Assembly (NCBI RefSeq): GCF_006345805.1 | Contig: NC_042999.1 | Location: 96,224,001 to 96,288,000, forward strand | Length of the DNA: 64,000 nt | DNA from: Octopus sinensis | Lineage: Eukaryota | Direction: 5' to 3' | Part shown: positions 1 through 64,000 of the stretch, one piece after another | Layout of the letters: each line of letters starts with the position of its first letter | How positions within the stretch are numbered: position 1 is the stretch's first letter | Translations under genes and position numbers: made by a program | The notes under the pieces: model-generated | What the model was told of the DNA's origin: nothing | Seen by the model: only the letters and a program-made list of their open reading frames with translations | The model's database searches: none

Positions 1-2932
1 ACTTCTTCACAGTCACTTACATTTCATCTGTATCTTCAAATCATTGTTGCCAAAGATTGTCTTTCATTGGATGAAAAGATAGGTATCAGAGGGTACTGAT
101 CGAAGCAAAGCAGTGGATGGGGTATCATTAACCAACTCAATTTTCCAGTTGTTTTATTTGTTGCCCAAGATGTGTGAGATCATACATTGCCATGATGATA
201 GTTGATCGTTTTCAGGTTCTTGCTTAGTCTCTTTCTGTTGATGACTTCTCTAAACCTTTTGATGTTTCAGTACACCTATTCTTGTTTGTAGAACAGCTGT
301 ATTTCTTGTTTGACAAATACTTTATAAGGCTTACTATGTATATGGATTGTCTGTCTTTTTTGGCAATAACAGTAACCTAGTAAAGAAGCAGCTCTCTCTA
401 AAGATACAACACATAACTAAAATACAGTTTTATGTGTATAAGCTCTTAAATAAAGGACGTAAGCACTTAGAATTTTCTCATCAATTTGTTATCTAACCAT
501 TTATATAGAATGTCATACACATGCCTACTTACACACATGTAACCCCACACTCACATACATGGAAGAGTCCTTGATCAGTTATAGGAAAAGAGGATGAAAA
601 TTGCTACCGAAATTTTAATAATGAAAGTTATTTAGAAAGTATTGGAATTTTCATAATAAATTTGTTTGTAAGTATGCTGAATATGAATTGCTGGGACGAT
701 AAATATTTTCTCTAATGAGAAAGTCTGTTGCAGAGCTAATTATAAAAGCTATTTAGCTGCTGTAATTGTACCCACTAAATGTTTAATAACAAAGATTAAG
801 GTGAAACAATGGATTTCTCTCATAGTACTGAACTAAGTAAAATATAGAAGGTTTGATGATTAAACAGTTTAAAGTTAAAATTCTGCTATGACTTACCATT
901 TAACACTGGACTCATGACATTTCATAATATTCCATAACCATTTAGTTATATTATGTGCTATATGTTTGTTTTAGTATTGTTTTGTTAGAGCTGGATACTC
1001 AAAATTTGTATTCACATGGGATTTCTAATCCATCTGAAGAATAACTGCAGATTTTATTTTAGTCCATCTATTATATCTTTGAGTGCTCTCTAGTTTGATC
1101 TCTTAATAATACAAATTAAATAACATCTAATTTTCAACAGAAATTGGTAAATTTATTATGTTGTTATATACATAATTTAGTAATGGAGCTATTGGAGCAA
1201 AGCCTCTTAATTATACATTAGATGGCTAGGCTGATACATTCTAGTCATTTATTTTCAACTCTAACCCTAAGTTCTCTATAAATAATATATATATAAACAA
1301 AGATTACAAGTTGTCATACAATGGAACAAATATATTTCTCTATTTCTCTTTGAAGATATTTCAGTGTAAGGCATTTAATTTTTGAGGGTGGAGGCAGGTT
1401 GTGTGTATGTTTTTATATATCACATGAAACCTTAACTATAATAAATACAACATTGAATTAATGCAATTCTTTCTAAATGGCAAATGGTTGAAATTGAACT
1501 CTATTCCAAATGTGAGAGAATTTTGTTTTTACTATTGAATATTTTATGCTTTCTATAAAATCTCGAAAAGTATTTCAGAAATATGTTAGAAAGTTCTCAA
1601 TACACAAATCGAAGTTCATTAAATTTTATCATATTCTAGCATGTCCTTCAATTATTTTCTTTTATTAGTTATATTTGTTGTTTTTGTTTGTCAAATATAT
1701 ATGCATTATTTTTGTGTATATGTGTATTCATTGATGTACATGTAGCCTTTGGTGAGTATATATCTACATGCAAACATGCATAGTTAAAGCACTTAAGCTA
1801 CTCATGTATGATATCAAAGAAATGTATTTTGTATCTGTAACTATGTGATGGAATGGAATTTTCTGTTCATACAAAGTAAATAGAGTTGCACTATGAATCA
1901 GGCTCTTAGATTATTTGTAGTTGCTTATTTTCATAAGTATTCTGCTTATGACCTTGCACAGGACAGTTAATGGTATTAGCTGGTCTACCATGACTGAATC
2001 ATGAGATCCTTGACATTTTTGAGGATTCGGTTAAAGTATGGCTCAATGTAACTAGAATAACAAATAACTTTAGCATTTGTCATATAGAATGCAATTGTTA
2101 TTTTTATGGTAGGTATTAATTTTTCATCAGAGATAAGCTGGTGTTTGATAATATTAAATACATTTAACAGTCTAGTGAAACCTGTACTCAAACTTTCATT
2201 GATTTCAAATATTATCATATCTATTTGGATGATTGTATGAAATGTCTTTTCTCTACTCTTTCTTGTGGTTAAGTATGCATGCACACACACATGTATACAC
2301 ACACATACACTTCCAGTAATATTTACTCAAGAGAATTTAGGATATATTTTCATTGACCAAGACCCATAGTTCAATGATGTAAAAAGATTTTGGTTTATCA
2401 CACAAAGTGCTAAAATATATTGTATTTCTAATTGTATAAATTTTTGTGACTTTATGAATAACTATTCACAAAACTATATTACTAATTGAATAGTTAAGAA
2501 TATATTTTGATTGTTCTTTTCAGTTCAATTCTGTATTTTATATCATTTTATTTTTTATAAGTATTTTTCAAATGCAATGTAAAGTTCTTAAAAATCTACC
2601 TGTCAAGATTCATGTTCATACAGAATATGTATAAAAATACATTTAGAGTAATTGAATCATACAAGCATTAAATCATACTGAAGTTTTGTCTGTGTGATAG
2701 TGAACTATATAACATAAGATTATAAAACTTAATACTTCAAAGACATTTTTTTAATACTTAATTACTAACATTTTTATGTATTTAACAACCAGTCTGTATT
2801 ATTATTTTAGATCCTTCACCTTTCTACTTAAATATTTCTTCTTTTCTGTCTTTACTGTACTACATTATTTGTGAAATATTTGTTAGATAAACATTTTCAA
2901 CTCTTTATTTGCAAATCATTATCATCATCATC

Positions 2933-2964
<32 letters not shown>

Positions 2965-4611
2965 TGGTATGTGTGCCTGTGTGTGTGTTTTGTATTATGA
3001 ACATGAAAATACATTTTTTGTCAATTTTCAGTTGTGTGAAAATTATAAAGCTTTCCACTAATACTTGTATTTTTTGACAGGTTCATTTTTTTATCTATTT
3101 TTTTAATGTATTATTATTGATCTTTATTGTATTCTGCCTTCTATTTATGATGATGTTGGTGACAGTAGTTGCTAGTTTCACTAAAATCATTTGCTCTTTT
3201 AAAGCAATTCAGATTTTCCCTCTTCCTTATAGAGATTCTCATTTCAAATGCTATGTCAGTTGATCTAAATGTTATTGTTTACATGATTTGTAACAAGTCA
3301 AAAAGTTTATTATTGCTAATCAGTTGCTTTTATCTGTGCCATAAATCTTGAAATGAGTGAGGCCAGATTGACATCAGTCAATGCAAACTCAATCCTAAAG
3401 CATTGAACAGAAATCTTTATTCCTGAAAAATGCTGTTTTGTTTGTAGTTTGATAAAAGTATGAACATTTATATCTATTTAGTTCAGCTACTTATGCTTCA
3501 GAAAAGAAATATATATCAAAAGTATTTTTTAAATAAATACTTAGCTGTATTACAAATGTTAAATTGTTATAAAGTATTTTCTCTCATTTTAAATATTAAA
3601 TTACTTTTACTAAACTCATCACCATAGTAATCTTTCATTTACTCATAGACTTCTGATTAATTATATAATAATACTCTGCAATATAGCAACATATTTTGTC
3701 TATATATGTAAATATATAAATGTATTTGTTGACTGCTATTTATATTGGCAAATAAATTCCTACCCATGTGTATGTTACAACATTAAACAAACCAATACAA
3801 TAAAATGTCAATACGTGCTTCAATATTATATATCAACCAATATACACTTTAACAAAGTAGAATACCAATCAATGTAAAGATATATCAAACTCTTTAGTTC
3901 TCTTCTTTCTATTGCACCACACACAAAATAAATATAATCTTCTTCTGCTCACATATAGTATTTTTCAGACTTACATGATGGTAGGAAAGCTATATAATAG
4001 GATGGGTGTAATGGTAATAAATAAGCATGTATTTCAGTGAATAAAGTGTAGTCAATCACAGAAATTTAGTTTAGTAATGGATGTTTCCAGCCAGTTCAGC
4101 TACTAAGATCTAAAACATTTCAACTGAAATATTGAACACAACCACTTCAACAATATTGCTTACTTAAAGACTATAGCTTCAACTTTTCAACTCTAGATTC
4201 ATACAAAATAGCTCTTATGGCAGCCAATTTGAACCACAACAGTTTAAAAGACGAAACAATTCTATTGGAGGGACATAAGGAAATGCTTATGATATTCATA
4301 GAATGTATCAACATAAATTGTATGATAGCATGGCATGTTTATACTTTGTTATATGACTGATAAAGTAGTGAAGAACAAATTATTGTGTTTTGCAAACTGT
4401 AATAGCTATCTGAGTGTAATAATATATTTATAACAGTGTGCAAAGTTTTTTCTGATCAAGGTATACTTTTGTAACAATAAACAGTTTGTATCAATATTTA
4501 CATAAATCCTAGAAAAAGCAATACAGAATTTTTCAATATCTATATTTATGTTTTGTTATAGTATTTTCAATTACACACATACACACACAAATTTCAAATG
4601 AAAGCAATCTT

Positions 4612-4994
4612 AGCATGACTGTATAGTAAGAAGCTTTGCTTACCAACCACATGGTTTCCTGTTCAGTTCTACTGTGTGGCACCTTGGGTTAGTGTCTTCT
4701 ACTATAGCTTTGGGCTGACCAAAGCCTTGTGTGTGGATTTTGTAGATGGAAACTGGAAGAAGCCCATCATATATGTATGTATATATTTGTGTATGCATCT
4801 GTGTTTGTCCCCCACTATCGCTAGACAACCGATGTTAGTGTGTTTATGTCCCCGTAAATCAGCAGTTCAGCAGAAGAGGCTGATAGAATAAGTTCTAGGC
4901 TTACAAAGAATAAGTTCTGGGGACAATTTGTTTGACTAAAGGCAGTGCTCCAGCATGGCTGCAGTCAAATGACTGAAACAAGTAAATGAATAAA
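4612..4994 (+). mobile_element. tRNA-derived SINE, family A (head + TA/TG microsatellite + tail A)
   Basis: Aligns end to end with copies at 15722-16121 (-) and 51741-52098 (+); ends ...gactgaaacaagtaaatgaataaag. Confidence 0.85.
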
Positions 4995-5277
4995 GGAATC
5001 TTCAATCTTTGCATTATTTTTCTACTTAAACATTATTGTTGTTTTGATAGGAAAACAAAAAGTAATAATTTTTATATATAAATAAGATGGATCAGGAACT
5101 TTTTTTAAATATCAGTTCATTATCAAAACATTCCTGTAACTAGTTTAACCTAAAACAATAAACTGATATATTCTAGAATAAATTAAAAAGTAGAACAGAT
5201 GATTGGTGGTATATGGTTCTTGAAACTAAGTTGTGGTAATACTGTGTTTGTGTGTATAAATATAAATAAATAAATAA

Positions 5278-5324
<47 letters not shown>

Positions 5325-5539
5325 GAGTATTGAGTATGTTTTTAGTAGTTAGCCTATGAAGCACGTTCACTGCCTATGACTGCCTGATGTCATCCACAGT
5401 ATTTACACAATTGTTGTTGAATCCACCTCAGGAATTCTGCTGTGTTCTTTGAGTATATAACATTTACATCTCTATCATTTGGTATATTCCATTTTCTGTC
5501 CCTGTCATTTGTTATATATATATATATATATAACAAGCA

Positions 5540-6478
5540 TGCACAACTGGACCCTTTCACCCAGTTTCCTTCCCTCTTATGATGCCATCCAGAATCTCTC
5601 TAGGTACAGATCTTCCTTGGTACCTCTTTTCTAATCATCTAAAATGATTTCATTCCTTATCCATGAATACTTTTCTCTCCCTGATATTAATATACACTTT
5701 CAATGATACACCTTGCCACTGAGCCACCAAATTGCCTCTCCAACATTCTCTTTCTGCTCAGGCACTACACTTACCTTTCTCTCTGCACACACACTCCATA
5801 CCTAACCACGTGTTATCTCTTCCATCATTCTTCTATCTAATGTACTATCATTACAATTCTGCTGATCTATACTGTCAGTCATCTCTTGATCCTCTTACCT
5901 CTCCTAACTCATTGTCAGCCATCCTTTAATCCTACCCAACCTTTGCAGTGGTTGTCTCCCTTCCCTCACCTATTCCCCATTGCTCACTCACCCATGTTCC
6001 CCTGCAATCTCCACCCTGCCACACTCTTGGTCTCTGTTCCACTTCTACCCACCCAGTACCTTGAGGGTCCACTCTGACACCATTACTTTTTTCTTTTTCC
6101 AACTCCTACTTGATCACCTCTTCCCTGTCTGTGAAGATGTGAGTAGTTATGCTACAGCAAGAAACCTGGTCTGCTCTGGCCCTGTCTCATAATTTTACCT
6201 CCAATCTCCTTACATGAAACTGCCCCTCCTTCCCTCTGGGTCCATAGCTTTGCAAGCTGAATAGCAATCTCACTAGTGCTGGTGGCTTGGAAAATGCACA
6301 GAGTATCAACCGCAAATTGTTTGGTATTAAGAAATGCATCCAACTGTAGAAATTATGCTAAAACAGACTGGAACACAATGCAGTCTTTTGACCTAGCAGA
6401 AACTTTCAAACTGCCTAACCCATGCCAGCCTGGAACATGGACATTAAATGATGATGATGCTGCTGAAGATTTATGCTT
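5540..6478 (+). mobile_element. Degenerate RTE-type LINE 3' UTR, sense orientation
   Basis: Pyrimidine-rich body, then ttggtattaagaaatgcatccaactgtagaaa...ccatgccagc...atgatgatgatg tail; reverse complement of the minus-strand RTE tails. Confidence 0.65.
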
Positions 6479-7275
6479 CTAATGAATATGTTCATTGCTA
6501 ATCTACATCTTATACACCCAGAAGCCTATAGTAGTAATCATAGGCTGACATAAATTCAAATATTTTCTCACTAATCTTACTAAAAGTTACAGCATACATT
6601 ATATATATGAACAGCTTTAAATATGTATGTATTTACATATTTATACTTGTACATATATACATATCTGAATCTAAGTGACATACTTGCAATAAAAATGATA
6701 TAATGTTATAAGCTGATGATGATTATGGAATGGTTTTATTGAAATAGTAGTTCAGTGTAGTGAAGTTGTACACTACAAATATAAAGAAACTAGTTCCTTA
6801 TCTTTCCTATGAACAAAGTGCTTACTTTATTTTTGAGTAATATTTAATTAATGTAATTTTAAATATAAATTTCATGTGTTTTAAGTGATTGTTTGTTGTT
6901 AAATAGCCTTGATGATCTATTTTGAGGATGTGTGGGACAGAGATTGCCTTTTAAACACTTAACAATAACTCACATAAATCTGGCTTCCCAAATACATTGA
7001 TATGTAACATACAGGTTTGAGTTAAACATTAATGCTTGATCTGTTGCTGCCATTTTTTTTAGAACAACCTTTAATTTGCCATGAAATTTAGAAGTCAAAA
7101 CATGTTTGTAATTTTAAATGCAGTAGGAAGTTTGTTGATAAAGGTTGTTATATAAATGCTTGGCACGCTACGATTGGACATACCAAATATTTATACAAAA
7201 GCCCTTGCTCTGAACCATATTCATTGAATGCACTGCTTGCAGCAATGTAAAGCCAATTTCTTCAGTTACCAAATC

Positions 7276-7641
7276 AAACAAGAGCACTCAGAGAGCGCAA
7301 ACCTCCACCAAGGCAACACCAATGTCCTCTCAACGATTAGCCAAAGATGATTTTTAAAATGAGAATATCAGAAATAATCTCGACTGCTCTCTCAAACGAG
7401 AATACTAAAACTGAGCCCAACCACTCTTAAAAATTAAGTAAAAAACAGGAAAAATAATCCAGAATCCTTATCCAGTACTGAATCTATCTCAAAATCTAAT
7501 CAGTTTGTGCCAGTCACGAGGCCAAACATCTCTGAAGGTTTCATCCAAATCCATCCAGTGGTTCTTGAGCTATCTTGTCCATGGATAAACAAACAAACTA
7601 ATGCAACTGTAAACAATACCTTCACTAAGGCAGAGGTAATA
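7276..7641 (-). mobile_element. Non-autonomous Helentron-type element (HINE-like)
   Basis: Short sub-terminal inverted repeats (acctccacc 7301 / ggcagaggt 7629), terminal hairpin gcactc-aga-gagcgc (7284-7298), (AAAC)n at ~7587-7598, no coding capacity. Confidence 0.6.
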
Positions 7642-9600
7642 AAATGCAACTGGTCATTAAAGGCTACAACCTTCCACACAAGATTTTCATATACACTCAG
7701 TTCCAATCTATCCTGTATCATTCTTTCCTGAATACCATATCTTCTGTATTTAAATTATAAGCCGAAGTATTTTAAAATATTAATTTGTATCATTTATACT
7801 AACCTAACGTGTTATTATATTCCATATACACTGAATTAATAATTCATTATGCAGTTTATTGCTGCTTTAGCAATATCAAATTTAAATTAAAAGCTATACT
7901 ACTTAAAAACAAGCCTGTTAAAATGGTGCAATCAAAAGTTGTAATTAATAATAAATTTATTTATTCTTTGGGATGTTGTTGTTCTGCAATGGTTGCAGAT
8001 GATTTAGTGGAGTAGATAGTTCCTATTATCCAATAAATGAATAAAAAAAAACAAGCAAACATTTATAACTAGCTAAAATAAAATGAAAAACAGGCACTTT
8101 TACAGCAGGCTAAAATAAAATTATAATTAAAAACTAAAATATAAATTAAAATTTGATTCATACATCAACAGACACAAATGTACTGATAGCTATTAGGACA
8201 GGTGGAATTATAATATTGTTCTTTATTTCACTTGGTACTTTTTTTGCATGATTAATTTTTGAACCAAACATAAAGAATTAATATTCTAAAATGTATAGTG
8301 GAAATCATTAAACAAAACTGAATGATGCAGATTTAAAGGAAGGCATGCAGAGAAGTTTCAATTAAGATCCTCTAAAATTTGATCTACCAAGTAGGGAGAT
8401 TACCATTTGTTGTTTCTAACAACAAATAGTAAAAGTCAGAAAGGGAAAGAATAAAAGAAATTACAGAAATTCTGCAATTTTTTGATTCAGAAAGAAAAGT
8501 AAAAATATTAAAAATATATATAAAAAGGAAAGAAAACTAAAAACAAAGAACAAATTTTTCTTTATATTCTGAAAACTGATTGAAAATATAATGGGTTGAG
8601 GAGTACATACTGCTTTCTTTTTTTCCTTTCATTCCTTCTACTAGTTTTATACAAATCAAAAGATGTCTTGTTTGATCAAATGTTAACTCTGAAAACTTTG
8701 TAAATGCGGTTTTGTTAATTTTAATAAAAAAAAATTCATTAAAATAGCAGGTAATTCTCTCTCTCTCATTTTTTTCCCAGTATATTCCTATCAGTTTAGT
8801 TATCCTACAGAATAATAGTGATTTTACAGAATAATGTTGCTTAAAGCACTTGCAGCCGAACTATAATTATTTTCTCATTTTACAGTGCTTTATTCAATGG
8901 AAATTTCATTTAACAAAGAAACAATGAAGTTAAATGAAGAGAGTTTTATTTAGTATTTTGTTTTATCTGAAATAATTTTTTTCATATTGACTTCTTTTAT
9001 TCTTTTTTTATTATTTTGTTTTCTTAATTTATCATTATATTATATTTGATAGCCTATCTCCTTGTCCTGTACTTATTACTTTACTTATTTCTAAAGTCAA
9101 ATTAATTTTGACTAAATAATACTTTGCTTAGTATCAAGATTATGACAGTAAAAATGCAACTCAGTACAACAGTTTTGATACAAGCAATAAGAATTAGATT
9201 GCCACCAATTTAAAGGTTAATTTATTTTGGGCCAACCTGACTAATCATAGCTGCAGTGTATATGTTCAATCATTTTATGGCAAAAATGAGGATTTCTTCT
9301 TGAAAAACTCAGTTTCTATAAAACTTTACTATACCTTTGCCATGGAAGTGCATAGATTTTTATCCACAAATATACCATCAAGCATGTTCATTTCTGCCTG
9401 TTACCTGTTACATAAATACTGTGGATAGTTAGTAATATTAGCCGGAATATAATGACTAAAGGCAAAAAATTTTCTAACTTCTTAAACTGAAACTTGTAGA
9501 TGTTTACATTTATATTCAGAAATAAATAACAATATCTTACTCTAAGCTGAATTACATACTCTAAATTGTACCATTGTCAAAATGGTGTTTACTATTCTTA

Positions 9601-10878
9601 TTTCATCAGCATCATCTTCCTGCTATGGTCCATTATCATCGTCATTGTTTAAAGTCCTTCCATGCTTGCATGGTTTGAATAGTTTGACAGGAGCTGGCCA
9701 GGTGGAAGCCTGCACCATGCCTCTGTGTCTGTTTTGACATGGTTTTCATGGCTGGATGCCTTTCCTAACACCAACCACTCCATAGAGTGGGCTGAGTGCT
9801 TTTTAAGTGGCGAACATTTTATTGCTGGATGCCCTTCCAAATGCCAACCACTATATTGTGTGGACTGGGTGCTATTTAAGTGGCACCTGCACTGGTGGGG
9901 TCACTAAGTGACTTTGCAACACAAAGAGTCTTTGAGATGAGAGGGGGGGGGCATTGTGTCAGATGATGAAAAATTCAAGTGTAACAGAGAAGTAGAAACA
10001 GATATCATGCTGTAGAGGAGGTCTATGGCTACCCAGACAGAGAGAGGGAGAGAGAGAAGAGAAAGAGAGCAAGAATTAAAAAGAATGAGGGCAGAAACAG
10101 TTACCTGAAGAGAGAGAGAGAGAGAGAGAGAGAGGGAATTAACAAGAAAGAGTTGTATTGCTGTAAAGGAGATACATGGTTACCTAGCCAGTGGTAAGAG
10201 CAAGGGAAGGAGGGAGTGAAAATGATCTAGAATGACAGAAATGGGTTTATTGCTGTAGGGGAGATACATGATTACTCAGCCAGAGGAGACAGCAAGGGAA
10301 ATGGAGAGAGAGTAGGAGACAGTAAGAGCAGGAGAGGGAAGGTGGGAAGTGCCATGGTATACTTGCAAGGAACAAGAGATCAGGGCATAGATGGGATGGT
10401 AGAGTTAGGAAGAGGGAGATGAATGGTGACAAGTGCTGGCAGGATGTTGCCAAGGAGTTGGAAGTGGGGGGGTGAAGGAATGTGGTGACTAGTGAGAATC
10501 TGGGTAGAAAGGGAGGGGACGGGAGAGGCAACAATACAGTTAGCAGGGTAGTGTGGATGGATTGGGGAGTGAGGAATGCTGTGACTGGTGAGAATCTGGA
10601 AATGTGAGCAGGGTAGCAAGGACTGGATTGGAGAGTGGGAGATAATCATAGTGTATGAAGAGAAACAGTTTGGGAAGGGGATATAGTTTGGTTTGTTGGG
10701 GTAGGGTGTGTGAAAGTTTTATTGTAATGTGTGGGTGGGCACAATACTTCTAGAACTAACTCAGGTTTGCTGACCTGGGGATGGGGATGTAGTTTGGTCT
10801 GTTGGGGTAGGGTGTGTGAAAGTTTTATTGTTGCATGTGGGTGGGACACAATACTTCTAGAATTCAGGTTTGCTGATA
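9601..10878 (-). mobile_element. 5'-truncated RTE LINE, 3' UTR only
   Basis: CAT-rich tail, 'gctggatgccttcctaacaccaacc' motif twice, purine-rich body, tandem ~106-bp unit at 10681-10876; colinear with the next copy. Confidence 0.75.
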
Positions 10879-10907
10879 TGTATGTGTGTGTGTATATATA
10901 TATATAA

Positions 10908-12560
10908 AATCATCATCATCATCATCATTGTTTAACATCCACTTTCTGTGCTGGCATGGGTGGGACACATTGACAGGAGCCAGCCAAGTAGAAGCTAGAA
11001 GCCTGCACCAGACTTCTGTGATTGTTTTGGCAGGATTTTTAAAAATAGATGCCCTCCCTAATACCAGTCACCCAGTAGAGTGGACTTAGTGCTTTTTATG
11101 TGGCACAAGCACAGACAAGGTTCATTTTGGAAAGGTTTTTACAGCTGGATGCTCTTCCAAATGCCAACCACTCAACAGTGTGGACTTTTTAATTTGCACC
11201 TGTTTTTTAATTTGCACCTGCACTGACAGGATCACCAAGTAACTTGCAAAACAAAAATCTTTTGAGAGGGGAGGGGGCACTGGAGGAGGTGATCTTGTAT
11301 CAGATGATGAAAGGTTATATTGAGACAGAGAGACAGAAACAGGCATCTTGCTGTAGAGGAGGTATGAGGTTACTCTGCCCAAGAGAGAGAGAGAGAGAGC
11401 TGGGTCAGGAATGAGGACAGAAACAGGTATGCTGCTGCAAAGGAGATACAGAACCTGAAAGAAGTTCAGGAGGAGAGAGTGTGGGAGACATCAGGATAGA
11501 AATGGTGGCAAAGTGCTGGGTATACTCACATGGGACAAGGATCAGAATATAAATGGGATGATCAAGTAAAGGCAGAGAGGGATATAGATGGTGGCAAGTG
11601 CCAGGGCATACCCTTGAGGTTCGAAGGTCATAATATAAGTGGCAGGATAGAGCCAAAGAAGTGTGATTAGAAAGTAGGGAATGGAAGTGAGTGATGAAAA
11701 CCTGGGTATATAGAATGTGCAGTGGGGAGCACTGGAGAGCAATGATACAGAGAAACAGGGCTGTGAGGACAAGATGACAGGATTGGGGAGTGAGAGGTAG
11801 GCATAGGGCAAGGAGGAGGAAATGTGTGGAAGCGAAAAGATATAGATTGGTTTGTTGGAGTAGGGTAAGTGAAAAGTTTTCTTGTTACATGTGGGTGGAA
11901 CACAAGTTGGGGGCTGGCAGATAGCAATGATACAGATGTAGTTTGGTTTGTTGAAGTACAGTGTGTAAGAACTTTTCTTATGTGTGGGTGGGACTCACTG
12001 CTTCTAGAACTCAGTTTCACTGACTTAGGCAGGTCTCCTCAATCTTATATCGCCAGATATCTCATTCCATTGCCATTTCCTCTGTGAGACCCAACACCCT
12101 AAGATCTGTCCTTACCATTCATCCCATGTTTTCCTGGGTCTCCCTCTTCCACAGGTACCATCCACTTTCAGTGATCAGGACTTCTTTATGCAATTGTCCT
12201 TATTCATACGCATCACATGTCCAAACCAATGTAGTCTTCTCTCTTGTATGTTACATTTGATTCTTCTTACACCCAACTTTTCTCTCAATACATTTGCACT
12301 TTGTTGTACATGCACACTGATGATGCACATTCAATGGAGTATACTGCCTTAATTTCTCTCCAGTCTGCACATGTCTTCTCCATTCAAAGCCCATGTCTCA
12401 CTACCATGGAGTATAGCTGTTTACGCACAAGCAACATACAGTCTACCTTTCACTCTGAAAGAGAGTCCTTTTATTGCCATCAAAGTTAAATAGCTCTCTG
12501 AAACTTCTTCCACCCTATTTTTATTCTAGAAACAATACTTTCAGAGCATCCTCCACCATT
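10908..12560 (-). mobile_element. 5'-truncated RTE LINE with ORF2 C-terminus and ~1.15-kb 3' UTR
   Basis: Minus strand reads GGGCSESIVSRIKIGWKKF, QERRLHWFGHVMRMNKDNCIK and a GRGRPRKTW-like end (frameshifted); (CAT)n tail at 10908-10928. Confidence 0.85.
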
Positions 12561-15500
12561 GCTAGTTTGGTTACCTTATATAATATGATATATATATATA
12601 AAGATTGATTACTCATTTCTCTGAATCTCAGAGAAAACAGTGGCTTATAGCTGTTTATAGTGTACATCAACTTAGATAAGCTAATTTGGATGATAGTGAA
12701 AGTGCAAGCAACCTGATTTTTTGATTTACTATACAGTTTTTAAACAGGGATGTACCATATTACTTACAATATGTATTTTTAGGGAACACATAACTTTTTA
12801 ACTTCACTTTTTTTTTATCCTAGCCACAGAGAGAAAATCATGGTATTTACTTTTCACTGCCAGGCGAAAATCATATACTTTCTAAAGATAAATATACACT
12901 CTAAGTTTACTTTTTATATCTCTTTTTAGATTTCTAGTTTTTTCTATTTTGTTTTCAACCTTTACAAACTGGTAATGTAAAACTAATATTTTCAAAAGTA
13001 GCAATATTTGTTTCTTTATTTAAATGTGTATGATTTAAGTTCAAGATTTTGTAGTTCTATTTACATGAAATTATGTTGTATTATGGTCAAACACATCATA
13101 TAATTTGGACAAGACATTGCATTTCTTCCTATAATAATAGGTGGCCCATTCAGCTAGGGCACCAGCATGTCACTGAAACTGAAAAATTCTGTTTTTCAGA
13201 AGACCCTTGAAAAATTTCTAAACCCTATAACTTTCCTTTTTACTTTCTTTGCCTATTACATTATTTGTAATGCTAAAAGTACAGGAAAGGCACATCCTTG
13301 TTTAATACTGATGGCAAATTGTTATTACATTGATAAGTAAAAGACTGTATGATGTTATATGCAAATATCTATTAGTCAAAGAAAACTCAACGGAGAACTT
13401 AATGTGAAAAACTGTCCAAGTAAATATCAAGTGAAGTTTGTTCATTCCAAAGAATTATTTCAGTGTCAGCTATAACTCTGCAGTATCCCAATTCACATCT
13501 AACATGAAATAGCTTGCAAATTTATTCTTAGCACATTTTACAGTTTATTATTTAGTGTAATTACTCATCTTCCAATCCACTGTAAATGACTTCAGTCTTT
13601 GGTATAGGTAACATGATCTCCATAACCTTTTGTCTTTACGCATTGTTACTATACTTTCTATTTACCTATTGTTATTTGCTTTCACTCATTATCTTTAATA
13701 GAACTTACTGCAAGTTATGTTGACAGATACAAAAGATGTTGAACTGATAGCTTTAAAACTACCAAATATCTAACAAATGTTTCTCTGTACAGTTTTAATT
13801 TACAAGTTTGTGAGTGTCTTGGAGAGTAAGTTTTCCCTAAATTCTAGTATTTCTTAATGGGTGGCTGGTATGTTGATTGATTTCTTGGGATAAGAGAAAT
13901 TTCTGAGGGAGGGTGTAAGAAAGGTGGTAAAATGTATGAACTAGAAATCAAAACATAGCTGTGGACCCAAACTTACTGAGTTCTTAATATCAGACTGCAT
14001 TACTTGTCACATGCTAAATATAAATAATAAATCTACTGACTAGTTTTCTCTATATATTTCTTGTTATAAAATTGGCCATTTAATACTCATTCTTTCACTT
14101 TATTGATATCAGTACTTATTCAGTTCCTTACAGTTTCACTTTTGTGATAGAGATTAGATTAGTATAATAAATCTCAATATTTTCTGCTTGCTGTTTTCAG
14201 AGCAACAGCTTATATTTTAACAATCACATTTTATTCTTTCCCTAAACTACAGAACTTGAAACAGACTCTCCAATAAAAGTTTACTTAATCAACTGGATGA
14301 GATCAAGCATCCATTGTCTTTCATGTCTTTATGAGAATAATGGTTTCATGCAGCTGGGGATTTGTTTTCTTTTCTTTTCATCAATCTTACGGTCAATTTT
14401 GTATTTTATTCATAATCAGCTTGGTTGATTTGTGCTTTGGGATTATATCCCTGTTGTGTTTTAGCTGTATTGCTGGCTATTTTTTCTGTGCATTTGAAAT
14501 TATATTTATAATGTACATATTCCTTAGGGCAAAGCCCTACCCATTGATCTTGAAGCATTATTAGTAGTAATTGTAGCAGTAGCATTAAATAATGTTAGAT
14601 CACTAATATATTAACTGTGAAGCCTAATTAGAATAAGGAGCCAGAAACTTTAAAGGCTGCTTGCTTCTTTTGTTTTTAACTAGTAACATATCTTAGTAAA
14701 ATTACTACTGCTGAGAGTTTAACACAAATATCCTGCTAGGAAACAATATTTGCAATACCAATTTTTACGGCAGCTACTATTATTGTTGTAGTCTTCATCA
14801 TCAAATCGTAATCCAATATCAAGAACTTCTTGAACTGAACTTCTTGTCAGGTCCACATTTTGTATATTGACATAATTTCTGTCATTGAATTCTCAAGGGA
14901 AGACTGTCAAAAACGATAAACAAAAATGTTTCAAATATATTAATGGAACAGTATTGGGAACATGTGCTTCAAAGAAACAAAAAATTACATTTTCTCTCAA
15001 TCAGTGGAGAATTTAGCTTATTTGAATATTGTATTGAAAGTAAGGAATAATGGTTTTACATTAAGCAAAAACGACAGTTGAATTTTGGTTTTAGTGGCAT
15101 ATCTGTAGTTACCAGTTATGTTCACCTTGTATTTGTAAATAAAAAACTTCTTTGTTATAAATGGGTCTAGCTTTGGTAACTATGCATTTTAACAGCTTTG
15201 TTGTCATTCTAAGACTTAGTGCCCTATCAGTTTGTTGCATACGTTACTTCACATTATTTTTGTTTGAAGTCAACTGGCACACAGTTGCAAGTGACATAGG
15301 TTGCTGTTATCTACATAATACAATTATAAAGCAAAAAGTATGTTGGACTTAATGTTTACTGTAAAGCAAAGAAAAAGTTGATTCAAATACTAAGGCATGA
15401 GAAAGTTGTAGTATGCAAATGAACAAGTAGAGAACAAGAATAGAAATCCCATTTTATGAGTACACATATTTCAGAATTGTATAGGGTGACAAATAAATAC

Positions 15501-15721
15501 ATAACATATTATTTTTGGTTTCTTACATCTTTTTAAATTTGTGATCTCAAGATCATTCTCTAGATCCTTATGTTTTCTAAGTAAAGTGACAAAGCCTTAA
15601 AACTCTGGCAATTATCAGTTACATTTCTCACTATTTTTAAATTTTTTTTGTTAATCTTTATTCTGTATGTTGCAATGTCTACTCTTTAGTTTTATATATT
15701 AGCAGGGGCACTTGGTATTTA

Positions 15722-16121
15722 TTTTTACTCTTTTACACATTTCAGTCATTTGACTGTGGACATGCTAGAGCATCACCTTTAGTCAAAGAAATTGACCTCA
15801 GGACTTACTCTTTGTAAGCCTAGATTTTATTCTATCAGTCTCTTTTGCCAAACCGCTAAGTTTTGGGGACATAAACACACCTACATCAGTTTTCAAGCGA
15901 TGGTGGGGGAACAAACACAGACACAAAGACACACACACATAAATATATATACTTATATATATATACACGACGGGCTTCTTTCAGTTCCCATCTACTAAAT
16001 CCACTCACAAGGCTTTGGTTGGCCCAAGGCTATAGTAGAAGATGCCCAAAGTGTCATGCAGTGGGACTGAACCTAGAACTATGTTGTTGAGAAGCAAGCT
16101 TCTTACCACATAGCCATGCCT
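15722..16121 (-). mobile_element. tRNA-derived SINE, family A
   Basis: Reverse complement of 4612-4994 and 51741-52098. Confidence 0.85.
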
Positions 16122-16299
16122 GAGGTTTTTGAAGAAGTGATATAGAATACCTTTTTGTACATTTCTTCTTTCGTGCAAAGACACTAAGTACTGAGGTGGC
16201 AATAGAGACTATGAAATATGTATTTCACTACCAATACTTTGAGCAATACTTTGATGTTGGTAGATCCTACTAATGATGTAATTAATTACACAATGCTTA

Positions 16300-16900
16300 T
16301 ATTCTAGCCAGTACAAAGTGTGGATGTGTGAAAATCCATGCCTCTGCCATTGAATGGAATTTGTATCACCTGCTATCTTTTAAGGGAGCACCTTTCACAA
16401 AAGCTAGTGGAATCTAAAGAGAATGTAAAATGCACTAGAATATTGCATAGTATGAGCATACTGATTTTCATAGATTTTCATAAAGGCCCAGATGGCTCAC
16501 TAGAAGTAGTTATTAGGTATTGATACCACTGAGATGTAATTAAATATAGAAGTGTTGCTTTAAAAGTATAGTAGCCAGGGTAAGAATGGGTTCAAGAAAG
16601 TTCATGGAACTGCTATTGCTACTGGCAACAAAGGTCTTTTCCGAGTGAAGAACAAATTGTATGACGCTTGCATTCAAATTGCAGTGCTGCATAGTAGTGG
16701 GTTGTTGAGAGAAAAAAAAAAAGGAAGAGGAGTATGCAAGAAAGAAGGCTACATTGGTATAGACATGTGATGTATATGGATGAGCACAGCTGTATAAAGA
16801 AGTACCAGTTGCTTAATATGGATGTATCTTGTGGAAGAGTGAGACTCAGGACCATGACTCTCACAGATGATAAAAGACTGGAATGTGGTTCTTGAAAAGA
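16300..16900 (+). mobile_element. Degenerate RTE LINE ORF2 fragment, sense
   Basis: Plus-strand peptides GPDGSLEVV, SIVARVRMGSRKFMELLLLLATK and MQERRLHWYRHVMYMDEHSCIKK with indels; same family as 12060-12560. The 149-aa minus-strand ORF here is the antisense artefact. Confidence 0.8.
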
Positions 16901-19255
16901 CCAGCTCAACTTAATGAAACTAAGTCTGGAACCACTGTGTGTGTATACATATGCAAAACCAAATGCTTCATCCAATTTTCTCTTCAAGACAACCCCATGA
17001 CCCATCTTCTCTTTAACCGCAGCTTTTCCTTGATATTCATCTTTCATCTTTAATACTGTCCTGTACACCCATGTTTTACATTTATCACCATCCCCTGAGA
17101 CACAAAATTATCTCTCTTTCTCCACCACTACTCTCTTACAGCTACCAGCTACACATATCATATCTCTCACCCTCTTTTTTATCCTTCCCCTACCTATTAC
17201 ATCATCAGTGATTTTCTACTGCTCTCCACCCTTGGTCACCTTTTGCCCCTTTTTAGATGCTTAAGGCTGGTTCTCATGAACCAGTATTCACAGCCAGTTA
17301 TGTCATTTCCTATCATACTATAAAAATAAGAGTCTGTAAGAAGTATTTTATACAGCAACTGTTCAGTGAAGCATTCTATGTATTGCTAAAATCTTTCTTT
17401 GGTGATCTGTGAAAGTTAACCCAACACTTTTAGTTTGACATTTGAAAATTTTAGTTATTAAAAGTCAGTTTTGTAATATACTGTAGAATATAACTTTAAA
17501 CTTAACTTAGAATGCAAAAACAATACACCTTTATTCTTTATTGAAGTATTGTTTCCTTTACTCATAATGTAATTATAAAGTGTGGTACTGTGAAATATGA
17601 AAAGTTAATTTTTCTCTTAGAGCTTTTTCTTGCATAATCAAAATAAAACTGGAATTAGAATCTATGAACTCTTCTATTTAAGTAGTATAATTTCATGAGG
17701 AAATAGATATACAAAAACGTGAATATAGAAATCATCCAAAAACAGTAAAAACCAGTCAATTGATCATAGCAAACTGAGTTTAGTTTCAATTAGTAAGTTT
17801 AGTTATATGTGCTTTCAGGTGAATAAAATTTCACTTTATCAGTTCAGTCCTATAGTTTCAAATATATAAATATATTTAGAAATATTCATGAATTAAGAAA
17901 ATGGAAGGAGTAGAGGCATCCGTTCCTATACACCTTTGGCCTCCTTAAGCTGTGTATTTTGACTGAATAATCTACTCATACTGAAGCAGACTAGTTAGTT
18001 TAAGATTTAACCTTGTATATTTTTCATACTTTATTCAATTTTCTTTATAAAACTGTGCTATTTGAATCAGATTGTCTATAACTTCTGACAGTTAGGGAAC
18101 TATATTCTATTTTGATCTAAAACCAAATACATTTGAAAAATGTAACCACTGTGCATACCCTGAAGTAGCTCAAGTAATATTTTTTCCTGCATTAAAAATA
18201 TTGATGTTGTATTTGTAATCAAATTTAAAGAAAACAACTTGGTAACTATAAATATGCATATATTTGGTGTATGTAAATGTTTAAATGTGCATTAAAGTGT
18301 GAAGAGGCAAAATTTCCATTTTTATGAGTATAGGATATACTTTTTAACAAAAACAAGCTTTCCTTTTACACATACAAATATGCAATTATAGTATGTATGG
18401 GAAAAGAATAAATATATTTTATTGGTAACAGTATACAATTGGTTACATATATATAAATGTAACACTTGAAAACTGACATCAGGTATAAATATTTCAGATG
18501 ACTGGGGAATGTTTTTTTTAATCTAGTATTTATTTGAATTAATTTCTTTAAAATACATCTAAAATTACGATGTAATATATCTAGACTATTCTATGGGGGA
18601 AAGTAGACTTAATTTGTTGATATTAATATCATAGCAATTTATTCATACTGTAATTTATTTATCTAAATGAAACAAATATAAATTTCTTATACAATTACAG
18701 TACTTTAAATTTATAAAGGTGTGATTTTGCTTCCCTTCCTCTGAAATATTATTGTTGAGACTGCATGAATCATTGAGTCTACAAGAAAATGCTGAGATAG
18801 TAAAATATATGAGATAAATTATGACTATTCATCACATAATACAAAAATCTAAGCAAAAGACAATCTGATTCAGATAATAAATTTCACTAAGTACTTTTTC
18901 TCTCTCTTTTTATCTTACAGTGAAACTATTCTTCCATACATCAGATCTATTCTAAGCTCATATCAGAAATCTTTATAAAAGTTCATATTAGCTTTATGTA
19001 TTTGCTTTTATAATCCTTTTATTGGCATTATATCAGTTCCTTGTTTTAGATTTTCAACTCTTCAGAGATTTTGTCTACTATTTGCTTGATCAGTCGTTTG
19101 AAGTATTTCACCTCATTATATCACATTTGTGAGAGTCAACTATATTTTGTATTTAGAATGCAGAATGCTCCTAAGATATTTCCCCTCAGGCATACTGTCG
19201 ATATTTATAATTATCTATCTGTCTGTCTGTTTCTATACACCTATGTATAGACACA

Positions 19256-19712
19256 GGCACATGCATGTCTGTGTAGTTAAGAAGTTCACTTTCCAACCTC
19301 ATAGTTTGGGATTTAACCCCTCTCATGACAAGTGTCTTGTACTATAGTCACAAAGTGACCAAATCCCTGTGAGTGTATTTGGTAGATAGAAATTGAAAGA
19401 TGCCATTCATATATATTTATATATGTATGTACATATATATGTATAGTATGTGCGGATGTAAGTGCCTGTGTGTCAATGTGTGTTTGTTTACAATTGCACT
19501 TTTCCAAAAATTGCCAAGCTACAATTGGCCATGTCATTGACATTTCGTCTGCCAGTAAATCATCTGCTGGCTTCTCACCTTCAAAATCAAGTGTAATAAG
19601 AGATCCCTTGCGAGAAAAACAGGTGAAAGTTAGCAACAGGAAGGGTATTTGCCCATAAAGCAATACCAGAATATATATTCGTGCCACCCATGCTGGCATG
19701 GAAAAATGAATT
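19256..19712 (+). mobile_element. SINE with family-A head and RTE-like tail (tail B)
   Basis: Head aligns with 4612 and 51741; after the TA/TG tract it switches to ...gttagcaacaggaagggtat...ccatgctggcatggaaaaatg, the RTE 3' end motif. Confidence 0.65.
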
Positions 19713-21185
19713 TAAAAATTAAGCAAATATTAATCACTCTTAGTTTAGCCAACTGAACAGAGTATGCATTGATAAGTAGGTCTAATAAACCCGAAACATA
19801 TCCATTGCTTTTATCAGTTAACTTTAGAGACCATATTAATTCTCTTCAATATTGATCAAAACTTTTGATCTGCTAATCTTAAAGGAATTTTGCTTACTGA
19901 TTGCTTTGATAATCACTGCTGAGCAAAGTTGTTCAACTTAATCTATTACATGTGTATGATACAACTGTATGTATCAAGTATGCAGGCACCCCTGAGATAA
20001 TTTCCTTCAGTCATTGTTATGACTAACATTCATTCAAACAACATACATTCAAATTTCCTATTACAATCTGATATTAAACAAAATGCTAAACTATGTTACA
20101 TCAACATCATTTAATATCCGTTTTCTATGCTAGAGGCTTGACAGGAGATGACAAACCAGAGCTCTAAGTCTACTCTGGTGTGGATGTTCTTCCTACTGCC
20201 AACTTTCAATTAAGCTCATGGAAACAAAACTGAATTTTCACAATAATACACTAGAATTACTGAGTTTCTGAAAGTATGTGAAAGTTTCAAAAATTTGATA
20301 GTGTAAAAATGTATTTCATTAAAATTTGCATATTATAAGTAAGAAATTTATGAAAATGAGATTAGAGCTTCAAGTAGTGGATAAAATAAACCCATACAGA
20401 AATTTATTTTCTTCATTTAAGATTTGCTTACCCAAACTTCAGCTCTTGTTGTTTATTAAGATAATTAACATTTTAGAAACTAGTTACTTTTTTAACCTGG
20501 GATAGATTATTACAGACATGAATTAACTATCTTCACTAAATCAATTTCTCTTTTTCTCTCACTCTCCATATGTGTGTGTGTTTATATTTTCAATTAAACA
20601 ATGTCTCAAATATGCACAACAGTACAATTCAAGTTTAGTGGTTCCTCTTTATTGTTAAAAATATATTCAAAATTATTGATGGCAGCCAATGCTGTTATAG
20701 TGCATATATTTAAGCTTTGCTACATTGCACCAATAGTAGCAGTTCATGCAGCATCCATGAATCATATTGCAGCAACATATGTATTATTGAGAAACTGTTT
20801 CATTGATATAAATATTTGTGAATCTGTGCAATAAATGCCATGCTAGATATCTGCTACCATAGCTGTTATTTACAAGTAGTATTCATATGCTGCAACTATG
20901 GTCATTTTGCATTTAAGTAATCATTGCAGTAGCTATATCATCGTTTTTATGCAAGCATTGTTCTGTAGTACCCACATTAGATTTGCTATTTTCAAAACAT
21001 GTTAGCAATGTGCAGCTTCTAAGTAAGCATTGCTGTACACCTAATTCCAAAGCTTTATTGTGAACTATCTATATATTAAATCCGATATTATATCTATATG
21101 CTATACATTATCTTCTGTTTTCAGTGGTTAAGCCAGCATCCCAAATTTGAATGCTTATATCTAACTATTTCATATTTTCTTGCAG

Positions 21186-21344
21186 ACAATATTGGTTGGA
21201 GTGGATGAAAAGTCAACAGTTCAAGATCTCCTGGAATTTGTATGCTCAAAACGAGGTCTTAGTACAGCTGATCATTTTGTACGGTTACAAGTATCTCAGG
21301 GCAATTACAGCATCCCACATAGATGTGAACTAATAAAAAAGCTG
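21186..21344 (+). CDS. sif: sif/TIAM exon: Ras-binding domain (TILVGVDEKSTVQDLLEFVCSKRGLSTADHFVRLQVSQGNYSIPHRCELIKKL)
   Basis: Acceptor ttttcttgcag|, donor CTG|gtaagt; 159 nt, phase 0-0; RBD-like 'TVQDLLEFVCSKRGL...HFVRL'. Confidence 0.88.
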
Positions 21345-21366
21345 GTAAGTTCTAAAGATAATGATA

Positions 21367-21560
21367 ATCCTTTCTACTATAGGCACAAGGCATGAGATTT
21401 GGGGGGAGGGGTACCAAAGCTGACATCGATTCTAGTGTTCAACTGATACTTATTTTATCAAACTTGAAAGGATGTAAGGCAAAATTGACCTTGGCAGAAT
21501 TTGAACTCAGCTACTAAGCATTTTGTCCAGTGTTCTAACTATCCTGCCACCTCACCACCT
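21367..21560 (-). mobile_element. tRNA-derived SINE, family B
   Basis: Minus strand gives aggtggtgaggtggcaggatag (A-box-like) and gagttcaaattctgcc (B-box-like); similar copies at 34130-34265 (+) and 44565-44780 (-). Confidence 0.75.
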
Positions 21561-22196
21561 TCTTAATAATAATAATGATAATAATAATAATTCTTCATTG
21601 GCCGCAAGAGCTACAAAAACATTTAAGACAATACAAAGACATTTAATTTTGGCATTTAAGAACAGCAACAGAAGGAAAAAGAATTATGCTTTCTCTTACT
21701 TCTACCAACTGAAGTAGTTAAGATCCTTAGATTACTCATGCCATATTTTTAGCAATAACATCTGTTTATTCTCTTTTCATTTTCCTTTGACTGCAATCAG
21801 ATCATATTCTACTAGAATATGTCGAAGTCAATACATCAGTGGTGGGGAGTCAATCACCCTAACCATGGAATCCATACAAAGCATCTACTTTTTTGATGTT
21901 TTCTAACATATGAAGGTTCCTAATTAGAAACAATTGTGTTCTTGTTAAACTAACATCATGGACATTGTATGATAATTATATAATGAACAGTATATCTGTT
22001 AGGTTATTTAGATATCACATATAAAATGGCTTAGAAGTCAAATTGACTGACTTACACATCAGAATATCCAGGTGTGTATTTTTTTCAGTTACCAATAGCA
22101 AGTTATCTTCATATACACTTTTTCTTTTCTTTCTTTCCTAACAGCAACTGAAAATGATACCCATATTCTATTCTCATCTTTTATTTTGATTCTCAG

Positions 22197-22360
22197 TATG
22201 GCTATTGGTTGTGTGGTAAAGAAGTTTGTTTCACACCCACATGTTTTTGTGTGCAGTCTCAGTGTGGTACCCTAGGCAAATGTTTTCTTTTCTGGCCCTG
22301 AACCAGCCAAATCCTTGTGAGGGAATCTGGTAGAATGAAGCTGGGAGAAGCTCATTATAT
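22197..22360 (+). mobile_element. Degenerate family-A SINE head
   Basis: Aligns with the head of 51741; ends at a TA tract next to the MULE. Confidence 0.6.
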
Positions 22361-22374
22361 ATTTATATATCTAT

Positions 22375-22985
22375 AGTATCCGGACAACTACCCAACTGAC
22401 AAGTGCCTGACAAACAAATGCAATATTTTTCATTAAATTTTGATTTTTTTCTTTTTGGATGAAGGCTGATGTTCTACCAGCATTTGGTTGATGATTGTGT
22501 CATTAAGTACTTGTTCAATCTTCAATACCTGAAGAAAATGCCAGATATTTGGATGACTTGTCATTATATTCACCTGTAAATGGTTATGCCATCCCTTCAA
22601 GGAATTAATTATTTGTGGTAAATCACTACATATGCAGTCATACATGTTCCACATACAAATAGGAAAGAGTGGGTTGCCTCTGTTAAACTGTTGTATTCTA
22701 CTGATATAAGAATCTTCAAAGTAATCAATGATTGGATCTGCTTCATGGCACAAATTTTCTTATAATTGCTCAAATGCTGTTACAACATTGTCTGCTGGCA
22801 CAAAAGCCAAAGCCTTTCAACACTTGGTGGTTCTTTACTTCAGCTAAGTGAGGAAAAATACAGTTTTTGAATACAGGAAGATTCGCCCAAATGACAGATA
22901 AAGGTAATGTGAAAGTGTCTGTTGGGGAGATCTATCGGGCAATTGTCCATCAGGCAATTGCTCACTGGACAGTTGACCTAGAACC
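22375..22985 (-). mobile_element. Internally deleted Mutator-like (MULE) DNA transposon
   Basis: Minus strand KALAFVPADNVVTAFEQL*ENLCHEADPIIDYFEDSYI...LFPICMWNMYD...GWHN...HPNIWHFLQVLKIEQ is the MULE transposase C-terminal signature; degenerate 'ggacaactgccc/gggcaattgtcc' terminal repeats at both ends. Confidence 0.8.
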
Positions 22986-23710
22986 ATATATTACAAAAGA
23001 TTAAGTAAACAAAGAGAGAAATTTTCATTAGGTTTCTATTTATCCCTCCAAGAAAATAACAAATATAGAAGATTATTATTAGTTAATTTTAACAGTAAAT
23101 TTTTTTATAACAACTAATTTGAATACATAAGAGTTGTTGTATTTACATATTTTTTCTTGAAGTTACATGTAGAAGAAGACTTAGATGCTTAATTATATAC
23201 ATTTATATACATACATATATTATTATTGTATGTTGTGATGACCAGCGACTATCTTAAACATCAATGAGTTTCAATTGATATGTGTTTGAGATATAATGAA
23301 GTGAATTTCGATGATTGTGGATTGCACTTACTTGATTGTATCATTCATTAATTTGTTTTTGTTGCTTTTTAATTGTAATTGATGTAAGATTGAATAGATA
23401 ATGCTCACGCACATAACACATACATTTGAATTAATTTTTACAATCCAGCCATCCTTTCACACAGAATTTCATCTCTCTGAACCAAGGACCATGAAGTGAC
23501 TTGTATATAATGGAAATGTGATTATGTATATCAGGAAAAAAATATATATAAGTCAAAACAATTTGTTGGCCTTTTATGGTTTTTTTTATAGATATTTATA
23601 TAATATTTTGTTGTCATATATTATATTCTTAGTATTTAATGTAAAATTGTAATATAAATAAATTATTGGATTGTCAATAGAATATCTTTATATTTAAGTT
23701 ATCTTTATAT

Positions 23711-24505
23711 ATCATCATCATTCTCATTTAAGTCCACTTTCCATGCTGGCATGAGTTGGATGGGTTGACTGGGGGTTGGCAAGCCAGAAGGCTGTACCAG
23801 GCTCCAGTCCAATCTGGCAAAGTTTCTACAGCTGGATGCCCTTCCTAATACCAACCACTCCAAGAGTGTAGTGAGTGCTTTTTACATTCCACTGGCACAA
23901 GTGCCAGTCAGGTGGTACAGGCATCGACCACGCTTGAATGGTACTTTTTACATGCCACCAGCACAGAACCCAGTCAGGTAGCACTGGCAATAACCACGCT
24001 TGAATGGTGCTTATTATGTGCCACCAGCATGGAACCAGTCAACCGGCACTGGTATCGACCATGCTTGAATGTGCCACTGGCATGGGTGCCAATCAGGTGG
24101 TACTGTCATCGGCCATAACAATGATTTCACTTGCCTCAACAGATCTTTGCAAGTGCAGTTTATTGCCCAATGATTGAAAGGTACTCTTAAATGGGCTGGT
24201 TATGGTGCACTGGCATAGGCCATGGTTAAGGACTCACTTGGTTTGGTGGGTCTTCTCAAGCACAGCATATCTCCAAGGGTCTCAGTCATTGCCTCGGTGA
24301 GGCCCAATGTTCAAAGGTTGTGATTCACCACCTCATCCCAGGTCTTCCTGGGTCTACCTCTTCCACAGGTTTCCACTACTGCTAGGGTGTGACACTTTTT
24401 CACACAGCTGTCCTCAACCATACACAACACATGACCATACCAGCACAGTTGCCTCTCTTGCACACCATATCTGATGCTTCTTGAGTGCAACTTTTCTCTC
24501 AGAGT
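23711..24505 (-). mobile_element. 5'-truncated RTE LINE with ~600-bp 3' UTR containing 4 tandem ~64-bp units
   Basis: ORF end STLREKL...VQERQLCWYGHVLCM...CGRGRPRKTWDEVV (24311-24505); (CAT)n tail at 23711. Confidence 0.87.
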
Positions 24506-24506
24506 A

Positions 24507-24561
<55 letters not shown>

Positions 24562-24889
24562 ATATGCATGCCAAATGAGAGCTGGAAGAAACAAGAATTT
24601 TATTAATTACTACAATTGTTTTGACACATCTAGCATTGATTGATCTCTCATGGGTGGGATTCTTGACAACTGGTTCAGGAGCATCTAACAGTGCAGATGT
24701 GTCTCTTTGGGTGACAAATAGATATAACTCATTAAAATAACTGTTCTGCAATGTATCTTCTCATTTCATGTAAAGCACAGCAGCAAATTAAAGGATATAG
24801 CTTCATTTATATAGAAGATCAATAATGAAATATCAGATGCAATAAAGAAACAAACAATACAGCAAAAAAAGTGCATATACACACATAAC

Positions 24890-25350
24890 CTCATTTTAGC
24901 ATCCAGTTTCCAATACTTCCATGGGTCAGAGAGGATTTTTATTAAGGCTGATTTTCTACAGCCATATGCCTTTCCTGTCACCAAACATCACCTATTTTCA
25001 ATTTAGGTGATATTTCCTCATGGCCAGACATAATTTCACAGAATACTGGAAATGGATGGTACGGCTTCTATGACAGTGAGAGTTATTTACAAATGTCATG
25101 CAATATATGTATGCATGTTTGTTTTGATATCACATGATAGTTGCAAGTGAGTGCTACCATCATTCAAACTTTGCCACTCATTTCCAGTCTTCCAAGGAAA
25201 TATAACTAGACAAGGTGAAATGTCACCCTTCTTGGAAACAGCTGAAAGTTGGCAGCAGGAAAAGTATCCAGTCCAAGAAACATTACCACCACAAATTCTG
25301 TATGACCTATGCAAGCACAGAAATGTAAACATTCAAATGATGATGACAAG
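24890..25350. mobile_element. Two head-to-head copies of an RTE-tailed SINE 3' module (tail C)
   Basis: 24890-25105 (-) and 25130-25350 (+) are diverged reverse complements; same module at 44035-44220. Confidence 0.6.
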
Positions 25351-25534
25351 ATATATATCTAAATAAATGATAGAAGATAGTGATAATTGAGGTCTAATGC
25401 ACCATTCATTTCTTATGACCAGTAGGTGCTGCTAAAACATGGCAGTAATAGAGTTGTAGTTTTCATAATCAAGAGTTGATAAACTGACACAAGAATCTAA
25501 ATTGCTTTCTATCTGTGGGTATGAATGCCAATTC

Positions 25535-25765
25535 ATCATTATCATCATCATTTAACGTCCGCTTTCCATGCTAGCATGGGTTGGACGATTTTGACTGAGG
25601 GCTGGCTAACCAGACAGCCGCACCAGGCTCTAATCTTGATCTGGCAGAGTTTCTACAGCTAGATGCCCTTCCTATTGCCAACCACTCCAAGAGTGTAGTG
25701 GGTGATTTTTACGTGCCACCGGCACAGGGCCAGTCAGGCGGTACTGGCAATGACCTCGCTCGAAT
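25535..25765 (-). mobile_element. Short, young RTE 3' end
   Basis: (CAT)n-tttaacgtccgctttccatgctagcatgggttggacg, nearly identical to 27053; one gtgccaccggcac unit. Confidence 0.85.
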
Positions 25766-25844
25766 TCATGTTCTACAAATTTTGAAATCTCATCAATCTG
25801 AAAATCATTTATTTCATTATAGCTATCATTTCCCCCCTCTTCAT

Positions 25845-26225
25845 GCAATACCATATGTATTCTCTGCAACGCCATCATGAGTGATACATTATTTGCACCA
25901 TGTGGAAAATTTTCCACCAATATTATCCAAATATTATTATATACAACTCACCCAAGGCTAGGCCCCTGTGTAATGCATTCCCTACAAAGGTCAAGTTCAC
26001 ACCACATAAGAACTTTGCAACACAATTTCTTCACTGCAAATGGGCCTTCTCTTTTCAATGCTATCCCGAAAGAAATTAAAGTAGAAAAAGGTCCAACAAC
26101 TTTCAAACGGTACCTGGACAAATTCTTCCAGGAAATACCAGATAAGTCACCTACACCTGGATACATTTCAGCCAACAACAACAACTCTTTGCTTGAGTGG
26201 CCCATGGTATCCCAAAACAATTAAT
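25845..26225 (+). mobile_element. CR1/L2-clade LINE 3' end (ORF2 C-terminus)
   Basis: YSLQRHHE*YIICTMWKIF followed (frameshift) by HNFFTANGPSLFNAIPKEIK...FKRYLDKFFQEIPDK..PGY...NSLLEW, a typical CR1/L2 ORF2 terminus. Confidence 0.8.
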
Positions 26226-26723
26226 TGAAAGACTTTGCGAGGTGGTGGTATTGAGTTAGTCATGGTTTGGACCATTAATGGCCGAAACCAATCTAAGTTA
26301 AGTTATCTAAATTTGAACAAAAGAGGGAACATAGATAATAGAAAGTTGAGTCAGATACTTCACAGTTTCATGTTCAGTGCTGTTTGTTTGAGTTCAAATG
26401 TTGCAGGATTTAACTGTATCTTTCATCTGTATGTGTGTGTGAGGGGGGGGGGTAGCAATATAAATGGGAGTAATATATGGGTAAGCTAATTAACATCTTA
26501 TTTTTTTTACAGTATTCTCATTTTAGTAATTTTTAATAAGCTAACATATTTTTTTCTATCATCACTATAGTTTGTTTGTTTTTTTCCTTTATAGCAATGA
26601 AAAATTGCCTTGTAATATTTCTGTTTATGTATGTGTATGTTTTTACTTATTAATTTGTGTATCACTTTGTTTGTATTTACTCTGTTCTACATTTTTTTTT
26701 ATCTTTGTTCTTATCTTCTTCAG

Positions 26724-26904
26724 AAATATGAAGCCATTGAAGTCTGCCAGAAAAGTTTGTTTCACATTGAACTAACGAAATCAGTGGCAGATCCTGAATT
26801 TGGCTTCCGAGTGGAGGCAGAATTATCAGATCACTATGATAAGGATGATGAATTACAAGTTTATGTATGTGAGATCAAACCAGGAGGTTTAGCTCATCGG
26901 AAAG
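26724..26904 (+). CDS. sif: sif/TIAM exon: RBD end and N-half of PDZ (KYEAIEVCQK...PEFGFRVEAEL...GGLAHRK)
   Basis: Acceptor tcttcttcag|, donor AAAG|gtcatt; 181 nt, phase 0-1; EFGF is the GLGF-loop equivalent. Confidence 0.88.
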
Positions 26905-27052
26905 GTCATTAGAGTTTCATCTTTTATTATTAAAAATATATATTTGTGTGTGCATCTAATATTAGCCCTTTCTTAGTCAACATATGAAAGCTATTTTAAT
27001 ACAATGGCTTCATGTCATTCTTCACAAGCAAATCTTGTTAATAAGAGATAAT

Positions 27053-27455
27053 TCATCAGCATCATCATCATTTAGCGTCCGCTTTCCATGCTAGCATGGG
27101 TTGGACGGTTCAACTGGGGTCTGTGAAGCCAGAAGGCTGCATCAGGCCCAGTCTGATCTGGCAGTGTTTCTACAGCTGGATGCCCTTCCTAACGCCAACC
27201 ACTCCATGAGTGTAGTGGGTGCTTTTTACGTGCCACTCGCACCGGTGCCAGACAGAGCTGGCAAACGGCCACGGACGGATGGTGCTTTTTACGTGCCACC
27301 GGCACGGGGGCCAAGCGAGGCTGGCAACGGCCACGAATGGATGGTGTTTTTTACGTGCCACTGGCACGGAGGCCAGTCAGGGCGGCGCTGGCAATGGCCA
27401 CGATCGGATGGTTCGCTTACTTGTCACCGGCACTGGTATCACAGCTGCAATTTCT
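27053..27455 (-). mobile_element. Young CpG-rich RTE 3' end with ~3.5 tandem 62-67-bp units
   Basis: (CAT)n tail; units start at ~27218, 27281, 27343, 27410; the two central units carry gtgccacYggcac, the outer ones are degenerate. Confidence 0.85.
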
Positions 27456-27913
27456 ATTGATGTTGATCGACTTCGATTTTGGTTCTGCTTTCTGATATCT
27501 GATTTGATTTGGTTTGATTTTGATTGTCAATATAAAACATTTTGAATAGCTTCTGCAAATCAAAGACTAAAACATTTATTATAAAAAAAAATTTTTCAGA
27601 CTAATTTCATCTAATTTTAGAGATAGAAGATCTCATGAAATGGGAGAAAGTCAAAATCAAAAGTGCTTATGGGTTAACTTAAAACTGAAAAACATCACAG
27701 ATGCAAATAACCAACAGATAATTCTATCAAAATACATGGATATATATATGTACACACACACACACACAAATGTAGGTATTTTTTCAATGTGTACAAATAA
27801 CATGGAAAAAATAAATAGTTACCAGGGTAGCTAAAATTCACATAAGTACCAAGGATGTTACACCATACTTATAAAGGTATAAATTCCAGGGTTAAGTGGA
27901 ATGTTTTTGTATA

Positions 27914-28458
27914 ACATAGATAAATTAAGAAATGGAGTTAAACGCAGGTGTTTTTCAAATCTTTATACTTCCGACATATTTTTCGAAGAAAACATTGATA
28001 TTATTCTGGAGGGAATAAAAATGATGTAAATCAATGCAATCATCTTGTCAGGGAAAAAAAGAGAAATAAAAAAGCACATCAGTAAGTCATTTTAACTGAA
28101 TGTGATTACGACATATATAATGAAGGGGAACACTGGCAAGTTATTTTTTAAAAAACTAATAGATTTAATGTCAAAGACAATTTAGAGAATTGCCTTTGAT
28201 ATTAAATCTATTAACATTTTTTTAAAAAATAACTTGCCAGCATTCCACTTCATCATATATGTCGTAATCACATTCAGTTAAAATGACTTACTGCTGTGTT
28301 TTTTTTTTCTTTTTTTTTACCCTGATGGGGTGATTGCATTGTTTTACATCATTTTATTCCCTCCAGAATAATATCAGTATTTTCTTTGAAACATATGTTG
28401 GAAGTATAAAGATTTGAATAACACCTCCATTTAACTCCATTTCTTAATTTATCAATGT
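27914..28458. repeat. Long near-perfect inverted repeat (foldback), arms ~270 bp, 5-nt loop
   Basis: 27914-28182 is the reverse complement of 28188-28458, e.g. cagtaagtcattttaactgaatgtgattacgacatatat (28080) versus atatatgtcgtaatcacattcagttaaaatgacttactg (28255); loop tagag. Confidence 0.95.
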
Positions 28459-28495
28459 ATGTATGTATGTATCTATCTATCTATATATATATTTA

Positions 28496-28527
<32 letters not shown>

Positions 28528-29239
28528 GGTGTGTGTGTTTAATATTATTTCTTTATTTCACATAAATGAAATCTATAGAGAAGTATCAAATGCCTGTATG
28601 AAAGACATAAACAAATATGTAACTATTCAAAACATATAACTCAGTGCATTGCAAATTTAGCTCACTTTTGCTTCTCTTCTAATACTCTATTTAATAATTT
28701 TGCTAAAATGAAATGGTGCTCAACAAAAATATTATTGTAGTTGGCATAATATCAGAGTAAATTATTATTGAAAATTAACTCTAATCCTGAACTGAAGCAA
28801 TATTAGTAAGGAGGTCCTATAAGAGAAAGGTTCAAACAGTATACAGGTCCAGATCCCAAAAAGTTGAATAAGTTATAAATATCTGTCAGGCTGTTTTTTT
28901 TTTTAATCATAAACCCAGGCTGCTTTTAATATCAAAGAGATATAGATCCCAACCAGTCCAGATTGAGCCTATACTGTCTTACTTCAATTAGATGTCATTA
29001 TTTAGACAAATGCTATCAGCAGTAGCTGAAGCAGTTTAATGATAGATTTAGACTCTTGAAGTAATAGCTTGGCTAGTATGTTTTTAGTTTCAGTGGTTAT
29101 GACACTGAATATATCTATAATCTTTTCAGAAAAAAATTTGAACATTTTGTAAGAATCATTAGTTTTCATATTGTATGTGAATTGCAAATCACTCCTAAAT
29201 ATGCAAGGTTTAGTTGTAAGATTTCTTTCTTACTCCATT

Positions 29240-29450
29240 CTGTGGTTCATCTGTCATTAATGACCATGGACAGGGTTCCTCATTGTGCACCCTACTTGAA
29301 CAGTGTTGTCTGTCACTGAACAGTTTGATCTGCAAATGGCAGCCTCTTTCACAAAAGCTGCAATTGTGACTCGTTCCAGTACTGTTTAAGTTGTTGTTTT
29401 TCCTTGGTCTTATCTCTTCAGTATAGAATGTTCAATGGGATTCAGTCCTG
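29240..29450 (-). mobile_element. Second RTE-clade LINE 3' end relic
   Basis: Minus strand HNCSFCERGCHLQIKLFSDRQHCSS resembles the C-terminal CxxC..H..C motif of RTE ORF2. Confidence 0.5.
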
Positions 29451-31224
29451 GGTGATATGATATGGAAGACAGGTTTTTGTCTATGCAGCATGTTTTCCCT
29501 CTCCACACTACTGATGCAGCCAACGGAATAGGTTGGCCATTACAATTTCACACTAGCATCAACATAGGAGTTGCCAGAATGAGGTTGTTGACAACATTGG
29601 ACTGCCTCTAAGACTCCAACTCCCAATTTTTTCTCTGGGTTTACTCTCAAAGTCTTCCCCACAGCTGGATATGGCCACAAGGTGGTTGGGGTTTGGAATC
29701 AGAGTTTTCCTTCTTCTAGATGGGCTGCCAGCCCCTGAGCTAATGAGCTCTATCTGCCCTGACTGACTTGCTAATTAAGCTTAGCTGAGACCTGACAGGT
29801 GTCATTATTTCAGGTCAGGGTAGACCTGGGAACAGTGTTATCTTGCCTTTTACTTTTTTCTATCTTAAACAGTCATAGTGTATTTTCAGAGTTAGTGAGA
29901 AGAGTTTGAAGAGACTCCAGCAACTGGATTAGCTGTAAATTTAATTGCATTTGAAAATAATGGAAAGTGATTACCTGTTGTCATTGGATGTATTTTAGTT
30001 TCCGGCTTCACAACAATAAAAAGTAGATTTACTTGGCCGTGAACATCTTTCAAAGTATCCAGAAATAAGTTGTTTATTTCTCTTTGTATGATCAAATATA
30101 TTATCTGTTTATTTCATACACATTTGGAGTTTTTATTGGAAGATGATGCATTAAATTGTTAGTATCAAGTAAAATATTGGTTTTAGCCTTATTTCATTTA
30201 TTTATTACATATTTTATCCTTTTTGTAGTTAAAATATGTTGAAAATATTCAATGATTTTTTAGTATTCTATCATTGTAGTTCTTATCCTTGTTTAGTTCT
30301 AGATTAGCCCTCATCAAGCAAACCTATGATCAAAGGCATTCCAGCTGTGACTTTCCATCTTTTGCTTAACATGTCTTTTTAAGACATAGGTATGATTAGA
30401 GGGAGATTAAGCTGCTATTTTTAGCAAGACAAATGATCTTGTAGCAGTTTCTCTCTTTTCTTTCAGTGGATAAATATTTTACTTCCCTTTTTTGTTTTTA
30501 GGTTTTGTAAGTAATGATTAAGTTAAAAACACAAGAATTCTTTATAACTTTTAAGAGGTTGTGTCATTTCCAAATTGGGCTTATTTCTGATATAGATGTT
30601 GGTTTTACTATCATAACTCACCAGTAGTATAATTATTACAATGATGTTGCTTAACTGTTGATCTGCCATTCAGGTAAGAGTGAATGTTGATATTCTCTTA
30701 TTCTTATATTGTTATTTATTTTCTTTCTTTGAGATCAATTGATATGGTGTTTTTCAATAGCTAACTTGTGTATTTATGAGAAGAATATTCATGTATATGC
30801 ATGCACATACACATGTCATTAATGTGTTCAGACACACAGTCACACATTTATACATATGTATGATGACATATTTCAATCCTATAGCATTTATAATACTTTT
30901 AGAAACATGTTTACTCAAAAATGAACCATGCTTTTTCTCTTTTTTATTAATGTATCAGATGAAGCAGAGCAGTTTGCATGACCTTGCAGGCTCTTGCAAA
31001 TTAGTGATATTGGTAGCTAATGTCTATTGACCTTCAGTATGTTAATATCTATTAGGAAAACATTAATTGAGGAGGTATTGTAAAAAGACGCAGTGATATG
31101 GAAGAATGGCTAAGATTTTAGAGTGAGATATTGTAGGACACAACAGGAATGCTTAGGATATGGATGTGTGTAAGCTTTTTCATCATTGCTTCTAAGTTTT
31201 TTTTTTTATTTTCTTAATTTGCAG

Positions 31225-31482
31225 GGTTGATTCCTGGGGATGAAATTTTAATCATCAATGGAAAGATAGTCTCAGAGCTTGATATGGTATTCATTGAAGC
31301 CTTGCTTCATGAATCCCATTCTTTATGTATGACGGTTCAAACCTGTCGTGTTCAGGTTCCAACTGTGGTCAATGCAGGAGGGCCGTCAGCAGATACCAAT
31401 GACAGCATTATCCAAAATACCATTGGCACTCCTCCACAGCCTAGAGACAAAGCCTTAGCTGATTTGTCTGTAGGCTCTCCAG
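31225..31482 (+). CDS. sif: sif/TIAM exon: C-half of PDZ (GLIPGDEILIINGKIVSELDMVFIEALL) and linker
   Basis: Acceptor taatttgcag|, donor CCAG|gtaata; 258 nt, phase 1-1; GDEILxING PDZ signature. Confidence 0.92.
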
Positions 31483-32662
31483 GTAATATGTTTTCCATTA
31501 CATATTTCATTTTCTTTCTGGATATGTTTTCATTTGTATATTAATGTTGCTTTCTATTCATTTCACTCTTATCCTGAAGCTGCTCCTTACAGAAACAGGT
31601 GATTCAATATGTTACTTTCTATGGTGCATATTTAAAAGCTAATAATTGAACAATATAATAACACTGTTAGAGGATGAAAAGTGTTGCTACTGTAGATTAG
31701 GCTGTTTATACATTAAGCGTAAGATTCAGCAGAGCATGAAAAATAGAGGTAGAAGCTGAAAAACATTATTTAAACTAAAGTCAGAATGAGTAAAAGACGA
31801 CATGGTCAGATGAAGTGTGAATAATATGCATTTGATAAACTAATACATAAATTACAAATCACAAAAATATGTAAAATTATGAAATATTCAAATAATATAT
31901 GGAAAAAGGATTTATTATTATTAACATACCCAAGCAGAATTCCTAGAGTTAAAGGAATAACCAACTAGACATTCCACCTGCAAGAAATAGTAGTCAAGTC
32001 CCTTTTGAATTCCATCCTGTCTTATAGCATAGATATGCTGTTCCCAAAGAAAGTACAGTACAGTCATGGTTGGAACAGCTTTAATTATTTGTTTACTATG
32101 TCACATGAATAGATATGTACTTGATAGTCACAACTGACTTCAACAAAAACAATTGCAAAGTGATTCTAGATATCTCAGGTTTTCAGTATTTCAAGGTTTT
32201 TACTCTACCTTAATATTAAGGAGTTATTGTTGAATATATTTGGTTTCAAAACTTCTTGTTTGTCATGATAAACACAATAGTTCACCTGTTTTCAGTTTTC
32301 TCTCATTCACTATTTTATCTGTGAGTTGTATCAGCTTTAAGCCAGGTGGTTATTAAACAGGTAAATTCAGTCAAACAAAAAGACAAGACTAAGTAATGTG
32401 ATACATTAGTGTACTCATTCATGTGAACCAACTAAGAATATTATTGACATTTGAAGAAAACAATTGACTTTCATAATAATAGCTTGTTTCATGTAACAGT
32501 TACTACTAGACATCTGACATGAAATGTCAAGTTTTATCGAGCAAGGTGAGAAATATCATTGGACAAAAATGGATACAATTTTTGTTCTCTTCATAATATG
32601 CACCTTAACAAATAGTCAAAATATATTTCACTCCAGCTCTTCTTTTATTTCTGTTATCATAG

Positions 32663-32751
32663 GTCGAGATTCCAGACAGGGCACTTTGTCACCACGAAAA
32701 TCACCATTACCACCAAAGCTCTCTCCAAAAGAGATTGATGTTCTTCTAAAG
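32663..32751 (+). CDS. sif: sif/TIAM linker exon (GRDSRQGTLSPRKSPLPPKLSPKEIDVLLK)
   Basis: Acceptor ctgttatcatag|, donor AAG|gtaaat; 89 nt, phase 1-0, which bridges the flanking exon phases. Confidence 0.8.
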
Positions 32752-34129
32752 GTAAATGTTATTTTTTTAACTATTTCTGTTTACTCCTCTTTTCTATTTA
32801 TAATTCTGTTTCTGACTGCTTTCATCAAATCTACACAACTTGAATTATTGTTAAATGTAAATATAATAGATACTACATATTGTGGAAATGTAATGTTATG
32901 AGTGTTGTACTTCTAAGCTGGTAGATATTAAAAGATTCAAATTTTCAACTTTTTTAAGGAATGTATAGTCTTATTAAAATTGCTTGTGTGTGTGTGTGTG
33001 TATAGTTGTTGGTATCAAGGTATCTTTTCTATATTTACAGACTACAAACTATCTATATCCCCAAAAAATTAACTTTAGGAAGTTTTCCTTATTGTCTAAA
33101 AAGCTACATCCTGTACACACACACACATATGTAGAATAGCAATATTATCTTATTATATACATAGAAACACAAATATATATATAATAAATAATGTTTGTTG
33201 CCACTTCAACATTGCTGTTCCATACGCAACAATGTTACCACTCTTTTTTAACCCCAGGTGAACCCATGATATGGTAAACTTTTGGTTGCTATTTCTAGCA
33301 GGTCAAGCAACTACAAAAATTGTATGTATTTGTAGCACATGTGATGGCTTGATTGTATTGTGTTTGATTGATGTGGTGCTCATGATACATTTCTTGAGAT
33401 GTCTAACATCTGCATTTTGGTCTTGATAATATCAACACATAATAGACACATACAGTAGGGATATAGGTAGAGTGTATTTAGTGTGATTTCAGAGACACCC
33501 TTATGGTAGCATGTCGTTTCATGTAAAATGAGAATATTTTTCTAGTATGGAATTATCTTCCGCACTTGATTTGTGTTTCCATGAATCATATAATTTTTGA
33601 TTGAACTTGCTATAGTGTTTGTTTAGCCACAGATCAGGCCTATTCTACTCGTGGTTAAAAGTATTCCAACATTCCCAATTTTTGTTTTTTCTCAGAAATA
33701 TAGAACTACATTATTTAATATGTATTTCCCGTTTTGAAGTACATTATTCTGTGATATGGAAGTTATTTGAGTGTCTACATAAAGCTTTACTTATAGGCAA
33801 ATTTATAATAATGAAATATAGCCTTATTGACAGATACCTCTTTCTAACAATATAGAAAATACCAGGTTTTTAAAGGCACTACTCAGTTGTTAACAGCTAT
33901 TCTCTGAAAAAGTATATATCCTCTGGAACATATGTTATCAGTCTTTATGTGATGAATATGTCCTCAGTTTTGTATTATAAACTGTACAGTTAAGAGGGAA
34001 AGTTGTTTGTGTTTTGAAAGCTGCGACATTAAATCCCTTAAGACTGGGCTTTTAAATTCATTTGCAAATAAAAACTGCTAAATTCCACTCTAGGATATCC
34101 TTTAACTAATGTTTTCATTATCATGGTTT

Positions 34130-34265
34130 AGTAAGGTAGCAAGCTGGCAGAATCATTAGCACACCAGGCAAAATGCTTAACACATTTTGTCCGTCTTTAC
34201 ATTCCGAGTTCAAATTCCACTGAGATTGACTTTACCCTGGCCTTGTGCGAAAATTTAGAATCATT
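34130..34265 (+). mobile_element. Family-B SINE with central domain deleted
   Basis: aaggtagcaagctggcagaatcattagcac...gagttcaaattccactgag head joined directly to the tggccttgtgcgaaaatt tail. Confidence 0.7.
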
Positions 34266-34299
34266 ATTATAGTTTAGTCAAGAGGAAGGAAATGTGCCT

Positions 34300-35760
34300 A
34301 TGACTTCCATAGACCCAGTGAGATTGATTCCATTAGTGCACTTTTTCAGTAGTTTTAAGTTGATAGCTGCAAGTAAAGCATGTGCAGAGAGGAATTTCCA
34401 GAAAATGTTCTGAAGATGAAGGACTTTGTTATGTTGAGGACATATCCTCACTGGGAGTAATGCTTAGTAATGGTGAGGTTCAGCATTTGAAGAGTTTGTG
34501 AGGGTCCTAGTTGCATCTTGTTCTTGTTTTGGAAAGTGAGGCATTATAATACTTTGTGATTGTGTCTTTTTATTATTAATAGAAAAAAAATTGGTATAAC
34601 TCCATTGGAAGATATTTGTAAGGTCTCTATCCATGGAGTCATTGCAGATTTGGTTTGAGGTGTCTAGCTTGTCTGTAGACACTTGGGTGCTGAAGGTTAG
34701 AAGGAATGTAAAAAGGTATCATCTATGTAGGGGTGAGTTGTGCTTGGAGTGATAGCATGTAAGTCAGTGATGTGTATGAGTATGACAAACTCAAATCCTA
34801 GAGTACTCTAGAATTCATAGAATAAGGGTCAAAAACATCTCCATCAGCACATGTTTTGAGAACAATCTATGAATCCAAAAGACAAGAAATAGATGAAGTC
34901 CTTAAGCGACCAGTTTTATTAAGAGACTCACCTGGCAGATATGCTCAAAAGTTTTGCTAATGGGGAAAGCAACAACACTACTTTCACCAAATTTCTCGAG
35001 CCACTGATGAGGGATATGAGAGAGTTATGTCTTGAGTAGATCCATATGGATGAACATTAAGGAGAGAAATTGAAGGTGTTGGAGAAGACTATTGTTGATG
35101 GCTGCTTCCATCATTTTTGAAACCTTGTAAGTGAGCAATAGGACAATAGTCTGCAATGTCACAAAAATTGTCCTTCTTCAGAATGTAATGCACTGTCATG
35201 TTTTATACATGAGCATATTGCTGGAGAAAGAGAGAAACTGAATATTGTGGTAAGGTTACAAGCTCTTGGCACATTGTCTGAGAGTAATAGGAAATACATT
35301 ATCAGGAGAGATGACCTTGTTGGCTTGATGCAAGTGGAGGTACTTTCAAAATTGGTATCTATGTATGTATGTGTGTGTGTGTGTGTATGATGAAATCATT
35401 TTTGAGGGAAAAGAGATATTTTGAAGGAGATTTACCTGATGTATGCAGTATGTATTTGTATGTAAAGTGACATTGTCTGTAGGAATACTGCTCACACAAC
35501 CATCATGGGTGAATAATGCTGGAAGGGGAAATTCTGCAAAGTTATTAATGATTCATGTAGCATGGGATCAAAAGGATGAGCACAGTAGGAAGCATCCATC
35601 ATGGTTTTTGTGAATTTGATACACAATTACGTATTTCTGAGGAACAGAAATGTGGTAGCAATAAAATTCAGAGAGGAGGCTGTATGTCTACAGGCAAGAA
35701 ACTGTAGTGTTTGGTGCACTTCTTTTGCTAGTCAGTATGCTTTTGAATGCAGTCTAGAAT
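34300..35760 (-). mobile_element. Old CR1/L2/Jockey-type LINE reverse-transcriptase relic
   Basis: Minus-strand remnants in correct order: PDNVFPITLRQCAKSL, VSKMMEAAINNSLLQHL (~35075-35124), YIDDT (~34715-34729); many stops and frameshifts. Confidence 0.65.
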
Positions 35761-36128
35761 ATTTGTGGATTCCTAGATACTTTATTTTATACCAAAATAT
35801 ATAGAAAAATTGCATTTAAGATTTTAAGCATTTTAAACAACACTCTGTAGCTAATAGATTTCACACTTCCTTCAAGTTCACTTAAAATATTTTATTGCAA
35901 ATGCAACTGATCTTACATGGTTTACCAAGAAAAAATGGAAATACATTTTACAGTATATACAAAAAAACATACAAATTATCTGTTTTTAATACATGCACCA
36001 AGAAAGATAAGTTTCTGGAATAGTTGAATTTGATATGTATGTTAGTTTTTAGCATTTATTTCTCATGATTTCTGGTGAAATTGGTTATACCACGATACAG
36101 TTGTTCTAATTTTATTAATTTTCTTCAG

Positions 36129-36272
36129 AATACTGAGCAGGTGACTGCAATGTGCCGTCTTCCTAATGAACCTTACCAGTTTGGAGAAACTCCTTCCAGA
36201 CCCTTATCTGAAGCACAGAAGTTAAGGAAGGTCATCATGGAACTTCTGGAAACAGAGCGTGCCTATGTGAAG
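36129..36272 (+). CDS. sif: sif/TIAM exon: start of DH domain (NTEQVTAMCR...LSEAQKLRKVIMELLETERAYVK)
   Basis: Acceptor ttttcttcag|, donor AAG|gtaata; 144 nt, phase 0-0; DH conserved region 1 (ELLETERAYV). Confidence 0.93.
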
Positions 36273-36596
36273 GTAATATTAATATATTTTGAAATAGTTG
36301 AATTTGTAACTTGGAATGCCTCATCTATAATCAATTAAAGCAAAATAAATATAAGTGCTTCTTTTAAGAAAATTGCATAAGGCTTTTGATTATAACTTCT
36401 AATTCAATCATTGCTATTATCTTGATTACAAATAAATGGTTGACTATGTCTTCAGAATAACTTGTAAAAATAGTAAGTGTAATGCATTTAAATTGGCAAA
36501 CCTCAGTTAACAGAACTGGAATTAATCATGTTCAGCTACAACGATGCTGAATTTGAAATATAAGGTTTCATAATAGCCACAGCTAAAAAGTACTCA

Positions 36597-37140
36597 TCTC
36601 ATCATCATCATCATCATCATCATCATTTAATGCTCATCTTCTATGCATGCATTGGTAGAACAGTTAACATGAGCTGGACAAGTAGATGACTACTCCAGAC
36701 TACTGAGTCTGTTTTGGCAAGATTTTTATGGCTGGATGCCTTTCCTAATACTGACCACTCTGCACAGTAGACTCAGTGCTTTTTATATGGCACTATCACA
36801 GGCAAGATTAGTTTTGGCATCATTTTTACAGCTGGATGCCCTTCCAAATGCCAACCACTTTACAGTGTGGATTGGATGCTTTTTACATGGCACCAGCCCT
36901 GACAGAGTCATCAAGTAACTTGCAGGACAAGGAATTTTGAGAAGGGCAGGAACATTTGAGGATGGAACTTGTGCCAGAAGATGAAAGGTTAGAGTGTGAT
37001 AGAGAGACAGAAATAGGTATCTTGCTATAACAGTGATCTGGTGTCAGATGATGAATGGTTAAAGCATGACAGAGAAATAGAAAGGCAGAAACAAGTGTCT
37101 TGCTATAGAGGAGGTATATGGTTACCCAGCAAGAAAGAGA
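36597..37140 (-). mobile_element. RTE 3' UTR fragment (long-UTR type)
   Basis: (CAT)n tail, duplicated gctggatgcc..ccaaccact motif; colinear with 9601 and 10908. Confidence 0.75.
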
Positions 37141-37531
37141 AAGTTGTGTTAGTGAGATATTGTCACAAATGCAACAGATGCACCTCAGTTTTTCTAACAA
37201 ATAGTTTAATTGTAAAGTATCATCATAAATTAAATCTTAGAAACAGTTTTTGATTTATACCTCAATTAAATTGTTTCTTGTGGGAAATGATTTGAGAAGA
37301 CATGTTAAATTTATTTGACTTCTAACTGAAAAACTGATTTCATATCTGCTGATCAATTATTCACCAACCACTCACATGTGACTTTGGTCTAAAGTGGAGT
37401 TTTTTTTTTAATGATTTGTTATGTGCATGATAGTAAAAAAATGTTAAGTTAATTCCAATTGTAAATTATTGCTTATAAAAGCACTATTTCCTTTCATTTT
37501 ATTGTATACCACTTATATCATATCTGTACAG

Positions 37532-37726
37532 GACCTCAATGTGTTGATTGAGCGATATTTAAATCCTCTGAAGGCAGAGACACTCTTGACATCGGATGAG
37601 ATAATGCAGTTGTTTGGTAATATCCAGGAGATTGTTCAATTTCAGGAACAATTTCTGCAAAGTTTAGAAGAAGCCATAGAGCTAGGGGGTGACTTCTTCA
37701 CCCTTGATGACCCAAAGAAATTTCGG
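37532..37726 (+). CDS. sif: sif/TIAM exon: DH domain (DLNVLIERYLNPLK...LFGNIQEIVQFQEQFLQSLEE...PKKFR)
   Basis: Acceptor tctgtacag|, donor CGG|gtaagt; 195 nt, phase 0-0; LFGNIxEI DH motif. Confidence 0.94.
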
Positions 37727-40700
37727 GTAAGTGAACCTTAAAACTAAAACCAAATGTGTTGTCATTTTCAGTAATGTTTTTGTTTGGTTTTCAAAAATAC
37801 ATTATTGTTTATTGCAACCAAGAACAGCAATTTATTAAACTTACCTTTCAGAATTATTGTTTCTGCAGTACACCATTTGCTTTTTGCTACCATTTATCTT
37901 TCAGCCTAATAACATTTTTCAACAATTCATCAGTCTGCTAGTAATATGTGAGATACAATAGCCAACATGGGCATTTACTGTTGAACTTAACTAAAAATTA
38001 CACAATATTATGAAATTAATTTTTTTTTTTAGTGGGATGTTGTTTAGACAAATTAACCCTCTAAAATTTGATAGCTCACACAAACATTATCATGCTTCAA
38101 AAAATACTCATTAAATACATTGGGATTTAAGGATCATTGGTATCAACAATATAATGAATATTCTTTATTTTATACTTTATCATAAGTAGGTTTATGTTTC
38201 CTTTCTAAATTTTAGCATTAGATCTTATGAGCCTGTCGTTTTTTTTTGTTCCTCATATTTGATAGCTTTTTCAAGGTTAAATTTTAGTATATCCAGACCA
38301 GTGTTTCTCTTTTATTCTGAGAAAAAATAGGGATGGAACCATAACTTTATGCTTAATAGAAAAGGAAAACAGATTCATTAACTATTTCCTATCAGAGTAT
38401 CATATCACTAATCTATTTTGTATATAAAAGATGTATTTAAAAAAGGGTACAAAACCATACTATCTATTATTCATCATTGACTGAAAAATATTTTAAAGAA
38501 ATTAAACATTTACTATCGGTCTTAAAAAGAAAGGTAATTTAATTGGAGACAATATGGAATTGTCTGCCTTAAAACATTTTATCTACATGAACTCCAGCTA
38601 TGCCTACTAAATTGTTGCTATTTGTTTTACTCCAAAACTTATATTAGTCATGGAGTATTTTTATGATGACTTATACTATCTAAAAAGTGCTGAGAGATCT
38701 CTGTATGATTTCATATTTGTATAGTAATTCTTTGTGTAAAATAAGGAGTCGCTTCTACTCTGCCTATACACCAATACTTCTATATCTTATGACAAAGACA
38801 CAGTACAAAACTGTGGGAGCAAGGAACTATTTACTTCAACACTACTATGTATATATAATACGATTAAATTTTGAATCTTTCAAAATGCTGCATTGCAAAA
38901 GACTATTGTAAATAATAACAAGATGTCTTTCTCTTAATCTGTCAAGTAGGAAATGATTGGTTAGTATTTAAATGAAAATTGCTTTCATTTTTCATTTCAC
39001 TATTTTCTTTCATTTCTTACCAATTCCTTAAAATCTTCACAAAAATGGATGCATGATATTGTTTGAAAAAAATATTTGTTTTCATTCATTTTAATATTGT
39101 AATATAAAAGAAAGTCCACTCCTCCAGCTTACTGGCTGCTTTATAAATAAAATGTGTGAAAAGACTTTATAGGTTGTTGCAGGATTCTCTTTCACTAGCT
39201 GTGAATAATTCAACAATGAGTAAAAGTTAATTATTGTTTAAGAACAAAGTGTTTTCTCATTATTACCTCCACACTTTCTAGATCCATATACAGCTAAAAA
39301 CCTGCAGAGTTATTCAAGTATTGCTGACATTTGCCACAGTTCACCACACACATACAGAACTGGAGAGAGCAATATTATTTCAGTAAAATACACTACACAG
39401 CATACTCAGAATGACAATAAATGTTAGCCTTTGAGCAGTGAAATCAGTGAGGCATAGCTACCTCTACCTCATGCTGTCCACTGTTGTAATGAACTACTAT
39501 TTGCCATTGGTATAAGCTATTTAAATAAATAATTAATTCTGGGATAGTCATTTTTATGAGGTTCCATATTTTTATGAATTTGTATATATGCTATGGACTA
39601 ATTAAACTATCATCTTTATTATTGCCATCATCTCAATTTTGAAGAGTTTAGAATAGTATTAACATTTGGTTTATAGCAAAGTACAGTAGACTCATATTTT
39701 CAAAACTATACAAAATATATAATAAAATATTTTTCAAAATATATAGCAATTAGAGTGAAATGGTTAAAATTAGTTTATTGTGCAAATTTGTGTTTTTAAA
39801 ATATCTCATATGATTTCTGTACCAGATTGGATTCTCACTGAAAAGATCTTTTGAAATATGAACAGTTCACCTATCACATAGGAAAGTTCTAACTGAACAA
39901 TTCGCTAATATTAAGTTTTGCCCATGTTGACTTAATGAAATGAAAGATAAAGCCATTTTCACTTTTACTCATTTGCTTTTTATTTATATTCTGGGTTGAT
40001 TTTGTCTGCATTTCCCCTCATTCTTAATTTTACCTCATTGATCAAATTGTTTTTATTTTCGAAAAGATAAAACTGTTTTACATTGTTCATTCATTATTTT
40101 CTTTCTGCTGTGTGTTTGTCCTACTAGGATGAAGAACTCAGGGTATGTACTAACATTATTAACTGTTGCATAAAAACAGTGACATTCGCATGGATTTTAC
40201 TCTTTGTTTATCATTTTATTCTTTACCTCACTTATTAACCTCATGTGAAACCCATCGTTGACAGTTTATTTTTCTCTGCTTGTTTGCGGCTACATTTTAA
40301 GAACTGTCTTTCTAGCAATGTACTGCGCTGAGATTGTTTTTACTGCTGTGACTACTGTTGTGGCTGCCATGTTTAGTGTACTTTTAACATATAACATCAA
40401 CAATTAGAGCATTTCTTACTTGAAGTTTCATCTATATTAAGTACTTATAAAGAAATACTACCTTTTATCTCCTCTCACTTCTCTGGCTGTACTTTTCTTA
40501 TATAAAATAGATTTCTTTCATTCAAAATGCTTTGTATTCATTAGAAATATGTTTGTGTGTCTTTTTTTTTTACTTTAAAAAGTAATAGAATAGTTGTCTC
40601 TTTTTTTTCTTCATTTCATCATTGTGATGTCTAAGCATTTTTGATTTAGTTTTTTTTTTTTTCTAATAAGAATAACTTTAAGATTTTGCCATTAAAGTAA

Positions 40701-43419
40701 GTTTTTATTTATAATTTTTGCCAAATTAATGCTAAATGTTTAATATTTATAGGTGCCCTGTTTATTCAATACTTAATCTAGTGACTTCTTGTTTAAAAGT
40801 TACTGAAATTATTATCAGAAGATAAAGTTGCTTTTATACTGACCTCTTAAGGAATACACATTTTTATTTAGATATATTTCAAATACAATTTAATGTTCAA
40901 TACAATTATTGTCAAGATTTAGCCCCAATAACATAGATTTAACAAGGTGTTAATCAGAAGAATTAGATTCAGTATTCCTCTGATATAATATTAAAAATCA
41001 TATGCATCTTCAGTAGTAGTGACTAGGGTTCTTATTTTTTTATGATTTTTTTGAAATCATAATAAATTTACATTATTAGCTATTAAACTGATAAGAAAAA
41101 TAACTTTTACATTGAAAAATGTCATTATGAATAGCTGATTTCTGCTGGAAATGTTTGCTATATGCTAATATGTTATAGTATCAAACTACTAAATTTCTAA
41201 CAAATGTAGATAATAATTTGACAAGCATGAAAGTTTGATAGAATTTACATTTAGTAAATTTCAGCTTTATTACTCCATAAAAATTAAACTTTTCTTTAAA
41301 TGTTGTCTTTTAGTTAATTCATATTTAACATGGCAAAATTTATCTGCAAAGATTGACATTAACTAAAATGTAGGTGCTACTACACAACTATTTGGTTATT
41401 AAAAATATTAATGTTGTATAAGATACATAGGTTATTTTTTCTTTCATCATTTCATTTAATATCATACATATTCTTTATAAGATTATTAAGATGTGTCATT
41501 ACATTGTCTAATGCAGTATTTAGAATTTAAGAGGACTGTGAAAAGGCTATACATAATTTCCATTAAAATTTTTTTAGAAAACTCAATCTACAAAATCTGT
41601 ATAAAAACTCTAATCTACTAACAAGCTAACAATTAGAAACTATCGAGCAGTTCTTAGTATAAGCATAGAAAAAAGTTGTATAAATTATTGGTTAGAAAAT
41701 GTTGGTATTAGATTGTTACCTGAAGCTGTTTCAGACAGTCACTAAAGAAATCATTTTAAAATCTTTATCATCATCATTCATAATTGGTATGATTATTATT
41801 TCAGAGAATTAAGTAAATCAAATAATAGAATCCTTACATTTATATTATGTATAGCTGAGTGCTAACATAGAACTGTACCTTGGACATGAAATTTAACTAC
41901 CTAGCAAAATGGATATAAGACCAAAATATGTCCATTGCTTTCCCTAGTTGGCTTCAATGACTAGATTCACTCCAATTTATCCTATATTGTTCAAAACGTT
42001 TGATCAATTGATATTATTGGAGTTATTTCCCATGCAATCGTTTTAGATTTTAAATTCACTTTAAAGGAGTTTTAATCTCAGTTTTTCGACCCACTATATT
42101 GGTTCTTGAGTATGTTACAGTTAAAATCTTAGAAGTCCTTTATTTGGATTTTATGTAGAATGTATTCAATTCAATAATTTTAGTTAGAATGTACTCATTT
42201 AATTCACTTTCACTTAAAGAAATGCATTGTTGCCACAATATCCCACTTCACCTATCATATCATTATAATTATCTCTATCATTATTCATATCATGATTTAC
42301 TTCTGATTTTCAATCTTCACTAGTGTCATTTGCTGAATTTTTATAGCTAAAATCATTTTCTAAAGAGGTTTCAGATAACTCTTACCTTCATATAATAGTT
42401 AAGTACATATTCAGCTACAGGTAACCACTACAGATTTCATTAAAAAATTAAGTTTCAAGGTAATATGCTTTATTAAGGGACCAAATACAATTTTACTGAT
42501 AATGAAAATATGAAACCATTAATGTTAGCAAAATATTCTTCAAAATAAAGTTTGGTTTGCATTTAATCCTTATCTCAGTTATGATGATAAAATTCAGACT
42601 GATATAAACAAACTAAATCATCATGTATCCTCTTCTCTCCAAATCTGCATCACCTTATTTAAAGTGCAATATGTTTAAAATATGACCTCCTTTCATATTT
42701 AAATATGTGCTACTCTCCAAAAATCATTTATGTGTTATGAAAAAAAAAATTATTTTGATGTTGAATCATAAGACCAGCTCAATGGATTCCAAATATAAAT
42801 ACTTACACACACATATACAAACAGTGAAAATCCTTCATATAATTTAAGTATTCTAGAGATCAGGAAATGTACAAAGTTAAATTTATCTTGATAGAATCAA
42901 AATCCAAAACAAGTGACTCCCAAGCTTAAGTCAGCAAACCTATCTTAATTCTAAACTATATGTAAAAACTAACATATGTCTGTAAATATAAATCATAGGT
43001 ATAATGTTAGAAAGTTGATTTAAAAGTAATGTCTATAATAATAGTGCTTAAGCATTATTGACAACCAAAAGATTCTTTGAGTGTTAAAGATTAGTCATAT
43101 TCTCTCTTTGCAATGACTGTTTATGAATTTTTAAAAGAAATTAGGTAAATATGATTTTAGAAGTTCAGATATTTAATAGATTTACTTCAGTTTAGCAGCT
43201 AGACTCTGGTTCAGCATTTAATCATAATTGATATATTTAAAAAAGAAGCTAACACTAAATTTGAAGCAACTTTTAATGGTTAACTGGATGTCTATAACAT
43301 TATTATTATGAATACATAGTGTTATAGTCTATCCTTGCTATACTGAAATAATTCTGTCTTCAGTATTTGAGTCTTATAATCTGTTTCGAAGTATCATTAA
43401 TTCTTTTTTCATTAGGTTT

Positions 43420-43745
43420 CATCACCATCCTCATTTAATATTTGTTTTCCGTGTTGGCATGTGTTGGATGGTTTGAGAGGAGCTGGCAAAGCTGGAAGCC
43501 ATACCAGGTTTCATTGCCAATTTTGGCATGGTTTCTACAGCTGGATACCCTTCTTAATGCCAACCACTTAACCAGTGCTTCTTATGTGGCACCAGTACCT
43601 TGCAAGATAAAAACCTCTCAACTGGGAGGGAAGTAGTAGAATTGAGGGTGTATGGCTTTGAGCCAATTGAGAGATTTAAGGTATAGAAGGGACTGATATA
43701 AATGTCTTGTAGAGCAGATACATGGATTCCCCAGTTGGAAAACAA
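43420..43745 (-). mobile_element. RTE 3' UTR fragment
   Basis: catcaccatcctcatttaat...ctacagctggatacccttcttaatgccaaccac; same family as 36597. Confidence 0.7.
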
Positions 43746-44034
43746 AGCAAAGTGAGTTAGATAGTCAGAAAGCCAGGGTATGTAGTATGTGCTTAATGAA
43801 CTATAGATACCCTTTGAAACTCATTTAGTTGTCCTTTTGTTAAAGATGAACTCTAACTTTTATCTTATGAAAATCTTAACCCTTGGATTACACAACCATT
43901 GTTCTGACAATATACCGAAATAAGAAGTTGGATGAATACATACATATATATAAACACATCATCATAAAAAAATTTCAATCATCATCAGAAATAAGAAATA
44001 TGAAATGATACAAGATAACTATCTCATTCATTCA

Positions 44035-44395
44035 TTCTTTTATCACCATTTAAAATCCATTTTTGCATGGTTTAGACAAAATTTCTTGAAACAGATTTTT
44101 CTACAGCTGGATGACCTTCCTGTCACCACCCCTCACCAGTTCAGACTGGAATGAACACTCCCATTAGTATGACAATGGGGCTCATTTACAACTATCACAC
44201 GGTATCTAGTCATAGGTACAAGCAAAACACACACGCACATATATATGACAGGCTTCTTTCAGTTTCTGATTACCAAATCAGCTCTCAAGGCTTTGGTCAG
44301 AATGGGGCTATAATAGAAAACACTTGCCTAAAGTGCAATACAGTGGTACTGAACCTAAGATCACATGGTCGAGAAGCAAGCCTAAATCACATCCA
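44035..44395 (-). mobile_element. SINE with family-A head and tail C
   Basis: 44230-44395 is the reverse complement of the family-A head; 44035-44220 is the tail-C module. Confidence 0.7.
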
Positions 44396-44564
44396 TATTT
44401 AATTCAATGAAAAAAAAAAAGAAAAGAACTTATCATCATTGTACTAAATATGAATATGCTAAACAAATCAGTAATCAAATATCTAGCCTTTCATTGTGAG
44501 AATAATTTCTAAACATATGTTATTTTATCCTTTATATCAAAGGTAATGTTAGTTTTGTATAAAA

Positions 44565-44780
44565 TTGGTTTCAAATTTTGGCACAAGGCCAGTAATTTCG
44601 GGGTAGGAGTAAGCCAAGCATATCAACCTCAGTGCTCAACTGGAACCTATTTAATCAACCTTGAAGGGATGAAAGGGAAAGCTGACCTCTGCAGAATTTG
44701 AGCTCAGAATGTAAATACAGATGAAATACTGCTAATCATTTTGCCCAGCATGCTGATGATTCTGCCAGCTCACCACCTTA
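44565..44780 (-). mobile_element. Family-B tRNA-derived SINE
   Basis: Full-length match to 21367-21560. Confidence 0.8.
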
Positions 44781-47700
44781 GTTTTGCAAAATTTTACAAA
44801 ATATTTTTTATTGAGTTGCAAATAAAAGGCAATAAAATACAGAAAATTTTGATTGTTAGTATTTCTACAGACTGTATTTTAATGTTTTCTCTTACCTCTT
44901 CACAAAGAAAATAACAAAGATACTTTACTTCAAATTTATGAAGATAAATTTAATAATATTGACTCATTAGATACACATATAAAATGTTAAATAGAATGTA
45001 GTACTGGCAAGGGTAGAACAATGATTTTCCAATACTTTTGTAAAATCATGTTCTTCTATTAGATTGTTTAATTTCTTGAATGTGGCATTGCATATTCTTG
45101 TGACTATATGCATGTATACACAAATGCTTATTTAGCTCTAAAATCAACTATCTAAAATCCATTATACAAACATGCACTTACAGACAATAACATATAATCT
45201 CTTCAGCAGAATAGCATTTTTAAAGGAACTAAGCGTTTTTATCAGCATTTTCCATCTTAAGAAAATTGGTGGGAAGTTGTCTATTGAGTTAACAAGTAAG
45301 GTTAAAAACTATTTTAACAGAGAAACTCGAATGTAAGAACATAGGACTTAAATTCTGCAATACAGTACCCCTAGATTTGTAAAGCAACAAAGAATTCATT
45401 GTTTCCAGACAAAGTGTAAAACCGGAAGAAAAGTTCTAAGTATGTATATTTATACACACCAGTGGAAATGGGCTTTAGGAACTAATGGTATGCCTGAGAG
45501 GTTAAATGTGGGAATGTGGGTGTTAGATGCTCTATGAACTTATGAACTGGTAATCACTGTTCACAAATGTATACACCACTGTATATCTTCACAACACTTT
45601 AAGTATATATATCTGGACATTTTTGTCTCAACAAATAAGAAATATCTTTAGAGTAATTAAGTTTGTCTTTTTCTTTTAGTTTTTTTTTTTTTTTTGTGGT
45701 TGTTTTCATGTTCTTCTACCTCCCCATTGCCATCAATAATGATTCTGCCTTTCTTTTTGCACACAGCACCATTTTACTCACTGGGCTTCATAATTTAGGT
45801 TATACAAGTCACATGCTTCGCAAAAGTTCACTTTACACTCAAACCTTTGTTAAATCAAGATTCACTTTTCCAAAAAGTGTTTTTCACCTATTTTTCACCT
45901 CCACACTTAAGATGAAAGATCAATCTTCTAAATTTAATTCATTTATCATTATCATTATACTCATTATTGTCTTGTATTGAAATAGTTGATAAAATGCATT
46001 ATCTATTCTTATTATAATTGTATATCTAATACTCTCTAATACTTTGAATTTAGAGGGAAATTTCCCCTCATTTATGATAATTGCAATGCTGCTCTTTGAG
46101 GAGGCTTTGAATTCTGTATAAGATTTACAGTAGTGACATTTGTTCAATATTGCAAAGAAATACATTTAACTCCATTGTACTAATTTAGGCTATACAAAAA
46201 AAAAAAACATAAATGCATGACTAAACATACTATCTGGTGATATTTCAAACTTGGTAGCAACTAGAATATGCTTGCAATTCTTTGTTGAAAATATAGAAAT
46301 AAGCTTCTAAAAAGTTTTATGTTAAATTAGCTAGTAATACTGACAAATATGAAATTTTCATTGAAATGTCCCTATATATTATAATTGTGTGTGTATATAT
46401 ATGCACTACATGTATGTGTGTCTGTCAGTGTGTATGTATGTACAATTAGTTCATGCAACAGTGTCTATGTTTGAGATACTCTCTGTTCAAAATGCATATA
46501 ATTTGAAACTATCTTAAGATAATTTCAACAAAATACATTGTAAATAAGTAATTTTATTTAGTAATTTTTATGTTATTGTCTGTTAAATTGAAAATGATAT
46601 GGAATAAACTGAAGTAAAATAATCCAAGATTGCAAATATAAAGAACAATTGTTAAGTTTAACTTATTTCTAAATTTCCTGAACATTGTAACTTACTATAT
46701 TTTTTTCACAATCTGATAAGGCCTATATGTGTTATGTAGTGTGTCTATGACACACTCTTAAATTTAAGTTCATTAAATTTCACTAAAATGTTGAAGACAT
46801 ATTTGAAAAAAAAATGAAAACCATTTAAAATGCTTTTAATTTATTGATTAATGCTTAAATAGCATTCTAGGAAAGCTGAAGAGAGATATTGAATAGGTCT
46901 TTATGGTCAGTCAAATATTTGGACAGGAACAATTTGATTAACTATTGAAAATGTACATCAGTACTAAAGTGACTCATTAAATTTGATGGTGGAGGGAAGT
47001 CCATCCTTATTTACCGACTTACCAACAGACTAATTACCTCAAACATCTAAAGTAAAAGTTGTTCAGAAAAATATTGTCTATTGATATTCAATATTGCTGA
47101 AATAATTTGTATTTATAAAGGACAGTATCAAAAAGGAAATTTTAAACATTTCTTTCTCATAGCTATCAGATATTCAGATATTTCATGGCTCAGTCCTTCT
47201 TTCTCTTGTTGTCTTGCTAACTGTTATTCTTGTAGTTTCAAAACAACATACTGAAAAGAGGAATATAGTTAGTAAAAGAACATCCTCTTGATTAATTAAC
47301 TTCTATTTGAAACATGAGACATTTCTGTCCTTGGCTCTAAGAATTCAAAACTTGCCTTTGATATTTTTTCACATCATAGGATAATTTTTGAAAGGTTGTC
47401 AATTTGCAGTTAGTCAATTGTGTCACTGGAAAAATGAAGGCAATGCAACAAAAGCTATTTGATTAGCAGAAAAGAACTGATGTCAAAGTTTTCATTAATC
47501 ATGATCTATTATCGCTCTGTTAAAATCTTAGGATTGTTTACACTTTAGCTAACTTTTAAAAGCTTTAGAAGAGATAAGTCTTTACGACCCATTACTCATG
47601 TTATGCCTTGAAAGAGAAGAAATTTCAATTCTCATTTCTTTTGAATGTTGGTCAATTGATAGATTTATCATCATCATCATCATAATTTTTATCATCATTT

Positions 47701-48283
47701 TAGTCACCACGCTGGAATGGTTTGAATAAGTTTTCTGAGATAGTATTCAATGATTGGAAATCTTTCCTGTCGCCAACCATTTTAGTTGCTTCTTACAACA
47801 ATAGGACCCACGTGTCTTTTCTAAAACTATGGTATACATAGTAAGTTACTTAATAAACTATATAACATTTTCACTTAAAAGTGTAACCCATAGAATGTAT
47901 CTGCCTTGATGTCAAAGTGTCTATAAGTTGTGTACTGAGTGAACATTTTCATTTGATTTCCTCTGTCATTATCCCTATCACCAGTTGTTATTTTAATTGA
48001 ATATACATTTTTTCTATGAGTCATTAAAATATTATCTGTGTTATTAACAGGAACAATATTTATGCACCATTTTGTACACAAAATCACACTTGCACAATCT
48101 AAATAAGTAATTACACACAAACATTACTTTACAAAAAACATATATGTATGTTATTCATGTATACATCTGTATCGTGTAGGTTGTTTGTCATCTCATGTAT
48201 ATAAAACATAGCCAACCAAAGGCCTGAATAATTAGAAAGAACAAAGAAATTTTCAAATATATTGCTTTTGTTTTCTATTACAG

Positions 48284-48392
48284 CGTGTTCTGTTTTCTCT
48301 GGGTGGCTCTTTTCTGTATTATGCCAACCATTTCAAGGTGTACAGTTCCTTCTGTGCTAGTCATTCAAGGTCGCAAAAGATCCTCAACCCAG
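48284..48392 (+). CDS. sif: sif/TIAM exon: DH domain ([36 protein letters not shown])
   Basis: Not in the ORF track; translated by hand. Acceptor ttttctattacag|, donor CCAG|gtaagt; 109 nt, phase 0-1. Confidence 0.93.
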
Positions 48393-48788
48393 GTAAGTGA
48401 TAGATATTGTGAGATTATTTGAAAGATTACTCCACTTCAACACATGTATACTCTTTACCATATACTCATAACACACTTTTATATGATTATATATATGACA
48501 TACATGTACTGCTTTAAATCTACTTAAAGCTCACTATACATATATGTGTTCTGTAACATTCCTAAGTCTCGCAATACCTTTGGATTTGTCCAAATTCAAT
48601 CTCTCCTGCTATTACCTTTATTACAAGCCACCACCCTTTAACTCACTCTCCTTCTCTGTCTTACCATCATTTATCATTACTATTACTCATTTCTCAGTCT
48701 CTCTATCACATTACTCTTTTCTTTATCACTCATTGTTAACATCCATCACTTTTGTTGTCTCCTATTACTGTCTCCCTCTCATTTTTAT

Positions 48789-48826
<38 letters not shown>

Positions 48827-48999
48827 AATTGGCCTTCTTCCTATCAGTTCGTATCTCCCTTCTTTCCTTCCCCTCTATCACTTTCTAGCCCTAGTTTTCT
48901 CTCTTTTATCACTCTTCTATTCACATCTTGATCATGTTGCCTTGATCAAACAGAAACAATATTTTGTAGAGAGTACTCTGTAGTGTTACTACGAACATA

Positions 49000-49960
49000 A
49001 CCTTTCCATACGATGTCATGATAAAGTGCTTCCAGTACACACTGTAAAATTGTTAGCATTAGAAAGACCAATCAATATAAAAAGTGTGCTTGATTCATCT
49101 AGGTGAGCAGAAAATCCAGAGCAGAACTGACTTGGACCACAATGACCTGATCAAACTATGCTAGCATTGAAAAGTGATGAAGTGAAGATGATAATGATGA
49201 AGAAGAGAATTATATGTGTGGTCGTCATCATCATCATCGTTTAATATCTACTTTTCATGCTGGCATGAGTTGGTTGACTTATCATAGTCTGAATCAATGT
49301 ATATGCAAAGTTACTGTCCTTTTAGATGGCTCAGAGAAGTATGTCTGGTTTATATATTTTGTTTGGCATGGTTTCTGAAGCTGAATGTCCTTCATAGAAC
49401 CAACCATTTTACGGAGTACACTGGGAACATTTAATCCTAGGAGGTTGTCATGTTCTCCACTGGTCAAGACTAAAAGGTCCTTTCAACTTTGTAACTGATC
49501 ACACACTTTACAGAAAATACTGGGTGTACTTTATTATGGTACCAGCACAAATGAGATTTCTTCTATGTGATGAAGAGAGAATGAATATAAAAGAAGAACT
49601 AGGGTGAGACGTGGAAAGAAGCAAAAGTATGTTGTACAATACAAAGTGATCCAGTGTCATTTTGCCATTATTGTCTCCCCTTCCACTGTATGGAAGGAGA
49701 AAGACAGCAATAATATTGAGAGGTGGTAACAGCAGAAGGTATTGATAGAGAAAGAGAAGACTCTCCTGGTAACTACATGTTTGTTGGTAAGAGAGTGTGA
49801 CAGATGTCAGTAATGAATCAGTTGGGAGAGAAAGAATGATGGCTGGCACTATAGAAACGTAATGCTACCAGAAAAAGCATGAGTAATGGATAGTCAAAAA
49901 GGTAAAAGTAGGAAAGTGTGGGACATCAGAGGAAATGATAGCTGGTAGTACTGGAAGATG
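49000..49960. mobile_element. Tail-to-tail RTE 3' ends: ~49000-49205 (+) and 49222-49960 (-)
   Basis: gatgataatgatgaag tail abuts a gtcgtcatcatcatcatcg tail; the minus copy continues into the purine-rich UTR. Confidence 0.6.
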
Positions 49961-50240
49961 AATTAGAGGTTTTTTTTCAGATACCAGTAGATCCAGTAGT
50001 CTCTTGTTATTCAGGCATTAATTTGGAAGGAAGAGAGGATGGTTTTAATGATATGGAAAGCGGTAGTTAGGGAATAAGTATGATTATAGCTAATGTTTTC
50101 TCTGATGACATGAGTACCATGGTGCGGTAAATAGGCAAGGAGGTGATAGTGAAAGATAAGAAAGTATTGAATAGACAAAAAGAGCTGCAGAAGGAGAGTA
50201 GCAGGTACAAAATTGGCAAAACTCCCAGATAATTTATATA

Positions 50241-50284
<44 letters not shown>

Positions 50285-50399
50285 TAAATAACCCACCCTC
50301 CATCATTATTCCCATCTTGATATCGAAATATTGATATTTTAATATTGAAATAAAACCTCTGCCTGTTTGTCTGGTCACTTTACCAGTGTAAATTATTGA

Positions 50400-50620
50400 T
50401 ATTTGTTGAACCAACAAGGGAACTGCTATGTAGTCTCTTAACTAATAGCCAAATCTCTCTCTCTCTCTCAAATTGCATTCTGCCATCATAAAGAAAGAAG
50501 GATACATTGCAGAACATAGTTTTTTTAGCTCAGGAAAAAAATGTCAGAATAGCCATGGTTACAATACCATTGGTCATAAGTTTGCTCCTTTAAGGCAAAC
50601 CTAGGGCAAAAAACAAAAAA
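50400..50620 (+). repeat. Dispersed repeat family D (similar fragments ~30300-30440 (-), ~51445-51590 (+))
   Basis: Shared tagccaaatctctc..aaatt..a..ct.ccatc and cata.gt.tgct motifs by eye; identity not established. Confidence 0.45.
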
Positions 50621-50822
50621 AATTATTTGTCATCAGAGAGAGTGTTTTACCACTATATCATGGCCAGGTTGGTGAACTTACTGATGATGCCTTACAAGTT
50701 TGCATCCATTTACAAATTTAATATCTAGTCTTGATTAATTACTCTAATGTTTCTTGTTTCTTACAAAAGAAAACGTTCAATACATTGTGCTGCACTGTAA
50801 CATTATAAACATTTCATTTTAG

Positions 50823-50999
50823 ACGCTAATGCAGCCTTGAAGGAATTTCTATTGTCAAGAAACCCCAAGCAACAACACTCTTGCACTTTAGAGTCATTTT
50901 TAATTAAACCGATCCAGCGAATTTTGAAATATCCACTTCTATTACAACAGCTGTGCCAACTGACTGATCCAGAGACAGACGAACATTACCATCTCTCAG
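50823..50999 (+). CDS. sif: sif/TIAM exon: DH domain ([44 protein letters not shown]...EHYHLS)
   Basis: Not in the ORF track. Acceptor tttcattttag|, donor TCAG|gtattc; 177 nt, phase 1-1; [15 protein letters not shown] is DH conserved region 3. Confidence 0.95.
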
Positions 51000-51178
51000 G
51001 TATTCACTCTTAAAGATCTCCTTTTCACAGTTCATTCCAAAACTAAAAAGATGTTATCACCTCATATTAAATATTTTGGTTATCAAAATGCCTTATGTCA
51101 AAAACTAAGATTAAAACATAAGGAAGAAGGAAGAGGAAGATTTGAAAAATAGCTTCATATATTTTTATTTTCTTGCAG

Positions 51179-51303
51179 AGGCCCTTCGTGGAATGGAAGC
51201 TGTAGCAGAACATATCAATGAGATGCAGAAAATTTATGAGGAGTATGGTTACTCTTTCGATGAACTATCTCGTATGTACAAAGAACATCATCCACACAAT
51301 AAA
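51179..51303 (+). CDS. sif: sif/TIAM exon: DH end ([24 protein letters not shown]...HPHNK)
   Basis: Acceptor ttttcttgcag|, donor AAA|gtaagt; 125 nt, phase 1-0; follows a 179-nt intron. Confidence 0.93.
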
Positions 51304-51740
51304 GTAAGTTGTTACAATTGCTATTCAACATTAGAGAAGTTCAATTGAAAGTGACAATCTTTGTGGTAACTTTGTCATAACACCTTCCTTGGCTAACTAC
51401 TAAACAATATGCGCAAATGAGAGAGATTTTACATGGTTTCTGTATCTACTAGAAATAACAGCCAGATCTCTCAAATTACATTTTACCATCTTTAGTTTAA
51501 AAAAAGATATGTTAAGTAATGTAACCTGAGATAAACTATTTTTTAAATAATTTAATCATAGGTCTGCTCCATCAGGGCTAATTGGTACTAAATGTCAACA
51601 ATATAACAATAAGATATTGTCTCCATTTTGTAAAATGGTTTTTATTGTAGAAATGCAAAGACACCAGAGCTGTAGTTATAAACATGTTTTTTGGTTTCAT
51701 GGAATTTAAACTGAATTAGAAATATTTTAAGAAAAGACAT

Positions 51741-52098
51741 AGGTGCAGCAGTGGGCATGTGGTAAGTAGCTTGCTTACCAACCATATGGTTCTGGGTTCA
51801 GTCCCAATGTGTAGCACCTTAAGCAAGTGTCTTCTACTACAGCCTCGGGCTGCCCAAAGCCTTGTGAGTGGATTTGGTAGATGGAAACTGAAAGAAGCCC
51901 ATCGTGTATGCATGTAATGTATGTGTGTGCAGTAGTGTATCAGTGTTTGTCCCCCCAACATCACTTGACAACCGATGCTGGTGTGTTTACATACCCGTAA
52001 TTTAGTGGTTCAGCAAAAAAATTGATAGATTTGCTCGACTAAAGGCAGTACTCCAGCATGGCCGCAGTCAAATGACTGAAACAAATAAAAGAATAAAA
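51741..52098 (+). mobile_element. tRNA-derived SINE, family A (best-preserved copy)
   Basis: A-box-like tgggcatgtgg, B-box-like gggttcagtccc (51794-51805), central microsatellite, tail ...gactgaaacaaataaaag. Confidence 0.88.
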
Positions 52099-52539
52099 TA
52101 ATAGTAAATTATTTTAGACTGGGAATTATCAGTTGCAAACTAAGCATTTATCAAATTTTTTTGTTTATGCATAAATGTTTACCTAGATGTTCTGTACATG
52201 TTTTCATATGTATTATTTAAGGTAACATGTAAATTGATTTCAATAACAGAATGGAAAGACTAGAATTGTTCTTATAACCACAAATGGAATCACTTTTAGT
52301 GTTGTGTTTAATGTTCCAGAAACATACTAATTTAAATTATCACCATTTGTTATTTATGATTTCTGTACTTTTGAAGCACTACTCAACAAAGCAAATATAT
52401 TTCTGTTGGTTTTGACAGATAAATTTCATATTCATTGCATCAGTGTGTAAGCAGCTGAGTATTCCTCAGAAACTTGTATACTTAATATACTTCTCAGACA
52501 GAATCAGCCTGACATAGTGTGCGACAAGGATGGTCCTTT

Positions 52540-52718
52540 GAATTACAGATAAAATTCATCCAACAGGCTTCCATAAGGTTCCCATCTGCCCAATCTCACT
52601 AACAAGGCTTGAGTTGGCCTGAGGCTATGTTAACAGACACTCGCTCAAGATACCATACAGTGGGAGTGAAACCAAGCCCTTATGATTACAAAGCAAACTT
52701 TCTAACTCTTTTGGCCAT
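52540..52718 (-). mobile_element. Diverged family-A-like SINE head
   Basis: Reverse complement aligns at moderate identity to 51770-51905. Confidence 0.6.
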
Positions 52719-53254
52719 TAGATACACTTGTGCACATAGACACATTTTATAACTGAGAGTATAGATGTCCAAGATGGTAGATATTGAGGTTGGTAGTTTG
52801 TCTTCTGTCACTTCCACTGTATTTTGCCCATGTCCAAGACTCTGTGACTGAGCTCACCTCTTTAAAAGTCATGCACCACTGTAAGCAATGATAACAATCT
52901 TAAAATTCACAAAAGTTTGATAGCTTTCCTGGGGACCTGCATAGGACTGTGGGAAATCACTCTAGTCTTATTTCATTAAATAACTACATGGGTCTCTAGT
53001 ATCATTAGAATTTAGGTACAAACTACCAAAACCTGCAGCTATATGATCAGTACAAGACGTGTGTAAAAAGATTTTTTATAAAGATACAAAGATTTATTTA
53101 GTGTGTTATGTTTTACTATAAATATTGCAAGTACTTCCTTATTTTGCTAGCTGCATACACACTTCTATGTGAATTTAATGCTCTAGCATTATTCTCTTTT
53201 TCACTAAAGTATAAATTGGAGATGAAATTTTCATATACGATGTTCTACTTTCAG

Positions 53255-53428
53255 CCGGTAGACTTGAGTGTTGGAGAACTGCAAATGTATGGGACTGTAC
53301 AATGGTGCAATGCTATAGATTTCCTTGGGAAGATCAAGAAAGGGACAGACCTGGAGAATGTTGTGTTCGTTTTTAAAACTGGAATTGTCTTTCTGTGCCG
53401 TGAGAGGGTGAAGAGAAAATTGAAGAAG
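53255..53428 (+). CDS. sif: sif/TIAM exon: C-terminal PH domain, N-part (PVDLSVGELQMYG...FVFKTGIVFLCRERVKRKLKK)
   Basis: Acceptor ctactttcag|, donor AAG|gtaaat; 174 nt, phase 0-0. Confidence 0.92.
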
Positions 53429-53520
53429 GTAAATAATACACTTACAATTATAATAAAAAGACAATTGACATTTTTAGAAGTCGTGTATAACAATGACTAA
53501 TCCTTACTTTTTTTTAACAG

Positions 53521-53717
53521 AGCAGTAACAGCCGGAATGCTCCCATGTCTGAGGGCTATGATGCCATACCCCGTTTCCGCACCCTAATCCCTGTACATGA
53601 GGTGCAAGTTGTAAGCGGCTCACGGGCAGATTGTGAGAGGCACTATTGGTGGCAGCTAATCCATTCCAAGTCTGAGGTAGAAGGCCGGCCAGAGAGGCTG
53701 TACCAATTTTGCAACTG
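53521..53717 (+). CDS. sif: sif/TIAM exon: C-terminal PH domain (SSNSRNAP...RFRTLIPVHEVQV...WWQLIHSKSEVEGRPERLYQFCN)
   Basis: Not in the ORF track. Acceptor ttttttaacag| after a 92-nt intron, donor CTG|gtaagt; 197 nt, phase 0-2. Confidence 0.92.
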
Positions 53718-53970
53718 GTAAGTTAGTCTCAATGATGTTATCAGTGATGTAAACCTGATTATATGCACTAAACTGTGTGAGACAACAGATCTGAGTGTAT
53801 TATGGCAGTCATTTGCATTAAATGTTTGGTGTATATACTACCAACCCTGCTAGAAATGTATGTCACATATAAGAACTGCTACAAATAAATAGCAAGAACT
53901 GACTTTTTTCCATAAACCACTCTGATCCGATACATCACTATCAAACATTTGCATTTTTTTTTTGCTAGAT

Positions 53971-54284
53971 CAGTAATTCTCAACCATATGACCCCTGGGG
54001 ATCCATATAAAGTTTTGTGGGGGTCCATACTTGCAAAATAGTAAATTGAGGATCCACAGTAGTATGTTAAGGTTCCATGAAAAACTTTTGCTTTAGGTGT
54101 ATTTATTGAAAGAAACAGATTTCTTTCTCTAATGTTTTACATGATTTAACCTACACAAGTGAATGTGTGGAAAGCAAAATAGGAATTTTGAAAGAAGATT
54201 TTATAAAACTAGTTTTTAAACATTGAATGGCATAAGAATAGTAATCAGATGGGTCCATACATAAAAAATTGTTGAGAACCACTG
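53971..54284. mobile_element. hAT (Charlie-like) MITE, 314 bp
   Basis: TIRs cagtaattctcaac / gttgagaaccactg (12/14); 8-bp flanks tgctagat / ccctagat (6/8, CTAG core typical of Charlie-type TSDs). Confidence 0.8.
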
Positions 54285-54727
54285 CCCTAGATGTTAAGTT
54301 TAAATCCCAATATTTATTGTTGTATATAAGGTTTTTTGGGGAAAAAAATTTGACAGTAATGACAAAGAACGGAGCAATTGATGTTGACAATCTCTGGGTT
54401 CCTACAACATTTTACATTTATGAAGTGGTTTCTAATAGAAAACCTGTAACCGTTTTTGAACCAGTGTTATTAAAGAGAGACAGTGAGTGGGGCTTGTAAT
54501 CATATTGATGCTAATTTAGGTCTCATGCAAAATAGAGTTGTTTTCTTTCACTCAGAAAATTTCATGCTGCTGTTTCTCAACATCAGTTATTCCATTTTCT
54601 CTCATAATTGTCAAATTTTATTTCCCAAAAACCCTTATGAACAATAATGAATAATATGATTTAAACTTGACATCTAGGACAGTGGTTCTCAACAATTTTT
54701 TCACATATGGACCTGCCTAATTACTAT
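54238..54727. repeat. Inverted repeat, arms ~54238-54390 and ~54574-54727
   Basis: gttgagaaccactgccctagatgttaagtttaaatc versus gatttaaacttgacatctaggacagtggttctcaac; similarity continues ~110 bp beyond the MITE end. Confidence 0.88.
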
Positions 54728-55511
54728 AGTATCTGTCATTATATAACATGGTGTGCATTCTATTTTGATCTCTATCCAATCTAGTTCCATTTTGTTTTGT
54801 TATGATGCTTTCTATTACTTTCTCAGTTTGATTCATTGACTTAAAACTTCTTGGTTTCCTGAATTTATTCATTTTCTTTACCATGTGTATTAATTCACAA
54901 TGGTAATGTTTTCAGTTACCTGTAATGGCAAAATTCCTGTACAATTTGATTTGCTGAAAAAAAAGCAATGCGAATGAGACCAGCCATTCTGGTATTTACA
55001 TCTCAGTAATTATTGCTGAAGATGTTGCATCATATCTTGTTTTTTTTTTTGTGTCCTTAATCATTTCACTATAAAATGTTTTTCATACCTGGCTACTCTC
55101 TTGTCATCATGAAAACAAACTCTTCCATGTCATTTTTAATCTTTATCTGATAGTGAGCTCTAAAAATTACTTATCCTCTTGCAACTAAAAAGTTATAATT
55201 ATTGATAATTTTAATAGCATTTCTGTATCTATTAACGTAGCTCAATTAAGTAATATAGTAAAGATAACATGTTACCAGTATTTTATTTTATGTTCACATT
55301 TTCATATCAATAGACATCATATTACTCTTAGCTAACCACACTAAGATTACAGTAAACTGTAAAAAGAAATATTCCAAGTGATTGTAAGACATTGTAAATA
55401 TTACTGTTGCTGATAATGTTATTGTTGTTTATGTTTCTTCCTTTAAAACATGCTTTTTCTTTTTGTTTTATACTAATTGACATTATATTTCTTTTTTTCA
55501 ATTTTCTTTAG

Positions 55512-56235
55512 CACATCTGAGGCTAAAACGGATTTCATGAAAGTTATCAGACAGACTATTAGAGACAGTGTTCGAAAAATGGCCGTGCCATCAGCACGGC
55601 AGACTGCCAAAACCAAATACATTCCATTTGGTGGTAAGCGGCTTGAGTGTCTGGGAGCTAACCCACGCACTCTCAGTAAGATGCGTGGTGGATTAAAGGC
55701 TCCAGAGGTCGAAAGACATTCAGTGGATTTTGAGGAAAACTTCAACAACTGCGAGTACGACAGCATGTTTAGGACAAGAAGCAAAACAATAGGCAACCTG
55801 AATGAGGTGGCACAAGGAGAAGACAAGAATGAGAAAATAGCTGACCAGGTACCAGCCCGACCAGCTTCATCTATTGCTAACCCTTATAGCACAGCGCCTC
55901 ATGGAATGTCTAGCCGGCATCTAAGAGCTGCTGCACGAGAGCAGTCAGGTTCCAGGCCAACCTCACCAAGGCCCACCAGTGGGTCCCCAGTTTGGAAACC
56001 ACGCCAGGACCCCAGTGGCTTTGGCATTTCAGGTACAAGCAAACCGGGGACACCAACGCAAGTTCTGCCCTCACATGCTGTTGCCAGTGCACTAAGCAGC
56101 TCTGAGGCTTCAACACCAACTACATCATCAGCATATGGAGATTACTCTGATGTTGTCTACCGGGCTGATACCCCTAGTCGGGTGATCACGCACCAGCCCT
56201 CCCATTGCATCGCCTACAAGGACACTGAGTGCTGA
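55512..56235 (+). CDS. sif: sif/TIAM last coding exon: PH C-terminal helix (TSEAKTDFMKVIRQTIRDSVRKM) and S/P-rich tail ending YKDTEC*
   Basis: Acceptor ttttctttag|, phase 2 (TG+C=Cys); 724 nt to TGA at 56233-56235; matches the 252-aa ORF. Confidence 0.92.
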
Positions 56236-56480
56236 GCCAGAAGAATGGGAATTGATTAATCAATTAATTAACCATAGTAACACATCTTTAACATCACAGG
56301 GAAATTAAAGCAAAGAAAATAATTAATTTCCCTGGAATAGTGTGGGTTTTTTTCTTCAGTATTTGTTGAAAAAGAAAAGAAAGAACAACAAAAAAAAACC
56401 CCAAAGACTGTGTGTTTCTTCTGAGTCATGTTTTCAATGTACTCCACGACTGATGAACACTGGGAGTTGCTGGAGCAAAG

Positions 56481-56483
<3 letters not shown>

Positions 56484-56553
<70 letters not shown>
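56484..56553. repeat. (TC)35 microsatellite in the proximal 3' UTR region
   Basis: Direct read; source of the RERE/LSLS artefact ORFs. Confidence 0.95.
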
Positions 56554-56556
<3 letters not shown>

Positions 56557-56898
56557 TGCTGTCACACAAATGTACATACACACATTCACATGTGCATATG
56601 TGTGTGTAATGAGATGAGACATCATGTAAAGACATTTATTTATTAATTTATTTATTTATTTATTTATTACTGTTAACTATGTCATATTTTCAGTAAAAAA
56701 TCCCAATGAGATTAGTGATGTTGTATAAATGGTGATAAATGACATATAACCTACATGTTCTATAATGGTAACTGCATAGATACATGCAAGGTGAACAACT
56801 CTTTCAATATACTTAGTATATTTAGTTAGTGGATTTTTTTTCTCAATATGCACCATGGAAAATAATGTAAAACCTCACAGCCATAGAATTAGCTAAGG

Positions 56899-57070
56899 TA
56901 TATATATATATATATATATACACATACATATATAATATATATGCATATATATATAATATATAATATATATATACACATATATAAATATTATATATATATA
57001 CACATATATATATTATATATATATATATACATATATATAATATACATATATGTGTGTGTGTATACATATA
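56899..57070. repeat. Compound (TA)n/(CA)n/(TG)n low-complexity tract
   Basis: Direct read. Other TA tracts at 5282-5320, 24509-24561, 28485-28520 and 50225-50288; (CT)n at 48791-48824; (CAT)n/(TAT)n at 2917-2965. Confidence 0.9.
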
Positions 57071-59191
57071 TAGATAAAAGATATTGTTCTTGTTTTAGAG
57101 GACTGTATTGTATTATATGAAGAGGTGCTGAGCTAGAATTATGAAATCCCTTTTCTCTGAGGTAGTATGGATTTAATGAGATGAAAGTGACAAATAGCTA
57201 TCTCAGAAGAAAAATTGATATTAACTCTTTCTTAAGTGTGTGCAAATAGAACAGACTACACTTAATCTTTAAAGAGGGTAGGTAATCTGGAAGTTGGTTT
57301 CCTTTTAATCTCTAATAAGATGGTTCTTTTTTATTCTATGAAAAAATATCCCTAAATTATTCATTTTTTTTAACTTTTAACCTTGGCAGCAAAATTTATG
57401 ATTCAAGTCTTAAGCGATGATTATGTCAAAAATAAGTTAAATTGAATTAAGTTTTTGAATGTTAACTATGATAAAATAATTCTTAGAAAACTATTTTCAT
57501 GTTTAGCAGAAGAAAAAAGATCATTATTATTAGTGGTAACAATACCTAATATTTCACAAACACAAATGAAACTACTTTATTTCAATGATGCTATACCATA
57601 AAACTTCAATGAGTTTTTAATTGTGCAGTGGTTCTTTAAAATTGACTGCTCTCTATTTATTAGCATCATCTCACAATATTCCTACTGATTTATTTAATAT
57701 ATCTTTGTCAGATTCCTTAAGTAGAATAGATAAATAGCCTGGAAAATAGATGTTGAATGTAATAAATATCAAATTGTTGATATACTAAATGGAATGAAAA
57801 ATCCATTCCTTATATATTCTTAGATTAGATTTGTACTGATAGACTTGATATAAATTAGAGTTTGTAAAATGGAAATTTGCCACAGATCAGAGACAAGAGT
57901 TAATTCCATTTTGCTATCTTAAAATCAAAATATTTTTTTGAGTTTACAAAAGTACAATTAATCTTGTATTAATGCTATGATAAGAATGGTATTCACCTCT
58001 AACTGAAGGAGTCTCTATGCAGTTACTCAGCCTGTTAGAAATATAAACCAAATTTCTCAAATCCACATCCTACTTACTATAACATAGAAAGGATATACTG
58101 ACTAATGTTATCCTGCATATATAAAAAGATTGTCTAAAATGGAACATCTTTGATCATAAGTCTACTCAACAAGGTTTGAGCTGGGACTAAATACAGTAAC
58201 AAAATAATAGCTTTTAAAATATGTATAAAATTGATACTGCATTAATTTTTTAAGTTATCAATAGGAACATTTTTTAAAGCTTATAAATATATGTTTGGCA
58301 ATTTTATTAATTAATTTCAATAGATTTACGAATATTGAAAATATCAGATAGAAAATACTTTTCTCACTTAATTATTTCATATAGCATATATCTGGCATAG
58401 ATTAAGGATATATGAGAAATGTATGCATGTGTGTATTGAAATAGCTAATAGAAACACTAGAATAATTACTGCTGAGGTAAAAGTGTTTTATTCTAAGGGA
58501 GAAATGAGAATTGAGAAAGATAAGAAAAATTATTTTATATATCAGATGTTGTTGGTAAAAAAGGATGGAATTCATAACACTAAAACTATCGTTTTCTGGA
58601 ACAAACCATATAGTAAGGAATACCAAAATACCTAAAACAGCCTGGGAAAAAAATTATTAGCAGAAGCCACTCCATATTTCTATCAAGACGTTGCCTGCAT
58701 CTATTAAATATTGATTTCGAAAAGAAAGAGCAAAATGAAAATAACGTCAAGTGATATGCAAAAATAGCTTTCATATTTTTCACAAGTCATTCTTAAGCTA
58801 AAACTGATAATTCATTGACAATTCTAAAACAAATTCAGATAATGATGGGCATTGTTCCTGACTCCCCTGGCATTAAAAACGTTTCAAAGCGATTTTTAAT
58901 AGTTTTTTTACTTTTTTTTCACAAGGGACGTAACTTAGCATGTTTCTCTGATTTAATTTTATAAACTTTTCTTTGCTAAGCTGCAATCAAAAGTGAAAAT
59001 CTTAGAATAATAAAATTTGTTTTCATTGTAGATATCTAAAATAAAAGTTCTATGTGAGAAAATTAGAATTATTTAAAGAGTAATGCATTTAGTTGGTTAA
59101 AAAGATGTTCATACATTGATGATAGATATTGTTTTACAATTATAGCTGCTATTCTTTTATACTAGTTTCTAATTGATAATTTGATTTATCA

Positions 59192-59245
59192 ATCTTGATA
59201 ATCTAGTGAGATAATTTATCAATTATCTCACTAGATTATCAAGAT
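59192..59245. repeat. Perfect 25-bp inverted repeat with 4-nt loop
   Basis: atcttgataatctagtgagataatt-tatc-aattatctcactagattatcaagat. Confidence 0.95.
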
Positions 59246-62200
59246 ATATAATTCTATAAAATTTTAGAGAATAAAAGCAATGAAAACTTATGAAAAATAG
59301 GTATGGAAATTATTTTTGAAGGTTCATTCTTCTTAATCAATGCTGATTATTAAAAACCAGGAGAGAACACTGCTGTTACAAAACCAGGTAACAAAATTAT
59401 AATTTCAAGGAAACTCAATAGAAAATGAACAATAATAAGATTTAACATTAATTTGAAAGAGTAAATTACATATAGTTTTAATCCAATGCAAGATTAAAAT
59501 ATCATTTTACATGTTACTAGAAATTTTTGTCTAATTTTAGATTATTCTTTTATTAGTTCCAACCAGGTCGATGTGGTCATGCTGGAAGTATTGTCAAAGT
59601 CTAATTGAATTCCTGATATTTTATTCTATGCTATTCTTGTATGCTCAGAATATTTTGTAAAGAAATCGAAACAAGTGATTTGTATAGAATAATCAATGTT
59701 GGTTCAAAACTAACAAAACTTGGACTTGAAATAAAAAAAGAAATATCACTAAAATATCTTACATTTAAAACTGATACCAAAACAGAACAATATCTAAAAA
59801 TAAATAAACATTTTTACTTTACTATTTTTATGATATAATTGACATGGTAAGAAATTTTAGGTTTTTCTCCAAATATTCTGAAGTTATTAAATGTAGAAAA
59901 TTGTAATTAAGGTATCCCATGCATTAACTCAGTAAGAAATAAACTATAAATCAAACATTTCAAACACTGTTTAAAAGAAGTAAATAAAATAAAATATATG
60001 TTATTTAAGGTAGTCAGGAGATGATTAAAAGATGTTGTATGCTTATGTATTTTTATTGTGTTGGTGAGTAACTTATTGATTTCAGTTGTTCTTCATTCAT
60101 GCTATTGGATAAATGATAATATTTATAATTATTAATCAACTTTAAATACATGTGTAAATAGACATGCATTTTCAAACAAATTTTAGTCTAATACCTATAT
60201 ACTGAATATATTACAAAGTCTATGTTAAAATGTTTCTTGTTCTAAATAATAACTAAAACTTTCTGTCAATATTGCTAAAGCTCCACTGCAGTAATGAAGG
60301 ACTATTGTGACTGTGAACATTGTTCCTTGAAGTACATGAACTGCATAAAACATAAAACAAATGTGAACTGCATAAAACAAAATACAAAAATCCCTGTTAT
60401 TATTGAGTTTAAAAAAGAAAGGATACTATGTTTAAAAGATAAAAATTCAATTGTTTAAAAAACTGAAAATAAATAACAAAATCTCTAAAAGTATTTGTTA
60501 TTCCATTGTCAATAAAGCATGATTTTTAAGAGAGATATGCATGTATTAAAAGAAAAATTAACATAGCATACATCCTAAAAGAAGCAAAGACAAGCAGGAA
60601 AGGAAAACATAGCTAAAATGAAAATTTTCTTTTAATTATCATTTTTACATAGTTTTGTTTTGTTTTGTTTTAACTCTGAAAGAAGATTTACCAATATAAT
60701 AATGATAATAAGTAAAGAAATGTTTGGTTGGATTTTATTGCCCTTTCCTACACACCTATCTTCATAAAGATGAATTCCTTTTCTGCTTACTTAAATATCC
60801 TTCCCTAAAATTTTTCCTTATTTCCCTCCTGAAATCTAACTTCAATTTTTATTAATTTTTCGTACAGGAATCAGTGTTGATTTTGAAAGCCTTAGGATCT
60901 TTCGTAGACATATTGTAATAAAAGTATATTTCTGCTTTGCAACTCTTTAAAAGTACAATAAAATGTATTCTAAACTGAAAGACTATCTCACAGTGTATGG
61001 TTAAGAGAAGGAAATATTTCTTAAATATCCTCACTCTTCCACTTGGTGTTCGTGTAAACACATTTCTCCTGCCACAGATTACCTGGCGTCATTAAAATAT
61101 ATTCAACCCAAATATGCACATGCATGAACCTGATTATGTTCACATTTCCCATTTCAATGTTCTATAAATGCATGGTTACCCTAAATTTAAATAAATTTTC
61201 CACTAAGAAAGTATCATTTACATTAAGGTTTACTATTGCTGTTTCTAACTTACAACTAGCTTTAAAGTTTCAAATCCCTCATTAGTAACACTTTATCCTG
61301 TAATTATTGCTGTCATCAATATCAAATATTAATAATATTATAACTAACTAAATTTAGTCGCTATAAAATCTATTAACCATGAATGCTAATGCTAATTTTT
61401 AAAATTAATACAAAAGTTATCAATAAATTGAAATAGAAATAAAATTTACAAACTACTTAGTGAGTTTCTTTGAAATTATGATGTAACTAATAAACATTTA
61501 AGTGCATTTGAAAAGTAAAAATCAATTGATATGATGTTTCTTAAAAATATTTTACACCTCTAAAAACAGCATGATTTCACTTATTCTTGTTTTGCACTAA
61601 CCTTATTTTGTGCTCTGGCACATTCCACCTGTTACCTGGTGTTAAAGCAGTTTGTCATTAGTTTAGTAATATATTAAATTTTGTTGATGTTTGATCCTTC
61701 TACCTAAACTGTACAATTGTATATTTTATACTTTTTTTAATGCCTTGTTTGCCATACAGAATATCAGATGTTAATGACATACTGATTGCAAAAAATGATG
61801 CCTTTATATATACGTCATTCTTATTATCAGAATTAGCATCGACTAGAAAGAAATGGGGGAAGATTTAGATTTGAAATTATTGTTAAAAAACAAAAACTTT
61901 TTTTTTTTTTTGTCAGAGCAGATTATTTTGATGAGTTGTAGTGCACATGAGCACTATATACAATAATTTTATTATTATGATTATTATTATTATAAAACAG
62001 AGAAAAAATTTGTTTGTTTTTTTTAAAAACAAAAAATTGAAAGTTGGATATCTCGTTTTCCTATACTTAAATAAGAATAGCTGATTAAAGCATTGTTTGT
62101 TAATGTAAGAACAAGAGAATATACTAACGTTGGACTTAGGAACAACATTAACTCGATGAGAGATCATATTTAAAGGGAAATAATTAGAATAGTAATTCGG

Positions 62201-62699
62201 AGAGTTACTTCCCGTGTTGACCTTTTCGTTTCTTTTTTAGCATCTCTTACATAATTTTTTTATACATTTTACTCAGGAAAAAATATATTTTACATAATCC
62301 CTACCCAACTATTATTATTTTCCAAAGTATTTTTCTTTCGAGCGTTATTTTAGGTCTTCTTTTCCAATGCATTAATTTTAAGTATATTTAAAATTTTTTA
62401 GAATGTATTTACAAAAATTCAATATTCAGTTTCAATTTTGTTTAGCTACTTATGCAGCTCCAACTAAATTGGTTCACATTGATAACTTAATGGGTTATTT
62501 TGTTAATTGATATAATTAAATTATTTCATGTGCTTCACTTTATTTGAAAGAAGGAATTATTTAAGAAAATTCTATGACTGCTATTAGTTTGACTATCTCT
62601 ACACAGTGTCAACTTCTATTATCCAGCTTGGGTACATGATTTCACACATGTGTAAGTGTAAATCAGGAAGAGGAGAAATGAAGTTACTTTCAGTTAATC

Positions 62700-62870
62700 A
62701 AATATAAACATGACATATGCTAAAGTAGTGATAAAAAACACCCTCTTTGCTAAGGACTCTGCAACCTCAATAAATAATCTTTGGGATAAACTGCCAACAG
62801 ATTTGACTGAGCTTTTAAATATAGAAAAATTAAAGAATATTTTCCAAAATTTAAACATGTTTTAGTATCA
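62700..62870 (+). mobile_element. Possible very old CR1/L2 ORF2 C-terminal relic
   Basis: NNLWDKLPTDLTELLNIEKLKNIF resembles the WNxLP...FK motif of CR1/L2 ends. Confidence 0.4.
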
Positions 62871-64000
62871 AACATAGACAGAAAATTTTTCTATATAGAT
62901 ATAACATTTAATAACTGATGTATATATATATATGTATACTGATAGAGCTGAGCAACATAATTTTCTTAGCTTGTTGAATAAGTCAATTGGAATTATTATC
63001 TACCTCAATGCGAATGTTTGACAATGATAAATGAATCGTATATGCAACTGCAGAAGGAATGCAAAGAACCATGCCTATCTAAATTCCTATACAATAAGTT
63101 ATTCTAAATTGACTATTTAGAAAAACAAAGTCTGTCTTTATTTGTAAGAGATTATTTTCATGTTTTTTTTTATCAGTATCACAAGTTTTTATTAGGGTTT
63201 TAATTTGCACATGCTTTTAAAAATTGATATGCATTGATGATATGTAGAACTATGCAGATAAATATATTTCAACAATGAATAATGAAAATAATTAGCACAG
63301 TTGATTTTAGTTTCATCTGGATACTGATGCTTTTTCTAAATGCACTAATTGCTATATAAGAATGTTTGATTTAAGCTAAAGAATCAAGCAATTTGTTGTA
63401 GTTAATTATTTTCATATTCATTGCTTTCTTTAAATTTAAGTAAATCCATAAATTCTTTCAATATCACTAATTACTTCATTGGTAGCTGGAAAGCAATCTA
63501 AAGAGAGAGAGAGGGAAGAATTCAAATGCTGTGTTGCATATAAAAGTCCAGTAGATATACATGTACCCAACTACCAACTAATATGTATATGTATATATAA
63601 GTTCCTGTACATTTATAACTATTAATATACACATAGTTTTGTTGGTATGTATATCCAGAGGGTTCTTCGATGCAGGTCACACTGTCTACATTAGATGTAC
63701 CATGTCATTTCAGAAAGTATGTCACTCGTTGCTATGATTTGGGACCTAATGACAGAAGTCTCTTCGTGCAAGGAAGGATGTTGTTTTTTTCTTCTATGAA
63801 ATAATAGCCAAATGACGACTATTATGAAATCAACTAACCTTGTAAAGAAATCTAAGAGAAACCATCCATTATATTGAGGATCGTATCTGGATGGAAGTAA
63901 AATTTTATTGAAAAAGTTTGACATATCAAACAAAAGCACAGTTGGTTCTGTACACCATGAAATGGAACACAAACAGTATCAAATTCAGAAATAATAACTA

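What the first reader, a model, noticed from the sequence alone, without database searches (positions are those of the whole stretch)
27914..28458. ~545-bp near-perfect foldback in the intron that splits the PDZ domain
Seen: ~270-bp arms, roughly 85-90% complementary by eye, with a 5-nt loop and no resemblance to the other repeats in the window. Several mismatches on the transcribed strand are A:C or G:U. At least three CpGs kept in the left arm (aaacgc, ttccga, ttcgaa) have decayed to TG/CA in the right arm. Established: long duplexes with A:C mismatches are preferred ADAR substrates and can yield hairpin endo-siRNAs; coleoids edit neural RNA extensively. Inference: an editing hotspot, hpRNA or splicing-modulating structure, or an unrecognised palindromic MITE.
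Basis: partly seen in the sequence, partly recalled or inferred. Interest (0 to 1): 0.7.

Follow-up and report, generated by a model that had tools for sequence, protein, structure and literature searches.

The report
Aged 545-bp intronic DNA foldback
A real but ordinary 545-base hairpin-forming repeat sits in an intron of a Tiam/still-life gene; it looks like decaying junk DNA, probably a small transposon relic, and nothing found here shows it was kept for a function.

Summary
The arms are 27914-28182 and 28188-28458 (269 and 271 nt), joined by a 5-nt loop, TAGAG. They are 89% complementary. The RNA fold is -341 kcal/mol, z = -38.6. No other copy lies in the window. The foldback sits in the 4320-nt intron that splits the PDZ domain of a Tiam/still-life gene on the + strand.

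Everything I could test points to neutral decay:
- There are 17 transitions and 7 transversions, three of them CpG losses.
- G:U and A:C mismatches on the transcribed strand are balanced, 10 against 7 (p = 0.63).
- The + strand folds only 12 kcal/mol better than the - strand.
- Arm divergence (JC 0.096) is below intron divergence from the nearest relative found (JC 0.164), so the foldback post-dates that split.
- Two more distant relatives have no foldback in the same intron.
- The arms match no protein-coding sequence.

The best reading is a relic of a palindromic, non-coding DNA transposon (MITE-like), or failing that a local inverted duplication. Its pre-mRNA hairpin would be an incidental ADAR or Dicer substrate. 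Copy number, the empty orthologous site, editing and small RNAs could not be tested. The coleoid origin could not be verified. Interest is low.

The parts
27914..28182 (.). Left arm of the foldback (269 nt, 28% G+C, 4 CpG)
28183..28187 (.). Central 5-nt spacer or loop, TAGAG
28188..28458 (.). Right arm of the foldback (271 nt, 27% G+C, 1 CpG), 89% complementary to the left arm
27908..27912 (.). Candidate left copy of a 5-bp target-site duplication, TGTAT, valid only if the element is taken as 27913-28459. Inconclusive.
28460..28464 (.). Candidate right copy of TGTAT. It lies inside an (ATGT)n run, so the match may be chance.
28459..28540 (.). Compound microsatellite (ATGT)n(ATCT)n(TA)n(TG)n that abuts the right arm. 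Its (TG)n end is shared with the relative L002/L003, whose contigs break there.
26905..31224 (+). Host intron (4320 nt, phase 1) that splits the PDZ domain. The foldback lies 1009 nt from the donor and 2766 nt from the acceptor.
26724..26904 (+). PDZ exon A of the Tiam/still-life gene (...VCEIKPGGLAHRKG)
31225..31482 (+). PDZ exon B (LIPGDEILIINGK...). Exon ends are inferred from AG/GT signals and the reading frame.

Best explanation
The foldback is a genuine, evolutionarily aged, non-coding DNA palindrome in an intron of a Tiam/still-life gene. It is not an assembly artefact.

Its most likely origin is a palindromic non-autonomous DNA transposon, meaning a MITE-like or foldback element whose inverted repeats run to the centre. 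On this reading it inserted at the edge of a (TGTA)n-type microsatellite, after the lineage separated from the nearest relative I could find. Since then the two arms have drifted apart neutrally, to about 9% substitutions plus 4 indels, including methylation-type CpG decay.

When the gene is transcribed, the intron carries a hairpin of about 270 bp. Such a hairpin would be a generic, incidental substrate for ADAR hyper-editing and possibly for Dicer, like inverted repeat pairs and palindromic repeats in other animals. It would not be a structure maintained for a purpose.

Shown here: the structure, its position, the neutral-looking substitution pattern, and its youth relative to one relative.
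Inferred: the transposon origin (my confidence is about 0.5), transcription within the pre-mRNA, and incidental editing. My confidence that there is no selected function is about 0.85.
For: Structure and significance:
- establish the arms, the loop and the fold.

Not an artefact:
- The arms differ at 24 substitutions, 17 transitions and 7 transversions. Three are CpG to TG/CA.
- The arms also differ by 4 indel events.
- This is a mutational pattern, not a sequencing-chimera pattern.

No selection for pairing:
- On the transcribed strand there are 10 G:U against 7 A:C mismatches, binomial p = 0.63.
- The + strand folds at -341.3 and the - strand at -329.4 kcal/mol.

Young and lineage-specific:
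- Arm distance is p = 0.090, JC 0.096.
- The flanking intron against the L002 ortholog is p = 0.147, JC 0.164.
- The orthologous intron of the more distant relative L001 (about 4.1 kb) has no inverted repeat of 40 nt or more.
- In the more distant relative L004 the intron is only about 0.4 kb.

MITE-like traits:
- It is 545 bp, 28% G+C and has no ORF above 42 aa.
- It has sharp ends and no internal tandem subrepeats.
- Joining the flanks gives a continuous TGTAT/GTATG microsatellite start, with a perfect 5-bp TGTAT on both sides.

Context from papers:
- Long near-perfect dsRNA loci are unusually common in the octopus.
- A palindromic Harbinger repeat is heavily hyper-edited on its own in frog (PMC5625713).
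Against: - No second copy of the arm sequence was found. It is absent from the 64-kb window and from about 30 kb of related contigs.
- A dispersed repeat next door (27050-27560) has at least 7 other partial copies in the same window.
- No spurious ORF echoes of the element exist in 5.8 billion predicted proteins.
- A 20-mer scan of metagenome contigs gave 4 matches, none extending beyond the 20-mer.
- The candidate TSD overlaps an (ATGT)n run. I estimate roughly a 0.1-0.25 chance of it arising under the offsets I allowed. That figure is my own estimate, not a computed one.
- The termini (ACATAGAT... / ...ATCAATGT) do not match any superfamily motif that I know.
- The empty site in the near relative could not be seen, because its contigs stop in the (TG)n tract just right of the element.
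Confidence: 0.5

Rival explanations
1. The foldback is a single-copy local inverted duplication. A stretch of about 270 bp of pre-existing intron was copied in reverse next to itself, by replication template switching or by hairpin-primed repair of a break. This left a short 5-nt spacer, and the two arms then decayed neutrally. RNA-level consequences would be as incidental as in the best explanation.
For: - No other copy was found anywhere I could search.
- A very short spacer is typical of snap-back events. This point rests on established knowledge, not on a test here.
- The termini show no recognisable transposon motif.
- The candidate TSD may be a chance match within a microsatellite.
Against: - The flanks carry a perfect 5-bp TGTAT on both sides, which this mechanism does not predict.
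- Size, base composition and absence of coding capacity are also those of MITEs.
- The sequence available for a copy search was far too small to exclude a low- or middle-copy family.
Confidence: 0.3
2. The foldback is a selected RNA element. It could be a hairpin-RNA locus giving endo-siRNAs. It could be an ADAR-recruiting 'editing inducer element' that raises editing in the neighbouring PDZ exons. It could also be a structure that modulates splicing of this intron.
For: - It is a very stable hairpin within a transcribed gene.
- Long intronic stems can recruit ADAR to nearby sites in mammals (PMC5654063; PMC3479170).
- The + strand is slightly more stable than the - strand.
Against: - There is no excess of wobble over A:C mismatches, p = 0.63.
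- Decay is dominated by CpG loss and transitions.
- The foldback is younger than the split from the nearest relative.
- It is absent from the same intron in two more distant relatives.
- The arms match no exon of the window and no protein, so no target is evident.
- It lies 1.0 and 2.8 kb from the splice sites and bridges nothing.
Confidence: 0.07
3. The foldback is an assembly or library artefact, such as a chimeric foldback read built into the assembly.
For: Palindromes with tiny loops are a known artefact class of long-read and amplified libraries. This rests on established knowledge. No independent assembly of this species could be found.
Against: - Artefactual foldbacks have near-identical arms or random error patterns.
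- Here the arms differ by 9% in substitutions, with a transition bias and directional CpG decay.
- Unique intron sequence continues on both sides.
- The right flank is orthologous to a relative's intron.
Confidence: 0.03

Closest known systems
Palindromic MITEs and foldback-type non-autonomous DNA transposons, for example the palindromic Harbinger-derived repeat of Xenopus that is hyper-edited on its own (PMC5625713)
   Same: Small (545 bp), AT-rich and non-coding. The inverted repeats run to the centre. It lies in an intron and forms a long hairpin within one transcript.
Inverted repeat pairs in introns and UTRs, such as inverted Alu pairs, as ADAR hyper-editing substrates
   Same: A long, imperfect intramolecular dsRNA made from repetitive DNA within a pre-mRNA. 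Function is usually incidental.
   Different: Here it is a single self-complementary unit with a 5-nt loop, not two separately inserted repeat copies. Editing was not measured.
Drosophila hairpin-RNA (hpRNA) loci that give endo-siRNAs
   Same: A long inverted repeat with a short loop, able to form a Dicer substrate.
   Different: Known hpRNAs derive from, and target, protein-coding genes. These arms match no protein and no exon in the window. There are no small-RNA data.
Editing inducer elements (long intronic stems that recruit ADAR; PMC5654063, PMC3479170)
   Same: A long, stable intronic stem within about 1 kb of a coding exon.
   Different: Known inducer elements are evolutionarily conserved and pair with a defined edited site. 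This one is lineage-specific, decays neutrally, and has no known edited site beside it.
Drosophila Foldback (FB) elements
   Same: A foldback architecture with very long inverted arms.
   Different: FB arms are built from tandem subrepeats and are kilobases long. These arms have no internal tandem repeats and are 270 nt long.

Membership tests
MITE / palindromic non-autonomous DNA transposon | Terminal inverted repeats | tested here: met
   The arms, 27914-28182 and 28188-28458, are 89% complementary over their whole length.
MITE / palindromic non-autonomous DNA transposon | Small size, no coding capacity, AT-rich | tested here: met
   The element is 545 bp with 27-28% G+C, and its longest ORF is 42 aa. 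Its three-frame translation has no protein match at E <= 1.
MITE / palindromic non-autonomous DNA transposon | Target-site duplication of fixed length flanking the element | tested here: inconclusive
   A perfect 5-bp TGTAT flanks the element if it is taken as 27913-28459. The right copy lies inside an (ATGT)n microsatellite. TA, or TAA against TAT, is also possible.
MITE / palindromic non-autonomous DNA transposon | Many dispersed copies in the genome | tested here: inconclusive
   No further copy was found in the 64-kb window or in about 30 kb of relatives' contigs. The four metagenome 20-mer hits do not extend. The genome itself cannot be searched with these tools.
MITE / palindromic non-autonomous DNA transposon | Empty orthologous site in a relative that lacks the insertion | not testable with these tools
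   The only close relative's contigs (L002, L003) start in the (TG)n tract at window 28518-28539, immediately to the right of the element.
hpRNA (endo-siRNA hairpin locus) | Long inverted repeat with a short loop, in a transcribed region | tested here: met
   Searches give the structure. Transcription is inferred from its position in an intron of a + strand gene.
hpRNA (endo-siRNA hairpin locus) | Arms homologous to a target gene | tested here: not met
   There is no protein match at E <= 1 among 5.8 billion sequences. There is no match to any exon of the window.
hpRNA (endo-siRNA hairpin locus) | 21-22-nt small RNAs from both arms | not testable with these tools
   No small-RNA data are available.
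ADAR hyper-editing substrate | Long near-perfect intramolecular dsRNA in a transcript | tested here: met
   On the + strand 243 Watson-Crick and 10 G:U pairs form, with a longest perfect run of 39 bp and an energy of -341 kcal/mol.
ADAR hyper-editing substrate | Clusters of A-to-G mismatches in RNA-seq reads | not testable with these tools
   No RNA-seq data are available. The organism is not identified.
Editing inducer element | Evolutionary conservation of the stem next to an efficiently edited site | tested here: not met
   Arm divergence (JC 0.096) is below the species divergence of the intron (JC 0.164). There is no inverted repeat in the L001 intron, and the L004 intron is only about 0.4 kb. 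No edited site is known.
Drosophila-type Foldback (FB) element | Arms composed of tandem subrepeats | tested here: not met
   Tandem Repeats Finder reports only a poly-T tract within the arms.

The most novel reading that the evidence does not exclude
The foldback is a young, lineage-specific cis-element that has been co-opted. Its 270-bp stem would recruit ADAR, acting as an editing inducer, and so raise recoding of the adjacent PDZ exons of a neuronal Rac-GEF. Alternatively it would be processed into endo-siRNAs. Either case would be an example of a transposon-born dsRNA being wired into the editing or RNAi system of an animal that edits heavily.
Probability: 0.05. Interest if true: 0.55.

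Novelty: new member of a known kind. Interest (0 to 1): 0.15.

Why it matters
As it stands, this matters little. Intronic inverted repeats that fold into long dsRNA are common in animal genomes, and reportedly especially so in octopus (PMC5625713). This one shows only neutral decay.

It has two practical uses. It is a clean single-locus test case for hyper-editing or Dicer processing of an intronic hairpin. It is also a caution for assemblers, because short-read contigs of the relative break right next to it. It would become interesting only if RNA data showed that it drives editing of the neighbouring PDZ exons or yields small RNAs.

Tried and rejected
1. Copy number through predicted proteins. 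I searched a three-frame translation of the element, with stops replaced by X, against 5.8 billion proteins. Of 3181 word candidates, none scored E <= 1. This is weak negative evidence only.

2. Independent assemblies of the same species. Exact look-ups of window ORFs 27640-27834 and 27219-27545 found nothing on record.

3. The orthologous site.
- P0001 gave contigs L002 and L003, about 85% identical in the intron. Both contigs begin in the (TG)n tract just right of the foldback, so the site is invisible.
- P0002 gave L001, and P0003 gave L004. These are too distant for the introns to align. Neither has a foldback in this intron.

4. Metagenome scan. A 20-mer from the longest perfect stretch gave 4 hits, but none extends beyond 20 nt, so they are chance matches.

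5. Rfam. Nothing reached a gathering score. The mir-297 hit (39 bits against a threshold of 90) is the TA/TG microsatellite. The plant MIR399 and MIR1520 hits merely reflect a hairpin.

6. Identifying the taxon.
- The DH-PH exons confirm Tiam/still life. The best named matches are Helobdella at 52% and spiders at 53%. All listed hits are 421 aa or shorter, so full-length annotated orthologs seem to be out of reach.
- A paper search for the run accession prefix found only an unrelated study.

7. tRNA or SINE origin of the arms. No tRNA-like sequence was found.

8. Extension of the palindrome into the flanking (TA)n(CA)n and (TG)n(TA)n tracts. I rejected this because the tracts are low-complexity and sit about 114 nt off symmetry.

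9. The arms as an editing-complementary sequence for the PDZ exons. I rejected this because they have no complementarity to either exon.

Full report
**Observation**

The sequence at 27914-28458 is a near-perfect foldback.
- A local alignment of the left half against the reverse complement of the right half gives arms 27914-28182 and 28188-28458, separated by TAGAG.
- A global alignment of the exact arms has 243 matches, 24 mismatches and 6 gap columns in 4 events. That is 89.0% identity, with substitution distance p = 0.090 (JC 0.096).
- As RNA, the + strand folds into one continuous hairpin of -341.3 kcal/mol. Shuffles give -101 +/- 6, so z = -38.6.
- The longest perfect duplex run is 39 bp.
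- Neither blastn with 7-mers nor nhmmer finds any other copy of either arm in the 64-kb window.
- The three left-arm CpGs (27942-3, 27972-3, 27984-5) are TG/CA in the right arm. The CpG count is 4 against 1.

**Setting**

The window carries a Tiam/still-life type Rac-GEF gene on the + strand.
- A Ras-binding-domain exon lies within the open frame at 21165-21392 (Pfam RBD).
- PDZ exon A is 26724-26904 and PDZ exon B is 31225-31482.
- DH-PH exons follow from about 36.1 kb to 53.7 kb, and a last exon lies within the open frame at 55477-56232.
- Exon A ends ...HRKG with donor GT at 26905. Exon B starts after AG at 31223-4 with LIPGDEIL....
- The spliced product scores as PDZ over residues 24-99, with the junction at residues 61/62. 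Its best solved-structure match is the TIAM1 PDZ domain.
- The intron is 4320 nt, phase 1. The foldback starts 1009 nt after the donor and ends 2766 nt before the acceptor.
- The sense pre-mRNA therefore carries the + strand of the foldback. That it is transcribed is an inference from position.

**Is it maintained or decaying?**

- Of the 24 mismatches, 17 are transitions and 7 are transversions.
- If pairing were under selection on the transcribed strand, transitions that leave a G:U wobble should outnumber those that create A:C. They do not: 10 against 7, binomial p = 0.63.
- The + strand folds only 12 kcal/mol better than the - strand, -341.3 against -329.4.
- Three of the transitions are CpG losses, the signature of germline methylation decay.
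- This spectrum, together with 4 indels, also argues strongly against an assembly chimera. A chimera would give near-identical arms or random errors.

**Relatives**

A protein search with the spliced PDZ region returned only three ORF-type hits.
- P0001, identical in exon B, lies on two short-read contigs, L002 and L003. Their intron aligns to window 28529-31224 with p = 0.147 (JC 0.164).
- Both contigs begin in the (TG)n tract that ends the compound microsatellite abutting the right arm. The orthologous site is therefore not visible.
- The arm-to-arm distance is about 0.6 of this between-species distance. Under equal neutral rates, the foldback arose, or was last homogenised, after that split. 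I therefore predict an empty site in that relative.
- P0002 lies on a 105-kb contig (L001). There only the exons align, at 77-82%. Its intron of about 4.1 kb has no inverted repeat of 40 nt or more.
- P0003 (L004) has an intron of only about 0.4 kb at the same position.
- The intron position is therefore old, but the foldback is not.

**Origin**

The element is 545 bp with 28% G+C. It has no ORF above 42 aa, no internal tandem subrepeats and no tRNA-like part. Its three-frame translation matches nothing among 5.8 billion predicted proteins. These are the traits of a palindromic MITE.

Its ends are sharp. If the element is taken as 27913-28459, a perfect TGTAT flanks both sides. Joining the flanks then gives a continuous TGTAT-GTATG microsatellite start. 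The right copy lies in an (ATGT)n run, however, so I count this as inconclusive.

Against a high-copy family:
- No second copy lies in about 94 kb of own and related sequence.
- The dispersed repeat immediately upstream (27050-27560) has at least 7 other partial copies in the window.
- A metagenome scan with a 20-mer gave 4 hits that do not extend beyond the 20-mer.

A single-copy local inverted duplication therefore remains a serious rival.

**Function**

The hairpin is a competent generic substrate for ADAR and perhaps for Dicer.

Published work reports three relevant points.
- Most hyper-editing across animals sits in long dsRNA made by inverted or palindromic repeats.
- Octopus has an unusually high density of such loci.
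- A palindromic Harbinger repeat in frog is heavily edited on its own (PMC5625713).

Long intronic stems can also act as editing inducers in mammals, but those stems are conserved (PMC5654063). Here nothing indicates conservation, strand-specific pairing, a target gene or a splice-site relationship. I therefore commit to incidental dsRNA from a decaying repeat.

**Limits**

- The organism could not be identified. The best named matches to the DH-PH exons are a leech and spiders at 52-53%. The coleoid premise is therefore plausible but untested.
- Genome-wide copy number could not be examined with the tools at hand.
- The empty orthologous site could not be examined.
- RNA editing could not be examined.
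- Small RNAs could not be examined.
- Long-read support could not be examined.

**Verdict**

This is an ordinary feature of low interest.

Noticed in passing
window 54263-54390 and 54574-54701: A second long inverted repeat lies in a downstream intron of the same gene. Its arms are 128 nt, 83% complementary and 183 nt apart. It contains a CAGTGGTTCTCAAC motif and is unrelated in sequence to the foldback. It would also form dsRNA in the pre-mRNA.
   Followed up: partly
window 27050-27560; copies at 6318-6467 (-), 9631-9897, 10907-11173, 23711-24041, 25530-25765, 36815-36893, 43524-43568: A dispersed repeat lies in the same intron, just upstream of the foldback. It has 62-63-bp internal tandem units (TTACGTGCCACCGGCACGGG core). 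It has at least 7 other partial copies in the window, one of them inverted.
   Followed up: partly
window about 21165-56232, + strand: The window is largely one Tiam/still-life type Rac-GEF gene, with RBD, PDZ and DH-PH exons and a long last exon. The best named protein matches are only 52-53% identical (Helobdella, spiders). All listed database hits are 421 aa or shorter, so the organism could not be named.
   Followed up: partly
L002 443-1986, against window 28930/28933: The nearest relative carries about 1.5 kb in this intron that the window lacks. It is either an insertion there or a deletion here.
   Followed up: no
L002 3945-4076; window about 30890-31000: The relative has a 46-nt-arm hairpin (93% complementary) about 200-330 nt upstream of the exon B acceptor. 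The window keeps the right arm but lacks part of the left arm, with a 19-nt difference.
   Followed up: partly
window 28455-28525: There is a sub-threshold Rfam match to mir-297 (39 bits against a gathering score of 90). It falls on the TA/TG/ATGT microsatellite and most likely reflects the repeat, not a miRNA gene.
   Followed up: yes
window 10001-12000: This stretch has unusually high G+C (0.45) and a strong G over C skew (+0.48) on the + strand. It carries long low-complexity S/P/L-rich open frames on the - strand.
   Followed up: no
L001 4869-8985 and L004 about 3396-3776: The phase-1 intron that splits the PDZ domain (after ...KG / before LxPGD) sits at the same position in two more distant relatives. 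Its length ranges from about 0.4 kb to about 4.3 kb.
   Followed up: partly

What the first reader, a model, noticed from the sequence alone, without database searches (positions are those of the whole stretch)
40128..40142. Candidate 15-nt microexon (DEELR) inside the DH catalytic domain
Seen: pyrimidine tract ttattttctttcTGCtgtgtgtttgtcctactag|GAT GAA GAA CTC AGG|GTATGT, with TACTAAC at 40148-40154. The exon is purine-rich in a T-rich context, 3n and stop-free, and both neighbours are phase 0, giving PKKFR-DEELR-RVLFSLG. Established: upstream UGC marks eMIC/SRRM-dependent neural microexons; downstream ACUAAY is the STAR/QKI (How) motif, which generally promotes inclusion; GEFs are common microexon targets. 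Inference: a tissue-specific 5-aa acidic insertion that could tune Rac GEF activity. I do not recall it from Sif or TIAM1.
Basis: partly seen in the sequence, partly recalled or inferred. Interest (0 to 1): 0.76.

Follow-up and report, generated by a model that had tools for sequence, protein, structure and literature searches.

The report
Conserved 15-nt microexon in Tiam/Sif GEF
The 15-base segment is a genuine protein-coding microexon, kept in the same intron of the Tiam/Sif Rac-activator gene in at least eight invertebrate genomes, that adds five mostly acidic residues to a helix of the catalytic domain; when it is included and what it changes are still untested.

Summary
GATGAAGAACTCAGG sits at 40128-40142, between ...ctactag| and |gtatgtactaac. 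It lies in the 10.6-kb phase-0 intron between two RhoGEF (DH) exons of a Tiam/Sif-like gene.

From this window alone it is not convincing. A crude splice-site score predicts about 0.3 equally good decoys per intron of this size.

Comparison with other genomes settles it. Seven more orthologous introns were examined: two oysters and five unnamed protostome contigs. Each holds exactly one AG|15 nt|GT segment encoding [D/E]-x-[D/E]-L-R. The expected number is at most 0.001 per shuffled intron. Third codon positions drift at the intron rate, while first and second positions are kept.

An oyster protein model (UniProt A0A8W8JLZ7) reads ...[15 protein letters not shown]. The pearl-oyster model skips the exon even though its genome carries it, and gastropod models also lack the insert.

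AlphaFold models place the insert as a five-residue extension of the CR2 helix.

Still untested:
- Alternative use, which is likely.
- Neural or eMIC control. The UGC motif is upstream in 5 of 8 genomes (P = 0.08).
- QKI control. The ACUAAC motif occurs in this window only.
- Any effect on GEF activity.

This is a new member of a known kind.

The parts
40128..40142 (+). 15-nt coding microexon GAT GAA GAA CTC AGG (DEELR), phase 0 on both sides
   Evidence: Sequence read. Orthologous 15-nt exons encoding [DE]x[DE]LR lie in the same intron of seven other genomes. The pattern is unique in 350 kb of sequence counted on both strands, with at most 0.001 expected per shuffled intron. Identity by codon position is 0.72, 0.85 and 0.35, against 0.27 in the flanking intron.
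40093..40127 (+). 3' splice region: pyrimidine-rich tract, UGC at 40106-40108 within UGCUGUGUG, and acceptor AG at 40126-40127. The nearest upstream AG is 61 nt away.
   Evidence: The crude acceptor score is 3.8, against 6.3 for exon C. UGC occurs within 30 nt upstream in 5 of 8 species, P = 0.08.
40143..40148 (+). 5' splice site GTATGT
   Evidence: Across the eight species the donor is GT[AG]NGT, with +5 G and +6 T invariant. The crude score is 3.3.
40149..40163 (+). ACUAAC-N5-UAAC, a bipartite STAR/QKI-type motif beginning 6 nt after the donor. It is seen only in this window, not in the other seven genomes.
   Evidence: The local chance of such a motif within 30 nt is about 0.005. No ACUAAY occurs within 150 nt downstream in the other seven species.
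40188..40192 (+). GCAUG (Rbfox-type core) 46 nt downstream of the microexon. A weak lead only.
   Evidence: GCAUG occurs within 300 nt downstream in 3 of the 7 loci tabulated in that call (window, L010, L012). L014 was not examined for it.
37532..37726 (+). Upstream constitutive DH exon B (DLNVLIERYL...DDPKKFR), donor CGG|gtaagt, phase 0
   Evidence: Best named matches are 77% identical: Pinctada and Gigantopelta Tiam/Sif proteins.
48284..48392 (+). Downstream constitutive DH exon C ([36 protein letters not shown]), which encodes the CR2 helix
   Evidence: Aligned to Tiam1 1FOE.
37727..48283 (+). Host intron of 10,557 nt, split by the microexon into 2,401-nt and 8,141-nt introns
   Evidence: The 900 nt around the microexon are single-copy within the window. 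No unusual RNA fold was found (z = +0.78).

Best explanation
Positions 40128-40142 are a genuine coding microexon of a mollusc (probably cephalopod) Tiam/Sif-type Rac GEF gene, and it is evolutionarily old.

What is shown:
- The same intron holds one 15-nt, phase-0 exon encoding [D/E]-x-[D/E]-L-R with AG and GT[AG]NGT splice sites in every orthologue examined whose intron reached far enough, apart from L004 (see the Against line).
- Selection acts on the peptide, not on the surrounding intron.
- At least one oyster protein model includes it.

What is inferred:
- It is a cassette exon that is sometimes skipped. The skipped form has the same length as vertebrate and arthropod proteins and is what several mollusc gene models show. 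The microexon's 3' splice site scores lower than the downstream constitutive one in all 7 species where both could be scored.
- Inclusion needs a dedicated activator acting on the 3' splice region. The Srrm234 eMIC pathway is the leading candidate, at roughly 40%. In this lineage a STAR/QKI-type site just after the donor may add a second input.

At the protein level, the exon junction lies about five residues into the CR2 helix of the DH domain. Inclusion lengthens that helix by five residues (about 1.4 turns) and adds two or three negative charges. It keeps a hydrophobic residue plus Arg immediately before R-[V/I]-L-F, because L-R replaces F-R.

The most likely consequence is a change to a surface at one end of the DH helical bundle. 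That could affect intramolecular inhibition or a binding partner, rather than the Rac1 contact residues themselves.
For: Sequence and phases.

Orthologous microexons:
- L001 EKDLR
- L006 DEDLR, inside an intron of only 213 nt
- Magallana gigas-type contig L007 DLELR
- Pinctada imbricata L010 DLELR
- L011 DDDLR and L012 DADLR
- L014 EGDLR

Statistics: the motif is unique in 350 kb (both strands counted), with at most 0.001 expected per shuffled intron. Third codon positions are 0.35 identical, against 0.72 and 0.85 for positions 1 and 2 and 0.26-0.28 for the flanking intron.

Protein level: UniRef100_A0A8W8JLZ7 from M. gigas reads [19 protein letters not shown], and those five residues match the genomic 15-mer in L007.

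Skipped forms are annotated in Pinctada, Gigantopelta and Nucella, although the Pinctada genome carries the exon.

The microexon acceptor scores lower than the exon C acceptor in 7 of 7 species.

Structure: the skipped form matches Tiam1 1FOE without a gap, and the included form needs a 5-residue gap. AlphaFold gives a 20-residue helix (532-551, pLDDT about 95) in the skipped Pinctada protein, with the junction at 536|537. It gives a 25-residue helix (363-387, pLDDT 74-88) in the oyster inclusion form.

Background from papers: eMIC-dependent exons have UGC near the 3' splice site and long AG-exclusion zones (PMC8797185). The Tiam1 N-terminus binds the DH-PH region intramolecularly (PMC4850038).
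Against: - No RNA evidence exists for the window's own species. No spliced transcript of this gene from any mollusc turned up in the protein collections or in the metagenome scans.
- The only inclusion evidence is one partial oyster model whose C-terminus goes off-track after exon C.
- Alternative versus constitutive use is therefore inferred, not observed.
- UGC enrichment is not significant.
- The QKI-type motif is not conserved.
- The oyster AlphaFold model has a truncated DH domain.
- One compact orthologue (L004, 215-nt intron) lacks the exon, as do the short introns of arthropods and fishes.
- L005 offered only 470 nt of the intron, with no candidate, so it is uninformative.
- The taxa of L001, L006, L011, L012 and L014 are unknown, so a divergent paralogue in molluscs cannot be fully excluded.
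Confidence: 0.8

Rival explanations
1. It is a constitutive exon. The 15-nt exon would always be spliced in for these lineages, and gene models without it would simply reflect annotation pipelines and aligners missing very short exons.
For: The Pinctada model skips an exon that its genome clearly carries, which shows that annotation is unreliable for it. The exon is under peptide-level selection. Its donor site is decent in all species.
Against: The skipped form is co-linear with vertebrate, echinoderm and arthropod proteins. RefSeq models of Gigantopelta (three isoforms) all lack it. The acceptor is consistently weaker than the downstream one, and very weak in L006 and L010. Exons this short are rarely recognised without a dedicated activator; this last point is established knowledge, not tested here.
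Confidence: 0.12
2. It is a chance pseudo-exon. A long AT-rich intron would happen to contain a good AG...GT pair in frame.
For: From the window alone, about 0.3 such candidates are expected per intron of this size. The non-coding strand has as many.
Against: The same 15-nt coding pattern recurs once, and only once, in seven other orthologous introns. At most 0.001 is expected per intron, and the pattern of change is codon-like.
Confidence: 0.02
3. It is a conserved intronic splicing element that never reaches the mature mRNA. One form would be a recursive-splicing stepping stone, in which a zero-length or transient exon helps remove a long intron.
For: Juxtaposed strong AG and GT in a 10.6-kb intron. 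No transcript evidence for this species.
Against: The exon is present in a 213-nt intron, where no stepping stone is needed. Conservation follows codon positions and a fixed 15-nt length rather than the splice signals alone. The oyster protein model contains the five residues.
Confidence: 0.03
4. Its regulation is not neural or eMIC-based. In this cephalopod-like lineage, inclusion would be driven mainly by a STAR-family protein (QKI/How) bound to ACUAAC-N5-UAAC just after the donor, for example in muscle or glia.
For: A full bipartite motif lies 6 nt downstream of the donor, with local chance about 0.005. None occurs near the other donors of this gene in the window.
Against: The motif is absent in the other seven species, so it is not the ancestral control. 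There are no expression data. The motif sits unusually close to the 5' splice site and could instead interfere with U1 binding; this is my inference.
Confidence: 0.15

Closest known systems
Srrm234/SRRM4 eMIC-dependent neural microexons (Irimia 2014; Torres-Mendez 2019, 2022, PMC8797185)
   Same: Length of 3-27 nt. Frame-preserving. Sits inside a folded domain of a signalling protein. Peptide-level conservation with unconserved flanks. UGC close to a weak 3' splice site, with a long AG-free stretch in the window.
   Different: Neural inclusion and eMIC dependence are untested. UGC is present in only 5 of 8 species (P = 0.08). The published fly and mammal programmes share almost no exons. This exon is not in fly or vertebrate orthologues, yet it is shared by molluscs and a second protostome group.
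Intersectin-1 microexon 20 (PMC3645719)
   Same: A neuron-specific microexon in a Rho-GEF scaffold that adds five residues and shifts negative charge within a folded domain. It changes partner binding rather than catalysis.
   Different: The ITSN1 exon lies in the n-Src loop of SH3A, not in the DH domain, and is a vertebrate exon. Here the insert extends a helix of the catalytic DH domain.
TIAM1 DH-PH domain bound to Rac1 (PDB 1FOE)
   Same: The flanking exons align over 215 residues at E = 3e-78. The skipped form matches Tiam1 residue for residue at the junction (DQFK|KVLF against KKFR|RVLF).
   Different: Tiam1 has no counterpart of the five residues. No vertebrate, echinoderm or arthropod sequence retrieved carries an insert there.
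Drosophila still life (sif) alternative splicing
   Same: It is the orthologous gene family, known to be alternatively spliced in neurons. sif shows cycling alternative splicing in clock neurons (PMC6025963).
   Different: No event at this junction was found. The arthropod orthologues retrieved here with a read-through (retained) intron have a short intron there and no microexon. Drosophila itself was not checked.

Membership tests
Tiam/Sif family Rac GEF (host gene) | PDZ domain, then a DH (RhoGEF) domain, then a Tiam-type second PH domain, with close similarity to Tiam1 DH-PH | tested here: met
   Pfam RhoGEF at 1.6e-46 and PH_Tiam1 at 3e-17 on the spliced exons. 1FOE at E = 3e-78. A PDZ-like exon at 31225-31481. 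The best named relatives are Tiam/still-life proteins of molluscs.
Coding microexon (3-27 nt) | Length of 27 nt or less, canonical AG/GT splice sites, reading frame preserved and free of stop codons | tested here: met
   15 nt, AG|...|GTATGT, phase 0 on both sides.
Coding microexon (3-27 nt) | Conserved as an exon in orthologues, with selection on the peptide | tested here: met
   Eight genomes, one hit each, at most 0.001 expected per intron. Third codon positions are neutral.
Coding microexon (3-27 nt) | Present in mature mRNA | tested here: inconclusive
   Included in one partial oyster protein model, A0A8W8JLZ7. No transcript data for the window's species. Scans for spliced junctions in metagenome contigs found nothing usable.
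Alternative (cassette) exon | Both inclusion and skipping isoforms exist | tested here: inconclusive
   Inclusion is annotated in Magallana. Skipping is annotated in Pinctada, Gigantopelta and Nucella. These are different species and annotation pipelines, so both forms have not been shown in one organism.
eMIC/SRRM-dependent neural microexon | UGC motif close upstream of a weak 3' splice site, with a long AG-exclusion zone | tested here: inconclusive
   The window has UGC at -22 and an AG-free stretch of 61 nt. UGC occurs in 5 of 8 species, P = 0.08 against intronic AG sites. The acceptor is weaker than its neighbour in 7 of 7 species.
eMIC/SRRM-dependent neural microexon | Neuron-restricted inclusion that depends on the eMIC domain of Srrm234 | not testable with these tools
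   No tissue RNA-seq or perturbation data were reachable.
STAR/QKI (How)-regulated exon | ACUAAY core with a UAAY half-site in the downstream intron | tested here: met
   ACUAAC at 40149-40154, then 5 nt, then UAAC at 40160-40163. The local chance is about 0.005.
STAR/QKI (How)-regulated exon | Motif conserved with the exon | tested here: not met
   No ACUAAY occurs within 150 nt downstream in the seven other species. Close cephalopod relatives could not be examined.

The most novel reading that the evidence does not exclude
The exon would be an ancient neuron-specific switch, predating the split of molluscs from a second spiralian phylum. It would be controlled by the eMIC domain of Srrm234, and it would re-tune autoinhibition or partner binding of the Tiam/Sif Rac GEF at synapses by extending the CR2 helix with an acidic turn. 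That would make it one of very few protostome microexons conserved across phyla, and a handle on how microexons act inside a catalytic domain.
Probability: 0.3. Interest if true: 0.65.

Novelty: new member of a known kind. Interest (0 to 1): 0.5.

Why it matters
Published comparisons report that microexon programmes have been almost completely rewired between flies and mammals, and that they turn over quickly within insects (PMC8797185). A 15-nt exon kept with the same length, phase and peptide motif in bivalves, a probable cephalopod and a second protostome group is therefore a useful, clean marker. It could help in studying microexon regulation in spiralians, which include the large cephalopod nervous systems.

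It also sits inside the catalytic DH domain of a synaptic Rac activator. This gives a simple with-or-without-five-residues experiment on GEF regulation.

In practice, the exon is missing from several mollusc gene models (shown directly for Pinctada), so those annotations of this gene are incomplete.

Tried and rejected
1. Word-indexed protein searches with the spliced window sequence, with a four-species junction alignment and with the oyster junction. They returned only single-exon genomic ORFs and fragments. No spliced mollusc transcript of either form appeared, so they say nothing about inclusion.

Exon B alone and database proteins were used instead.

3. A metagenome scan for a back-translated FR-[DE]x[DE]LR-R[VI]LFS junction gave 0 hits. 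The control scan for the skipped junction gave only chance or genomic hits. One of those, L014, turned out to be an eighth genomic orthologue. The negative result is therefore uninformative.

4. Look-ups of the Gigantopelta and Nucella genes failed, so I could not check whether their genomes carry the exon.

5. L005 offers only 470 nt of the intron, with no candidate, so it is uninformative.

6. An RNA fold of the exon with its flanks showed no unusual structure. A self-BLAST showed it is not part of a repeat.

7. Literature searches for a Tiam/Sif or DH-domain microexon found nothing specific. Searches for the assembly accessions of the unnamed loci also found nothing, so the taxa of L001, L006, L011, L012 and L014 remain unknown.

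8. The splice-site scores use approximate consensus frequencies that I wrote from memory. They serve only for ranking within this analysis.
Full report
**What is at the coordinates**

The window reads ...ttattttctttctgctgtgtgtttgtcctactag|GATGAAGAACTCAGG|gtatgtactaacattattaac..., with the 15-mer at 40128-40142. It lies in a 10,557-nt intron between two exons on the + strand.
- Exon B is 37532-37726 (DLNVLIERYL...DDPKKFR). It ends CGG|gtaagt in phase 0.
- Exon C is 48284-48392 ([36 protein letters not shown]). It starts acag|CGT in phase 0.

Together with neighbouring exons these give a Pfam RhoGEF domain followed by a Tiam-type PH domain. They align to the Tiam1 DH-PH crystal structure 1FOE at E = 3e-78.

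**Is it more than chance within the window?**

Only weakly. I scored donors and acceptors with an approximate consensus matrix and calibrated it on the gene's real exons. The candidate scores 3.8 for the acceptor and 3.3 for the donor, which is inside the range of the real sites. It is the only AG..GT pair of 3-51 nt of that quality in this intron. However, each strand of the 64-kb window, including the non-coding minus strand, holds two in-frame stop-free candidates at least as good. That predicts about 0.3 per intron of this size. The window alone cannot decide the matter.

**Orthologous introns decide it**

The same phase-0 intron position exists throughout the family. I fetched genomic DNA for every orthologue that the tools could reach. 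Each intron that extended far enough contains one 15-nt AG|...|GT segment encoding [D/E]-x-[D/E]-L-R.

| Locus | Source | Exon sequence | Peptide | Donor |
|---|---|---|---|---|
| window | this window | GATGAAGAACTCAGG | DEELR | gtatgt |
| L007 | Magallana gigas-type Logan contig | GACCTGGAACTGAGG | DLELR | gtatgt |
| L010 | Pinctada imbricata, GCA_033119305.1 | GACCTGGAGCTCAGG | DLELR | gtacgt |
| L001 | GCA_013332975.1 | GAAAAGGATTTGAGG | EKDLR | gtatgt |
| L006 | Logan SRR30767268, intron of only 213 nt | GATGAAGACCTTAGA | DEDLR | gtgagt |
| L011 | ENA ERZ26222911 | GATGACGACTTGCGG | DDDLR | gtacgt |
| L012 | ENA ERZ26696836 | GATGCTGATTTGAGG | DADLR | gtatgt |
| L014 | JAAUYG010215820.1 | GAGGGGGACCTCAGG | EGDLR | gtaagt |

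The pattern AG-[DE]x[DE]LR-GT occurs exactly once in each of these sequences, always in this intron and on the coding strand. It occurs nowhere else in 350 kb counted on both strands. Shuffled introns give at most 0.001 matches each.

Pairwise identity among the eight is 0.72 and 0.85 at first and second codon positions. It is 0.35 at third positions, close to the 0.26-0.28 of the flanking intron. Donor positions +5 G and +6 T are invariant. This is the signature of a translated exon, not of a conserved non-coding element.

**Protein-level evidence**

An exhaustive search with exon B returned a Magallana gigas protein, UniRef100_A0A8W8JLZ7. It reads ...[22 protein letters not shown].... Those five residues are exactly what the oyster genomic 15-mer encodes.

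The model is partial, and its C-terminus goes off-track after exon C, so it is supportive rather than conclusive.

Other models go straight from FR/FK to R[VI]LF. These are Pinctada KAK3097345.1, three RefSeq isoforms of Gigantopelta aegis, and Nucella KAL8579618.1. The Pinctada genome nevertheless carries the exon.

No vertebrate, sea-urchin or arthropod sequence retrieved has an insert there. Fish and arthropod introns short enough to be read through contain no such exon. One compact unnamed orthologue (L004, 215-nt intron) also lacks it.

**How widely is it spread?**

Over the DH-PH exons the window's protein is 79-81% identical to gastropod and bivalve proteins. L001, L006 and L012 are 76-80% identical to each other but only about 70% to the molluscs, and 60-68% to arthropod-like representatives. 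L011 and L014 join that group on exon-level similarity only: about 80% to L001 in exon B, with tblastn matches. Their GC content (0.41-0.49) also differs from the mollusc loci (0.31-0.36).

The exon is therefore shared by molluscs and a second protostome group whose name I could not establish. A divergent mollusc paralogue is not formally excluded.

An interspersed repeat in the window matches, without mismatch, a motif I recall from octopus genomes. This is a lead from memory, not a test.

**Regulation**

Features that fit a regulated cassette:
- The microexon acceptor scores lower than the exon C acceptor in all seven species with both sites, and is very poor in L006 and L010.
- The window has a 61-nt AG-free stretch and a UGC at -22, inside UGCUGUGUG. 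Similar GCUGUG strings lie upstream in L001, L011 and L014.
- These features match the published cis-code of eMIC-dependent exons (PMC8797185).

Features that stay open:
- UGC within 30 nt upstream is present in 5 of 8 species, which is not significant against intronic background (P = 0.08).
The local chance is about 0.005, and no other donor of the gene has one.
- None of the other seven species has ACUAAY within 150 nt. At best it is a lineage-specific addition.

Tissue specificity could not be tested at all.

**Effect on the protein**

The skipped form is co-linear with Tiam1. The included form needs a five-residue gap in Tiam1 just before VLFSLGG.

AlphaFold2 on the skipped Pinctada protein gives a confident 20-residue helix, SKAFR|[15 protein letters not shown] (532-551, pLDDT about 95). 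The exon junction lies five residues into it. On the oyster inclusion form the corresponding helix is 25 residues, [25 protein letters not shown] (363-387, pLDDT 74-88). The DH domain of that model is truncated. Its fold matches 1FOE.

In all eight species exon B ends in F-R and the microexon ends in L-R. Both isoforms therefore present a hydrophobic residue plus Arg before R-[V/I]-L-F. The net change is an extra, mostly acidic helical turn and a half at the N-terminal end of the CR2 helix.

From my recollection of the 1FOE work, Rac1 contacts CR1, CR3 and the DH-PH junction rather than this end of CR2. I did not verify this here.

I therefore consider a change in an intramolecular or partner surface more likely than a direct change in catalysis. 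The Tiam1 N-terminus is known to bind the DH-PH region (PMC4850038). This step is inference.

**Comparison with known cases, and novelty**

The exon works like the neural microexons described by Irimia, Blencowe and colleagues. It most closely resembles intersectin-1 microexon 20, a neuron-specific microexon that adds five residues and shifts negative charge in a folded domain, changing partner binding (PMC3645719).

Membership in the eMIC-dependent class is not established. The cis features are inconclusive and the defining expression and dependence tests were not possible.

I found no paper describing a microexon in the DH domain of Tiam/Sif. One database model already contains it.

I rate it a new member of a known kind. 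It is real, old and neatly conserved, with function and regulation still to be shown.

Noticed in passing
window 9751-9778, 9824-9851, 11144-11171, 23831-23858, 25658-25685, 27175-27202, 36831-36858, 43540-43567: There are eight copies, all on the + strand, of an interspersed repeat containing GCTGGATGCCCTTCCTAACGCCAACCAC. The copy at 27175 matches exactly, and none is expected by chance.
   Followed up: partly
window 10001-12000: A block with GC 0.45 and GC skew +0.48 sits in an otherwise roughly 30% GC region. It contains (AG)13 at 10109-10134 and a 106-nt tandem duplication at 10672-10876.
   Followed up: no
window 31593-31598: This is the only other + strand candidate that beats the microexon on both crude splice scores. 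It is a 6-nt AAACAG flanked by AG and GT, about 110 nt downstream of the PDZ exon donor. It could be another microexon or a decoy.
   Followed up: no
P0180/P0179 (Gigantopelta, 1455 vs 1450 aa); P0181/P0182 (S. purpuratus, 1717 vs 1712 aa): Annotated isoforms of the orthologous gene differ by exactly five residues in a gastropod and in a sea urchin. The difference is not at the exon B/C junction, so the gene may carry other 15-nt alternative segments elsewhere.
   Followed up: partly
L004 6516-6730 (ENA ERZ26859052): This is a compact orthologue whose B-C intron is only 215 nt and has no counterpart of the microexon. L006, with a 213-nt intron, keeps it. Loss or absence is therefore not simply a matter of intron size.
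   Followed up: partly
L005 3168-3431 (ENA ERZ23487774, closest to Solemya): Exons A and B are fused here, with no intron between ...ERAYVK and DLNC.... This contrasts with the window, Pinctada and the L001 group, so an intron was lost or gained within the family.
   Followed up: no
P0046 residues 414-453: The oyster protein model that includes the microexon goes off-track after exon C. Its sequence there matches neither the next exon nor a simple intron read-through. It probably derives from an incomplete or aberrant transcript model.
   Followed up: no
window 40188-40192; L010 and L012 downstream introns: GCAUG (the Rbfox-type core) lies 46 nt downstream of the microexon in the window and within 60 nt in L010 and L012. 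The other four loci tabulated have none within 300 nt. L014 was not examined.
   Followed up: partly
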